A program made the position numbers and the translations under genes. Below are positions 1 through 64,000 of a stretch of 64,000 bases of DNA, in pieces (within the stretch, counting starts at the first letter, position 1; the number at the start of each line of letters is the position of its first letter). Under the pieces are notes generated by a model, which did no database searches, was not told the DNA's origin, and saw only the letters and a program-made list of their open reading frames with translations. The stretch comes from Callorhinchus milii. Taxonomy: Eukaryota. Where the stretch lies: the NCBI RefSeq assembly GCF_018977255.1, contig NW_024704742.1:36830001-36894000 (forward strand). The letters run 5' to 3'.

Positions 1-706
1 TTATTCATCAGTAGTGTCTGGTAAACCTATTTTGGTATATTTGCAAATGAATGCTGTGTTAGTGTACAATTGTCTCCACTACACATTCGTGTCACTTGCA
101 TATGTTGTCATTGGAATTAAACCGACACATGGTTCATGCTCATTCTCAACCACATATTCATGAAGATAGTAATATCCCCAAAAAGAAAGGCGAATTTGGG
201 CTGATATTACTACTACTAATTATAATAATTGTGTAATTTGTTGTACTGTCTTTCACGTTGGGAGAACATCACAGCGCTTCACAGCACTTTCTGTTTAGTA
301 TAGTGATTGTGTCTTCTGTAGGCAAATTTTATAAACTTATACAAAGTTACTTTTATAATTATTCAGTATCCTCTAATGATGCTGCAGCATACACTTTAAC
401 AGGTGGAAAAAGTCAGCTGGGTTAATATAGGATCAATTGCAGTTGAAGAATCCTGTAGGGAACACTGTTATAGGTTTAGCGATGCCAGTAATGAATAATT
501 TTACATAAGCTGATAGACATGAGACAGCTGTGTTTCACAGTTAACATATTTGTCATTCCTCTCTTAAATAATAACAACAATAGTCCTTTCATTTATTATA
601 CTGCAGTATCTTATTATGTTGTTGAGACTTCTCAAATCACCTCACAGAATTTTACTATAATGTATAGGAACTGTGTATTTGTGGGCGAACACAGCCTGTT
701 AAAATA

Positions 707-1148
707 GCAGATGGGATCCTTGGCTTTATAAATAGAGGCATAGAGTACAAAAGCAAAGACATTATGCTAAACCTTTATAAATCACTGGTTAGGCCTTCGC
801 GAGGGTGCAAAAGAGAGTTACCAGAATTATACCAAGGATGAGGGACTTCAGTTATGTGGAGAGACTAGAGTTGCTGGGATGGTTTTCCTCAGAGCAGAGA
901 AGGTTGAGGGGAGATTTAATAGGTGTTCAAAATTATGAAAGGTTTTGATAGAGTGAATAACAGAAGGTGGAAGCATATTCAATAATAACTTTCAAAAGGG
1001 AATTGGATAAATATTTGAAAAGAAAAAAATTGCAAAGCTATGGGGAACGAATGCGTGAGTGGGACTAATTGAATAGTTCTTTCCAAGAGCCGGCATAGGC
1101 ACGGTGGGTCTAATGGTCCTCTTCTGTTCTGTAGGAATCTGATTCTAA
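707..1148 (+). mobile_element. CR1/L3 LINE 3' fragment (degenerate)
   Basis: CR1 ORF2 C-terminal sequence (GILGFINRGIEYKSKDIMLNLYKSLVRP; RLRGDLI) followed by a CR1-type 3'UTR and attct-type tail. Confidence 0.85.
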
Positions 1149-2125
1149 TTTGTGCTTGTAATGTCCCGTAAACAGCTATGAAGCGAATCACCAATTTAGA
1201 TACATATATGCATGTATTTGCCTTTTGAAAGCTACCTTGATTATCACACCTGGCAGGGTATTCAAAAAATCTTTAATGTCGTCCACCTGAACAGGCAGAT
1301 GGGACCTCGGTTTAATGATTAATTCAAAGAATGGGAGAAAATACATACCTCATATCTTCCAATGGTGCTTACAATATTTATTGGCCTCACTGACAGCAAT
1401 TCAAGGGTTTTGAACTGCACTTCAGGTAGATCTTGAAAAATAACACCAGGCAGAACAGCTCTCTTTATATATGACATGAGAAGAAAGATGTTGAGAAACG
1501 TAAACAGGAACAGAAATTAAACATTACCGCCAGCATCGTGTGGATTTAGAATAATCTCAAATAGTTTATGACTGACTTTACCATAGGATCCCCAACTGTT
1601 GTACTAATAGACTGAGCTCCTGTTAACATCAATTGTGAAACTGCAGTGTGCTTGCAGCGTTCCCCTGCTCTATGAACAGGGGTCATTAACTGAAATAATC
1701 AGAAAATTAAGCCAAATTATTTTCAATACACGGTCGAGTTACATTTGGGGAGAGGTGTTTGCAATGAGCGCACATAACATTCTGTATAGGCACAGAAGAG
1801 GGGAGGAAATAAGATTTCATTGATTTTTGTAGCATTGCTATTCATCGTATAGTAGAAAAGGATTATTTTTTACTGCTGTTGCCGACGTATTTGATGATTT
1901 GTTTTCCTTGGCCAGAGCAACTTCTATAGACCTTGAAAAAGTGGGTTAGCTCTCGATTCAGCCCTACTGTGGGAAAGTATGTTGGTTTGCAGCAGGATGC
2001 ATAGATTTGTACTTTTATTATAAGGCTTGTTATTCACTGTAAAGTGTATATACACAGTAGGTGTATGCTGTTAACAGGGTATTCTCTCATTTTTGTCTTT
2101 GCCAGGAAAATCCATTGGTCTCATA

Positions 2126-2305
2126 ATGGATGACCATAGCAGCTCCTTGGATAGCTCCCAGTCTGTCCGAACCAGGCAAAATGTGATTAAGTGTGGGTGG
2201 CTGAGAAAGCAAGGAGGTTTTGTCAAGACTTGGCACACACGTTGGTTTGTACTCAAGGGCGACCAGCTTCACTACTACAAAGACGAAGATGAAAATCGAC
2301 CACTG
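2126..2305 (+). CDS. ARHGAP24: First coding exon of Rho GTPase-activating protein 24 (FilGAP); N-terminal half of PH domain. Exon 2106-2305 includes 20 nt of 5'UTR.
   Basis: Translates MDDHSSSLDSSQSVRTRQNVIKCGWLRKQGGFVKTWHTRWFVLKGDQLHYYKDEDENRPL, matching the recalled ARHGAP24 motif RQNAIKCGWLRKQGGFVKTWHTRWFVLKGDQL. Polypyrimidine tract plus AG acceptor at 2104-2105; GTAAGT donor at 2306; 180 nt, phase 0. Confidence 0.93.
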
Positions 2306-3841
2306 GTAAGTAGGCCAAAGTGAAAATCTTATATGTAATATTGGACAGGTTCCAAAGACCACATATGATTTCAATGCAGTTCTCATAGTGGTACACAAAC
2401 TGTTTAGTGACTCACTTCTTATCACTATATGGAGTAAAGACTAATATACCACGGTAAGATTGGTGTGATATTATACGTAGCCATTTTGTTGATGCTTTGG
2501 GTATTTAATTGATAATATATTTGAATAGTTCTGCTACGTTGCTTTTAATTGGAATTGCAAAATTATTTTGACATAATAGTGATATGAACTCATTTATATT
2601 GTTATTTTTTAACTGCATACAACTACAACAACAACCTGCATTTATATAGCACCCTTCACATGGGGCAGAGTCTTGGAATGCTTAACAGTGGCATACATTG
2701 ATCGTTTCATAGTGTTGAAGAAAAATGTTGCGCTTACAATAAGTGTGCTTTATGCAGCATATTGTTACAATCTGGAATGCACGGCCTGAAGCAGGGTGGA
2801 AGCATAATTCAATAATAACTTTCAAAGGGAAATTGGATATATACTTGGATATATACTAAGCTACAGGACTCCACAAGAAGTGAAATTCTCTGCTTGGGAC
2901 ATAGAAAAATGTGGATCTGTCTACAATTATGTGGAAATAAATGGACCAAAGTAAACCCATTTAAACATTTGAACTGTAAAACAAATTATTTTCTTAAAAT
3001 TGTCTGACATTTAAATTGCTGGACATTTCTACCAGTGGGTGCCAATGGCAACCATCTGGGAGCAAGTCACTTTCTGACCCTCTCAATCATAGTGATGATG
3101 TGTAAGAAAGAGAATTCCAAGCGCAGAAATCAATTGAAAAGAGTCCTTAATGGCCCAAATATTGGTACGGTAAAATCTGAAGGATCAAGTTGTGAGAGTG
3201 ATAAGCAGATGGTAAATTGATAAAGGAAGCAAACAAAATAAAACAGGAGCATTAACCCATGCAGTGCTGAATGTTTGGTTTAAAAAAAAGTTTAGAGGAT
3301 ATAATTACAGTACAACACTCTCCCTTAAGTCCACAGAATACAACAGTTTTGACTGTGCTTTCAGTCACATTTACCATCCCACACGCCCCCTCAGCTCCCA
3401 CCCTTAGCCCAGTTGCCCTGCCGGCATTTGTAAGGGGTTTGAGATGTCTTTCCAGTGTGAAAAAGGTTATGTAAGTGTAATTTGTATTGTACTAAATTAG
3501 CAGGGGTATGTGCGAGACACTTATGAAAAGCTGGTGTGACATTAACTTCCTTTTAATCCCTAGTTTGAGGATTTTGAGCATGCTCCTTGCAATCATTTGA
3601 TAGAATTTAAATGTTTTCATTGTTGGAATTTCATTGTTCTCTTTAATTGCTTGAGGAGAAACTTTTGAGCCTGAGGGAGATTTTCCCCACTGCTGTAAAA
3701 TGGAGCAGTGGGGAAAATATTTGAGCAGATTTTCAGTGCTCCCAGTCATTTCTCATTTACCTCCACTGAATCCTGACCCAGGACTCTACGATACAAATCA
3801 ATTTCACATCAGGTAGAGGCGGTCAAGTCAAATAAACCATA

Positions 3842-4246
3842 GAAAACAAAAACAGAAGTCGCTGAGAACACTCAGCAGGTCAGGCAGCATCTATGGAGAA
3901 AGGAAAGTGAGTCAATGTTTCGAATCCACGACCCTTTGTCAGAACTGGAGCATGTTGGGAGGGAGAGGCTTTTAAGGGTTAACAGAGAGCGGGGAGGCAG
4001 GGCAAGGAAGACAAAGAAGAAAATGGGGTAGAGGACAGGGGATGACGGGTTAAAGAGGTGTTAATGATGCAAAACAAAGGGAGGGATTGCAACAAAACAG
4101 GGGGAAAGAGGTGCAAGAGGTCCCAACGTGCCTCAGTTCTGACGAATGGTCATAGACCCGAAACGTTGACTCACTTTGCTTTCTGACCTGCTGAGTGTTC
4201 CCAGCGATCTTTGTTTTTGTTTCAGGTTTTCAGTATTTTGCATTTT
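3842..4246. mobile_element. Penelope-like-derived element with inverted arms (3842-3947 and 4134-4223), each carrying a hammerhead-like motif
   Basis: Arms are reverse complements (cagttctgacgaa...gaaacgttgactcacttt...ctgacctgctgagtgttcccagcga...tgtttttgtttc) around a purine-rich spacer. PLE assignment is inferred from the hammerhead motif and inverted arrangement. Confidence 0.7.
4135..4171 (+). ncRNA. Minimal type-I hammerhead ribozyme motif (stem II base mismatch)
   Basis: AGUU-CUGACGA-A-UGGUC AUA GACCC-GAAA-CGUU-GACU; stem I AGUU/GACU; conserved core; putative GUU cleavage site after 4167. Confidence 0.6.
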
Positions 4247-5320
4247 GCAAATAATCCATAGAATGATTCTGTCCAAGAGATGTGGCTGCTTTATAGGTGA
4301 GGTGTCAATGGCTCACCCCCTTCCATTTCTCTTTATTTTATACATTAGAGAAAAAAATGTATGTAGTACGTTTGTATATTCTGAGAGTGTCAGACGACTA
4401 CAAACTAGAGGTTCCTCCTCTGATTGCATAGTTGCTGACGTTGAATTTTTCTGGCCTCAAGCCAGCGGGCTATACGGTTAACAGTTTATTTTTGTAACTT
4501 GTTACCAAAGGCCTTATTTGCTGTGTATTATGTCGTGGATTAGTTTGCAAGCAGGAGCCGGGTTAAGGAGGTGGAGAGAGAGAGAGAGAGAGGAGGAAGA
4601 GAGGCGAAGGTGGGAGCTGGGTTGGGACACCTGTGGGAAGTGGCAGTTGAAAGCAGGGAAGGTTTGGAGATGAAGCAGGAGAGTAAGCAGGAGGTAGGAG
4701 CTATGCTAGGGAGGTGAGTGGGAGATGGGCACTGAATAAGGAGTTCAGCCTGAGCTGAATCAGGGAGAGGAGCATAGATAGTTGGGAAGAGAGAATCAAA
4801 GTTGCACCATACAAAAAAAAAATTTAATTTTAAAAGGTCTTATCAAATTGAAACGTCTCAAAGCTCTTTACAATAACTACAATCAAGTGTAGTGTAACTA
4901 CAGTCAAGTGTAGTAGTTGTAAATCATGCAGGGATTGGTGTATTATATAGTAAACATTGATTGCATCTTTCTTTAAATGATGTTTGGGTATTCACGTAGG
5001 TTGGGAAAAAGATAAAAAGTCTTTTACTTCTCTGCAAAGCGTCCACTTTGAATGTGGCTGTGAGCTGAACACTCTGCTGCTGCTTTAATGAGCCACTGCA
5101 TTTACTTGAACACACAATGGCCACTGGTTAATTCACTTCAAAATGATTCAAATAGTCGAAGAATAATGAGAATCTTTATCTAAGATTATTTACTTCTTAT
5201 GACAGGTGAAATCAATAAGGAATGCAAGATGACAGAAATTGTGCAAGGAGCAAGAGGTGTGATGGAAATAAAGACCTTCCCCAACTCTATACTTTCATTT
5301 GTTCTTAAGTATTAAGAAGT

Positions 5321-5748
5321 GCAGTCTTGTAGCTTAGTGGTTAGAACATTTGCCTAGCAAGCGAGAGGACCCGGGTTTGATTCCCGGGCAGGCCGAAAGA
5401 TTGGGCAAGTTTCCTCACTCCATACGACTCTGTTTACCATCTGCTTATCACTCTCACAACTTGATCCTTCAGCAATAAATAGGAACCTGGTAGTTAGTCA
5501 ATTGGTGGATCACTTTTCTGGGGATAATAATCCCTTTAAAAATAAATCAATAAATAATAATAAAAGAAAATAATAATTTGGTCACTCAATCTATGCCTGT
5601 TTGTGGGACACTGCTGCCTACAGTTGGCTGCCACGTTTCACCCACAAAATATACAGTCAATTCACTTTACAGTATATTCGGTGAAGTGCTTTGAGACGTC
5701 TCGAAGATGTGACAAGGCGCTATATCAAATGTAAGGATTATTATTACT
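5321..5748 (+). mobile_element. tRNA-derived SINE (family A) with L2-type tail
   Basis: Head has A box TAGCTTAGTGG and B box GGTTTGATTCC; body gtttgtgggaca...; tail aaggcgctatatcaaatgtaaggattattatt. Confidence 0.85.
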
Positions 5749-6499
5749 TAGATTTGCAGTAAAAGGGAAACTGCAGCTTTAACATGGAGTTGGACTGATG
5801 TTATTTACAATGACAAGAACAACAACAACAGCATGCTTTTACATAGTGCCCTTCATGCGGAGTAATGTCTCAGGGAGCTGGGCACAGATTTTGTGTAGAA
5901 TTTCCTTAGCACTCTGCAAAACAGAAACCGGGTGAATATAAGAATTATTTCAAAAAGGGATTGCTAGTGAGGCACACTGCCTGAATAATCTTGCATTCTA
6001 AATGCTGGCTTTTGAATACATTTGAAAGTCCAGTCCTCATTACAGATTCGAAATGCTGGCACAGCGGATAATGCTTCAGTGTAATGTAGCACGAGATCCA
6101 CATATTTGTGTGACTGAGTAGTAGTCAGTATTAGACTGGATTCATGCAGCTCATTATAAGATGGATCTCTGGAATACCTCTGCGCTGTCTTGCTGGGAGG
6201 ACAGAGAATCAGGATGTGGTGCTTTATGGAAGATCTTAATAATGCTTTATATGGGGATAGGGCAGATAAATAGAATTAGGTTAGAAGCCATAATCTTATT
6301 AAATTTCGGGGAAGGCTCGAGGGGCCAAATGGCATACTCCTGCTCCTACATCTTATGGTCTTATCTCTTACAACTTGTACTGTAACTGATCAATAAATTC
6401 AGAGAAGCGGAGTGAGTCCACAGCAGCTTTTACAATTGGCAGCGTTTGATAAACATTTGAAATCTTTACTTGAATCTTTAAAAGCACCACAAGCGTACA

Positions 6500-6905
6500 A
6501 ATCTATTTTTGATCTAACTATTTTGGGGTCGACTGGGTGTATGACACCCATCAGCATGATTAAGAGTCTTCAAACCAGACTGAGTGCTCCACAAATGCGT
6601 GCCATTTACACATAGAAACTTCCTTGTTTTTAGAATGAAATGCTTACTCTCTCCCTAGAGGAGTTCCCTGCTTACTTAATTACGGAGAGCATTAAGCACA
6701 CGTTGCAAGAGCCAAGGCTTGCAGACCCAAAATGTGCATGGGTACTGCTGGAGTTTAACAGGAGTTTAAAACCGCATAGCTTACCACTGAAAGCACTGTC
6801 TGCAAAGCTTCCTGTTGCTTGTCCACCTAGAAAACTCTAACTGTTGGGGCTTTGGCTTGCGAGGGTAACAGGAACTGAGCAGGTAAAAAAATCCCTGCTC
6901 CTAGT
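6500..6905 (-). repeat. Unclassified repeat family U copy
   Basis: gggtactgctggagtttaacagg; ctctccctagagg; ccagactgagtgctccac. Confidence 0.72.
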
Positions 6906-8377
6906 AACTTGAATATGTTTACAAATAGCAGTTTCTGTTTGGTGGAACATACGTTTTCAACGACATGATCTTAAGAACTATTGTCGTATATCAATGTAAA
7001 AAAGAGCCACTGCCCACAATAAAGTCACACATTACGTAGTTCTTGGCTGTGGACTTTTATGGTGAGCGAAAAGTACCAAAACATCCACACATGGCTTGGG
7101 ACCGTAGTGTCTGTATTTGCCAAATGGGAGTGAGGTCTGAATGGGATGACTCTGAAAATGTCAGCCTGTAAATCGACTCAATGTGAGTACACACTGATAG
7201 TTGCCATAAGGATAATTTTTAGAGCGATCACCCATGTCAATTTGAGTAAGAAAACACAATGTCACGTGACATTTTGTTATTACACCTTCAATATCTCACT
7301 CGGGGGAAATGTCACAAAGCACAATGCCATAGGCCTTTCAAATTAAAGCCACTGTCTTTCTTCCTGAACTAGTAGCTATAACTTATTATTTTAGAAACAG
7401 CTTTTCTTAGTCTCAGATTTAATTTTGGATTGGATATTAGTCTAAAGCATGGTGAAGGGTTTCTGTATGTGTCAGACACCCGGCTGATCCAAAAAAATGC
7501 ATACTGGGTCCTTCAAGCAGGGCTGTGTCCCTCAGCCAGAGTTTAGGCAGTAAAAATAGACAGCAATATATCACTGTCAGCTGTGAGAAGTGAAGAGACA
7601 AACTGCAATTTCCCTTCTCAGACCTGTGATTTCACAGTTTGCTTAGAAAGAGCGATACAGAGCCATTTGGCTATACAGAGGAGGAATGACCTGCATTTCA
7701 GTGCATACTGTGAACGGGATGCAAATTATAACCTTTTCACGGGATGCCAACTGTTTCCCACCCATTCAGTTCTCCCGTTTGAAATCTCTGTCCCTTTGAC
7801 AACATTCACACCTTTCTTTAGTGGGAGTACGAGGTGGTGAGCTGCTGATCCCTCCATGGCTTTTACCTCTTGACCTCCCATCTCTAGCCGGGTGCCAGGG
7901 ATACAACTGGTCATCACAGCTGTTGGCAATGCTACTCCCGAGTCAGCTGACAAAGAGTCGAGATGGATAACGTCAGATTTTCCTTCCATCAGGTCAGAGA
8001 GTGTTGTAATTTTAGATTCCTCTTCTTTCCCCCACCTCCCCAGAGGACCATGAAAAGCTTCCTGTGCGTGGCTGAAATAACTGAATGCCACCAGCACTGG
8101 AAATTTAAATGCCTTCAGTGAAATGAGACAGGAAGATTTTTTGAACGGTGCATCCTTTCCATTGTCAAGAACACAAGAGTGTTGAAGGTCTTTTGGCCTC
8201 TTTGATCTCATCCATCCAGAAGTCTCAAATTACCATCTTTACCTTTACAGCATCTAGCTGCTTCGGAAATTAATCCAGTGTCCTGGCATTGACCTAAAAG
8301 TGACTTTCAAAGCCCTAAACCCATGACGTCATGTTCTGCTGCCTTGGCGCAACTGTATTGTATACAAGTAATTTGAG

Positions 8378-8915
8378 ACAACAATAATTTGCACTTATAT
8401 AGCGCCCTCCACTCAGGGTAGAGTCTCAGAGTGCTTAACAATGGCGGAGCCTGACTCCAAGCCAGGGGAGGAGTGTGGGGATGGCTGTAAGCACGATCGA
8501 AGAGGAAGGTTTTCAGGCGGGACTTGTAAAAGGGGAGAGAGGGGGCAAGATCTTTGTCCTCACTTTTAAATTCCTCCATGATCTTGCCCCACCCTACCTC
8601 TGTGACCTTCTAAAACTCTACTAACACACCTGCTCACTGCCTGATTCACCCACCTGCCCTGCCTGCCCCACCATCTGCGGTTACACTTTCAGCTTATATG
8701 TCCCCACTCTCTGGAACTCCACCCTGGATTCCCTTTGCCTCACCTCCTTCAAGACCTGCCTCAAGACCTTCTTTATCTGCGCCTTGGGTCAGCTTCCCCT
8801 ACCACCCCCACCCCTCCTGAATCCAAGCTCCCAGCTCAATACAAATCCTCAACTGTCCAGCTCCTTGGGTTGACGTTAAAGGCTCTATATAAATGAATTT
8901 GTTATTGTTATTGGT
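8378..8915. mobile_element. Two adjacent L2 3' fragments in opposite orientation (- 8378-8550; + 8550-8915)
   Basis: aataatttgcacttatatagcgccc tail on the left; FKFLHDLAPPYLCDLL and aaaggctctatataaatg...gttattg tail on the right. Confidence 0.7.
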
Positions 8916-11892
8916 TGTGGTGGTTTAATGGAGCTGTCACTTAGCACGAATTTTAGCAGATAAAAACATGATTTATTATCAGTATAATTGTATTCCATTC
9001 ATATTCACCTAATATTTTGTAACTGGTTCAGATCTTAACACTCCTTTTTTTAATTTTCCTTTTTAAATTTAGAGCTCCTTACAACTCAAACTTTTGTTTA
9101 GGAATTCATCTTATTTAATTTTCACTGCAAATTTTTAATTGAACATGAGCATCAAATATATATCTTCCCCTGAATGCCCTTGAGGTTAAATAATGCCTGA
9201 ACACGACAAATGTAGCACCTAATTAAAGCTCACTTTCTAAAGGGTAAAATAATGCATGTCAGAGCTTTGTCATTATCTCAGCTTTTCAGAGTTATTAGTT
9301 TGCAAGATCATTTAAAACATCATCTCATCTTGTCCTAACTATACTTACTATGGAATTACAATTATAGTAAATTGGGCTGGGATTGCTAATTTTATTATTG
9401 TCTGATAATAGTCTCCTGGCCTCTTTACCGCCATCATTCCTTGTTCTGCACTGCAGAACAGCTAACCCGCACCTCTGATTAATTATGTACAGCAAAAGAA
9501 GTGAGCTTTTTCTCCCTCAGAGTTAATTGTATTTTACATATGCAACATCCATCATTTGCGGCCATTTTTGCATTGATTGTCTGTTATTAGAAACATAAAT
9601 TGAGTCTAGAGGAGGTGAATTCACTTAAGTTTCACTATACTGGCTAGCCTGAGGTCCACTCATCGAGGTCCACTGCTGAGCAGTAGAGGAGCAATATGCA
9701 ACAGCTGAAGCTGAACCTACCTGAACCCCAATTGTTTCAACACATGAATTTCCATGTGTAGGTGGAGTGCATAGAACTCTCCGTGTGATTTGGATACTCT
9801 TGGATAAACATGGTGATGGGTTTCTCCATGTGTCAGACACGTAGCTGATCCAAATAATAGTCATTGATAGCATTAAACCATTCTACCTGTAGTATTTACT
9901 TGCATGAGCTCAATCTGTTGGGTCTGTTGACATCAAGCATTAACTACACTTAATACATATGAGGCTGGGTGAAACCATCCAAACACAATTCAACTCCGAG
10001 TTTCTCCCAGCACTGAGCACATGCTGGCTTTTAAGAACGAGCCTCGATTTAACATCTCATCCAATGTTAACACCTCTAATAAAGTGTTGTGCCTTCAGCA
10101 CTGCGCTGGAATGTGATCCTAGACTATATGAGTTCAAAGTCCCAAAGTGGGGCTTGAACCCACAATCTTCTGACTCAAAGGGTAGAATGCTATCCTCCAT
10201 AGCACCTTCCAATGCAAACTAAATGAAGTGCTTTACAAAATATAACAATAAAACTGATCGTAAAAGAAAGTTAATGTTATACAGCAGCTAATCTGTACCA
10301 GCAATGTCACACAAACTGTGACGAGAGAGGAAATGGCTTTTTTTAAACTTCCTGTTCCACAGCTGGCTGTTTCCACCCTGCCACGCAAATATAATTCTGT
10401 CTCATAAGAATCTTTGCAAATGAGTGAATACAAATCGTTGTTTGTCATTTGTAAGCCAAACTGTACAGTCTTCACCAACACCTGCTACTACATTCCAAAA
10501 TTGTCATTGCAACAAAGGTCACTTGCTGCTAACCCAAATCTTCCCCTGCACTCTATTAAACAGATAATGCCTCTTTAATGTTAATCCAGCAGGTTTGCAT
10601 GTTTGCAATGCATTTAAGAGTTGCTTTTTTTTTGTGCTGAGGTTCGCCAAAATTATCATTTGCATCATCACTTCACTGAATGCTCCACCTCCCTACCTCT
10701 CAGGCCCGTTCACATCCCACTCCTCTACCCGTCCCCTTTGCTCAGCCGGCTCTGGCCATCTGCACATCCCTCATCCCCTCTATTCCACTGTTGGAAACCG
10801 TGTTGTTGCTACGTATTGTTGTGCCTCGCCTTCTCTTTGCCCATCTTCATATTGCACCTCTTCAACTGTACTTACACGCACTTACCCTTTCTTCCTGGCT
10901 TGGTATCAAACTACAGCATCGTTAAGCGCTCCGAGATACTGCTCCCTGTGAAAGATGCTATATAAATGCAAGTTGTTACTGCATCATATCTGGTTCGCAT
11001 ACTGTTAAGCAAGGTGATGGTTTCCTTATTTGTCGTACTCGTCTGAACAAAAACAATCACATGTATGTCAAGTAGTTTGGATAAAACATAACCGCCTTCA
11101 TTTCAAATTACAGTAGGAAATTTTCAAGGCCAGGAATTGAAGTTTAATTTCTTGTGAAAACAGCAGGAAACAGCACCTTGCAGAATCACTACACTGAATG
11201 CCTCAGTACCTCCCTACCTCTCAGGTCTCTTCACACTCCACTCCTCTACACTTCCCCTTTGCTCAGCCAGCTCTTACTTGTGAGCTTGTTAAATGTGCTG
11301 AAATCTAGCTGGGGCCTTTCTTAGTGTATAAGCAGCAACAACTTGCATTTATATAGTGTCCATCACATGAATTAGCGTCCTGGAGCACTTCTAAGCAATG
11401 TTGAACCATTACGCACCCATCAAACTGAGGAGTACCTTCCCCATTTTATCTGATTCAGAGATCAGACATTCCAATTGTGTCTTCTGTTTTGCCTTCTATT
11501 AAACATGCATGTTAGGTACTAAATAATGGATGTGCTTTGTGATTAGAAGGCGGTAATCGAATCAAAGAATTCAGATGATGGTTGTAGACCACAGGAAGCA
11601 AAGCACCAGCCATTTACAACAGTTATCTGAGCCCTGGGATGAGATTGCATGACATCTGTTATTTTAATAGTACTTGGTATGAACTTTATGGGCTGGTTAT
11701 ATTCAGTTTTGGAAACACTTGTGACCTATTAGCAACCATAAGCACTGACCATGTCTGACTACGTGCCTCCATGTTGTGAAAGGGGTGAAACTGAAGGATT
11801 AAGAATTACAACATCGCTCTTGCATCAGTTCGTAGTCGCTCGCTGGGAAATGTTATGGTTAGTAACTAAAACTTTTATGGCTAGTAAATAGA

Positions 11893-12450
11893 CTGCTTGT
11901 CGGCCTCCCCAACTCCTCCCTCCACAGGCTGCAGATCATCCAGAACTCTGCAGCCCTTGTCCTTTCCCGCACTAGGCATCGTGACCCTATCACACCCATC
12001 CTTCCCCAACTCCTTTGGCTTCCCATTTCATAGAGGATACAGTTCAAGATCCTGGCCCTCACCTTCAAAGCACTCCACAGTCTTGCTCCCCCCTACCTCT
12101 CTGACCTCCTAATCCACTACTACCTGTCCATTCCCTCCGCTCAGCGGATTCCAGCCTGCTTCATGTGCCCGTCTTGCTCGCCCCACTGTTGGCGGCCGGG
12201 CCTTCCACCACTCCGCATCCACCCCTGGAACTCCATCACACAGTCCCTCCGTCTCACCCCCTCTCTCATCCTCAGGACCCACCTCAAGACCCTCCTCATT
12301 GACTGTGCTTTCGATCTCCCTGCTTCCCCACTCCCCTCCCCCACCCCGACCCTCAGCTTGGGTCCGTAACTCTGTCTGTCCAGCGCCCTGGGACATCCTC
12401 CCAACATGAAAGGCACTATACAAATGTAATTTTGTTATTGTTGTTGTTGT
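11893..12450 (+). mobile_element. L2 LINE 3' fragment
   Basis: LQIIQNSAA and FKILALTFKALHSLAPPYL; (TTG)n tail. Confidence 0.88.
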
Positions 12451-12757
12451 ATAATGATATGTAGAAACCATTCTGTTCATTATCAGTAAATGTGCCCACA
12501 TCCTAATGCGCGATGTGAAACCATAACTGAAATCCCTCCATTTCCTCGCCACACCTTACCTCTGGCATCTCCTGCAACCCAACTGACCTGACCTTTCCCT
12601 CTGCTCAGTGAACAACAGTCTGCTTCACATCCACCGCCCTATGCGTCCTACCATTGGCAAACGAGCTTTCAGCCATTCTTCCCTGCTTTTTGGAACTCCA
12701 TGCCAGAGTCTCTCCAACCTGCCCTCTCCCTTTCCACTTTCAAAGCCTCAAGTCTTA

Positions 12758-13352
12758 CAACAGCAGCAACAAAATTACATTTGTAAAGTGCCTTTCATGT
12801 CAGGAGGACGTCCCAAGGCACTGAACAGTCGTGAATCAGGACCTGATAGTGGGGCGGCAGGATTGGGATGAGGGAGGGCAGAGGAGGTAGGGGGCAGCTG
12901 AAGGCATGGTCAAAAAGGAGGGTTTTGAGTTGTGCTTTGAAGGAGGCAAGCAAGGGAGCAAGATGAAGGGATTGTGGGATGGAGTTCTAAAGGGTGGGCA
13001 CAAAGAGGCTGAAAGCCGCCGATGGTAGAGTGGGTTGGGCGGGAGACATGGAGCAGGCCAGAGCCTGCTGAGCGGAGGGAGCAGGCAAGTTGTTAGGAAG
13101 TCAACAGGTCAGAGATGTAGGAGGGGGCAAAGGTGTGGAGGGCCTTGAAAGTAAGGACGAGGATTTTGAATTCTATCCTCTGAGGGATGGGGAGCCAGTG
13201 GATTTGGGTGAGGGTAGGGGTGATGGGTCACGGAGCCTGGTGCAGGAGAGGACACAAGCTGCAGAGTTCTGGATGATCTGCAGCTTGTGGAGGGAAGAGT
13301 TGGGGAGGCTGATAAGGAGGGAGTTTCCACAGTCGAGCCTTGAGGTGATGAA
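12758..13352 (-). mobile_element. L2 LINE 3' fragment
   Basis: Reverse complement of the same L2 3' end; caacaaaattacatttgt tail on the + strand. Confidence 0.86.
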
Positions 13353-16300
13353 TCCCTTACATTATTGAACACGTTTTTGGTCATCTTCCTCCTTCAGCTT
13401 CCTCCCCACCCCACCGTGGGTGCCGAGCCAGCTGTGTAAAGTGGTGTAAGGCATCGTCCTGACGTGAAAGACATTCTATAAATGTAAATTGCACTGTACT
13501 GTCAAACGTGACAGCCATAACATTAGTAGCTGTTGGCCGTCCAGTGAGGGGTGAAAATTAGCAGCTGAAATGTGAGCACAAAAGCTCACCAACAAAAAAT
13601 AAAATTATAGCTGTAATTTGTACTGCATACAACTGAACACAGTATTTTTAAAAATATATAAATATTGCCTGGGCATTTGCTATGAGCTTTTAAAGCATCC
13701 CGTTGACTATCTAAATTGTTGTCTCTCATGGTTAGCATGTCATCAGTATGCCTCAATTGCCTGATAATCTTTTAAAACACTTTAAAGTATCACTTATTCC
13801 CTGGGTAACTATACTGATAATGATGAATTATCATTGTCTGCTCGTAGCTGCTGTATTTGCATTATCATGGAATTTCCCTTTATTAAAAGCACATGGACAT
13901 GGGTCGACAAATGGACTGACAAAGCAGAGAATAACCCCCAGGTCTTTCTATGTAATTCCCCAGTCCGAGAGTCTGTGGGGAAAGCTCTTTGCAGAAATAG
14001 CATTGTGGCTGCACCAGTACATTTTTGAATTCACACAGTATTGTACCAGCTGCAAATGCTATATAGATCAGTCTTATCTGCAATGCAGTCTGGTACTTCA
14101 ATCAATAAGAAGCTTGCCAGATTGCAGTACTACCTGATCTGAGAGTGGAATCTCTGGTCTATTTGCAAGTTATGCTTGGGCTGTGGATATTATCTGTAGC
14201 CCTCGGGCAGCCTGTGCAGTGGAGATCAGTGTTTGCTTCCAATGACAAAGGTTAGGAATCTAATCTGGAAATGGGCAGTCTGAAGAAAAAGGAAAAAAGA
14301 AAGTAAAGCTCAATAAAGCGACTATTGTTCCAATTGACATTTTGAATACATTATTTTTTTCCTCCTTTCTACTCACTGCTAATTCCCTTTTACTCAACAC
14401 AGTCTGCTGAAGTCGCTGGATAACTGTTTAGGAACGCAGGATGAATTCTAAGCAGTGGCTGATGGCTGTGACAGGCAAGGGCTCAGTGCCTCAGCAGAGA
14501 TGGCATTGGGAGATGAAAGTCTGTATGTCGGGGCAGGAGATAACTTCTGTGCCAAATCTGCGCTCAGGGGAGAGAGCACTGTTCTCATATCAATCTGCAG
14601 TGGCTACACCCTAATGTTCTTTCTTCTGTATTCTGGCTTTGTTGACAGTTTCTTTCTGTTCAGAGTGGTAGTATGGTATCCATTTTAAAGGGCTGCACAA
14701 TGAGTGCTTCAAAACTACAGTATTTAACAATCCAAGCCTGCTATACCCCCACCCCCCACCCCCCCACTCCCATCACATTCAGCCTTAGCAACTCAACTCT
14801 GCATTTATTTATCTTTTCGCTTCCTCCCATTATTGGCCGCCAGCCATCGTTCATACTCCTCCAGCTAAGAGTGGAAGGTTGGCTGAGTGCAGACTCATTT
14901 TATGACTGCTGTCAGCAGTGCTGTGTGACTGGCTGGCACAAGGCACTTTTGGATCAGGGTGAGATGGACGACGTCCCTCATTTCCTCCGCTAAACCCTTG
15001 CGACCACACGATAACCCATCTGGTAGCCCAGTTTAGAACTCATGATGTTTGCGTAATTCAAGCAGCCCCCAGGCAATCTCACCATCTGATGCCCGGGAGC
15101 AAAGTCCTTTAACTGCTTGAACTGTGGGCTAATCAAAAAGCGTCTCACAATTTACATACGGTATCCTGCCAGTAAACAAAAAGTGTGACGTTATTCTGTT
15201 TTTAATTTTGATGTGGAGTTTCTATGAAAAACTCCTTGCATCTGATATGGTCAATACTGTCTCAAGGAGCTTCACAAGGAATTGCTCTCAGTGTAATGGC
15301 TGTATATCTGTGTGCAAATGCAACAACCACTTTGCACACAGCAAGGTCTCACAAACACAAACAGCCTTAAAGGAAATGATCAATTTTATTTGGACTTAGT
15401 TTTTTTTCATTGAATGTCACAGCAAGGCAACATGTTTGATTTGCAATGCAACAATTACAGATTATAACATAAAATAGCACTATTAAACACAGCATAAAGC
15501 GAAGTATTCAGAGTTTACTGGCAAGGTTCATACTGAGAAAATCTTATATCTTAAGCTTTTTTTATGGTGTGGCTCACCAAGTGAACAGATGAGTTTCACA
15601 CCCCTGCTCGAGATAATAAATTGGAACTCTGACTGACATGTAGTTTAAAGGGCAGGGCATTTACCCTCTGAGCAATCAGGGAGTCACATAGAATATTTGT
15701 AACACATATTATCCAAAAAATTCTTGTGAACAAATTTAGACCAGTATCTTCAATTAGATTTCCTCTTTTGTGGTTCAGTGCATTTCAGTGTTGTTAACTG
15801 CAGTTGAGGGAGCCATATTGTAGTATTTTATATACCATCCCTTTAATACTGAGAAGAAATTAACATTTTTTAATAACAAATGACAGAAATATACTGTATT
15901 TTTGTCCTGAGTATTTATAAGGGTCTATGTCTGCTTCAGACCAATCTCATAGATATATCCCTTGTATTTTGTAAAAGCTTGTTTCGAGTTGATATTTGTA
16001 CTTAAGCATAGAAAATCCTCCTTTCTAAACCAGACCAGGTAGATATACGATAGAGGTCATAATTGGTACTATGCTGTCAACTTACAGTTTAACTTCTACT
16101 TTTTATAATTGAACAATGCTATGTGGAACAACAGTACTCCCTCTCTCTCCCTCTTTCTGCATCTCTCTCTGCTCTTCAGTGCTGGTTAAACAGTAAGGCT
16201 TGCAAATTGTTTCCATACCACAAACACTTTGAATATCATCAAAGTCTTGTTCACTTAGGGTGCTCCACTTGAGCACCGAGTACTCATCATAAAATGCAGA

Positions 16301-16910
16301 GCAAGCGGAAACTGTAATTGAAACCATTGCTTCCCTTTTAGTGTTTAGCAACAGGCTTCTGGTCTCCCATGCCAACGAAAATCGCTCTTATATCTGGGGA
16401 AGTCATTGACTTGCTGGCACTCCATCTCTATGAGTTAAAAGAGAAACCATGTAAATAGAGTGTAGAATGAGAGCATTGAATCCAGTCTGAATTCCACTGC
16501 ACTTGCATGTGTGGCAAAATTGCACCTTTTTTTAATAATGCGATGGCTGCACAATGTCAAAACTACAAACACTTTGAGACTGGAAGGTATTTGCATATCT
16601 CAAATATCTGTAACTATGAACTTTTACAATATTTTCGATGCTTAAAGTAGCATATAGCTTCTGAAATTTTTTTGTTGAGGGGACAATGGGAATTATTCCA
16701 ACAAGCTAGGATTAGATTCTCCTTGAAAGGGAATGTCCGGAACATATTTTTATTTAAAGGATGGGTGGGTTTTTCGCCGGCAAACCATTATTAAAACAGA
16801 GTCCATGAACTCTTTGAAAAGGTAATTAAAAGTGCTTGAAAGGGGGAATTTTACATGGTAAATAGAGTGAGTTCGAGAGTGGGATAAGATTAGGTGGCTC
16901 AACTGGTGAA

Positions 16911-17980
16911 ACAACAACAACAAAATTACATTTGTATCGCGCCTTTCACGTCGGGAGGACATCCCAAAGCGCTGGACAGAGTACAGCAATTCAGACCCGA
17001 GCTGGGGTTGGGGGTAAGGGAGGGGAGGGGAAGGGGGGTGGCTGATGGCATGGTTGAAGAGGAGGGTCTTGAGGCGGGACTTAAAGGAGGCTAAGGAGGG
17101 GGCAAGGTGGAGTGACTGGGGGATGGAATTCCAGAGGTTGGGGGCAGAGTGGTGGCTGAAGGCTCTCCCGCCAATGGTGAGGCGGGTAGGTCGGGGGATG
17201 TGGAGCAGGCCAGAGCCGGCAGCAGATGGAATGGACTGGTTGGTAAGGGGTTAGGAGATCGCAGAGGTAGGGTGGGGTGAGGCCATGGAGGGCTTTGTAT
17301 GTGAGGATCGGGATCTTGAACTGGATCCTCTGAAGGATAGGGAGCCAATGGAGTCGGGCGAGAATGGGGGAGATGGGGTCACGGAGTTTGGTGCGGGAGA
17401 GAACATGGGCAGCAGAGTTCTGGATTATCTGCAGCCTGTGGAGGGAGGAGTTGGGAAGGCCGACAAGCAGGGCTTTGCATATTCGAGCCTGGAGGTGATG
17501 AAGGCATGAACAAGAGTTTCAGTGGCCTGAGGGGTGAGGTAGTGGCAGAGTCGGGTGATGTTACGGAGGTGAGGGAAGGCAGAGTGGGTCATGGCTTGAA
17601 TGTGGGGAAGAAAAGACAGTTGAGGGTCGAACAAGACACCCAGGTTCCTGACTGGCTGGTGAGTTGTAGTGTGCAACCATGGAGGTTGATGCTGCCAGAG
17701 CCTGAGGTGCTGAGGCGCTGGAGTGAGCCAATCAGGAGGGCCTCAGTCACCGAGACGGTGAGGCCCCGGGTGATCACCAGGTCAAGGGGATGGCCACGGA
17801 CATGGGTGGGGGAGTGGATGAGGAGGGAGAAGTTGAGGGAAGAGAGGAGGGAGGAGAAGTCGGCAGAGGTATAGCAGGAGAGGGTGAAGTGGAGATTGAA
17901 GTCGCCTAAGATAAGGAGGCGTTCAGAGCAGAGGGAGAGGGAAGATAGGAGGTGTCCGAGAGGAAGGTGGGGAAGGCACT
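16911..17980 (-). mobile_element. Internally deleted L2 (endonuclease segment fused to post-RT segment)
   Basis: Minus strand: LLILGDFNLH and PTHVRGHPLDLVITRGL (APE endonuclease), then directly TEALLIG, VRNLGVLFD, 3'UTR and (TTG)n tail. Confidence 0.85.
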
Positions 17981-18139
17981 AGTACTGACAAGATGGGTCA
18001 AATTGCCTGTTTTATGCTACAACATTACACAATTTTATGTCTAAAAGATAAAGAGACATTTGGAAAGGGAAATAGGCTACCATCTCACTTGGGATTTGAG
18101 ATTATCAGTGTGCAACATTTTGCTCACAATTTTCTCTGC

Positions 18140-19262
18140 CTATTTTGTCCATTTTTCACCTTCTCCTGGTTGACTGGTTTAGATCGTACCTCTCACACTG
18201 CCTCCACTTCATCTCCACAAACGGTTTCTCCTTTAGCCCCAGCACCATCTCGTGTGGTGTTCCTCTGGACTCTGTCCTTGGTCCCCTTCTCTTCAATATC
18301 TATATGCTCCCTCTTGGTGGCATCATCCGCAGACATAGGGTCAATTTCCAGATGTATGCGGATGACACCCAAGTGTATCTCTCTGCCTCCACCCTTGACT
18401 CCAGGACCACTGCTGTCCTGACAGAATGTTTGGATGAGAGCTAATCTTTTTCAATTGAACGTCAACAGGACCGAGGCCCCGTTGATTGGCTCCTGTCAGC
18501 GTCTCCTCACCTCAGGCGCTGACAGCATCACCATCCATGGTTGTACACTACACCTTATTAAGTCAGTCTAGAACCTTGACATATTGTTTGATCCTCAACT
18601 ATCCTTTCCACCCCACATCTGTGCAATGACCTGCTCTGCCTTCCCCCACCTCCGCAACGTCGCCTGGCTCCGACACTGTCTCACACCGCCGAAACCCTCA
18701 GACATGCTTTCATTACATCAAGGCTTGACTATGCAAACTCCTTGCTTGTTAACCTCCCCAACTCATCCAGAACTCTGCAGCCCCTGTCATCTCCTGCACC
18801 AGGCTCCATGACCCTATCACCCCGATCCTCACTAAACTCCACTGGCTTCCCATTCGCACAGAGGGTACAGTTCAAGATCCCAGTCCTCACCTTCAAAGCC
18901 CTCCATGGCCTTGCTCCCCGCTACCTCTGTGACCTCCTAATCCCCTACCATCCTGCCTGCTCCCTCCGCTCAGCGGGCTCCGGCCTGCTTCATGACCTCG
19001 CCCCACCACTGGTGGGCAGGCCTTCAGCCCTCTGGAACTCCATCCCGCAGTCCCTCTGCCTCACCCCCTCCCTTGCCTTCTTCAAGACCCATAGTAAGAG
19101 CCTCCTTTTCGATCATGCTTTCGCTCATCCTGCTTCCCCCCCTGCCTTCCACCCTTCCCAATCCCGACCCCCAGCTCAGGCCCGAAACACTGACTGTCCA
19201 GCATCTTGGGATATCCTCCCAACATGAAAGGTGCTATACAAATGTAATTTTGCTGTTGTTAT
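18140..19262 (+). mobile_element. L2 LINE 3' fragment with partial RT
   Basis: WFRSYLS, GVPLDSVLGPLLFNIYMLPLG, YADDTQVY, FKIPVLTFKALHGLAPRYL; tail gctatacaaatgtaattttgctgttg. Confidence 0.9.
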
Positions 19263-19394
19263 TTATTGAACTGCACATTACAGTGGATGAGCCAAATTTT
19301 ATGCTCATTCAACATCAACAGTCATTCAATTGCACCATGCGCTATCCTCCCGATGTGAAAAGCACTATATAAATTTGTATTGTATTGTCATAGA

Positions 19395-19545
19395 TATTAG
19401 GAGCGGGAACATTTGTGGATTTCCCCACCCCAATTTGAGAAGATGAGTTATAGCCCTATTTTCCCTGCTAACTCAACACTGACTGAGAATTGAACAGGAG
19501 ACTTTCTGATTTAAGTATTCACTGACTAAACAAATTGAGCAAACC
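19395..19545 (-). mobile_element. Ancient tRNA-derived SINE relic (AmnSINE2-like)
   Basis: Minus strand cctgttcaattctcagtcagtgttgagttagc...ggggaaatcc...gttcccgctccta resembles the recalled consensus. Confidence 0.4.
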
Positions 19546-19559
19546 GGATCACAAAATTG

Positions 19560-19870
19560 GTTTGATTGAAGAAACCCCTTCAGCCCATCTGATCTCATCA
19601 TTCCAGAACACCACCCCATTGCCCTCCCATCAGAGCATCAAACTTTTTTCAAAATGAGTCCAGTGTCCTGGCCTCAACCATTCTTTCTGGCAACCTGTTC
19701 CAGTCATTAATTATCCTCTAAAGAAAAACTTCCTGGTGTCTGTCCTGAAATTGCTCTTTGTAACATCTTTTTGCTCTATCCTAAAGTATTGTTCTGGGTT
19801 TACTTTTCCAATCCTGTTTAAATTTTATACACCTCTATAACATCCCCTCTGAGACATCTTTTATCAACAC
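19560..19870 (-). mobile_element. CR1 3' fragment
   Basis: ggcaacctgttccag...ttttatacacctctataacatcccctctgagac (reverse of the RLRGD/EVYK motif). Confidence 0.65.
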
Positions 19871-20933
19871 TTAGAGAAACAGTGGGATGCACTACGAATC
19901 ATCTTATGTGAATAAATAAAAACTGCTTCAATCAGATGTCAATTTCTTTTAACAACTAACACATTTTCATCCAGAAATGTATATCTGGCCAGAACCCGAT
20001 TTCTTTAATTTTTTTTCTATAAAAAGTGTGAATTTTGTTAACATGTTTAAACAATTTAGGAAATCAAATTTGAGTGGTCCGTGCATTGTTTGAGTTATTC
20101 TTTTTCTAGCATTTATGAAACGTACCACATAAATGCAAGTGTCCATCAAGAGACAGTTTGGAAATAAATGATTGCTGTTGAAACAGGGCCCCTAACAAAC
20201 TAATAGGCTCAACATTTTTCATGGGCATATTTTTCCTAGTTTCCTTGAATATGTTAGTAGCAATAGGATTTCATTGTTACTGAATCATGTTAAGCCTATC
20301 CTGTGTTGTGGGCCAGTAACAATCACATTATTGTTAGTTCTGCCACTCAGCTTCCCTTTTGTCTCTTGAACTGAAGTCATGAATTATGCTTTGGAAAAAT
20401 ATGCTTACATTTTTGAAAAAGTACCAAAATATTGTACAAACTATCTTTGTTGTTTTCCATTAATGATTCAAATAACTGAATATTTTTGCAAGATGACCAG
20501 CGCTCTATTTTGCGGGGTACATACAATTCGAAGAATTTCTGAAATCGATGCATGATGTCAAAGGTTTGTTTACAGTATATATGTGTGGGCCTGCTTCATG
20601 GGTTTGTAATGCAAAGGCTGCTTTTCTGACAATGCATCCCTAAAGGGCACCAGTGTTCTGTATCGGCTCAATTGATCATCTATAGTTTTCTTGGTTCCCT
20701 GGCACAATCTTTGGCATGCTTTCTGATTTGTGCATTCAAGTGAAAAGAGAAAATGATAAAATCTTTGAAATTGCAGCACAGGAGTTTGGCTCACTCAGCT
20801 AATCCCTCCACCGGGCTCCATGCCCGAATTCCAAATCCCTGCTCTTTTTCCCTTCTCTTTTACATTGTTTTTCTTCAAATACTTGTACAATTACATTTTA
20901 AATATTGGAAGCATGTATATAAAAGCTAATAAG

Positions 20934-21203
20934 AATAATAATAAAAATAATCCTTGCATTTGATATAGCACCTTATCACATATTTGAGCCATCACAAAGC
21001 GCTTCACAGAATATATTGTAAAGTGACTTGACTGTAATTTGTGGGCAAGAAGCAACAGCCATATGTGCACAGTTGTGTCCCACAAACAACTAGGTTCCGA
21101 CTTACTGCTAGGTAAACAGAGGCATGTGGAATAAGGAACCTTGCTTAACATTTTACCCTGCCCGAGAATTGAACCCTCTCGCTTCGGGTCCTCTCGCTTG
21201 CAA
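20934..21203 (-). mobile_element. tRNA-derived SINE (family A), 5' end damaged
   Basis: aataatccttgcatttgatatagcacc tail and B-box remnant gaattgaaccc on the + strand. Confidence 0.75.
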
Positions 21204-21271
21204 AATAAATCAGAAATTGTTCAGAATACTAAGGGATGGCAATTTCTGGAAATTGCTGCTTAGATGAATAA

Positions 21272-21450
21272 TGGTGTGGTGGATAAACTCTGCCTTTTCA
21301 CCTCTGGGTCTTAGTTTTGAATCCAATGTAGACTGTTAGGTAATGGCTCACTTTTAGGGAGTGAATAAGTTTGTGAGGTATCAAATCCTGGTGGACACAA
21401 GCCTACAACACAAGACTCGGTACAAATTGACTCTGAACTTACAATCTTTT
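21272..21450 (+). mobile_element. LF-SINE-like relic
   Basis: gccttttcacctctgggtc...gaatcca and cctggtggacacaagcctacaacacaa...caaattgactct resemble recalled LF-SINE head and body motifs. Confidence 0.5.
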
Positions 21451-24400
21451 TTGGAGAGAGGTGGAACAGAATCCTGTTGTGTGAAATCGAAAACTGACAT
21501 GGGTTCTCTAGGGGATCCACTTCTGAGATTAAGACATAAAGTGAAGGAAGGGTGCTTGGGGGAGGGGGGACAGAGAGCATTTCTCTGTATTCTCACTTGA
21601 AAATGATTGATATTGTCCCATTGCTTAGCAATGACATTCCTCAGCTTGGACACAAGACTTCACCCAAAATAATTTAAATTTGAGGCATTGAGATATCTTC
21701 ATTTTTACATAAGAGTGCAAAGGTGGGATTTCTAACTGGATTCCTGAATAACTCTGAACAGATTTAGGATCCATTTTTGATTATATAAGACTAATCATTA
21801 TTAGACCCAGCCCAGGTCCGAAACACTTATTGTCCAGCGCCTTGGGATGTCCTAGCGACGTGAAAGTCGCTATACAAATGTATTTTTTGTTGTCGTATTA
21901 TATTACCTGGGAATGCACAAGACTGGAGAGACTACTGTAGTTCATTTGAAGAGGAGGAATATAAAATGGTACAGAGAAAGAGCAGGAAATGGGCGGTGAA
22001 CTGGTATTAACTTAGATTTGATGGGCTGAATGACCTCTTGCTATATGGTGATTTTTATGATTGATTCTATAATTCTAGTTGGCCAGTGCTAAAGTAACAT
22101 TCTTTCCCTTTCTTTCAAAACCTGCCAAAAGACCGATTTGTTCACTGTGCCTTCAGTCACCTTTTCCTAGTGTTCCATCTACCTCCTAGCTTGGGTCCTC
22201 ACTCAGTCTTCATAAAACATTTCAAGACATTCACTCTCCTTATGTGAAAGGCACTTAATAAGTACAAATTATTGTAATATTTTCTCATACAAAGTTAATG
22301 GGATTCGTTTCTATCTCTCATACCCTTTCCTCCATTCCCCACCAAGCACACACAACCTTCCTCTGTTATCACGTGAGTGATTTGTTATCTCTATCCTGGG
22401 ATTTAATGTTCATTCCATTGGAGCTCAGACAGCAGTAGATTAACCAGATACCAAATATCAATGTGTGTGAGAATAAATAAAATAGGCAGCTGGCAGATTA
22501 GAGTGCCGTCTCCTGGTAGGACGTTGTGCCTTTGATATCGTACAACTTTTTAAAAGGCCATAAATTGCATGAATAATAACGATAATCCTTGCATTTATTG
22601 TAGTGCCTTAGCACATTGCTGAGACGCTTTAAACCACCTCACAGGATACACTGTAGAATGGTGTCATCGCTGTATCTATTTTGTGGGCAAAGGTGGTAGC
22701 CAACTTGTGTACAGCAATGTTTCACAAATAGCCCCGAAGTAAGTGACACATTTTATTGGGGGGATTGTTGATCAAGACACTGGTTAAAAACTCCAGAAAT
22801 GTTATGGGGTGGCATGTAGTTATTTCTAGTTCTACCAAATATTCATATTGTCCAGTAACATTTATTTGTACTGCACCTCGAGCATAGATTTAATGTAATT
22901 GTCATGTCAAATTGCCCCTGAGAATGCAGTGTAGCTCCATTATTGAAGGCGTTAATTCAATTGTGAACTATACTCCTGGAAATATCTCGGGAGGAATCAA
23001 ATGATTGCATCAGCTGCAGTATAAATCAAGTCTGAGCAGCAGCCAATTTCAAAGGGCTTTTAAACTTTAAAAACTTTAAACCTAAATGTTCTCGGGCAAT
23101 CTATTGGAAGTGTAAATCAGGCTTCTGAATCAGGGGGATAATTAATTGCTTCAGCAGTTTAAATGCAACATTAATGGAAATCTAGACATCTCAGAGGGAC
23201 TGACTGGAGATATATAAAATGCCGAATAGGATTGAAAACGTAAACCAGAAACAATATGCCAAAGCAGCAGTACAAGAAATCACAACTTCAGAATTGTGAA
23301 GGGCAGGTATGCAATAATTGTTTGTGGGACATTTGCTGTATCCAAATAGGCTCACCTACATCCACAAAATACACAATCATTGCAATTTACAGTACATCTT
23401 GTGAAGTCCTTGAAGACATTCTCCTGCCATGCAAGGTGCTATATCAAATGTAAAGATTATTATTATTGTTGATTAAAATGTCCCAAATTTCTTTACACAA
23501 AAGCTTGTCAATAGTTGGAAATGGGTTACCAGGAAGCGTGGTGCAGGCCAGGACCCTGGACTTCTTTAAGCAGCAGCTTGATGCAATGGAGGACTTTGGA
23601 TTGTCATTTTGAAAAGCGGCATCAGTTGATTCAAAAGGTTTTCTTCATCTGAACTTTTTGTGACTAACTTCAAATAATATTTAAGAGGCTATTAATATCT
23701 GCTGATAAAAGCATCTCACCAAAATGCTTTTTCACCGAGATTTGCAAAACCTTTAGGCTATTTATTTCTTTGAATCCTTGTCCTCATGTTCAAATTCCTC
23801 TATGACCTGCTCTACCTTACCTCTGTGACCTCAGTTCTGCTTCATGTCTCCACCTGCTCCATGTGCCTGCCTGCTCCATGAAATATACCAGAATCTACAA
23901 TTTGCAAAATATAATCAACTTCTAGTTTGTTGCTATTCTCAAAGGATGATGCATAGTAAAAGTGGAGAGTCACAGATATTTAACTTGCAATCCTCCATGA
24001 TGGTCTCAGTAGTCCTGAACCAGGTAGGTTTGCAGTACTCCTGGGCACTGTTGATGATGGACCAACCACCCTGGCCCATTGGCAGGACTCGGAGAAGCGG
24101 GCCAGTCATGTCCACTCAGCTCCTAATGACTTTGCAATGCAAAATGCTAACGGATAGATTGGTCCCAGCTCGAGAAGTAGAAAAAAGCCTATCAGCATTC
24201 TGCTTATCATTTTAGCTTGTTAAGCTCCAACAGTGCTCAATGTACACTTAGGATTCCCAAAATGTGTCCCTTTCCAACATGGGCTTAAAGTCTCTGGGAT
24301 TAGAGAGGCATGTGTCCCACTGCAAGTTAGTGCACACTCCACACTACACAAACTCAAACCATAAATTTGTGGAACTCTTCATTTTTTTAGTTTGGAGACA

Positions 24401-27400
24401 CTTAGGACAACAACAACAATACAAAAAATTTGTCATTTATATAGTGCCCTTCATCTGGAGTAGAATCTCAGAGCTCTTAACAATGGTGTAATTTAACACC
24501 GAGCTGGGGAGAATGCGGAGGTGACCAAAGGCTCAGTCGAAGATGGGCAAAGAGGAGGTAAGGTGGGCGAGTTGAGGCAGGGAGTTCCAGACTAAAGATT
24601 CAGAAAGGATTACCGAATAGTAAATCCTGTGAATAGCCAATCTACTTTTGAGCTTGTTATTATCTGTAGATCAGCATATCAGGTTACCAGCAGAATTCAA
24701 TATTTATAAATCTTTTGCAGTTCCTGTTAGAACATATTTGCTTCCGAAATTAAAAAATAGTTTGCCAAACATGTTTCCATTCTCGGAAAAGTGCCCCTTT
24801 AAACAGATATGGAGATATCCGTGGGTTTGCTTGCCTTTTTATTCAACAATCTCGGGCTTTTGCCGCAGCCGAGACCTAAAATAAAACATTGATCCTAATC
24901 AGAACAGAAGTTTAATTTTCTAGTGCCTTTGGTCACACGTCAGTAGACCTTTGTATGCTATTAAACTTTTGTAATCTGCTCAAAGGCTATCTCTTAGCTC
25001 TTGGAAATGCTTCTGCTTCCCACTCTTGAGAAGCTGTGCTCCCCTGTGCTGTGTGTCTGTATCCATTTTTCTTCCTCACTTGTGCACACAGCACAAAGGA
25101 GTCAAAAGTAATGAAGCTAAAGTTAATCCAGTCGATGTCACACAAAGATCTCCAGAGTCAGCAGCAGAGGTCTGGAGAAGTTCCTGATTATTTTGAGCAT
25201 GCGTATGGTCAACAATGGGTTTTTATCCATTACATAGGACATTTTTGCATCCATGATCAAGGTTGCATGAATTTTTTAAAAAACATTACCACCTCAGGGC
25301 AACCTTAGATGAACATTAAATGTTGGCCCTGTCAGCATCGCCCACATCCTGAAATAAAGATTAAAAAAACACAAATGTTTGAACAGTGTTTTCAAGAATC
25401 TTAAGCTGCCTTTGTATGACCTTTGCTGCCTCTTCTAATTGCACAGTTCCTCCTGAATGAACCTTCTCATGTTGGGCTGCCTGGGAAAAACAACACACTT
25501 GCAATTAGCAGAAACACAAGAAGCCCAATCCATCCTTTCTTTCCTTCAAGATAAGCTGCTGGTGTGAAAGAAAAAGTATTGAAGGGCATCTGAGAAAGTG
25601 AAATAAATTGCTTAGTCTCACCTAGTGAAGACAAACACAGCTGTGTAATAGGAACAGCTGCTGTTTCTGTTCATGGTGAAAATCACTGAGTTTGTACAGG
25701 TCCACAGACTTACTGCTTCTTTGTACTGAACAATTAGATACAGCGGTGTGCCTTTGCCAGCCTTAAGCAACGATTTTCAAGTGGCCCGTACATTGTTTCT
25801 AAGTTGTTTTCCCTGTGGTGTTTGAACAGATGAATGGGTCTTGAAAGTGCCTTTTGTTTACCGGGTGTTTGAACTGCACAGGGTGACGTCAAGGTTGACT
25901 GCCAGCCTCAGCCTCGGCCAGCGGTCTGGCCTGAGGTTGGCAGCTCATTGTATGGGAATGAAAAGTTCTTGAGTCTGTTCAAATCTCATTGTTCAGTCCT
26001 GTAGCTAGTCTGCATAAACAGAAATTACCTTGAGAACATAACCAATAAAAAAAACAATGCTTCTGTTACTATTTCAATATGAAGAGGACTACATCTGCTT
26101 AATAAGTAAATCCTTTTTGTTTTTTCGTTGCAAATTTTGTCCCCCTCTCCTGAAGGCATTTGACTTCTGTTTTCCTTCTCCTCTGGTTACACAGGCTCCT
26201 TCTGGTACCTTACCAAAGTGGCTATTATTTATGTGAACCTTGACAGTGAGTGTCGGCAGTCTTTTCAACCTCAGGGGCATCACAGCCAAGCCTGATCCTG
26301 TCTTCATCCATCATTCACATACCTTCCAACAGGGGTTACTGGATCTTGATCTGGCCTGAAATTTCTCAGGTTCTTAAGCATAGGAGCGTTGTCCTTGAAT
26401 TTAAGATTGTGCAGAATGTTGGAAACCAGTCTTAAATTCAGTTTTATTTCAGCAATTAGATATATTAAAAAATACCAAACTATGAAAAATTGTCTTCCAG
26501 ATTAAGGCCGAATTTAAAACATTTTAAAACAAAATCTCACACTTTTTTAAAATTTTAGGATATAAGAAATTTTGGGTCACTGGAGCAGGTACCCGGACTG
26601 GCATTCCCTGCCCCTATTGCACTGAGACCAATTATAATGGTGCATCTCTTGCCTCTGCTGAGATAACTTAACTCAGGAACGTAAACCCTTTTTTTCAGAT
26701 GGTGCAATGCACGATATAAAACAACTGACACAGCTAAAATAATCATAAAACAAGAATTAATTTCAACTACTATTGAATGGCTAAATATTATCAGTGTCTT
26801 GGGAACGAGCTGAATGGAACTGAAGATTAGAACAAAATGCGGTTTATCTTTGGATCCGCCCAGATGCAGGATCATCGCAGGATTACTTCAGGGAGTAATA
26901 ACAGCAAGTCGCTTGTAAAATTTCCATTGAATTTGGAGCGAATCATAATTTCATTTCTTGGCCTGTCCTGCCCATTGGTTTTTCCCATACGCTCTGACAG
27001 GTTGGAGCACACTAGGGATGGCTCAGAATTAAATAAATCTGCTCTATGGATTGGTTTGCTAACGTTGTCCTGAGTTTAACAGTAAATTGACAGTACCAGT
27101 GTTTTGGTCTCTTTTGATGATGTTTCCATCAGAGATGAACCGTGTTATATTAAAATTGCTATAAAATGGTGCAGTTACCTTTCCTCCGCTGAATGCCAGA
27201 GCAGTTTTAGGAAGATTTTAATTTATTTTATTCATTTGGAAGCTGTTAAGAGCACTTCCCTAATAATAAAATGTATCATGTGTAATCCATTTTTGCATGA
27301 AAATGTGCCCAATGAACTATACAAAGCACAATGTTTGAGGTATAAAGCACAATGAATTTTAACAGGATTCCTTAAAAGGGAATCTGAGTTACAAATGAAA

Positions 27401-27599
27401 ATGGGGATTCCGGAGTAGGCTTCCTGCTGGTTGATGCAACATTTCTACAGTTTCCAGGAGTCCACAGGCTCAGAATTCCATCTACTTTTAGCCTGCTAGA
27501 CCAATTTGTCATAACGTAAGTTTTATCAGCATTGCTGATCTGGGCTTACAGATTCAAGGTGCTATCCTGCATTAAGGGAACTATATAAATTATATATTA

Positions 27600-28000
27600 G
27601 GGGTTGGGGGTTGAGGGGAGAGGGAGAGAGGTTTGGGATCAAGGAGGGTGGAGGGTGGGGTAGGTGGGGTTAGGAGGGTGGGATTAGGAGGGTGGGGGTA
27701 GGAGGGTGGGGGTAGGAGGGTGGCCGAAGGCACGGTCGAAGGGGAGGGCCTTGAGGCATGCCTTGAAGGAGGCAAGGCAGGGGGCGAGGCAAAGGGAATG
27801 TGGGATGGAGTTCCAGAGGGTGGGGGCAGAAAGGCTGAAGGCCCAATCGCTGATGGTGGGGTTGGCCAGGTGAGGGACATGGAGAAGGCCGGAGCCTGCT
27901 GAGCGGAGGGAGTGGACAGGTTGATAAGGGGTTAACAGGACAGAGAGGTAGGAAGGTGCAAGGCCATGGAGGGCCTTGAAGGCGAGGACGAGAACTTTGT
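27600..28000 (-). mobile_element. L2 3' fragment with expanded G-rich minisatellite
   Basis: Minus strand KVLVLAFKALHGLAPSYLS...LWNSIP; imperfect (TAGGAGGGTGGGGG)n at ~27650-27723. Confidence 0.82.
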
Positions 28001-28229
28001 AGCTGTGTTTATCACTCCTTTGATCAGATATCAGATTTAGGTTTGTCTGAATTTTTAGCATATAGCAACATTTAAAATATAGCAATACGGTATTAGACAT
28101 GGAAGTACAGTATTTCTTCACATGCTGAATAATTGATGACTAGAACTGAGGCCAGGACACATTTCATGAACAGCTTGGTGCTGTAATAGGAGGATGAGAT
28201 GAAATGGAACAATGAGCCTCCTTTACTAC

Positions 28230-28377
28230 TGTTTGTGGGACACTGCTGTGCGCAATTGGCTGCCACATTTCACCCACAAATATACAGTCAATTCACTTTA
28301 CAGTCTATTCTGTGTAGCACTTTGAGATGTCTAGAAGATGTGAAAAGTGCTATATCAAATGCAAGGATTATTATTAT
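28230..28377 (+). mobile_element. SINE 3' half (body and tail shared by families A and B)
   Basis: gtttgtgggacactgctgtgcgcaattggctgcc...atatcaaatgcaaggattattatt. Confidence 0.75.
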
Positions 28378-28424
28378 GGTAGAAAACTGACCTGACAGTT
28401 CACTGCCAACTGTGGCTCGAGCAT

Positions 28425-30447
28425 CTCCACAGTTACCGCCGTTCTTTGACACGCGCAAAAACGGCCTTCCACTCCAACATCATCTTGGAGGCTAAAAATA
28501 ATCCTAAAATCCTTTGTTCCACCACCATTACCTCCTCTGTGCCTCCCCTCAGGCCTCCTCAATCTTCACATCCAATGCCAAATGCGAGGAGGTCATGGAC
28601 TTCTTTTCATCTAAAATACACAACATCCGCCAGGCAGCTTCATCCACCTGCCTCTTGTTACCCACCACCACGCCCTCTCCGTCCCACTTACCCTCCCCAT
28701 CATCAGCTCCTACCACGACCCCCATCCTACATTCCTTCCTCCCCATCTCTCCCTCCTCCCTCTCACCCACCATCACCTCAATGAAACCCACCACCTCCTG
28801 CCTCGACCCCCTCCCCACCAACGTGCTGGTCACCCAGCTTCCCCTCCTCTGCCCACTACTGGCTGATGTCATCAACTAGTCCCTCTCCTCTGGATCTGTC
28901 CCTGCCCCTCTCAAACCTGCTGTCATCACCCCACTCCTCAAAAAACCTTCCTTAGATCCCTCCAATCCCAGCCACTACCGCCCTATTTCTAACCTGCCCT
29001 TCCTCGCAAAAGTCCTAGAACGCGTTGTTGCCAATCAACTCCGCGCACACCTCTCCTCCCACTCCCTCTTTGAACCCCTCCAGTCCGGTTTCCACCCTGT
29101 CCACAGTACAGAGACTGTATTTGTGAAAGTCACAAATGGCATCCTCTCTATCTGTGACCCGGGTTCCCACTGCTTCCTTGTCCCCCTGGACCTCACCTCA
29201 GTGTTCAACACAGTCGATCACACCATCCTCCTCCACTGCCTTTCCTCTGTCATCCACCTCAGTAAAACCGCACTCACCTGGTTCGAGTCCTACCTCACAA
29301 ACCAACAGCAGTACATCTGCACAAATGGTTTCTCCTCCCGCTCTCACCCGGTTACCTGCGGGGTACCCCAAGGATCCATCCTTGGCCCCCTCCTCCTTCT
29401 GATCTACATGCTCTCTCTTGGGGATGTCATCCGCAGATATGGGGTACACTTCGACATGTATGCGGACGACAACCAACTCTATTTTTCCACCTCTCTTGCG
29501 ACCCCCTGATGTTCTATCAGCCTGACTGTCAGACCTTAGAAGCTGGATGAGCGCAAATTTCCTTCAGCTGAACGTTGACAAGACGGAAGCCACACGCTTT
29601 AGCTCTCGTCAACATCTAAAATCTCACGGTTCTCACCTCCTCCACCTAACCACTTTGGGATGTCTCATGACGTCAAAGGCGCTCTATAAATGTAATTTTG
29701 TTGTTGTTGTTGCATCCAACTTCCCCCTAAAACTCTCCGAACCAGTACGCAACCTAGGCGTCAGGTTCGACCCCCAATTATCCTTTCTCCCCCATATCCG
29801 TTCCCTCTCCAGCACTGCTTTCTTCCACCTCTGACGCATCGCCAATATCTCTCTCCGAAAGCCACTGAAACCCTGGTCCATGCCTTTGTCACCTCTTGGC
29901 TGGTCTATTCAAACGCCCTCCTCACCGGCCTCCCCTCCACTTTTGTATAATCCAGATTATACAAAACTCTGCCGCCCGCATTCTCACCCGCACCAAACTC
30001 CACTCCCCGATTACCCCAATCCTTGCCAGACTGCACTGGCTGCCTGTCCCAGAGGGGATCGACTTCAAGATCCTCACACTTGTCTTCAAATCCCTCCACT
30101 TCTCTGCACCCCCCTATCTCTCTGACCTCCTCTCTCCTCAAAACAGTGCCCATTGCCTTCGTTCCACCCGATCTGGCCTCCTCCTTGTTCCCCAAGTCCT
30201 CCGCTCCATGCCGTGCCTTCAGCTACTACGCTCCGAGGCTCTGGAACTCCCTTACTCGTTCCCTTCACCTCGCCCCCTCGCTTCCTATTTTCAGGTCTCG
30301 GCTGAAGACCTTTCTTTTCGACCGCGCCTTTGGTCACCTTCCTCTCCCTCCCCCTGGCTCGGCCCCAGGATCCGTTACTGTGAAGCGCTCTGAGATGCCG
30401 TCCGGCGTGGATGGCACTATATAAATCCAAGTTGTTGTTGTTATTGT
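28425..30447 (+). mobile_element. L2 LINE, 5'-truncated (~2 kb), degenerate reverse transcriptase
   Basis: YRPISNLPFLAKVLERVV, QSGF, STETVFVKVTN, LDLTSVFNTVDH, GVPQGSILGP, YADD, VRNLGVRFD and HITPIL/LHWLP-type motifs, with stops and frameshifts; tail ggcactatataaatccaagttgttgttg. Confidence 0.93.
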
Positions 30448-30859
30448 ATGTGAACCTCTCTTGTGATCTTGCCTTTACTGTACAGCTGCTATGTTTGACA
30501 TTATTAACTTCTATCAGCTTCTTCTATCAGTTTGTGACGAGAAAGATTACAGCTTTAAGCTGATTCATTTCAGATAATTAGAAGCGTTGGTTAAAATGTT
30601 TCAGTAAAACAATACTGTGGGATTGTTCAATAAATGTCTGGCATTTTAATGCCAATCACCACAACAGATTGGCTAATTGGGCAACAGATTGTATCAGACA
30701 AAAGGAAACCTTTACGCACCAACATATCATCCAGACAGTAACTAGAAATGGATCAGCTTCATCTGCATCATGACTGAGACAGATTCTGTGTTCTGTACCC
30801 ACACTCTGTGATCCAGGATATTTATGTTTTTTGGATCAAAATGAGTATCTGCCACCGTG

Positions 30860-31136
30860 AGGTGGAATCAGAAATGGAAAAATGAGAGGTTGAAAGAATT
30901 AATTTTAAACAGAGGGTTGTTAAAATACTGAATGTATTACTGCAGCTGGGTGATGAGGCTGAGTCCGTAAATGGCATTTAAAAGGGAACTGGATAAAAAC
31001 ATCAGGAAAATATATCAGGATATGGAAAAAGCTGAGGAATTAGATTAGCATAGATAGGTCCAGTGGGGAAGCTAGCACCAGTACACACAATAAGCTGAAT
31101 AACCTCCTCCTGTGCTGTAAATTTTCTGTGATTCGA
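30860..31136 (+). mobile_element. CR1 3' fragment
   Basis: cagagggttgtt...ttaaaagggaactggataaa...cctcctgtgctgtaaattttctgtgattc. Confidence 0.7.
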
Positions 31137-31725
31137 TGTGGACATGGTGAGTGGGGAATGCTGATGCCTTGAGCAGATGTCACTGTATTGCCAAATGTAC
31201 CATGTATTTACATGGGGAAGGAGTGCATTTTAATTCTACTCCAATTGCGGAGAAGGCAGAGTTGAACCCTGCAGTAAAGCAAGGTTGAACCATTCAGAGA
31301 GACTCTGTCTTACTCCTGTAATGAAGGTTGGAGTGTTATGAGCCGAATGAATTGTGGGATGTTTTGATATTTCATTGTCCATTTAAGGTGTTTCGATGTG
31401 ACATTCCTGCACTCAATCTTCCTGATTGTCCTGAAACTTTTACTCCTCCAGTCTTGTCATCAATGTGCTCACATTGCTCTCTGCTGCCTGTACTGATTTT
31501 ACAATCTTGTGAGAGTCCATCGATTTGGGTGGACATTACCAAAAAGTATATCACACAGGACTTTTGTTGCTTCAGGGAGAGCAGACTTTAATTAATACCA
31601 TCAGTCTGGTCAGTTTTCAAAGGCAGATTCTGGAATTGAATGGACTGTGCACATAAAATTTCCCAATGCTTCACTTTTTAAAAAAAAAGATATTACATCC
31701 TGCTAATAGATAATTTATTTAAAAT

Positions 31726-31812
31726 ATGTGTGCATGTGTTTGTTTGTATGTGTGTGTGTGTGTGTATATGCTTTGTGTACATGTATGTTTTTGTGGATGT
31801 GTTTATCTATAT
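31726..31812. repeat. Degenerate (TG)n microsatellite
   Basis: tgtgtgtgtgtgtgtatatg tract. Confidence 0.85.
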
Positions 31813-31864
31813 GCTTTCCTTCCTCCCATCCCACCAGAGTCCCAAATTTATCGACTATCCTCTG

Positions 31865-32835
31865 GTGGGGTTTGCGGGGCAGGTAAGTGGGGTCTCCTTG
31901 GAGCTGAACTGGCTCATGGTGACATGCCTGGCAATGGAAAGTCGGAATTGAGCCAATCTGTGATGGTCTCGGTAGTCCGGTTTATGAGCCAGGCTGATCT
32001 GCAATATTCCAGGGCAGTGCTGATAATAGCACAGCCACCCTGGATCATTGGCAGGATCTGGAAGGGCAGACCAGTCATTGGGGGCAGGGAGTCATCCCAC
32101 TCAGCTCCTGTTAACCCTGCAAGGGATCCTAGCTGGACAAGCAGCGGGAAAGCTTACCGAACAGTAATATCAATGGCAAGCTATGCAGGTTTGCTGTGTG
32201 TTCAAAACAAACTGAGAGTTCCATGCATCCCTGTTGTAGGAAATTCCCGAGATATTTATTGGAATGGAATGTGCACTCTCCCTGGAGGGACACATCCTGC
32301 TTACCTATTTCTGGAGAGAGTGAGGTGCAGTTTGGCAAGAGCCAAGTCTTGGGGACCCAGTGTGCGTTGGGGTACTGCTGGAGTTTAACCAGCTAAAACC
32401 ATCTAGCTTGCCATTGATAGCACTATCTGGCAAGCTTTTCTGCTGCTTGTTCAGCTAAGACCATCCATCCTATCCGTTATAGCTTTGGCTTGCAAGGTAA
32501 CAGGAGCTGTTTGGGAAGAATTGCAGCCCCTAGTGACTGGTCTGCACTTCCACGTCCTGCCAATCATCTAGACTTGCTGTGCTGTCATCAGGACCCTCCT
32601 GGCTCAGGAAGTGGAGTACTGAGACTGCTACAGAAGCTAAGCTCAATTCTGATAATCTGTTACCAAACATGTCACCTTGGAGCCAGTTCAGCTCCAAAGA
32701 GACTCCGCTTATGATCCATCCCCACCCCACCCCCCACGAGGGTATTTACTAGCTGGTCATTTGATATCAGACAGGCGTAAGTTTGAGCCCTTACTAGGTG
32801 GGTGGCACGTACCAGGAACTCCCTGCAACCTTCCT
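31865..32835. repeat. Unclassified repeat family U, two abutting copies in opposite orientation
   Basis: 31865-32195 is an imperfect reverse complement of 32392-32735; homologous to 6500-6905, 36935-37340 and 52365-52790. Confidence 0.75.
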
Positions 32836-32844
32836 GGGATTTGG

Positions 32845-33158
32845 AGTCACGTAGTCTAAGATGACATCCCAGTGCAGTGCTTGGAGTGTGTTGCATTGTC
32901 GGAGGTGCCGTCCTTCGGATAAGACGTTAAACTGAGGTCCCATCTGCCTGTTCAGATGGATGTTAAAAATCCATGGCATATCCCCTGAAACTAAATTGTT
33001 CATTAACTCTTGGCTGTTTGTGGGACATTGCTGTGCATAACTGGCTGTCGTCTTTCGCACACAAAATACACTTTACAGTATAATCTGTGAAGTGCTTTGA
33101 GACGTCTCAACATTGTGATAAGGCGCTCCATCAAATGCAAAGATTATTATTATTATTA
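32845..33158 (+). mobile_element. Deu-domain SINE (SacSINE1/AmnSINE1-like; family B)
   Basis: tgcattgtcggaggtgccgtccttcggataagacgttaaactgaggtcccatctgcc matches the recalled Deu-domain consensus; L2-type tail. Confidence 0.78.
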
Positions 33159-33579
33159 CTCTACTTAAAATATTTTATTGATTTATAAAATTCTGAACTT
33201 TAATTATCATGGGTTACAATTAAGGAATGTTACAGAAAATGCAGTGAAAAACATGTCCGTTTCAATCTGTCTTTAATGACAGATTTGGAACTGAACACTC
33301 CTCTGACATCGGGAAATGTGTTTTTCCTCAGGCTTCTCACTATCAGTTTAATCTCCATTCTTTCAAAAGTTTTAACAAGTGCTTTTTTTTATCCCTAGCT
33401 GCTGTATAACTTTACAATGTTATTTTTAATACTATTTTTAGGTCAGTAAGACCTAAAGTGGCAAAGAAGTGTGAAATCCAAACGCATTGGGAAAGCCTCT
33501 CATACCTTGCCAGACTCTGGCCTAAAATAATTTTGGAAGTAGAATTTGAAAGTTAGAATGGCTCAGTAATCCTTATAAC

Positions 33580-33955
33580 CCTTGCATTTGATATAATGCC
33601 TTATCACAACATCAAAACATCTCAAAACAATTCACAAGATTAACTGTAAAGATGTAGTGACTGCTTATTTGTGGGCAAAAATGACAGCCGATTTGCACAA
33701 ACAGCCATGAAGTGCATAACCAATTTTATCTGGGGGTTTGTTGGCCAAAACACGATGGGAAATAGAGCTACAGGATCTATAACTTCCACCTGAACATGCA
33801 GATGAGACCTTGGTTTAACATCTCATCCGAAGGATGGCACCTCAGGCAATGCAGCACAGCCCCAACACTTTACTGGAGTGTTAGCCTAGACTGAGTTCAA
33901 AGTCCTTACTCACAATCTTCTGACTCAGAGTCTATGGTTTTATGAACTAGCCATC
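33580..33955 (-). mobile_element. Deu-domain SINE (family B)
   Basis: ggtttaacatctcatccgaaggatggcacctc...actggagtgttagcctaga...ttctgactcag on the + strand. Confidence 0.75.
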
Positions 33956-34974
33956 TTGAGGATAATTAAGGGCTTTTCCAGTGGAACAAGAATTCTTATT
34001 ATTCCTGCTGATAATTATGGAATAGAATGTGTTTAGGAACACTGTCATTTTTGATCCTATAATAACTTTACTGACAATAACCAGTTAAGGATGATTGCTA
34101 CCTTAATGGGAATATTTCACATACAAACATTTAAAGCACTTACATTTCCTGCACACAGACAGACTATTTGGGATTTCTTAGTGTTTGAAATCAATAGACT
34201 GCAAACGCAGTAAGAACTTTAAATAATCATGTCCGGGGACACTTAAGCCAGATACTAGTATCAAGTACTGCTGCAACTGATTCCTTCCACTGTATTAGCC
34301 GACAAATTATTTAAGAGATTGTAAATGCATGGATATATTCATAGTAATCATAGTAATCTTACTCAAATCTTATTTAGGTTGCTTTAGCTATTTTCCTCCT
34401 TTGAGATTAGGGTTTCTTTTTACTTCAGTTTGGTACCACCTCTCCGTTGTGGATTATATAAATCATTGCTGCATAAATATTTCAATACTTAATATTCCTT
34501 CAAGTCAATATGGAAGATTGATGTAACATGTAAAAACAATCCAATAGTAACCATATCTCTGTGTTTCAGCAGACTGATATTCCAGTGATCTCTGTAAGGA
34601 GAGAAAATCCGTGTCCCTGGCCTGTGTGGATTATATTTTAAAACTATTAAAAAATGCAAACTGTTCACATGAGAAGCACTCAGTTCTACAGCACCTCACA
34701 AATCGTCCTTCTGTCAAGGGTTTTGCTTTTTAAATGCCTCCCTTTGTTGCTGTCACTTTTTGTACACACATAACTCAACTTTATCGGAACTCAGAAGTTG
34801 AAATCTCGAGCTTCATATGTATTAGCTCAGTTGCAAAGTTTTAACTTGCGAACAGAGAACAGTCTGCTAAACATTGTGCACTATTTTATCCATTTTAATT
34901 TCTCAACATTTGGTCCACATCCAAATAGGTTATTGCAGAAGAAAGCCCAGAGGGGGATGAGTTCAGGTGACTAC

Positions 34975-35352
34975 AAGGCAGCGGAGAAGGAGGGGTGAGG
35001 GGAGATTTTTTTCCAGGGGCGAGGGAGACGAAAGATAGGAGGGCGGAGATGTCTGAGAGGAAGGTAGGGGTGGGTTTGGGGGACGATAGACAAGGAGGAT
35101 TTTGAGGGAAAGATTGGAGGGATGGTAGAGGTAAGGTGCTCAAAGGAGGGGAAGGTTCTGGAGGAGTAAGGGGATAGGCCAAGTGGGGACTGGGAGATGA
35201 GAGCCACACCGCCACCACGGCAGTTAGGTCATGGGGTATGGTGAAAGGTGTAGCTGGGTGGTGTGGCCTGGATCAGGGGTAAGGTGTCGCCTGGGGTGAC
35301 CCAGGTTTCAATGAGAGCGAGGATGTCAATGTTTACATCGACAATGAGGTCT
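34975..35352 (-). mobile_element. L2 endonuclease-domain fragment
   Basis: Minus strand IQDLIVDVNIDILALIETWVTPGD...YTFHHTP...RGGGVAL (APE endonuclease N-terminus). Confidence 0.82.
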
Positions 35353-36934
35353 TGGATGCTATCGCTCAGCAGAGCAAATTCAAGATCCTCATCTGCACTT
35401 TCAAGTGTCTCCATACTGGCTGCTACAACTGCTCGGCAAATACAGATCTGCTTTGTTTCCCCTGTCTCCTGCCCGATCTATCCCACCATTGCTGGGTGAG
35501 CTTTCAGCTATTCTGTCCCCTCTCATTCGCTTAGTCCCTCTGATTTACTCTCTCCCTCCGTTCAAAACTTCCCTTTTCAAATGTGCTTTCATCTAAGTTT
35601 CTGCTCCCACTTCCCAGTAGAGTATCAAGTTTTGCATTAAAGCAGTTCAGCGTTCCAACTTCTATCACATTTTCAATTGTTGTTTACCTTCTTTGTAAAT
35701 AAATAGCTACTGGCGTCTACGTAAAATAGTTCTTCACAACACTGGACATGCGTCCTCTTGTCTTGCTGCCTTGGTGATAAAGTACTTTCTTTATCACTTT
35801 GTACATGTTATTTTCCTCTATACTGCCCCTTCTGAGAAGTCTCTTTTCAATGCTGCAGAACACTATCTTATCTAGTCATTCCTCATTGTCCATCCCTAGA
35901 ATTGTGGAATGTCATTGCTTTCCTCTGCAAGGCCTGGGGAGCTCCCTTAATTCTTGGAGTCTAAATCTGTATGGAGTGCTCCAGTTGCAGCTCAACCAGA
36001 GCTCCCTTTGGATGGGGAAATTGTTATTTAATTTCTAACTACGGCACATTTATGTGAAGCTGCTTTGTGATATTGCTGTTGAATACAAATTCATTTTAAG
36101 TATTGATTGTCAATATGTCAGTGGGTGTCAGAATTCCTGCAATAGATAGCTACTGTTCACAAATATTCCAAAATCTGTCCCATCACATTAACCAGGAAGG
36201 AAAGGTCAGAGACCTCAATTTTCATTGTGATTTTTTGTGTTGCTTTATTCTCTGTATTGTTTATGAATGTGGATGGTCAGCAATTTCTGAAGACTACTGG
36301 TATTACCTGTTTGTTCTTGTGAAGCTGAGATGCTCTTCTTGTAAGATATTTTCTTTCCTTCCTCCGTCCTTCAATATACCAGCAGCATAAATGGAAAAGA
36401 AAGCAGGTGACTGTCCTTTTCATGGGCCTCTGTTCTGAAACTGGCAGCTGGGAAATTTACAGGAGTGGTTGGGATTGTCTCTCTTACCAGTATTTCCTCT
36501 GTCTCCATAGGAAAGTAACCGGTCTGTGCTCACTGTTTCTCTGTGTCAGCACATTTGATTTTGAGGACTCATTGTGTTAATCACTGCATGAGCAAGCCCA
36601 CATCCTATGGGTCTCTGGACCCAAGGTCCATTAACTGTACTCTAGCGCAATTTATTGCTTTAACTTATTGCTTTTGATTTGAACTGTGCATAAGCCTGTG
36701 AACCTATCTTGTCCCTGTTCCACCTGTCTGCTTTCTGTGTTTTATCAACCACTTACAATGACTTGTACTGGTAATAAAAATTTCACTGTCCCCAGTGGAA
36801 ATGAAGCTCCTGACAGGTCTGTTTCCAGAATGCCTCTTAATTGGAACATGTTACATTGAATGGTGTATATATTGACAGGGGCAGTTATCTTTTTCCTCAA
36901 AACTGTCCCCTTTTCAGTTAAAATCACTAAAACC

Positions 36935-37340
36935 TTTTTTGGGGGTCAGCCAAGTGTCTGATAGTCCACTGACTGGAAACTCCTCATCATCCTTCAGAGC
37001 ATCCAAACCAGACTGAAAGGTCCACATATGTGTGCTACCATGCCACCTACTCATGGACATTTCCCTGTATGTGCAATAGAATGTGTTATTCTCTCCCTAA
37101 AGGGATGTACCCTGCTTAACTAATTCTGGAGATAATTAGATACAAGTATGAAAGCTTAAGGACCCTAGAGTATTTGTTGGGGTACTGCTGGAGTTTAACC
37201 AGCTAAAACTACATACCTTACCATTGAGAGCTCTATCTATCAAGGTCTGCACTACTTGTCCAGCTAGGACCTCCTTACTCGTAAGAATGTTCATTTGCAG
37301 GTTAACGGGAGCTGAGTTGGTAGAATACTTGTTCCCAGTG
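36935..37340 (-). repeat. Unclassified repeat family U copy
   Basis: Shares gggtactgctggagtttaaccagctaaaac and ctctccct..agggat with other copies. Confidence 0.75.
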
Positions 37341-38014
37341 CTGTAAATATTGTAATAGTAATAATTAACAGAAATATTTTATGTTATCATGTTCTATGTT
37401 ATCTGTATTTCCTACAGTACAAAGTTATAAATTTGTATGATTAGAATATCATTGTTTTTAAAATAATAAATGACAATGTTGTGGGCCAATTTTAATTTTA
37501 TCATCTGACACAAAATTTATCAGCAAACAGAAATGTAACAATTGTTTTTCATTGCAATTCATTTCAATCATCATGTTTTATGCTCAAATTGTAAATAATA
37601 AAAAAGGATTATTTTCCAGTACAAGTCGTTTGGCTGAGGAGTTAAACCAAGGTCTTATTACTCTCCCTTGAAAAATACCAAGCCTGTGCTCACTGCTTAT
37701 CTGTGTCAGTACATTCAATATCTAGGAGTCAATGTGTTAAGGTTTACGTGAGGAAGACCACATCCTACCCATATGTGGTTCCATGTATTCCGTTAACTGT
37801 TTTCTACAGCGCAATTTATTGCTTTAACTTATTGTTTTTGATTTCAATGGCACATAACAAGGACATATCTTGTCTCTGTTATCAACCATTTACAATGACT
37901 TGTACTGGTAATAAAAGTGTAATGTGTTTTTACTGTCTCCATTGAAATAAAGCCCCAGACATTCCAGAATACCTCTTAATTGGAACATGTTATATTGAAT
38001 AGGACATATTGACA

Positions 38015-38372
38015 TCTATACACTAATAAAACGACAACGTCTGTCTGTGTTTCAAGAAGGATCTCAATAACTGATTGACGTAGAGACATGACATGAGTCA
38101 AAGTGGTGCTGGGGCATCATGCGTCACAGAGCATGCACGTAGCCAAGCGGCGGGAACAAATAAAGAACACAGACGAAGCTAAGCTGCAGCCACAACAACA
38201 AAATTACATTTTTAAAGCCCCGAGTCCTCCCACTGAGCCCTCCCAAAAGGAATCCTCCCACAGGAGTCCTCCAAGATGAGTGGAGATAAAGATGAAATGT
38301 CTGTCTGTGTGTCAATCTACATTCCATATTGGATCCTTTGGTTGCAAGCGTAGCTGCAATGAGGACAGCCAG
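38015..38372 (+). mobile_element. Candidate non-autonomous Helitron
   Basis: 5' TC (TCTATACACTAATAAAA...GTCTGTCTGTGT); subterminal hairpin 38342-38359; 3' CCAG (variant of CTAG); sits between A38014 and T38373 with no TSD; absent from the paralogous duplicate near 36877. Confidence 0.65.
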
Positions 38373-38554
38373 TATACAATAAATAGTCTGGTTTCTCCTC
38401 AAAACTGTCCCTTTTTCACTTAAGCGATGTAAAAAAAAATGTTTGGTTAGCCAAGTATCTGACACATGCAGAAACCCATCATCATGCTTAAGAGGATCCA
38501 AACTAGGTTTAAGAGCTGCACATAACACCGTAAATGCCACCTGAATATGAATAT

Positions 38555-38868
38555 GGAGTCCTGTAGCTTAGCGGTTAGAGCACTCGCCTCACAAGCGGGA
38601 GACCTGGGTTTGATTCCCGGGCAGGGCGAAATATTAGGCAAGTGTTCTTACTCCACACACCTGTTTACCCCTACTTTACAAATACAAATAATAATTTGGT
38701 CACTGAATCCATGATTGTTTGTGGGACACTACTGTGTGCAATTCGCTGCCGCGATTCGCCCGCTAGATATAGAATCAATTTCTTTTACAGTAGATTCTGT
38801 GAAGCGCTTTGAGACGTCCCTATGTGTAATAAGGCACTATATCAAATGCAAGGATTGTTATTACTACT
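38555..38868 (+). mobile_element. tRNA-derived SINE (family A)
   Basis: GGAGTCCTGTAGCTTAGCGGTTAGAGCAC...GGTTTGATTCCCGGGCAGGGCGAAA head; (TTA)n-type tail. Confidence 0.88.
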
Positions 38869-38940
38869 TATTATAATGTGATGGAGGTTCTGCTACATTT
38901 CAGGGATTTTAGCATACCCGAAGACTCACCAGTATGATGA

Positions 38941-39267
38941 CAATAATAATAATAACAATAATCCTTGCATTTGATATAGCGCTTTTCATGTTGGGAGGAC
39001 GTCCCAAAGCGCTTCACAGAACACACTGTAAAGTGAATTGACTGTATATTTGTGGGCGAACGCGGCAGCCAATTGCGCACAGCAATGTCCCACAAACAGT
39101 CGCCGATTGAAAATGACCAATTTATTATTGTTTTTGGTTTTTGGAGGGATTATTATTAGGCTCTGTGTGGAGTAAGGAAACTTGCCCAAGGTTTCGCCCT
39201 GCCTGGAATTGAACTCAGGTCTCTCACTTGCAAAGCGAGTGCTCTAACCACTGAGCTACAGGACTCC
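38941..39267 (-). mobile_element. tRNA-Ala(TGC)-derived SINE (family A)
   Basis: Reverse strand reads GGAGTCCTGTAGCTCAGTGGTTAGAGCACTCGCTTTGCAAGTGAG; anticodon loop TT-TGC-AA; same body and tail as other copies. Confidence 0.88.
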
Positions 39268-40194
39268 AATGCCATTTCACTTGGGGCTCTTTATACAACT
39301 TACATATGGCAACATTCGAGTCTGGTAGCAATAGCCTTATTCAGATTCCTATAAACACTGCTCCAAGATCCTCGTCAGTGAATGTGTTTCATTGTAATTT
39401 GACCCCATCGATAAATGCAATGATCAGTGAATGTAATATATATGGTAAGAAGATCATGTTCAACTTGGCCAGCACCCAGACTCAATTTAATCCACCGTTT
39501 AATGCAAAGCATTAAATATGCTGGCAATAACGACCCATCTGAAACTGCACGTCTCACAATGAAAAAATTTCAACTGCCTTTATAATCTTTCCAGGAAGAA
39601 AAATTAGTGATCGGAGAAGCTTGTTTTATTTTAAATTGAGAAAGTTGCTACAGCTTGCAAATGGATGTTGCAAGGGTGTATGTTCGCAGAATTATAGAAA
39701 GTTTAAAGCACATAAGTCGTTCATTCAATCCATTCCATCTCCCACTGGAGCAATCTTCTCCAGGCATTTCTCCCGGTGTTCTGGCCAAAAATCCTTTAGA
39801 TAAAATTGATCATTCACTTCATGGCTGTATGTGGGACATTGATCTGTGTAAACTGACTGCTACATTTACCTTCAAAATACACAGTCACTGCACTTTACAG
39901 TAATTCTTGTGAAGTGCTTTGAGGTGTACCCTGATGGGAAAGGTACTATTTCAAATGCCAGGATTATTATTAATACCCTAATAACATGCTAAAAATGGCC
40001 CATGTCCAGATGATCAGGTTATCTCTGATGTCACATAAATTATAGCGACCTGGTGACTCAAAAATTCTCAATTTTTAATGCTTAAAAGGCCCGCCTGCCT
40101 TTTGAATCAAGACGTTTTCAATGCGCAAATGCACAGTAAACGCAGGAAGGTTGACAGACAATTGTGCCCTGCTAAAATGCGAGGTGGGATTTTA

Positions 40195-40665
40195 CAACAA
40201 CAACTTCAACAACAACAACTTGCATTTATATAATAGTCTTTCACACGGGGTTGCGTCCTAGAGCGCTTGACAGTGGCGGAGTATGATGCCGAGGTAGGGG
40301 GGAGATGACCGTAAGCATAATCAAAAAGGAAGGATTTGAAGGTGGGGAGGCAGGGGGCAAGGTGGAGGAATTGAGGGAGAGAGTTCCAGGGTTTCAGGGC
40401 ATAGTGGCTGTAGGCACAGCCATTGATGGTGGAACGGAGGGCACAAGGGATAATTAGGAGGCCGGAGCCAGCCGAGCCGAGGCAGCAGGTGGTGGAGTGG
40501 GGGATAAGCAGGTCGGATAGATAGGGAGGTGCCAGAGCATGAAGGGATTTGAAAACGAGTAAGATGATCTTGATCTTGATAAATCATCTGTTCGGTAATT
40601 GGGAGCCAGTGGAGCCGGGCAAGGAATGATGTGATAGGGATAAGGAGATTTGTGCGGGTGAGTAT
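40195..40665 (-). mobile_element. L2 LINE 3' fragment
   Basis: Minus strand PITSFLARLHWLPI; caacaacaacttgcattta tail on the + strand. Confidence 0.82.
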
Positions 40666-41879
40666 TTTATTGCCCCCCAAGTACTGTTTTATGAGGCTTT
40701 GCTGCATTTGGTTCAAGAAGTTTGATTTTGCCCTGGATGCATCAGAGCTTTGGACTGTGGTGTTCAATTCTCCTCACAGAGAGACTTGATATGCTGTGCT
40801 ATTAGCAAGAGTGGCAAGTTTTACAGTGGCTGTTGGGGCATCGCAGGAGATCAGTGTTACACTGAGCTTTATGTTAGTGCAGTGACTTGTGTTGGCCATT
40901 GAATGAGTCACACTCATTCAGACTATGAAGGTCACATGCAATAAATGTTAGTCAGTGATGATCGATTTGATGTAAAAGGAATATGGGAGCTACTTTACTA
41001 TCTTTTAATGAGAAATGTAAATTTTAAACTTATAGCTGCAGGAGAGGATTTATCTGAACTAATGGAAGAAAATGCAAAGGTCCATAAAGTGTTTCAGTCT
41101 TATGAGTTTTCGGGGGATGCTGGCGGCAATCATTAAGTGTTTATCTCCTGTAAAGCTTTTATTTTGGTTGCCTACAATACTCAGACTTCCACAAAGGGGA
41201 CTAAATGCCCTGGTATCTAATGTGAATTCACCTTTCTTACCAGACAGGCACTTAGGCATGATTGGGCTGACTCAATGCAAAGCACATTCTGGCACTGAGC
41301 CACTCAGTCCCTTTGCAGAGCAAATAGCATCATGTGCCTTCTGTTTTTTTGGGTCACTATTCCAATATTAGCTGCTCCTCTCCTAAACAGGCTGCCTCAT
41401 GCTGGGTTACTCTCTGGTGCACACCCACATGCCCATTCTTTATGTGGGATGCTGATAATACTGTTTTTTGTAAGATGGATAACTGACACATGTGGAAAAC
41501 TAATGAGAATTCCACATATGCATTTTTTCTGTTGTTTGGAATGGAGTGCAACTCTGTCCCCAAAGCGACACAAAATGTCTCCACCACCCTACTCAGCAGC
41601 GAATTCCACATCCCAGCTGGATTGTAGTTGAGACAAACAAATGGTAAATTAGGAAGGGATTTGGATACAAACCAACAACAACAACAACTTGGATTTATAT
41701 AGCGCCCTCCACGCCAGACGGCTTCTCAAAGCACTTCACAGTAACGGATCCCAGGGCCGAGCCAGGGGGAGGGGGAGGAAGGTGATTATCTTAAACCTAC
41801 TACTGTATATCCCCTAGTCTGGTTTACTTTGGATCCTGGTTAAAATGTCCCTAATTTCTAGCTGGTTTAATGATAGTTT

Positions 41880-42368
41880 GCTGCCCGCATTCTCACCTGC
41901 ACCAAATTCCGCTCCCCGATTACCCCAGTCCTTGCCAGACTGTACTGGCTCTCTGTCCCAGAGAGGATCAATTTCAAGATTCTCACCTTGTCTTCAAATC
42001 CCTCCACTCCTCTGCACCCCCTACCTCTCTGATCTCTCTCCTCAAAACAGAGGCATGATTGGCTTTGTTCTTCCAGGTCTGGCGTCCTCCTTGTCCCCCG
42101 AGTCCTCCGCTCCACCCTCAGCGGCCGTGCCTTCAGCCACTAGCCCCGAGGCTCTGGAACTCCCTTCCTCACTCCCTTCGTCTCGCTCCCTCCCTTCCTA
42201 TTTCAGGTCTTTGCTGAAGACCTTTCTTTTCGACCGCGCCTTTGGTCACCTTCCTCCCCCTCCCCCTGGCTCGGCCCCGGGATCCGTTACTGTAAAGCGC
42301 TCTGAGACGCTGTCCGGCGTGGAGGGTGCTATATAAATCCAAGTTGTTGTTGTTGTTGTTGTTGTTGG
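41880..42368 (+). mobile_element. L2 3' fragment, same subfamily as 29970-30447
   Basis: Near-identical 3'UTR ggctcggccccgggatccgttactgt...tataaatccaag(ttg)n. Confidence 0.9.
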
Positions 42369-45300
42369 TTTGTATCCCAATCCCTTCCTAGTTTACCATT
42401 AGTTTGTCTCAACTACAATTTTCATAGATGAGATAATTATCACCGTAGAAATTAACACATCACGCCTCAAAATAACACATCATACCTCATATTTTTACCC
42501 TGTTATCTCATCTCTCCAACTGCATCACAAGCACCTTAATAGGTACTAACAGTATTTTGAAGCAGAAATTTTTAAATATGAATAAGCATCAACATCAGCA
42601 GTGGGTCCAAGCTTCTGATAATTCCTCAGTTTTTTTAACTGCAGAAGCCTCTCTTCCTTGGGCTTCACAATTATCCTATTATTCCAAAAGTCATGTCACT
42701 TCATTCTGCTTTGGGCCTGACAAGAGGCAAGAAGAGGCTGGTAATGACTGAGTCACAACATGTTGTCCAATTTAGTAAATAAGTGGTCATTGTTTGTGAA
42801 TGCCACACTGCAATTATGTTATTTGGTTCCTCCCTATGACACTCTTGGCGATGAATAGCTCTATTTAAGGTTCTGAAAGACTTTTATATTTTAAAAATAT
42901 TAGGAACATAGAAAAACAGGAACAGGAGGAAGCCATTCAACCCATCGAACCTGTTCTACCAGTTTATTAGATCTTGTCAACAAATCTAATCCTGATGTTC
43001 TGTCCTTTTGACTTATTAGTATTATCCAAGTACCTGCCTATCTCTCTTTTAAACTTCTGGAAGACTGAAATGAACGAGTCCTTAACACCGTTGCTGTGGA
43101 AAGATATTCAAATCCTGGTAGTATCAGTCATCTTGCCCATGCAGGTATAGGACCCCTCAAATACATCATTAAAATAATCTGGCAGAATCTATTTTGATAG
43201 TCTTTCTGGGGTATTTAAACAATTTGTTAAACACGCATCAAGCATGACATTGTTAAAGAGAAATAGCTCTTGCATGCCACTGTGGCAGACTGTTTTTCCA
43301 ATGTTCTCATGTTCTTTACCACACTATCAATTTTATGTTTGTATAGTGTCTGGAGTATACCACGTCTGGACAAGACTCAAAGCGCTTCACAGTATCAAGG
43401 GATCTGGAGTGTAATCTCTGACAGTTTTGATAGTGTGAATGTGGGGGAAGTGGGTAAGAATAGGGAATCCTAAACTTCTTCCTACCTACTGGTGGTTTGG
43501 TAGGTACTATGTTTCTGAATGGATTTGGATTTATGTGTGCAGTTCTGTGTAAATGAATTAGATTAGACCAGTTCATGCACACACACAAGGTGGAGAGGAT
43601 AGAGGATCCTAATTTCCTAATCCTAGTTTTGGATTATATTTGATTTCTCTTTACTTGTATGTGCGTGTGTATGTGAATGGAAGGGGGGATTTATGGGGGA
43701 TTTTGAAGCCTTGGACTATATACAACAAAATTACATTTGTATAGCACCTTTCATGTTGGGAGGTCATCCCATATAAAGCAATATTCACTTCATTTCTAAT
43801 CAATTTTATTTTATAATGTACTGAAGATGTTTGTTCTTATGTGGAAATTACAGACTCAAAGGATTCTTCAACATTAAAGGCAAAGGAAAAGGATAAGGAT
43901 TCAATGAAAGGCCTTTTCGGCACATTAGGGTTCAGAATAGAATCTTACAATACTATTACAGTTAGGATATCAGCAGCATTTGCAGATGAATAAGGGCATG
44001 TACAAGAAACTGAATGAATACATTTCTACAAACTATTCGCTCTATGCCAAGGCTTGTGGCTCCTGTGAAATAAGATTGGTGAAGTCAAATAATGGTTTTA
44101 AAACTTCCAAATTGCACCTTAGTGAATTCAAGTGACTGGTTTAATTCCTTAGTTCCTAATGTTTATATTGAGAAATCTGGAGTCTGGCAATGTGGAAGGA
44201 GTGGTGCATTTCGGACCACTGGGGATTTTACCCTCTGAATTGCATCATTTTTGGACAGCTTTGGGTGGGCAGAACACGGGGAGGGTGGGTGGCATGAAAT
44301 ACGAGGTAGGAAAACATTTTTTAAATCAAAAACTCGAGTTCCTCACTGTATTGACTCTCAAGTTAGCTGTATTTCAATTCTTAAAGGCCTGGAGGGGAAT
44401 TTAAGTCCCAAACCTGTCATTTGGAGAGTTTGCAGTCAATGGAAGTGTTGCTTAGCTAAATGCATTTAGGAACACCAAAATTTTTGTCTCCTGTGTCTCT
44501 TGAACCAACATAGAGTAGCTTATGTCTTCCCATTCTCGACTGACTACTTCCTTCCTGTGCTCTCACTATTGCGTTACATCGTTGGTGGGATCTCATTTGC
44601 AAAATTCTCAAAAGGATTTGTACACAGAGAATCCTAGATAGACTTGGGTTTGTTTTAGACTAACCCTCTGGAACTCTGGAACTGCGTTGAGATCAAAGTT
44701 ACCAATAAGAGATTGGTTGATCTCAGGCTCATTTGGCTACCTGCGGGATGTGCCATTTACAAATCATTTGCCGATCTTGCAAATTACACCCCAGAGACTC
44801 CTCAATCAGTTTAATTGTACTTGTATATAATTAAATCATTTATGAGATGAGCTGAGGGTTTAACAAGGCAATAAATGCCTGAAACACTGACTGAATGACG
44901 GGACTGCAGGTGGAGGCATTTTATCATTTGGACAGGGAAATGTTTATTTCAATGATGGAAACAATGGATCACTCATGGTCTGATGATTCCTATCAGTTAT
45001 TTGTGGGCCTCAGGTAAGTGGTTGCACTATATGTGTCTCTATTCCCTCACACACAAGATCACAAGGAAGGTTTGGATGGAAAAAAAACTTTGGTCCATTT
45101 GGTCTCACCCTTCCAGAAAGCCCGCCCCACTGTTTTCCAATCACAGCAGCAAACTGTTTTATGCTCCGGTGGGGGGTCGGATGGAATAATTGTGTGTGGG
45201 TGGGGTGGTAAGCGGGGTCCCCTTTGAGCTGAGCTGGCTCAACTAGCTCCATGCTGACGTGCTTGGTCATTAAATATATTATAAAGTGAATTGACTGCAT

Positions 45301-45744
45301 ATTTTATAAAGTCTGGGACTTGTGAAACATTCCTCTCGTAATGCAGAACTGAAGGTACTGATGCCACTAATGGCTACTTGCACTTCAGATCTTTATAATT
45401 ATAATTGTTACATTTAGCATAAAAGCCTTATACATCAGAAAGAACGTCTCCAAGCACTTCACGGAATGTACTGTAAAGTGGAGTGACTGTATGTTTTTGT
45501 AGGTGAATCTGGCAGCCAATTTGCAAACAGCAGTTGAGGGAAGTGTGAGGGAATAGAGAGTGTTTATCTGCAGTTAAGGGAAGGGAGGTATCATAATGTC
45601 AATGGCTTCCATGCTGCATGTTAAATGTCACTGCTTAATATTTTCAGGAGCTCTATAAACACGAACTGCAACTGAGCACTGACGGATAGCAAAGGATGTA
45701 CTGTTCTGTATCACTATTTCAATATGGAGTGATACATGAGCCTG

Positions 45745-46125
45745 GAATTGATGAATCAGTTAGCCTAACAGCTGTAGTGGGGAAAATTTGTCAGAGTATT
45801 TATGGGATGCTATCAATATACATCCAAAGAGCACAGATGCCATAATGAGTAGTCAACATGGATTTAGAAGCAGCAAGTCATGCCTCACAAATTTACGGTA
45901 ATTCTTTGAGGAAATCATTTAAACTTGTGGTGAGGCTTGTGTGGTGCATATAGTTCAATTTTTATTCTCCCCCATAAGATTTTTTGTAAAAAAGGGTTAA
46001 AGCTTACAGAATTAATGACAAATTTTCCAGTTGGATTGACAACTGGCTGAGTAATCGGAAGCAGAAGGTGATGGTGAACGGCAAAGGTTCTGTCTGTGAG
46101 CAGCGATTGGTGGAGTTCCACTGGG
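45745..46125 (+). mobile_element. CR1 RT fragment (highly degenerate)
   Basis: SQHGFRSSKSCLTNL motif; WIDNWLSNRKQKVMVNG. Confidence 0.72.
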
Positions 46126-46509
46126 CTCTGGCTCAGGTCTTAGCTCAGGTCTTCTTGAAATGCTGTACACTGTCCAGGGTCTTGGGACGTCCTCCTGACG
46201 TGAAAGGCGCTGTACAAATGTATTCTTGTTGTTGTTGTTCTGTTCACATCATACATAAAATAATTTACCAGAAAAATCTTCTTTCATGATTTCTTATGGG
46301 ACTCCTCCTCACTTCCTGCCAGAGAGATAATGCAAAGGGGAGCTGTATAGGCTTCCATAGAGCAAGAGAAAGACGGGGTTGCATTAAAGTAACTGGACCT
46401 GTAGCTTTGACTATCAGATCTTCCCTCCCAACCCAATTCCGTTGTGGATGGGCCTAATCTCCACTCGGTAACTGCCTAGATTCAAGATCAGGAGGTCAAG
46501 TAGGCTGTC

Positions 46510-46915
46510 AAGTGCCCATCACTTTTATCCTTGGCAGGCTCCACTGGCTCCTTAGTCCCTGGCAGATTGACTTCACCTTCAAAAGCCTTCATAACCTTGT
46601 CCAATACTATATCTGCAATCTGCTGCAGCCCCACTCTCTGACCTTTTCCCTACTCTCCACCAAATGGGCCTGCTTCATGTCTCTCATCCCTTCCATCGGT
46701 GGGCAAGCATTCAACCACTGCATTGTTCTCTCTAACTCTCTTCGTAAATCCTTCCACCTAGCTCTTTTCTTTCAAAAAAATTGTCTCTTTGACTATGTCT
46801 TCGGTTACCTCCCACCTGTACTCTCCCCGTCCTGCTCGTGCTTCGACTCTGTCTCTGTGAAATGTTTTGAGATAGTTTGCTATTAGAGGTTACAATATAT
46901 GTGCAAGTTGTTATT
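46510..46915 (+). mobile_element. Old L2 3' fragment
   Basis: PITFILGRLHWL...FTFKSLHNL; degraded tail. Confidence 0.7.
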
Positions 46916-47109
46916 GATCCCTATGTAGTGGTGGTGGGTGCAGACCTAAGCCTATGTAATGAGCTGCGTGGTGGATGTGATTTATTAGAACTGTTTGAAC
47001 TAAGGTGAGCTTTGCCGAAATGATCAGTGTCCTGCTTCTAGCAACACTGCATAGCTTTAAACAGTCCTTTATGCCACACTTGCAGTCTTTACAATTCACA
47101 TATTGTATA

Positions 47110-47522
47110 TGATAATCCTCACATTTAAAATAGCGCTTTATCACATCGTTGAGATGCATCAAAGAAATTCACAGCATTTTACTATGAAGTGTAGTGACTG
47201 CATATTTGTAGGTGAACACGGCTATCGATTTGCAGGCAGGTATGTCCCACAAACAGTCATGGAGTGAATGATCAATTTTATTTGGGGGCTTGTTGGCCAG
47301 GACACTGGGAGAAACTCGCTGCTCTTTTTGAACAGTGCAATGGGATCTTTAACATCCACCTGAACAGGTAGACAGGATCTTACTTCAATGTTTAATTTGA
47401 AGGATGGCACCTCCAAGAATTGAGTACATCCTGAACACTGCATTGGTATGGTTGTGAGTTCTAAGATCATAACCTTCTGACTCCTTAGATTAGACTGCTA
47501 TCAACTGAGCCAGGCTGACACC
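47110..47522 (-). mobile_element. Deu-domain SINE (family B), near full length
   Basis: Tail, gggatctttaacatccacctgaacagg Deu core, and tRNA-like head (caactgagccaggctgac on the + strand). Confidence 0.78.
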
Positions 47523-48865
47523 TAAAATTAATGGTTTAATTTCCATGCACACTTCATTTCAAATTTAATTATTCATCTCTCAAAAAAACATAAAGATGTA
47601 AAGAAATATAGAGTTAGAAAAGACCTTTCATGGTACAGTATTTTAATTCAGTATGTCCATTTAATAGAACATAGATTAAAGGGGCAATTTGTCAGAATTA
47701 ATAGGGGCTGTTCAAAATGTTCTCGGGCTTGTCACAGCTCATTTACAAGCAGTAACTTTGTGAAATGTATTGTTTTGAAAGAGAGATGGGTATGTTGAAA
47801 GATGTGCTGTATACACATATTTAAAAAAACTCAAAAATTGTACTCTCACAGACAACAACGCTTCAGTTGTCATAACTGTCACGCTAAGGTTCTGAATGCT
47901 GCTTGAGTCACTAACACGATGAAAAGGGCAGAATGGCACTCTGCAATAATTGGTGCTCTGTATAGTAAGCGTGTGAACGAATCCATGATTCTGGACACAA
48001 CTACCTGATATATGATCTGACACATGTGGAAACCCATCACCATGCTTAAGAATTCTGAGCAAAACTGAGATTTCCATGCATCCCACCTACACATGGAAAT
48101 TCCAGATATAGATTGTTGGAATGGAATACGTTTTCTCTCCCTGGAGGGACGCTTGAATTAGCCTCCCACCATAACAATAACAACAGCAACTTGCATTTAT
48201 ATAGCGCTCCTCACGCAGGGTAGCATCCCAGAACAATAGGGAGCCACTGGGAAGGAAGATACTTGAGCTGCACGTACACTACTCTTCAGTGACAGGTTAC
48301 AGATAAGCCTTGCCAGAAGTTTTGGAGAAATTGCTTTGAGACAGCCTCCCGACGTGAAAGGCACTATAAAAAAGTAAATTGTATTGTAAATTGTCCTCAT
48401 GATAGTATGAACAAGCAACTACTGTATATTTTTTAAAAAGTAGATATTTATGTTTGCCGAGAAAATACAGTTACGACACTTTACTTTAAATCCTGTGGTG
48501 CCCTATGAGACTTCCTCCCAATGTGAAAGGTGTTATACCAGTTTATTATTCCTATTATTTTTTATCAAGACTTAAGATTTTTCTGTCTACTGTGGAACTC
48601 CTCATGCTGACTCTTCTGTAGCTGTAGCGCATTAATCGACTTCAGTACTGTTGCACCAGATTTATTTCTATATGCATCAGATTTAGAGTTTCCAGCGAAT
48701 GAACAGCAGATTATTTCTAGATATATCAGCAATAATAAGATCACAACAATCCTTTTCAGAAAACGTCATTGTGCGTCAAACAAATAGTGCATATGGATTG
48801 ATGGATGCTGTCATCATAAAAACAAACCAAAAAGAAACTCTCCCTCAGCCACAGTTTGTATGTGT

Positions 48866-49036
48866 GAACACGTACATACGCGCACACACACAGGAACACA
48901 CACACACACATGCGCACACAACACCTACATATACATGCACGCATGTATTCATACAGTCAAACACACATGCATATAGTCAAACACACAGACATGTACACAT
49001 GGACACTTAAAGCCACACACATACATGCACACATAC
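48866..49036. repeat. Degenerate (CA)n microsatellite
   Basis: Alternating cacacaca/catacatg tract. Confidence 0.85.
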
Positions 49037-52000
49037 CAAGTAGAAGCTGTTTAATTTACATTGACCCATAGTGATGGCCAAGTGATGGCCGATTCATGCA
49101 TCATTGCCATTTTGCATGTGTGTCACGAGCCATATTTGATACACGCTACTTCTCGGGTCAGCATTCCTTGCATTAACACATCATTGTGCGCGCTGACTGA
49201 GTGAGAGTTTAAAAGGGCATAATCTCTGAAAGCATGTTTACAGACAGAAGATGGTTTGAAAGTGTGATTTGGGTGCCAAGAGAGCAATAGCTGCTGCACA
49301 GGAAACTTCTGCAGTGTAAATTTTGTGTTGGTCTTCATTTTTTTTAAATTGTATAGTTCAAATTTCTTATGTTTCTAATTTCTAAGTTGTGTTTTTTATG
49401 TGTATAATCACCACTTAGTTCTCTGAAAGTTTTTCAGTTGCACCAGTGCCTTTTAAGTGGAATTTAAGTGGCACAGATTAATTTCAACATTGAAATTAGC
49501 CACGTGGCTCTACAAAGAACTGGCTTGGAGACTGGAAACCACAATACGCAATACAGGCATAAGGTGACTCCACAAAACAGCCGATTTCAGCAAATGGGTC
49601 AGTGTTCTTTGTGGCAGAATTGTGAGGAAGCAGTATAAATATCTTATATAAAAACATCATCATTGGCTGCCAGTGCCTCAAAATGAATGTCAGTTCAAAA
49701 GAAAAGTTCAGGTATTGCCAGCCATGTAGACGTTTGCTTTGAAATGCAGAACAAGCGGAATAACCTCAGGAAAGACTGCAATGACCTGAGGTGGAGCTCC
49801 TAGCAAAAGTTGGCTCGGATTGAAAGGAAGCTGTCTCAACCCAGAAGGATCACATTCACTAACAGCGCATTTAAAAAGAGCTCAGAGACTTCTTACTGTT
49901 TGTGATATGGAAAATTTATTTCATTGAATTTGATGTTCTACAGGGGGCAAGCATAATTTAGCGAACCTGCTTAGCAGTGAAGCTCTCTCCTCTCATACTA
50001 GTGTTGTAAAAATAGTTAATGAGGCACAAGACATAGTGCGTAAAGCTGGAGGTAGTCCACACTTCAGTGCTCCCAGATCGGTTTGTATCTGGCACACTGG
50101 ATGGCCAGTTCATGTCATATAGTCCTTTCATCTCCATGGAAACTATATCAGCACCTGCGATAATGCTTTCTCATGCGAAAAGAAAACCCTAACTCTGTTA
50201 AAAAGTTACTTGTTGCCTGTATTGGCAGAGGTCTTCAATTGTGTGAATGGAGAAAAAGCTTTTAAATCACACGCCTTCCGTTCAGGGTGGTAGCTTCTGC
50301 GAATGCTCATGCATGCACATGGCTCCCAACCACAGGCAGGTTCCCAACCGCAGACAAAGTGCTGACTCTGTAGAGGAGTGTTATTTTCTTATGGAATGCA
50401 GTGACCAGAAGTGAAGGTTCTGTTTTATAGGAATCATGGTGAGTAAGGCAGCAGTGATGTTCTTATGTTTTATGAGTGGAAAGGATTAGAGCTAGGGGGT
50501 GATCCTGTTAATTCACAGGAGTGCCTTGCAAAGATGCCATATTATATAAATGGGTGTTATACAATACCATGTAGTTTACATTTATATAGCGTCTTTCACG
50601 TTGAGAAAATGTCTTAAAGCGCTTGACAATGCTCGATGGTCACTTTAGTTGAGGGTGGGAGTTGAGGGTGATGGGGAAGGGAAAGTTGACCGAAAGTGTG
50701 GTCAAAGATTCATGCCCTGAATGAAGGGAGGGAGTGAGTAAGCCGGAGAGACTCTTGGATGGAATTCCAGAAAGCTGGGGCAGAATGGTTGAACGCCTGC
50801 TTACCCATGGTGAAGCCTTGGTACAAAGAGCTCTCAATACACCACCATCCTTTGACACAAACATTATCAATCAATTTTGTATGAAAACAAAAATTCTTAT
50901 CTTTAACAATTCAGTATAAGCCACTCAGTGGGTGACATACTGTTGCAATTACACCCTGTCTCTGGCGAACAATGCAATGTTTTGCCACATCCATTACTGA
51001 AACCAACCCCTTAAATGCAAGAGGAGGAGCAATCCACTTACGTAGGAATGTCACTTAGGATAATCCAATTCGGATTCAATGGTCTGAGCATTTGTATTGA
51101 CTTGGCTGTGCTGCAGTGTTTTATTATGATGTTTCTCCAGAGATTTTCAGATTACTTTTATTGGAGCACAAAAGCATTGGGAAATCAATCTGCAGGAGGC
51201 TCTTTACTTTGGATTTACAGTGGGGACATGTTTGTTTCTTCTGGTTTGATAACTGGGTTACAGAAAGTCAAGACCCTTTTTTAGTTCCTGCAACAGCAGA
51301 AGGTCACTTAATGTTATTTCCTGCCCTGGTGTCTACATTGGGTAAATGTACTATTCTTCCGATGAGCCAATTCTGAATCGTACCATTTTAGGAAGATTTA
51401 ATAAGTCTTGCATTAGGGTCTTTCACATCAGGTGCTTCAATTAATTAACCGTAAAATGTATTGACTGTATTTTGTAGGCAAATACGACAGACAATTTACA
51501 ACAGCAATAACTTGCCTTTATATAGTGCCCTTCACACAGGGTATTATCTTGGAGTGCTTACTTTATGAAGATTTACTAAGTATGGACAGCGCAGAAACAG
51601 GCCACTCGGCCTAACCAGTCTGTGCCAGTATTTATACTCCACAACTCCACATGAGTCAGACATGTGTCTGCAATTGAATTCCGTACTGCAGTGTCCCACA
51701 AACAGCTGTGAAGTGACCAATTTTATTTTGGGGTTGTTGGCTAGCACAGGTCAACATCTCCAACAATGTAGCCCCACCCCCGGCTTCCAACATTGTATTG
51801 GATAGAGTGTCAGCCTTGACTGTGAGTTCAATTTCCGGAGCGGGTTAATTTACAATCTTCTGATTCATGCAGGTGAGAGGGAGCATGGGTAAAATATATA
51901 TTTTGTTTTGAATGTACAATTCTGTGCTTTTACATAATTTTGTGAATTAATCTAAGCTTTCAGTAATAAAGATATTCTGATAATTGTGGAAGGTTCTACT

Positions 52001-53147
52001 GTAGTAATTTCCGTGTCATGGTGTAAGAGGTTAGAAGCTACAGAGCCAGTTGGTTTAGGGAGATGGGAAGTGTAAGAGATAATGCTCCATTGGGAAAGTC
52101 ATCAACATTGAGACTAGTGGTTGCCAACACTGCAAAATGGAAATTATCACAGTGTAAATAATACAAAACCACAATTACTTAGAATATCTTTGAGTCAGTA
52201 ATCTGATCATGAGATTCAAGTGTTATTTATAAACCATTCACGATTTGAACTTATGACTTATAACATTATCTGATCTGGGGAGGAAGGGGAGGTGACCGTA
52301 GGCACGGTCAAAGAAGAAAGTCTTCAGGTGCAATCTGAAGACAGGCAAAGAACAGACAAGGCTATGACCAGCTAAAACCACAAAGCCTGCCAGTGCAAGC
52401 TTCCTGCTAACTTACTCATCTAGGACCATCCTACCGTTTAGGGCCTTGACTTGCAGGGTTAACTGTTGCTGAGTGAAAAGAATCCCTGCCTCTCAAAGTC
52501 CTGCCAACAAACCAAGTTGGAAGGTCTTATGTAACAGTGCCTTGGAGCACAACAGCCTTTCCTGGCTTAGGAACCCAACTACCAAGGGCACTACAGGGGA
52601 TTGATTTGATTCTGACACGCCAGCCACATCATCTTCAAGCAAACTTGGCCCCATTAGACCTCACGTACCCAAAGGGGATAATCACTAGTTGGTCATCAGA
52701 CATGCAACAGATCAGAATTGAGCCCTCAGTAGATAGATAGCAGGTACCTAGAAGCCTCTTGTTGTGCAGCAGGAAATTTGTGAGAACACTGCTACCATCC
52801 TCCAGTCCACAGCTTGAACACACACATCCCTAACCTTACTCTTAGCTCTAAAATGCATAAGTATTACACATTGGAAGAGGACATCAATATATCTTCTTGT
52901 TTTGAGTGTTGTGATTGGGCATCTTACTGAAACACAGCATTCTGCATTGCAACCAATGCAGGTAAGGGTTGAACTGCCCTTTTTACTCTTCTTTTTGCGG
53001 TGAAGTTCCCATTTCCTATTCACATAGATTTAGAGGATCTGCAGAAGTGTAATTTCCCTCCCTTTGTGTTAGTGAAATGAGTATTCAAACATTTATCAAA
53101 CAAACTGTAATTTGCGGATGCTTTGTAAGGCTTTGTGAAAGGAAAAT

Positions 53148-53438
53148 CCATCCTTCAGATAAGATGTTAATCTAAATTCTTGTTTGCCTATTTGGATGGA
53201 TGTTAAAGATCCCATGGCACTATTCATAAAGAGAAGGGAGATTCTCCTGTTGTCCTGACCAACAATTCTCCAAATAAATTCAGATATTTATTTCATGACT
53301 GTGACATTGCTGTATGCAAACTGCCTGCTCAATTCATCTACAAAATACACAGTCACGACACTTTGCAGTGGATCTGTAAAATGCTTTGAGACATCCTCTT
53401 GATGTGAAAGGCTCTATACGAAATACAAGGATTATTAT
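53148..53438 (+). mobile_element. Deu-domain SINE (family B), 5' truncated
   Basis: ggatgttaaagatcccatggcactattc...aaggattatt. Confidence 0.72.
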
Positions 53439-55286
53439 ACAAATAGAATTAGAAAGCGACCTTTGTTGAAGTTATACAATTGACTGACTCTAAGATAAAA
53501 CATTAATATGCATAATTGAGTTTCGCTGGAAGTTTAGATGAGGGAATTAATTTGATAGTGTTAAATTACTTGTTAATCCTGATTCTCACTCAACAAAATC
53601 TCCATGTTATAATTACTGAGAAATAAACTGAAAAATACTTTTGTATTTAAAGAGGCATCAAAAAGCCTTTCAGCTATCTGTTCAATAGAAATTCATTGTG
53701 ATAATAATTGTAAATGTATTCAGCTTTTCAAATTGGAAATACCTGTATATATTTTAATTGGTTTATACTGTGTGTTATCACAGATGCCTATTTTATTTTA
53801 AATTCAATCTGAACCTTTATTTGCATTGTACAGTGCTATATTTGAATACATACCCAAATTAATCTTCAGATCAAATTATCCATGTACAAACTATGCTCTA
53901 TCAGCCCCATTTAATAATTGTATTAGACACACAAGCAGAACTAGCAATGGAGCCATGAGATTAAATGTCTTGCCCAAGAATGTGTTCTTGACCTTGCCAT
54001 CTGTCATTATTATTCTTTTCAGAGCTACAAATATTAGTCTGGAGGTTGGGAAGGAGGGGTTAATGCTTCGGGTATATTTTCTTATGTGTAGAAAAGTAGT
54101 GAACTTTCATCTTTTCTGCTGCTTGGGGAGGAGGGAGGGGTATAAGCAAAAGAGTCTTCTTTGTAGTCTAGCGAAAAGGATGACAATTATTGATGACTTT
54201 AGAGAGGCACTGAACTTGGTGCTGTATGATCTTGATTTATAGCTGGGCACCTTTAACTAACAACCACACTCAGGGTCAGCAATGACAGAGAAAAATGCCT
54301 GGTTGTCTTTAAATGGGAATTGTTTTCATGAAAAAGGGAAGGAAGAGAAAAAGCCATTCCCCAACCATTCACCGCTCACCATTGTCATCCTGGTGATGCC
54401 ATGGGTAGGTAAACATTGGTTCTTTCATTGTGATTTACATTATTACTATTATTATCATATTGTGTGCAAGGAAAGGAAAATATTTTGACAAACTTTTTTT
54501 CACAAAGTTAAGGCCCCTTTAACAACAACAACAAATTAAATTTGTATATCGCCTTTCACATCAGGAGGACGTCCCAAAGCGCTGAAATGTCACAGTATTG
54601 CAGTCCTGCTTTATGCAGGTCATTTTTCATTCTTCCTCATAAAACAGATGTTCTATTTTTTGAGAGGATTCACTGCAGTCATCTGTTAGTGCAAGTATAT
54701 CGTGTCTGCAATATTTTTTCACTTTGGGCTGTGATTTTCATTGTTTTGATCTGGGGTTTGATGGACTTACTGCTGTAAAGAGATGATGGCTGCTCTGTGA
54801 CAGGATCTGAATTGTTGTCTTTTGTGCTGCAACAGCAATGGGCCTTTCTGTGTTGCCCTGGTTTCCATAGGATGTATCATTTGCATAGAAGCATGCCAGG
54901 CTGGTTCCTACAGCTTTGCGTAACTAGGGACTGAAAGCTGATGGTTCAGCACCTGGAGAGAAGGGGTTACATTTATGATGAGCTTTCGTAGGAAGCTATT
55001 TGTCTGGTTGTTATGGGTTTGTTTGGAAAACTAATCTCTGGCAGGAACAGGAAGCAATGTGGGCACAATTGGGGAATTAATCAAGCACCTTTAAACTTAA
55101 CAGGATATTGGTGAAGACTGCTCTGTCTGCAGTGTTAGTTAATGGCGTGAGACTATACAGACATAATAATAATAATTGTTCATTTGATTTAACTCCTTAT
55201 GATGTTGTCGAATCGATTCAAAGTACGTCAGCTTTTCGAAAAGAGAAGGGAGTTTCTCCCAGAGTCCTGGCCAACAAGCCCCAAAT

Positions 55287-55452
55287 AAAATGCAAAATAC
55301 TGCAGATGCTGTTAGTCCTTAAAAGCCTCTCCCTCCCAACATGACCCAGTTCTGACGAAGGGTCGTAAACCCGAAACGTTGACTCACTTTCCTTTCTCCA
55401 TAGATGCTGCCTGACCTGCTGAGTGTTCCCAGCGACTTCTGTTTTTGTTTCA
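55287..55452 (+). mobile_element. Penelope-like repeat fragment nested in a Deu-type SINE
   Basis: 55317-55451 is the near reverse complement of 3842-3977; host SINE sequence resumes after 55452. Confidence 0.7.
55348..55384 (+). ncRNA. Minimal type-I hammerhead ribozyme motif (intact core)
   Basis: AGUU-CUGACGA-A-GGGU CGUAA ACCC-GAAA-CGUU-GACU; stem I AGUU/GACU; stem II GGGU/ACCC; palindromic ACGU stem III; putative cleavage after 55380. Confidence 0.72.
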
Positions 55453-55719
55453 AACCCCTAAATTAGATTGGTCATTCGCTTCATGGCTGTTTGTTGGATA
55501 TTGATGTGCACAAGTTGGCTGTTGTGTTTGCCTGTAAATATACAGTCACTACACTTTATAGTAAAAATTCCAAAGCATTTTGAGACATTTTGACAATGTG
55601 ATAAGCTGTTATATCAAATACAAGGAGTATTATTATTATTTCTACTGAGTGTTTGTAGGCAAATGCAGCAGCCAATGTGCATACAATAGTGTCCTGAAGA
55701 CAGGCATGAAGTGAATTTA

Positions 55720-56000
55720 AAAAATCCTTGCATTAATATCATGCCTTTCAAGTCAGGATGACGTCTCAAAGCTCTTCACGGGATTTTACTGTAAAGTGTA
55801 GTGACTGTGCATTTTGTAGGTGAATTGTTGGTCAGGGCACCGAGAGAAACATCCTTCTCTTTTCGAATGGTACTGTGGGATCTTTAACATGCAACAGATT
55901 AGGCAGATGGGACCTTGGTTTAGTGTCTCATACGAAGGACAGCACCTCAGACAATGCTCTATTCCCTCAGTACTATACTAGAGTGTCAGCCTGGACTATG
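55720..56000 (-). mobile_element. Deu-domain SINE (family B)
   Basis: gggatctttaac...ggcagatgggaccttggttt...ccctcagtactatactagagtgtcagcctgga. Confidence 0.72.
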
Positions 56001-57219
56001 GATCAAAATATAGATGGGGGAGCCCGGAGAATAACATGAGAGTGTAGCCGTCCATCAGTTGTCGGAGCTTTCACCCTCTATCAGCTTGTTTCACACTTCA
56101 AGCTGGGTTCCCAGCTGATCTCAGAAGTGATAGACACATGCAAAGACATCAGATCTGTGGAAGAAATCTCTTGGCTCCTGCACTGCGGGGAGCAAGCAAT
56201 CATATTGTCACCCACTGAAATGATAACATTACATAGAATTACATATATTTGTATGACAGGAAGCTACAATGATAATTGACTTCTGTGAAAGCTTTGTCCA
56301 ACAAATCTATTGAGTGGGAGCATCAGAAAGACTTATAGAGGAAGAAAGGAGCAACTGAGACTTGACTGAGTTTATCTTATTGGGGGGAAGAGTTTCCCTC
56401 ACACCTTATAGTTTACATTTCTTATTAATTTGCCTTTACCAGGGCACAAGTGCTCAGACAGCCATTTGACTAATATGTGTAGAATACCTTGCTTCAGTTT
56501 GGATGTAGAGGTAGGATGGCTGTTGGTTATTTTTAATCTATTGGAAGACTGCATAAAGCACTACAGCAAACACACTATGATGTCAAGCCCATATGTTAGA
56601 TGAGAATCATAACCAACAGTTATTTTCAAGGACGCAGTTTTCACAGTTTACATTTCACAGTAATGTGAAAAAGAAGGGAATTGGGATTCAGAATGGTTAG
56701 CTCAAACGAATAAGGTGCCACCTGTTTAGGATGGAATGGCCAATTCCTGTACTGTAATTTCTCTGTTCCTTGTTCAATCATTGTTAAAAGTACAATTTAT
56801 AATGTTGAGTGCGGAGAAATGGCAGTAAAATAAAAATTGTATAACATCACCATTATGAAAGGACATTAGCAGCATAACTAATTTTCTTAAGCTTTAAATC
56901 TACCAAAGGGGAGGTGAGGGGTGTTGGGGGGAGTGTTAGGGTAGGAGGAGGGAGGAGAAATACGTGATGTGATGTGATAATTTCCCCCTTTGCTTTGACA
57001 CCATTGACTTTGTGAGGCGGAGATATTTATTATATCTCACCCTGGTTATAGCAGACTGCCTCTGATCGCTGGAGGGATTTGAAGCAGTGGGCACAACAAA
57101 TTATTTTTCAATTACTTGCATTTTTGACACATTAGCACAACCTGCCGCTTGGTTCACTGGTAGACACCCTGCTCCCATGTGACGCCCGATTCACTGATCC
57201 CGTGTGCTCTGTTTCACAG

Positions 57220-57307
57220 GGGACCATTTTCTTGCCTGGAAATAAAGTCACGGAGCATTCGTACAATGGAGATGAGGCGAGAAAGTTCCTTTTCGAGATT
57301 GTGGCAG
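57220..57307 (+). CDS. ARHGAP24: Next coding exon of ARHGAP24; C-terminal part of PH domain
   Basis: Translates GTIFLPGNKVTEHSYNGDEARKFLFEIVA(G), continuing in frame from ...RPL. Acceptor tgtttcacAG at 57218-57219; branch-like CTGAT at ~57194; GTAAGG donor at 57308; 88 nt, ends phase 1. Confidence 0.92.
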
Positions 57308-59861
57308 GTAAGGAAATGATTGGTTCTTGTGGATTCTGTTGCGCTGATGAAAGTCGCGTGGGAGGGAGGAGGTCATTGTTCCGTTCACCTTTGCTGATGC
57401 CAGCAAAGTATATTCATCCAGGAGGGGGAGGTTTAATGTCCTTTCCATTTGGGGGAGGTGGAGTTGGCTTGAAAGGTTGAATAACATTTGGATTGAGACC
57501 GAGAATTAAGACATTCCCTCTTTCCCAAGAGTTTGGAATGCCTGGCATCACAGCTGGGGGACAGCTTTGAAAACCACGGCAGCTGTGATACTATCTCAGC
57601 TGGTCAGCTGCAGAATCCGTGACTGAATTGCAAACAATGAATTTAAAGCAGAGCTGTGTTGCCTCAGATATTGTATATTTCCTCAAAGATGGTCCGCGAT
57701 ATATAAAACCACGTAATTCAGTTCACTGACCCCGAGTGAGAAATATCCTAATTGTTTCTACCTTCTAAAATGTTCCATTGAAATCAATTGAAGTCAGTTT
57801 ATTAGATGGGTTAAAGGAATCTCAATTTGTTTTTTGGACAGAACCGACCTGAGGTTTCAGCTGATTTGATTGAAATAGATTTTCCGCATTCAGAAGATAA
57901 TCCAAAACAAATAAATAAATCCTCAGTGTATTCTCCACTGAACATTGGTGAATTAATGGTCAAACATTTAAACCAGGAGGAGATCTGAGTCTGCTGTCCA
58001 GATGGACTCACAGTGTGGATGAAAGGATGAAATCTGAGGATGTTGCTAAATGCTGAATGTCAAAGAGACATTATTAGATCCTCAGAGGGATTGCAGGCAG
58101 ACGTATAGCTCTAGGAACAGGCTTTTATGACCATGTTACATTGGGCTATGTTGGTGGACGTAACAAGCTCATCTGATTGCAGGCATCAGATGTGAAGCTT
58201 TCGTTGAAGTATTGACAACAAAAAACAATCACTAGCTGTAGATAAGATTGGTGACATAATGGTATCATGGCACATCCCTTCCTGTATATTAATAACCAGT
58301 GCAGAATACTGGTCGGATTGTAACAAGTTACTAAATTTGCTGTCACAGCCAATGCATAACACATCTGTAATGTCAAACCGAATCGTTCAGGAACGTTTCC
58401 TGTTTAAAACGGAATGGCGTTGCTATTTCTTGCTCTGTCTTGATTCAAGCAAGTCTGCTGTACAATGTGTACACACAATTACCTGCAGAATGTAAAACTA
58501 GAACTGCTTATCCAAAATATGGGCAAGCAACAGCTGACATCGGCCACAGGTCTAGGGATTCCGGACCTCATTATTGGGATAAATTCCACCTTTGTCTAAT
58601 TTATTCTATTTATGCAGCATTTTTGAGCATTCAGAAGTTGACAAATTCTTAAATTCGCACTTTCGGTTATATTTCCTTGACAACCCTTCTCGGCTCCCAC
58701 CCTCAGCTCAGTTCCCAGATAATACTGTTTGGGATATCCTCCCAGCTTGAAAGGCGCTATATTAATGTAAATTTGTACTGTGTTGTAAATACAACCTTAA
58801 ATATGAAGCCATCTTTCAGTACATCTGTAAAGAATCTCAATTTGTGATTGGATGTTTTCCAGATTTACAGTTCTTTAAAATAGTATACTATACTTGAAAT
58901 GAGTGCAGTGGAATCTGGAGTCTGCCATTATGCTATTCGTAACTAAATGATTAAAGCTTTGGCCAAAATCACTCACCCTTCCACTGTTAGTGAATGGCAA
59001 AGCCTCTTTAACGCTTAAGCAGAATGGAGAATAGAAATATTTATACAGTGAAATCCACACATTTAATCATCTGACTTCTTCATTATGTGCCCTAATTTGT
59101 TTTGGGGAGAAGAAGTTAAGAGTGTAAATAATAAGTCTGAGCAGTAACTAGGCCAAGATACAACAAGAGGTGTAAGGGCTGGAGATAAAAGAAGAATAGT
59201 AGGCCTGAGAGAGAGGGAAGGTAGAGCTTAGATGGGGCGAGAGAAGGGAAGGCTGGTTGGAGAGAGAGAGAGGTAGAGATGGAGAGAAGTGCCAGGACTG
59301 AAGATAGAGGCAGAGATGCAGGGCTGGAGATAAAGGGAAATGCTAGCTCTGGAGATGGAAGGAGATGCGGGCAGGGTTGGAAATGGAGGGGGAGAAGGCC
59401 GAAATGGAGAGGAAGATGGCATGGTTGGAGGAGGAAGAGTTGGTGATGGAGAAAAGCTTAATAATGCTGCAAGTTTTTGTGTCATCAAATTGTTTGAAAC
59501 ACTTTGAGATGTTCCCCTGGTGGAAGAGGCACTACACTATATTAATGTAAATTGTTGCTTCATAAATGAAGCCAAATCTATAGGTTCACCTAAAAATACA
59601 CAATAATGACATTATTAGGCACTGTATTAAATGCAAGGATTATTAATATTATTATTATTGCCTGTGGCTCTAGTATTTGGTGTCCTGTCGCCAGTACAGA
59701 CATTGTGCTATGAAGTTGGGGGTAAGTCTTGCTTATCTGCTAAATCTAAATATCCACTGCCAAACCCCCTCCAACTGGCACATCAACGTTTCCTGCAGAA
59801 GATATATCCTTCCCCATACAAAATGTCAAGAAATAATATGCAGTGTATCACTATAGTTTCT

Positions 59862-60310
59862 AGTTCTGGCTCAGTTGGTACCACTCCCGTCTCTTGAGTC
59901 AGAAGGTTCAAACCTCACATCTTTGAACTCACAGTCTAAATTGACACTAGTACAGTGTTGGGAGTGAGTGTTCGGGGTGTGTTGCATTGTTGGAGATGGG
60001 GTAATTGAGATGAGACGATTAAACCGAGGTCCCATCTGCCTATTCAGTTAGATGTTAAAGATCCCATGGCACTGGTTGAAAAGAGAAGGGAGTTGATGTC
60101 CTGGCCAAAAATCTCCTGATGTCCTGGCCAAACATGCCTCAGAAAAAAATTACTCACTTCATGGCTGTTTGTGGGATATTGCTGTGTGCAATTGCCTGTT
60201 GAATTTGCTTCTAAGATACACAGTCACTAGATTTTGTAGTAAAGTATGTGAAGAGCTTTCAGATGAGTTGAATAATGTGATAAGGTGCAATATCAAATGC
60301 AAGGATTATT
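59862..60310 (+). mobile_element. Deu-domain SINE (family B), near full length
   Basis: tRNA-like head ggctcagttggt...gagtcagaaggttcaaa; Deu core; tail atcaaatgcaaggattatt. Confidence 0.78.
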
Positions 60311-60854
60311 TTTGTAAACATTCAGGTTTGACTGAAAAAGAATAAATTCTGAAATATTTGAGGACCTTGTGCTGTAGGTACTGTTCAACAGAACATTGTG
60401 CGCAAGAATATATGGCGGATTTTCTTCTCGAATCCTTTGAGCTGACCAGTTCCAGATGCTTTGATGAAGCACGTCCTGGCTATGTAAGCCAAGAAGTCTG
60501 TATTATTGCCAAGCTGTCATTTACAGTTGTCTTCCAGCTGTCTTCACTTGCCTGCTAGAGGTTATTATGCTGAGATTTAATTGCATATTGGCAGCGCTTC
60601 AACCCACTGTGTGAAACCTGTTGTTTTTGTTTATGGGGTAATATATTCCTTCAGCAGATGTAATTATTTAGGAGCAATTAAAGCTGCCGCTGGTGGCAAA
60701 ACAGAATTCCCACATTGTTCTGCCCTGAAGGTTTTAGCACAGTATCTTGGTTTGCTGCAATGCTTTTTTCTCTGGCCACGTATCTTTCTAATTGTCAAGG
60801 ACACATGGCCGCTGAATGTGCGTGACACACTTGTAATAGTTGCATATCTCAAAG

Positions 60855-61327
60855 TTGTCAGCTTGGTTCAGTTAGTACCATTCTCATCTCTGAGTCAGAA
60901 GGCTTTGGGTTCAAGCCCCACATTGTAACTTGGAACTAGGCTGACACTCCATTGCAGTATTGGAAGTACACTTGAAAGTAGATGGGAGTTTTTATCACCA
61001 TGTCTTGGTCAACAATACCCCAAATAAGATTGGTCATTCACTTCATGGCCCTTTGTGGGACATTACTGTGTGAAAATTAGCTACTGCATTCAGCTTTACA
61101 ATATCCAACATCAACAACAACTTGCATTTATGTAGCACCCTCCATGCCAGGCGGCATTCCAGGGCACTTAACAATGGTGAAGCCCGATGCCGAGCCAGAG
61201 GGGAGACAGTCACTACACAGACACTACGCTACATAGTCGTCATTACACTTCACAGTAAAATCCACTGAATGCTTTGAGATGTTTCAATAACATGATAAGG
61301 TACTACATCAAACGCAAGGATTATTAA
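60855..61327 (+). mobile_element. Deu-type SINE with internal deletion and a nested antisense L2 tail (~61107-61205)
   Basis: Head cttggttcagttagta...ctgagtcagaaggctttgggttcaagcccc; interrupted by caacaacaacttgcatttatgtagcacc; SINE tail resumes at ~61245. Confidence 0.68.
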
Positions 61328-64000
61328 TATTCCTAATTTTCTGTGTTTGCTATTCAAGGTGAGTGTTGTAATTGTAAATTCTGTTATTATTAAATTATTG
61401 TAGAAAGGGTTTCTGCTTTAGAACATTTGTTTTCCAAGGTTGATCTCCTTGATGAAAGGTGACCATTGCCCTCCACAGCCCAGGAAACATTTACAATCAA
61501 TCAGTCAGGTAGACCTGAGGCCTTGGGTTCAATTTAGCACAACAGTCTTACAACAGTGGCAATTTTATCTCATTAATTTTCCTCAAGTACTTCCAAATTG
61601 TCTTCTAGTGTTGTTGTGGACTTAGCTTTGAAAGTTATTTACATTACAGTCCTCTGTTCAATAAAAAGCTTCTAACTTCCCTGGGTTTTTCTTTTCATGG
61701 TAATCCTCAATTCATGCCCTTTTGTTAATGACTTGCCAACTAGTGGAAAGGGTCCTCTCTATTAAGACCAAATGGCTCGGACAGAGGGAGAGAGATCCGG
61801 TAGGAGAAGATATGGGAAGGAGCTAACAAGGTAAGAATAAACACCCTCTGTACACACAATATCAAGTGTGACCTGCAAATGAGTTTACAAGGTTGTATTG
61901 CAATCGAGAGCTTCATGACATTGTGCAGAAGTACAAAGTTTGTTATCCACAGTAGTTTATCCTTTAATCTCTCTGCTTCAGTGATTTCCTGGCTGCAGCT
62001 GTCTGGTCTTGTCTCTCTCTTCCTCTCACTCCTGTTTATAATCAGATTCTGATTCTTTAGAGTTCTCTATTCCTCTTTCCAATTCTATACTGCAGATGCT
62101 GATTCTTTGCCGTCCTCCTTTGAAATGATTTTTTACTTCTTCAAAAGAAAAGCACCTGCTCTCGCACCCAAATTGCACCACAAGGTATGGGGCAGTCCAC
62201 AATAGCATACAGGTGTAATCCCATATACATAGTTTCCCACATTCCAGGACTTTGTTTACAGCAGGTTTATCCATAACATTCCCAGGTAATGGTGGCCATT
62301 CCTTTCATTATGTTGCTTCTGGAGCTATCAGCCAGCTATCAGCCGCTGATATCTTGCTTTAGATGAAGATATTACATCTTTCCCTCAGTGTGTATGACTG
62401 TGAAAGCAGTGTCTCTCAGTAAACTCTTGATCGTGCATGTTAGTAACAGTGGAGTAACATTTGTCATTTTAAAGCATTCCTCATGTTACTTTGCACCGGT
62501 GTAGATGACCATCAGGTGGCAGTCCACACCTCCTCGTCCTCTTTCAGTTGATCAAATGTGATTGGATTGCCTCATGTGTAGAGAAACCTTGGCACAGATT
62601 TGATGGTCTGTTTCTGGACTGTAACATTCTACAGTTTTATGGAGTAAAGAAACAAAAGAAGCGTAATTGCAAATGCTGAACATCTTCCAACTGATTGTTC
62701 CTGAGTGTTGCAGACAGGTGAATCATTATGCCGATCACATTCCCTCCTTGAGACACTTTAGTGTTGAGTTAATATTTCAAGTCCCCTTGAATGTGCTCTG
62801 GCTGCTTGTCTGACAAAACAGAAACCATTTTAGAATATTATCTCAAATGCACTGACAGTTAACAACCTTTCTCGGTTTACTCTCCATTTAATCCATTTAC
62901 TGTCTAATGGGGGGGTGGGACAGTGAAGTGAATCTCTCAGGGCTCACAATCTCAACTTGTCTTACACTTACAGTTCAGCTGATAAGTAATAGTTTATCTC
63001 ATTAACTCTCCAAGGAATATGCATTGTAGCATCATTTCAGGAAAAGGATGCAATGATGTTTTGAAATAATTCAATCCCTCCAGAAATATTTGTGTAACAC
63101 TTTAGATTAGAGCAAATTCTGACATCTTGTGGAGATTATTCCCTCTGTTTATATGGCAATAAAATCCTCTTAAACTACTCCCCTGACAAACATTTCATTT
63201 CCTTCAGCCGCAATGCACTTTGAGATTCTTGCTCAGGTGATGCCCCGTCCTATTTATAGGATTGTTAATACCTTCTGAAGGATATACAAACAGAACCTTA
63301 TTTTAACATCTCACCCAAAGACAGCACAAACAGCAATGGCACGCTCTCCCAGTGCTCTATTGAGGTTTGCAGGTAGAATCGAGGTTTGCATTGCTGGCAA
63401 TGTTACATCGTGTTGCTGCAGTGATATGCCGGGCACTGAGTGATTGGACGTGGACTTGAGCCATAATTACCCACTTAGTGAGTTAGAGATCTGGGGGGTA
63501 TCCAGAATTGACCCTGAATAGAGACATGTAGAGCGAGGGGTGATCACATGAGTCTCCGTGGCACAGAATGGGTAATGATTGGGAAAGGAATTATTACATA
63601 ATTTCCAAATCAACCATAACTAACAGCACTGAGGACATGAACTGTTCTTTGCGTCATTGCCCAGGATGGAAGGTGTAACTACTGCCCCTTTTTTTGCTTT
63701 GTATGGGAAAAAAAGTGCACACTTCATTCCAGACATGACTTACCATTCAGCCAACCAAGCATCTGGTATTTATTGCTGGGTTTGTGGAGGAAACACCATC
63801 TGCTACCATTTGGCATGTCTTGGCCACTGGTGTATAAACTGGGTTATTGTCTTCTCTCTCACTAGAGGAGTTGGCACTGGGCCGCTGAGTCCGATGTCTG
63901 TGTAGAAAATGGAAGACCAGAGAACATGAGCTGAATTACTTTGAAGCATCTGATTCACTCACTAAAATGCATCTTTAGTCTCCCAGGGCTTCCAGACTGC

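Follow-up and report, generated by a model that had tools for sequence, protein, structure and literature searches.

A minimal hammerhead motif lies in a truncated retroelement fragment

The window, by which we mean the whole 64,000-nt stretch of Callorhinchus milii DNA analyzed here, contains a minimal type-I hammerhead motif (min-HHR), a 5'-truncated fragment of a Penelope-like element (PLE) that surrounds it, two further copies of the same PLE 3' end, and a downstream exon of the host gene (Table 1). By direct reading, the plus strand at the motif is AGTT CTGACGA A GGGT CGTAA ACCC GAAA CG T T GACT, and the core boxes, stems, extra A, GUU triplet, and ACGU palindrome that a preliminary description had claimed are each present at 55348-55384. 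Stem I consists of 4 bp with a U·G pair adjoining the core, stem II consists of 4 bp capped by a 5-nt loop, and the ACGU that runs from A15.1 to U16.1 (55376-55379) is self-complementary. The cleavage triplet is GUU, which is less usual and less active than GUC. An ATG near the motif, at 55341, is followed by a stop after 4 codons, and no ORF starts inside the motif.

Table 1. Coordinates of the motif, its parts, the repeat copies, and the host exon in the 64-kb window
Feature	Position	Strand	Basis or remark
Minimal type-I hammerhead motif (min-HHR)	55348-55384	+	Sequence reading, descriptor match, segment parse
Stem I, 5' strand AGTT; 3' strand GACT	55348-55351; 55381-55384	+	
Core CTGACGA (C3-A9)	55352-55358	+	
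Extra bulged A between A9 and G10.1	55359	+	
Stem II, GGGT; ACCC	55360-55363; 55369-55372	+	
Stem II loop CGTAA	55364-55368	+	
G10.1; C11.1	55360; 55372	+	Paired, closing helix II at the core
GAAA (G12-A15.1)	55373-55376	+	G12-A14 at 55373-55375
A15.1; C15.2 G16.2 U16.1	55376; 55377-55379	+	
U17; G1.1	55380; 55381	+	
Predicted scissile bond, linking U17 to G1.1	55380-55381	+	Hammerhead numbering only
5'-truncated PLE 3' end, tail-less "short" class	55309-55453	+	Genome repeat matches
Inverted 25-nt PLE 3' tail piece, directly adjoining the truncated copy at its 5' side	55287-55311	-	Match to the tail of locus L007
Second copy of the same PLE 3' end, decayed hammerhead	3845-4113	-	G8 to A, 3' strand of stem II altered, ACGU to ACAU
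Third, shorter copy	4121-4221	+	Core boxes kept, G10.1 to T, 15-nt deletion downstream
Host-gene exon encoding a PH-domain piece	57220-57307	+	Acceptor ...tttcacag/G and donor CAG/gtaagg, both canonical

Our own descriptor specified CUGANGA, a bulge of 0-1 nt, a stem II of at least 4 bp with a loop of 3-10 nt, GAAA, a palindromic insert of 0, 2, or 4 nt, UH, and a stem I of at least 4 bp. When both strands of the window were searched, the motif was the only match, and 200 first-order-Markov simulated windows gave none. The min-HHR sequence at this position is genuine and non-random. A search with the Rfam Hammerhead_1 model, which the preliminary description had proposed as a check, was negative, as cmscan with the Rfam 15 hammerhead models returned no match at E<=10 for either a 3-kb input (54000-57000) or a 71-nt input (55330-55400). 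Since these models expect a helix III hairpin, which is absent here, the miss does not refute the motif.

Including the inverted tail piece, the retroelement fragment extends over 55287-55453, or roughly 165 bp, with a PLE part of ~145 bp that is without an ORF. Similarity to other genomic copies runs from 55309 to about 55453, and most of those copies continue upstream for variable lengths, which is the pattern of a 5'-truncated retroelement. The reverse complement of 55287-55311 agrees with the tail of locus L007 at 24 of 25 positions, and the same inverted tail piece is found beside two other copies of the PLE 3' end. The window copy departs from the family's majority base at three positions, two private G-to-A changes at 55367-68 and one change at 55344. 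Because of the two private changes, stem II is 4 bp long, compared to 5 bp with a 3-nt loop in the commonest form of the family (e.g., L026:1539-1575).

The second and third copies of the PLE 3' end in the window are arranged head-to-head, 7 nt apart, and the one on the plus strand is ~51 kb from the 55348-55384 motif. Within the 64-kb window, no intact partner motif was found, as these two copies are changed at G8 (minus strand) or G10.1 (plus strand). Another interspersed repeat of ~320 bp lies on both sides of the PLE fragment (55232-55294 and 55456-55640). This repeat recurs across the window, for example at 38554-39271, and a segment within locus L065 matches its copy at 38949-39271 with 96% identity. 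Since contigs of other ~320-bp repeat copies join both flanks without the PLE piece, the PLE fragment seems to have inserted there. The sequences CCCCAAAT at 55279-55286 and CCCCTAAAT at 55456-55464 may represent a target duplication around the insertion.

The exon places the motif in a sense-strand intronic context, and its start puts the predicted cut 1,840 nt upstream of the 3' splice site, which agrees with the earlier claim of a sense-strand position 1.8 kb before that site. When the exon translation was compared to PDB sequences, the sole match was 1v89, "KIAA0053" (E=0.021), which we take to be ARHGAP25, a paralogue of ARHGAP24. Judging by its sequence, the exon would fit the ARHGAP22/24/25 group. 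Many copies of the repeat are represented in contigs from four sequencing runs that we guessed to be RNA, and some contigs span 55380/55381, although such contigs have no power to show RNA ends, strand, or level. We rejected an approximately tenfold step in summed depth near 55369-55376 as a signal, as it falls where alignments are clipped and where the window copy has its two private bases (55367-68).

Longer copies of the repeat encode a reverse transcriptase and a GIY-YIG-like endonuclease

With 201 nt around the motif as the query, a search of the genome from which the window comes (1762 contigs, 991 Mb) gave at least 2123 first-look candidates for the motif-bearing 3' end. Of these candidates, 40 were scored and gave 44 matches, of which 40 span ~140 nt at 94-96% identity and 4 are shorter at 91-98%; the window copy is ~96% identical to other copies. 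Candidates dwindle toward the 5' end, from at least 2123 for the 3' end to at least 672 for the endonuclease region and at least 142 for the reverse transcriptase (RT) region, and the copies share a common 3' end while their 5' ends vary. Upstream of this end, the longer copies contain frames for a Cys-rich linker and a GIY-YIG-like endonuclease, with RT motifs further upstream.

On the decayed frames of this family (family 1), Pfam matches to GIY-YIG (E=0.13) and RVT_1 (E=4.8e-4) were both under the cut-off, and since Pfam is weak on decayed ORFs, the PLE identity rests on homologues. Of 2353 candidate proteins for a 358-aa RT frame (P0001), 124 matched at E<=0.001, many with precomputed RVT_1 and some with GIY-YIG annotations, and the best named match is an uncharacterized shark protein at 60% identity. 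An 806-aa homologue (P0010) scored 25.0 bits for GIY-YIG against a cut-off of 22.6 and 29.4 bits for RVT_1 against a cut-off of 29.6, and a second homologue (P0003) passed for RVT_1 at 32.9 bits. The C-terminal frames of family 1 aligned to residues 647-794 of P0010, a span that takes in its GIY-YIG match, at 45% (E=9e-24) and 40% (E=3e-7) identity. Canonical PLEs are described as having this order of domains, an RT with a GIY-YIG endonuclease on its C-terminal side (PMC8557442). Because the longer copies encode an RT plus GIY-YIG, we identify the flanks of the motif as a PLE 3' end. The earlier assignment of the motif to PLE minimal type-I hammerheads is borne out by these proteins together with the published min-HHR sequence traits that the motif displays.

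The family also shows the insertion hallmarks of PLEs, namely a shared 3' end in copies truncated at differing 5' points, an optional tail, an inverted piece at a 5' junction, and a head-to-head pair. The tail of ~33 nt is present in 14 (long) and absent in 13 (short) of the 27 classified copies, and the window copy belongs to the short class. Frangieh et al. 2024 (PMC11167929) describe an optional tail of 30-40 bp as particular to PLEs and attribute it to RT initiation at either of two internal sites, and Craig et al. 2021 (PMC8557442) report that PLE insertions may carry a tail at one end or the other and may have inverted, 5'-truncated copies beside them. Within the parent element, ~330 nt separate the end of the RT-endonuclease ORF from the motif, and another ~70-105 nt separate the motif from the element's 3' end, so that in tandem elements it would be upstream of the next ORF. 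An upstream walk through family 1 reached neither a complete element nor an upstream repeat, and in the two near-full-length family-1 copies examined a motif-bearing repeat was not seen at both ends, as it is in published PLE min-HHRs (PMC4209133).

The hammerhead architecture recurs in a second PLE family with different stems

We counted the motif genome-wide with two patterns. The strict pattern, in which the family stems and core are fixed and only N7 and 3-7 central stem-II/loop bases are free, gave 263 exact matches compared to 0 for its reversed control, and the loose pattern (CUGANGA, N, G, 8-26 nt, C-GAAA-CGU-H) gave 4296 compared to 32. Our own descriptor found 16 matches in 87 fetched loci (286,114 nt), all of them in the window's PLE family.

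Divergence was measured from the majority base in 38 copies that had been picked by their ORF regions and thus blind to the motif. CpG dinucleotides take in 8 of the 37 motif positions, and these diverged at 0.355, while non-CpG divergence was 0.084 in the motif and 0.088 in the flanks. This equal divergence indicates that the inserted copies show no sign of selection and decay neutrally, as dead copies should. A first set of 28 copies appeared less diverged because it had been picked by similarity to a motif-containing query and was therefore biased. Identity within the family says nothing about function.

The informative comparison is between families. A second PLE family in the same genome (e.g., locus L091, G000 contig C235:11850-12750, minus strand), with 30% protein identity to P0010, retains open frames of up to 825 aa, mostly on small contigs. 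Its motif reads TTCAC CTGAAGA C GGCTGC TTGCGTT GTAGCC GAAA CG TC GTGAG and is located in the spacer that separates two tandem ORFs, 76 nt before the start codon of the downstream one. Both families have the same boxes, a bulged nucleotide (C in family 2), the G10.1-C11.1 pair, ACGU, and a UH site. Family 2 has a GUC triplet, and its stem I and stem II sequences are wholly different from those of family 1 with pairing kept. As read from the sequences, this covariation of the stems between two families is the sole sign of constraint that we see. The exact family-2 pattern had 122 matches, nearly all identical and almost all on small unplaced contigs. Same-strand family-2 motifs are ~3.0-3.2 kb apart, consistent with tandem elements in which pseudo-LTRs would flank the ORF, and many close opposite-strand pairs occur as well. 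Family 2 looks much younger than the window's family. A third RT-like match (L093, G000:C12:9529650-9530350, minus strand) has 37% identity to P0010 and a 629-aa open frame; this frame stays open through the 701 nt retrieved upstream, in which no hammerhead was found, and L093 may be a different kind of element.

Predicted folds of the motif favor inactive structures

The ViennaRNA-predicted preferred fold of the 37-nt monomer has an energy of -8.3 kcal/mol and pairs core positions G5-G8 with CGUU, compared to -5.7 for the hammerhead-like fold. By the same nearest-neighbor energies, which leave out tertiary contacts and protein help, a double hammerhead is at -9.5 kcal/mol versus -16.6 for two free monomers. 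In the predicted fold of the whole fragment, the 5' strand of stem II pairs with an upstream ACCC instead. The resulting alternative hairpin at 55341-55366, in which ACCC (CCCC in most copies) pairs with GGGU, is the predicted minimum-energy structure and would block the hammerhead; on these models, it could be due to chance or could represent a built-in off-state.

The motif resembles the min-HHRs of PLE terminal repeats

According to the published survey, every PLE examined, fish elements included, has min-HHRs in its terminal repeats (Cervera & de la Pena 2014, PMC4209133). They have a helix I of 4-5 bp, a conserved G10.1-C11.1 pair, and a palindromic 15.2-16.2, they number in the thousands, most of them lone copies left by truncated elements and others paired on opposite strands, and their in vitro cleavage is low and confined to dimers and trimers (PMC4209133). 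The window motif shares with them the type-I box order, a 4-bp helix I, one base left unpaired between A9 and G10.1, the pairing of G10.1 with C11.1, a palindromic 15.2/16.2 without loop 3, and an occurrence in thousands, mostly as solitary truncated copies with occasional opposite-strand pairs; at the family level, it shares the location in the terminal region of an RT plus GIY-YIG element. Four of these traits are not imposed by the descriptor of that survey (PMC4209133), namely the extra A9/G10.1 nucleotide, the G10.1-C11.1 pair, the palindromic 15.2-16.2, and the presence of many copies in consensus families, and all four were found in the motif or its family. Since every descriptor-independent trait of PLE min-HHRs is present, the motif is of a kind already known. 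Helix II, which has 5 bp in the common family form and 4 bp in the window copy, is shorter than the 7-8 bp of Schistosoma and the 6 bp of Drosophila (PMC4209133).

Among vertebrate elements, Anolis carolinensis Poseidon (PAc; PMC11167929) is likewise an RT plus GIY-YIG PLE with an optional tail and a hammerhead without a stable helix III. In PAc, the ORF starts inside the hammerhead, whereas no ORF starts in the window motif and the family-2 ATG is 76 nt downstream. Newt satellite 2 and avocado sunblotch viroid form double hammerheads (Forster et al. 1988), which also have an unstable helix III and are active only as two copies. These have a helix III of 2-3 bp with a small loop, longer stems, and loop-loop contacts, while the monomer of the window motif is without helix III and has a 4-bp stem I without a visible loop 1.

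Animal non-LTR retrozymes also carry type-I hammerheads related to PLE terminal repeats and are reported from cartilaginous and bony fishes, amphibians, and reptiles (Cervera & de la Pena 2020, PMC7229834; Li et al. 2026, preprint, 10.64898/2026.07.22.740005). The latter lists a cartilaginous fish among the species with PLE-related hammerhead repeats and describes retrozymes as under-represented in introns (10.64898/2026.07.22.740005). Retrozymes are short tandem units that give rise to circular RNAs, whereas the window locus is a single truncated PLE 3' end. We rejected a non-LTR retrozyme identity, as there are no head-to-tail units, only one descriptor match in 64 kb, and the other plus-strand copy is ~51 kb away.

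Dimeric self-cleavage is the probable role of the motif in its parent element

We are highly confident that the motif is a PLE terminal-repeat min-HHR, contained in a young, 5'-truncated, non-coding fragment in an intron of an ARHGAP22/24/25-type gene. By analogy with the published model, its role in the element is probably dimeric self-cleavage. Under this model, a lone copy would be unable to form helix III, while two copies, joined in one tandem or multimeric transcript or meeting in trans, would pair by the self-complementary ACGU and swap their stem I strands. In the double hammerhead so produced, cleavage of each strand on the 3' side of U17 would give 5'-OH and 2',3'-cyclic phosphate ends. 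The element's protein would probably assist this cleavage, by which the element RNA would be trimmed out of longer transcripts. The window copy itself would be a passenger relic, most likely with no effect on the host gene.

It is conceivable, though in our judgment rather unlikely, that the PLE motif serves mainly as an RNA structure for the element's protein, in recognition, packaging, or priming, with its boxes kept for that purpose or for a weak side activity. In the Anolis study (PMC11167929), the PLE hammerhead cleaves only with the element's protein, catalytic mutants had no effect on in vitro insertion, for which cleavage is dispensable, and no RNA-seq reads end at the site; the predicted energies are likewise against the active fold. 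However, our two families differ in their stem sequences and agree in exactly the catalytic boxes, the UH site, and the G10.1-C11.1 pair, as would be expected of a ribozyme. For the Anolis element, C3/G8 mutants are also reported to abolish cleavage and a compensatory double mutant to restore it, and fungal PLE hammerheads are described as cleaving efficiently as monomers (PMC4209133, PMC11167929). A chance match to a permissive descriptor that was then amplified by the repeat would be in keeping with the shortness of the motif and its 4-bp stems, with the Rfam models giving no score, and with identity within the family being the result of recent amplification rather than selection. We nevertheless consider chance extremely improbable, given the 0 descriptor matches in the simulated windows, the excess of loose-pattern matches over the reversed control, and the unrelated PLE family whose equivalently placed motif has the same architecture but other stem sequences. 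In addition, three published traits, namely the nucleotide inserted after A9, the ACGU palindrome, and the pairing of G10.1 with C11.1, are not imposed by our own core boxes. We favor a min-HHR that probably acts as a dimer in its parent element.

The intronic copy is unlikely to affect the host gene

The preliminary description had implied that the "intact" motif is of special interest for the host gene, an emphasis that does not hold up, as the motif is one of 263 pattern-intact copies and the fragment around it is dead and 5'-truncated. On the present models, the window copy is unlikely to cleave the host pre-mRNA, since the window contains no second intact copy, only 4 bp would be available for helix III, inactive folds are favored, and published activity is low. 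Like the amniote intronic hammerheads HH9 and HH10 of Rfam, the motif is on the sense strand of an intron. HH9 and HH10 have a stable helix III and tertiary loop contacts and are conserved at orthologous loci. The window motif, unlike them, has no stable helix III and no Rfam model match.

Under an alternative that we rate as very improbable, the intronic sense copy would cut the pre-mRNA together with another copy or with PLE RNA and thereby lower or gate the expression of the ARHGAP-type gene. No core position and none of the three core CpGs has been lost from the copy, the exon begins 1.84 kb further along the same, transcribed strand, and the 263 pattern-intact genomic copies could be potential trans partners. 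On the other hand, it is an ordinary, ~96% identical member of a young repeat family in which inserted copies decay neutrally, two of its three differences from the majority base shorten stem II from 5 to 4 bp, and the 64 kb contain no intact partner. A 4-bp intermolecular helix III would, moreover, be very weak, as pairing in trans would amount to 4 bp plus the 4-bp stem I, and the published dimer activity is low (PMC4209133). We give still less credence to a general version of this idea, in which sense intronic min-HHR relics would be dimerization-gated pre-mRNA cut sites where PLE RNA pairs in trans via ACGU and stem I exchange. If true, retroelement expression would be coupled to the down-regulation of genes with intact sense copies.

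The motif is an ordinary by-product of a very abundant, well-described PLE retrotransposon and is no gene-specific ribozyme. Its main value is for annotation, where such motifs should be masked as PLE-derived before claims of gene-specific ribozymes are made. A genome-wide analysis of intronic strand bias among intact versus decayed copies could show whether such motifs harm host transcripts, and the presence of a large decayed family and a nearly uniform young family in one genome would make this a convenient vertebrate for the question of min-HHR cleavage in vivo. The motif class was described in 2014, with thousands of copies in fish, amphibian, and reptile genomes, and a further example carries little weight as it stands. 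With ~4,300 loose-pattern matches, this genome is comparable to those of coelacanth and Xenopus, for which thousands of copies are reported (PMC4209133).
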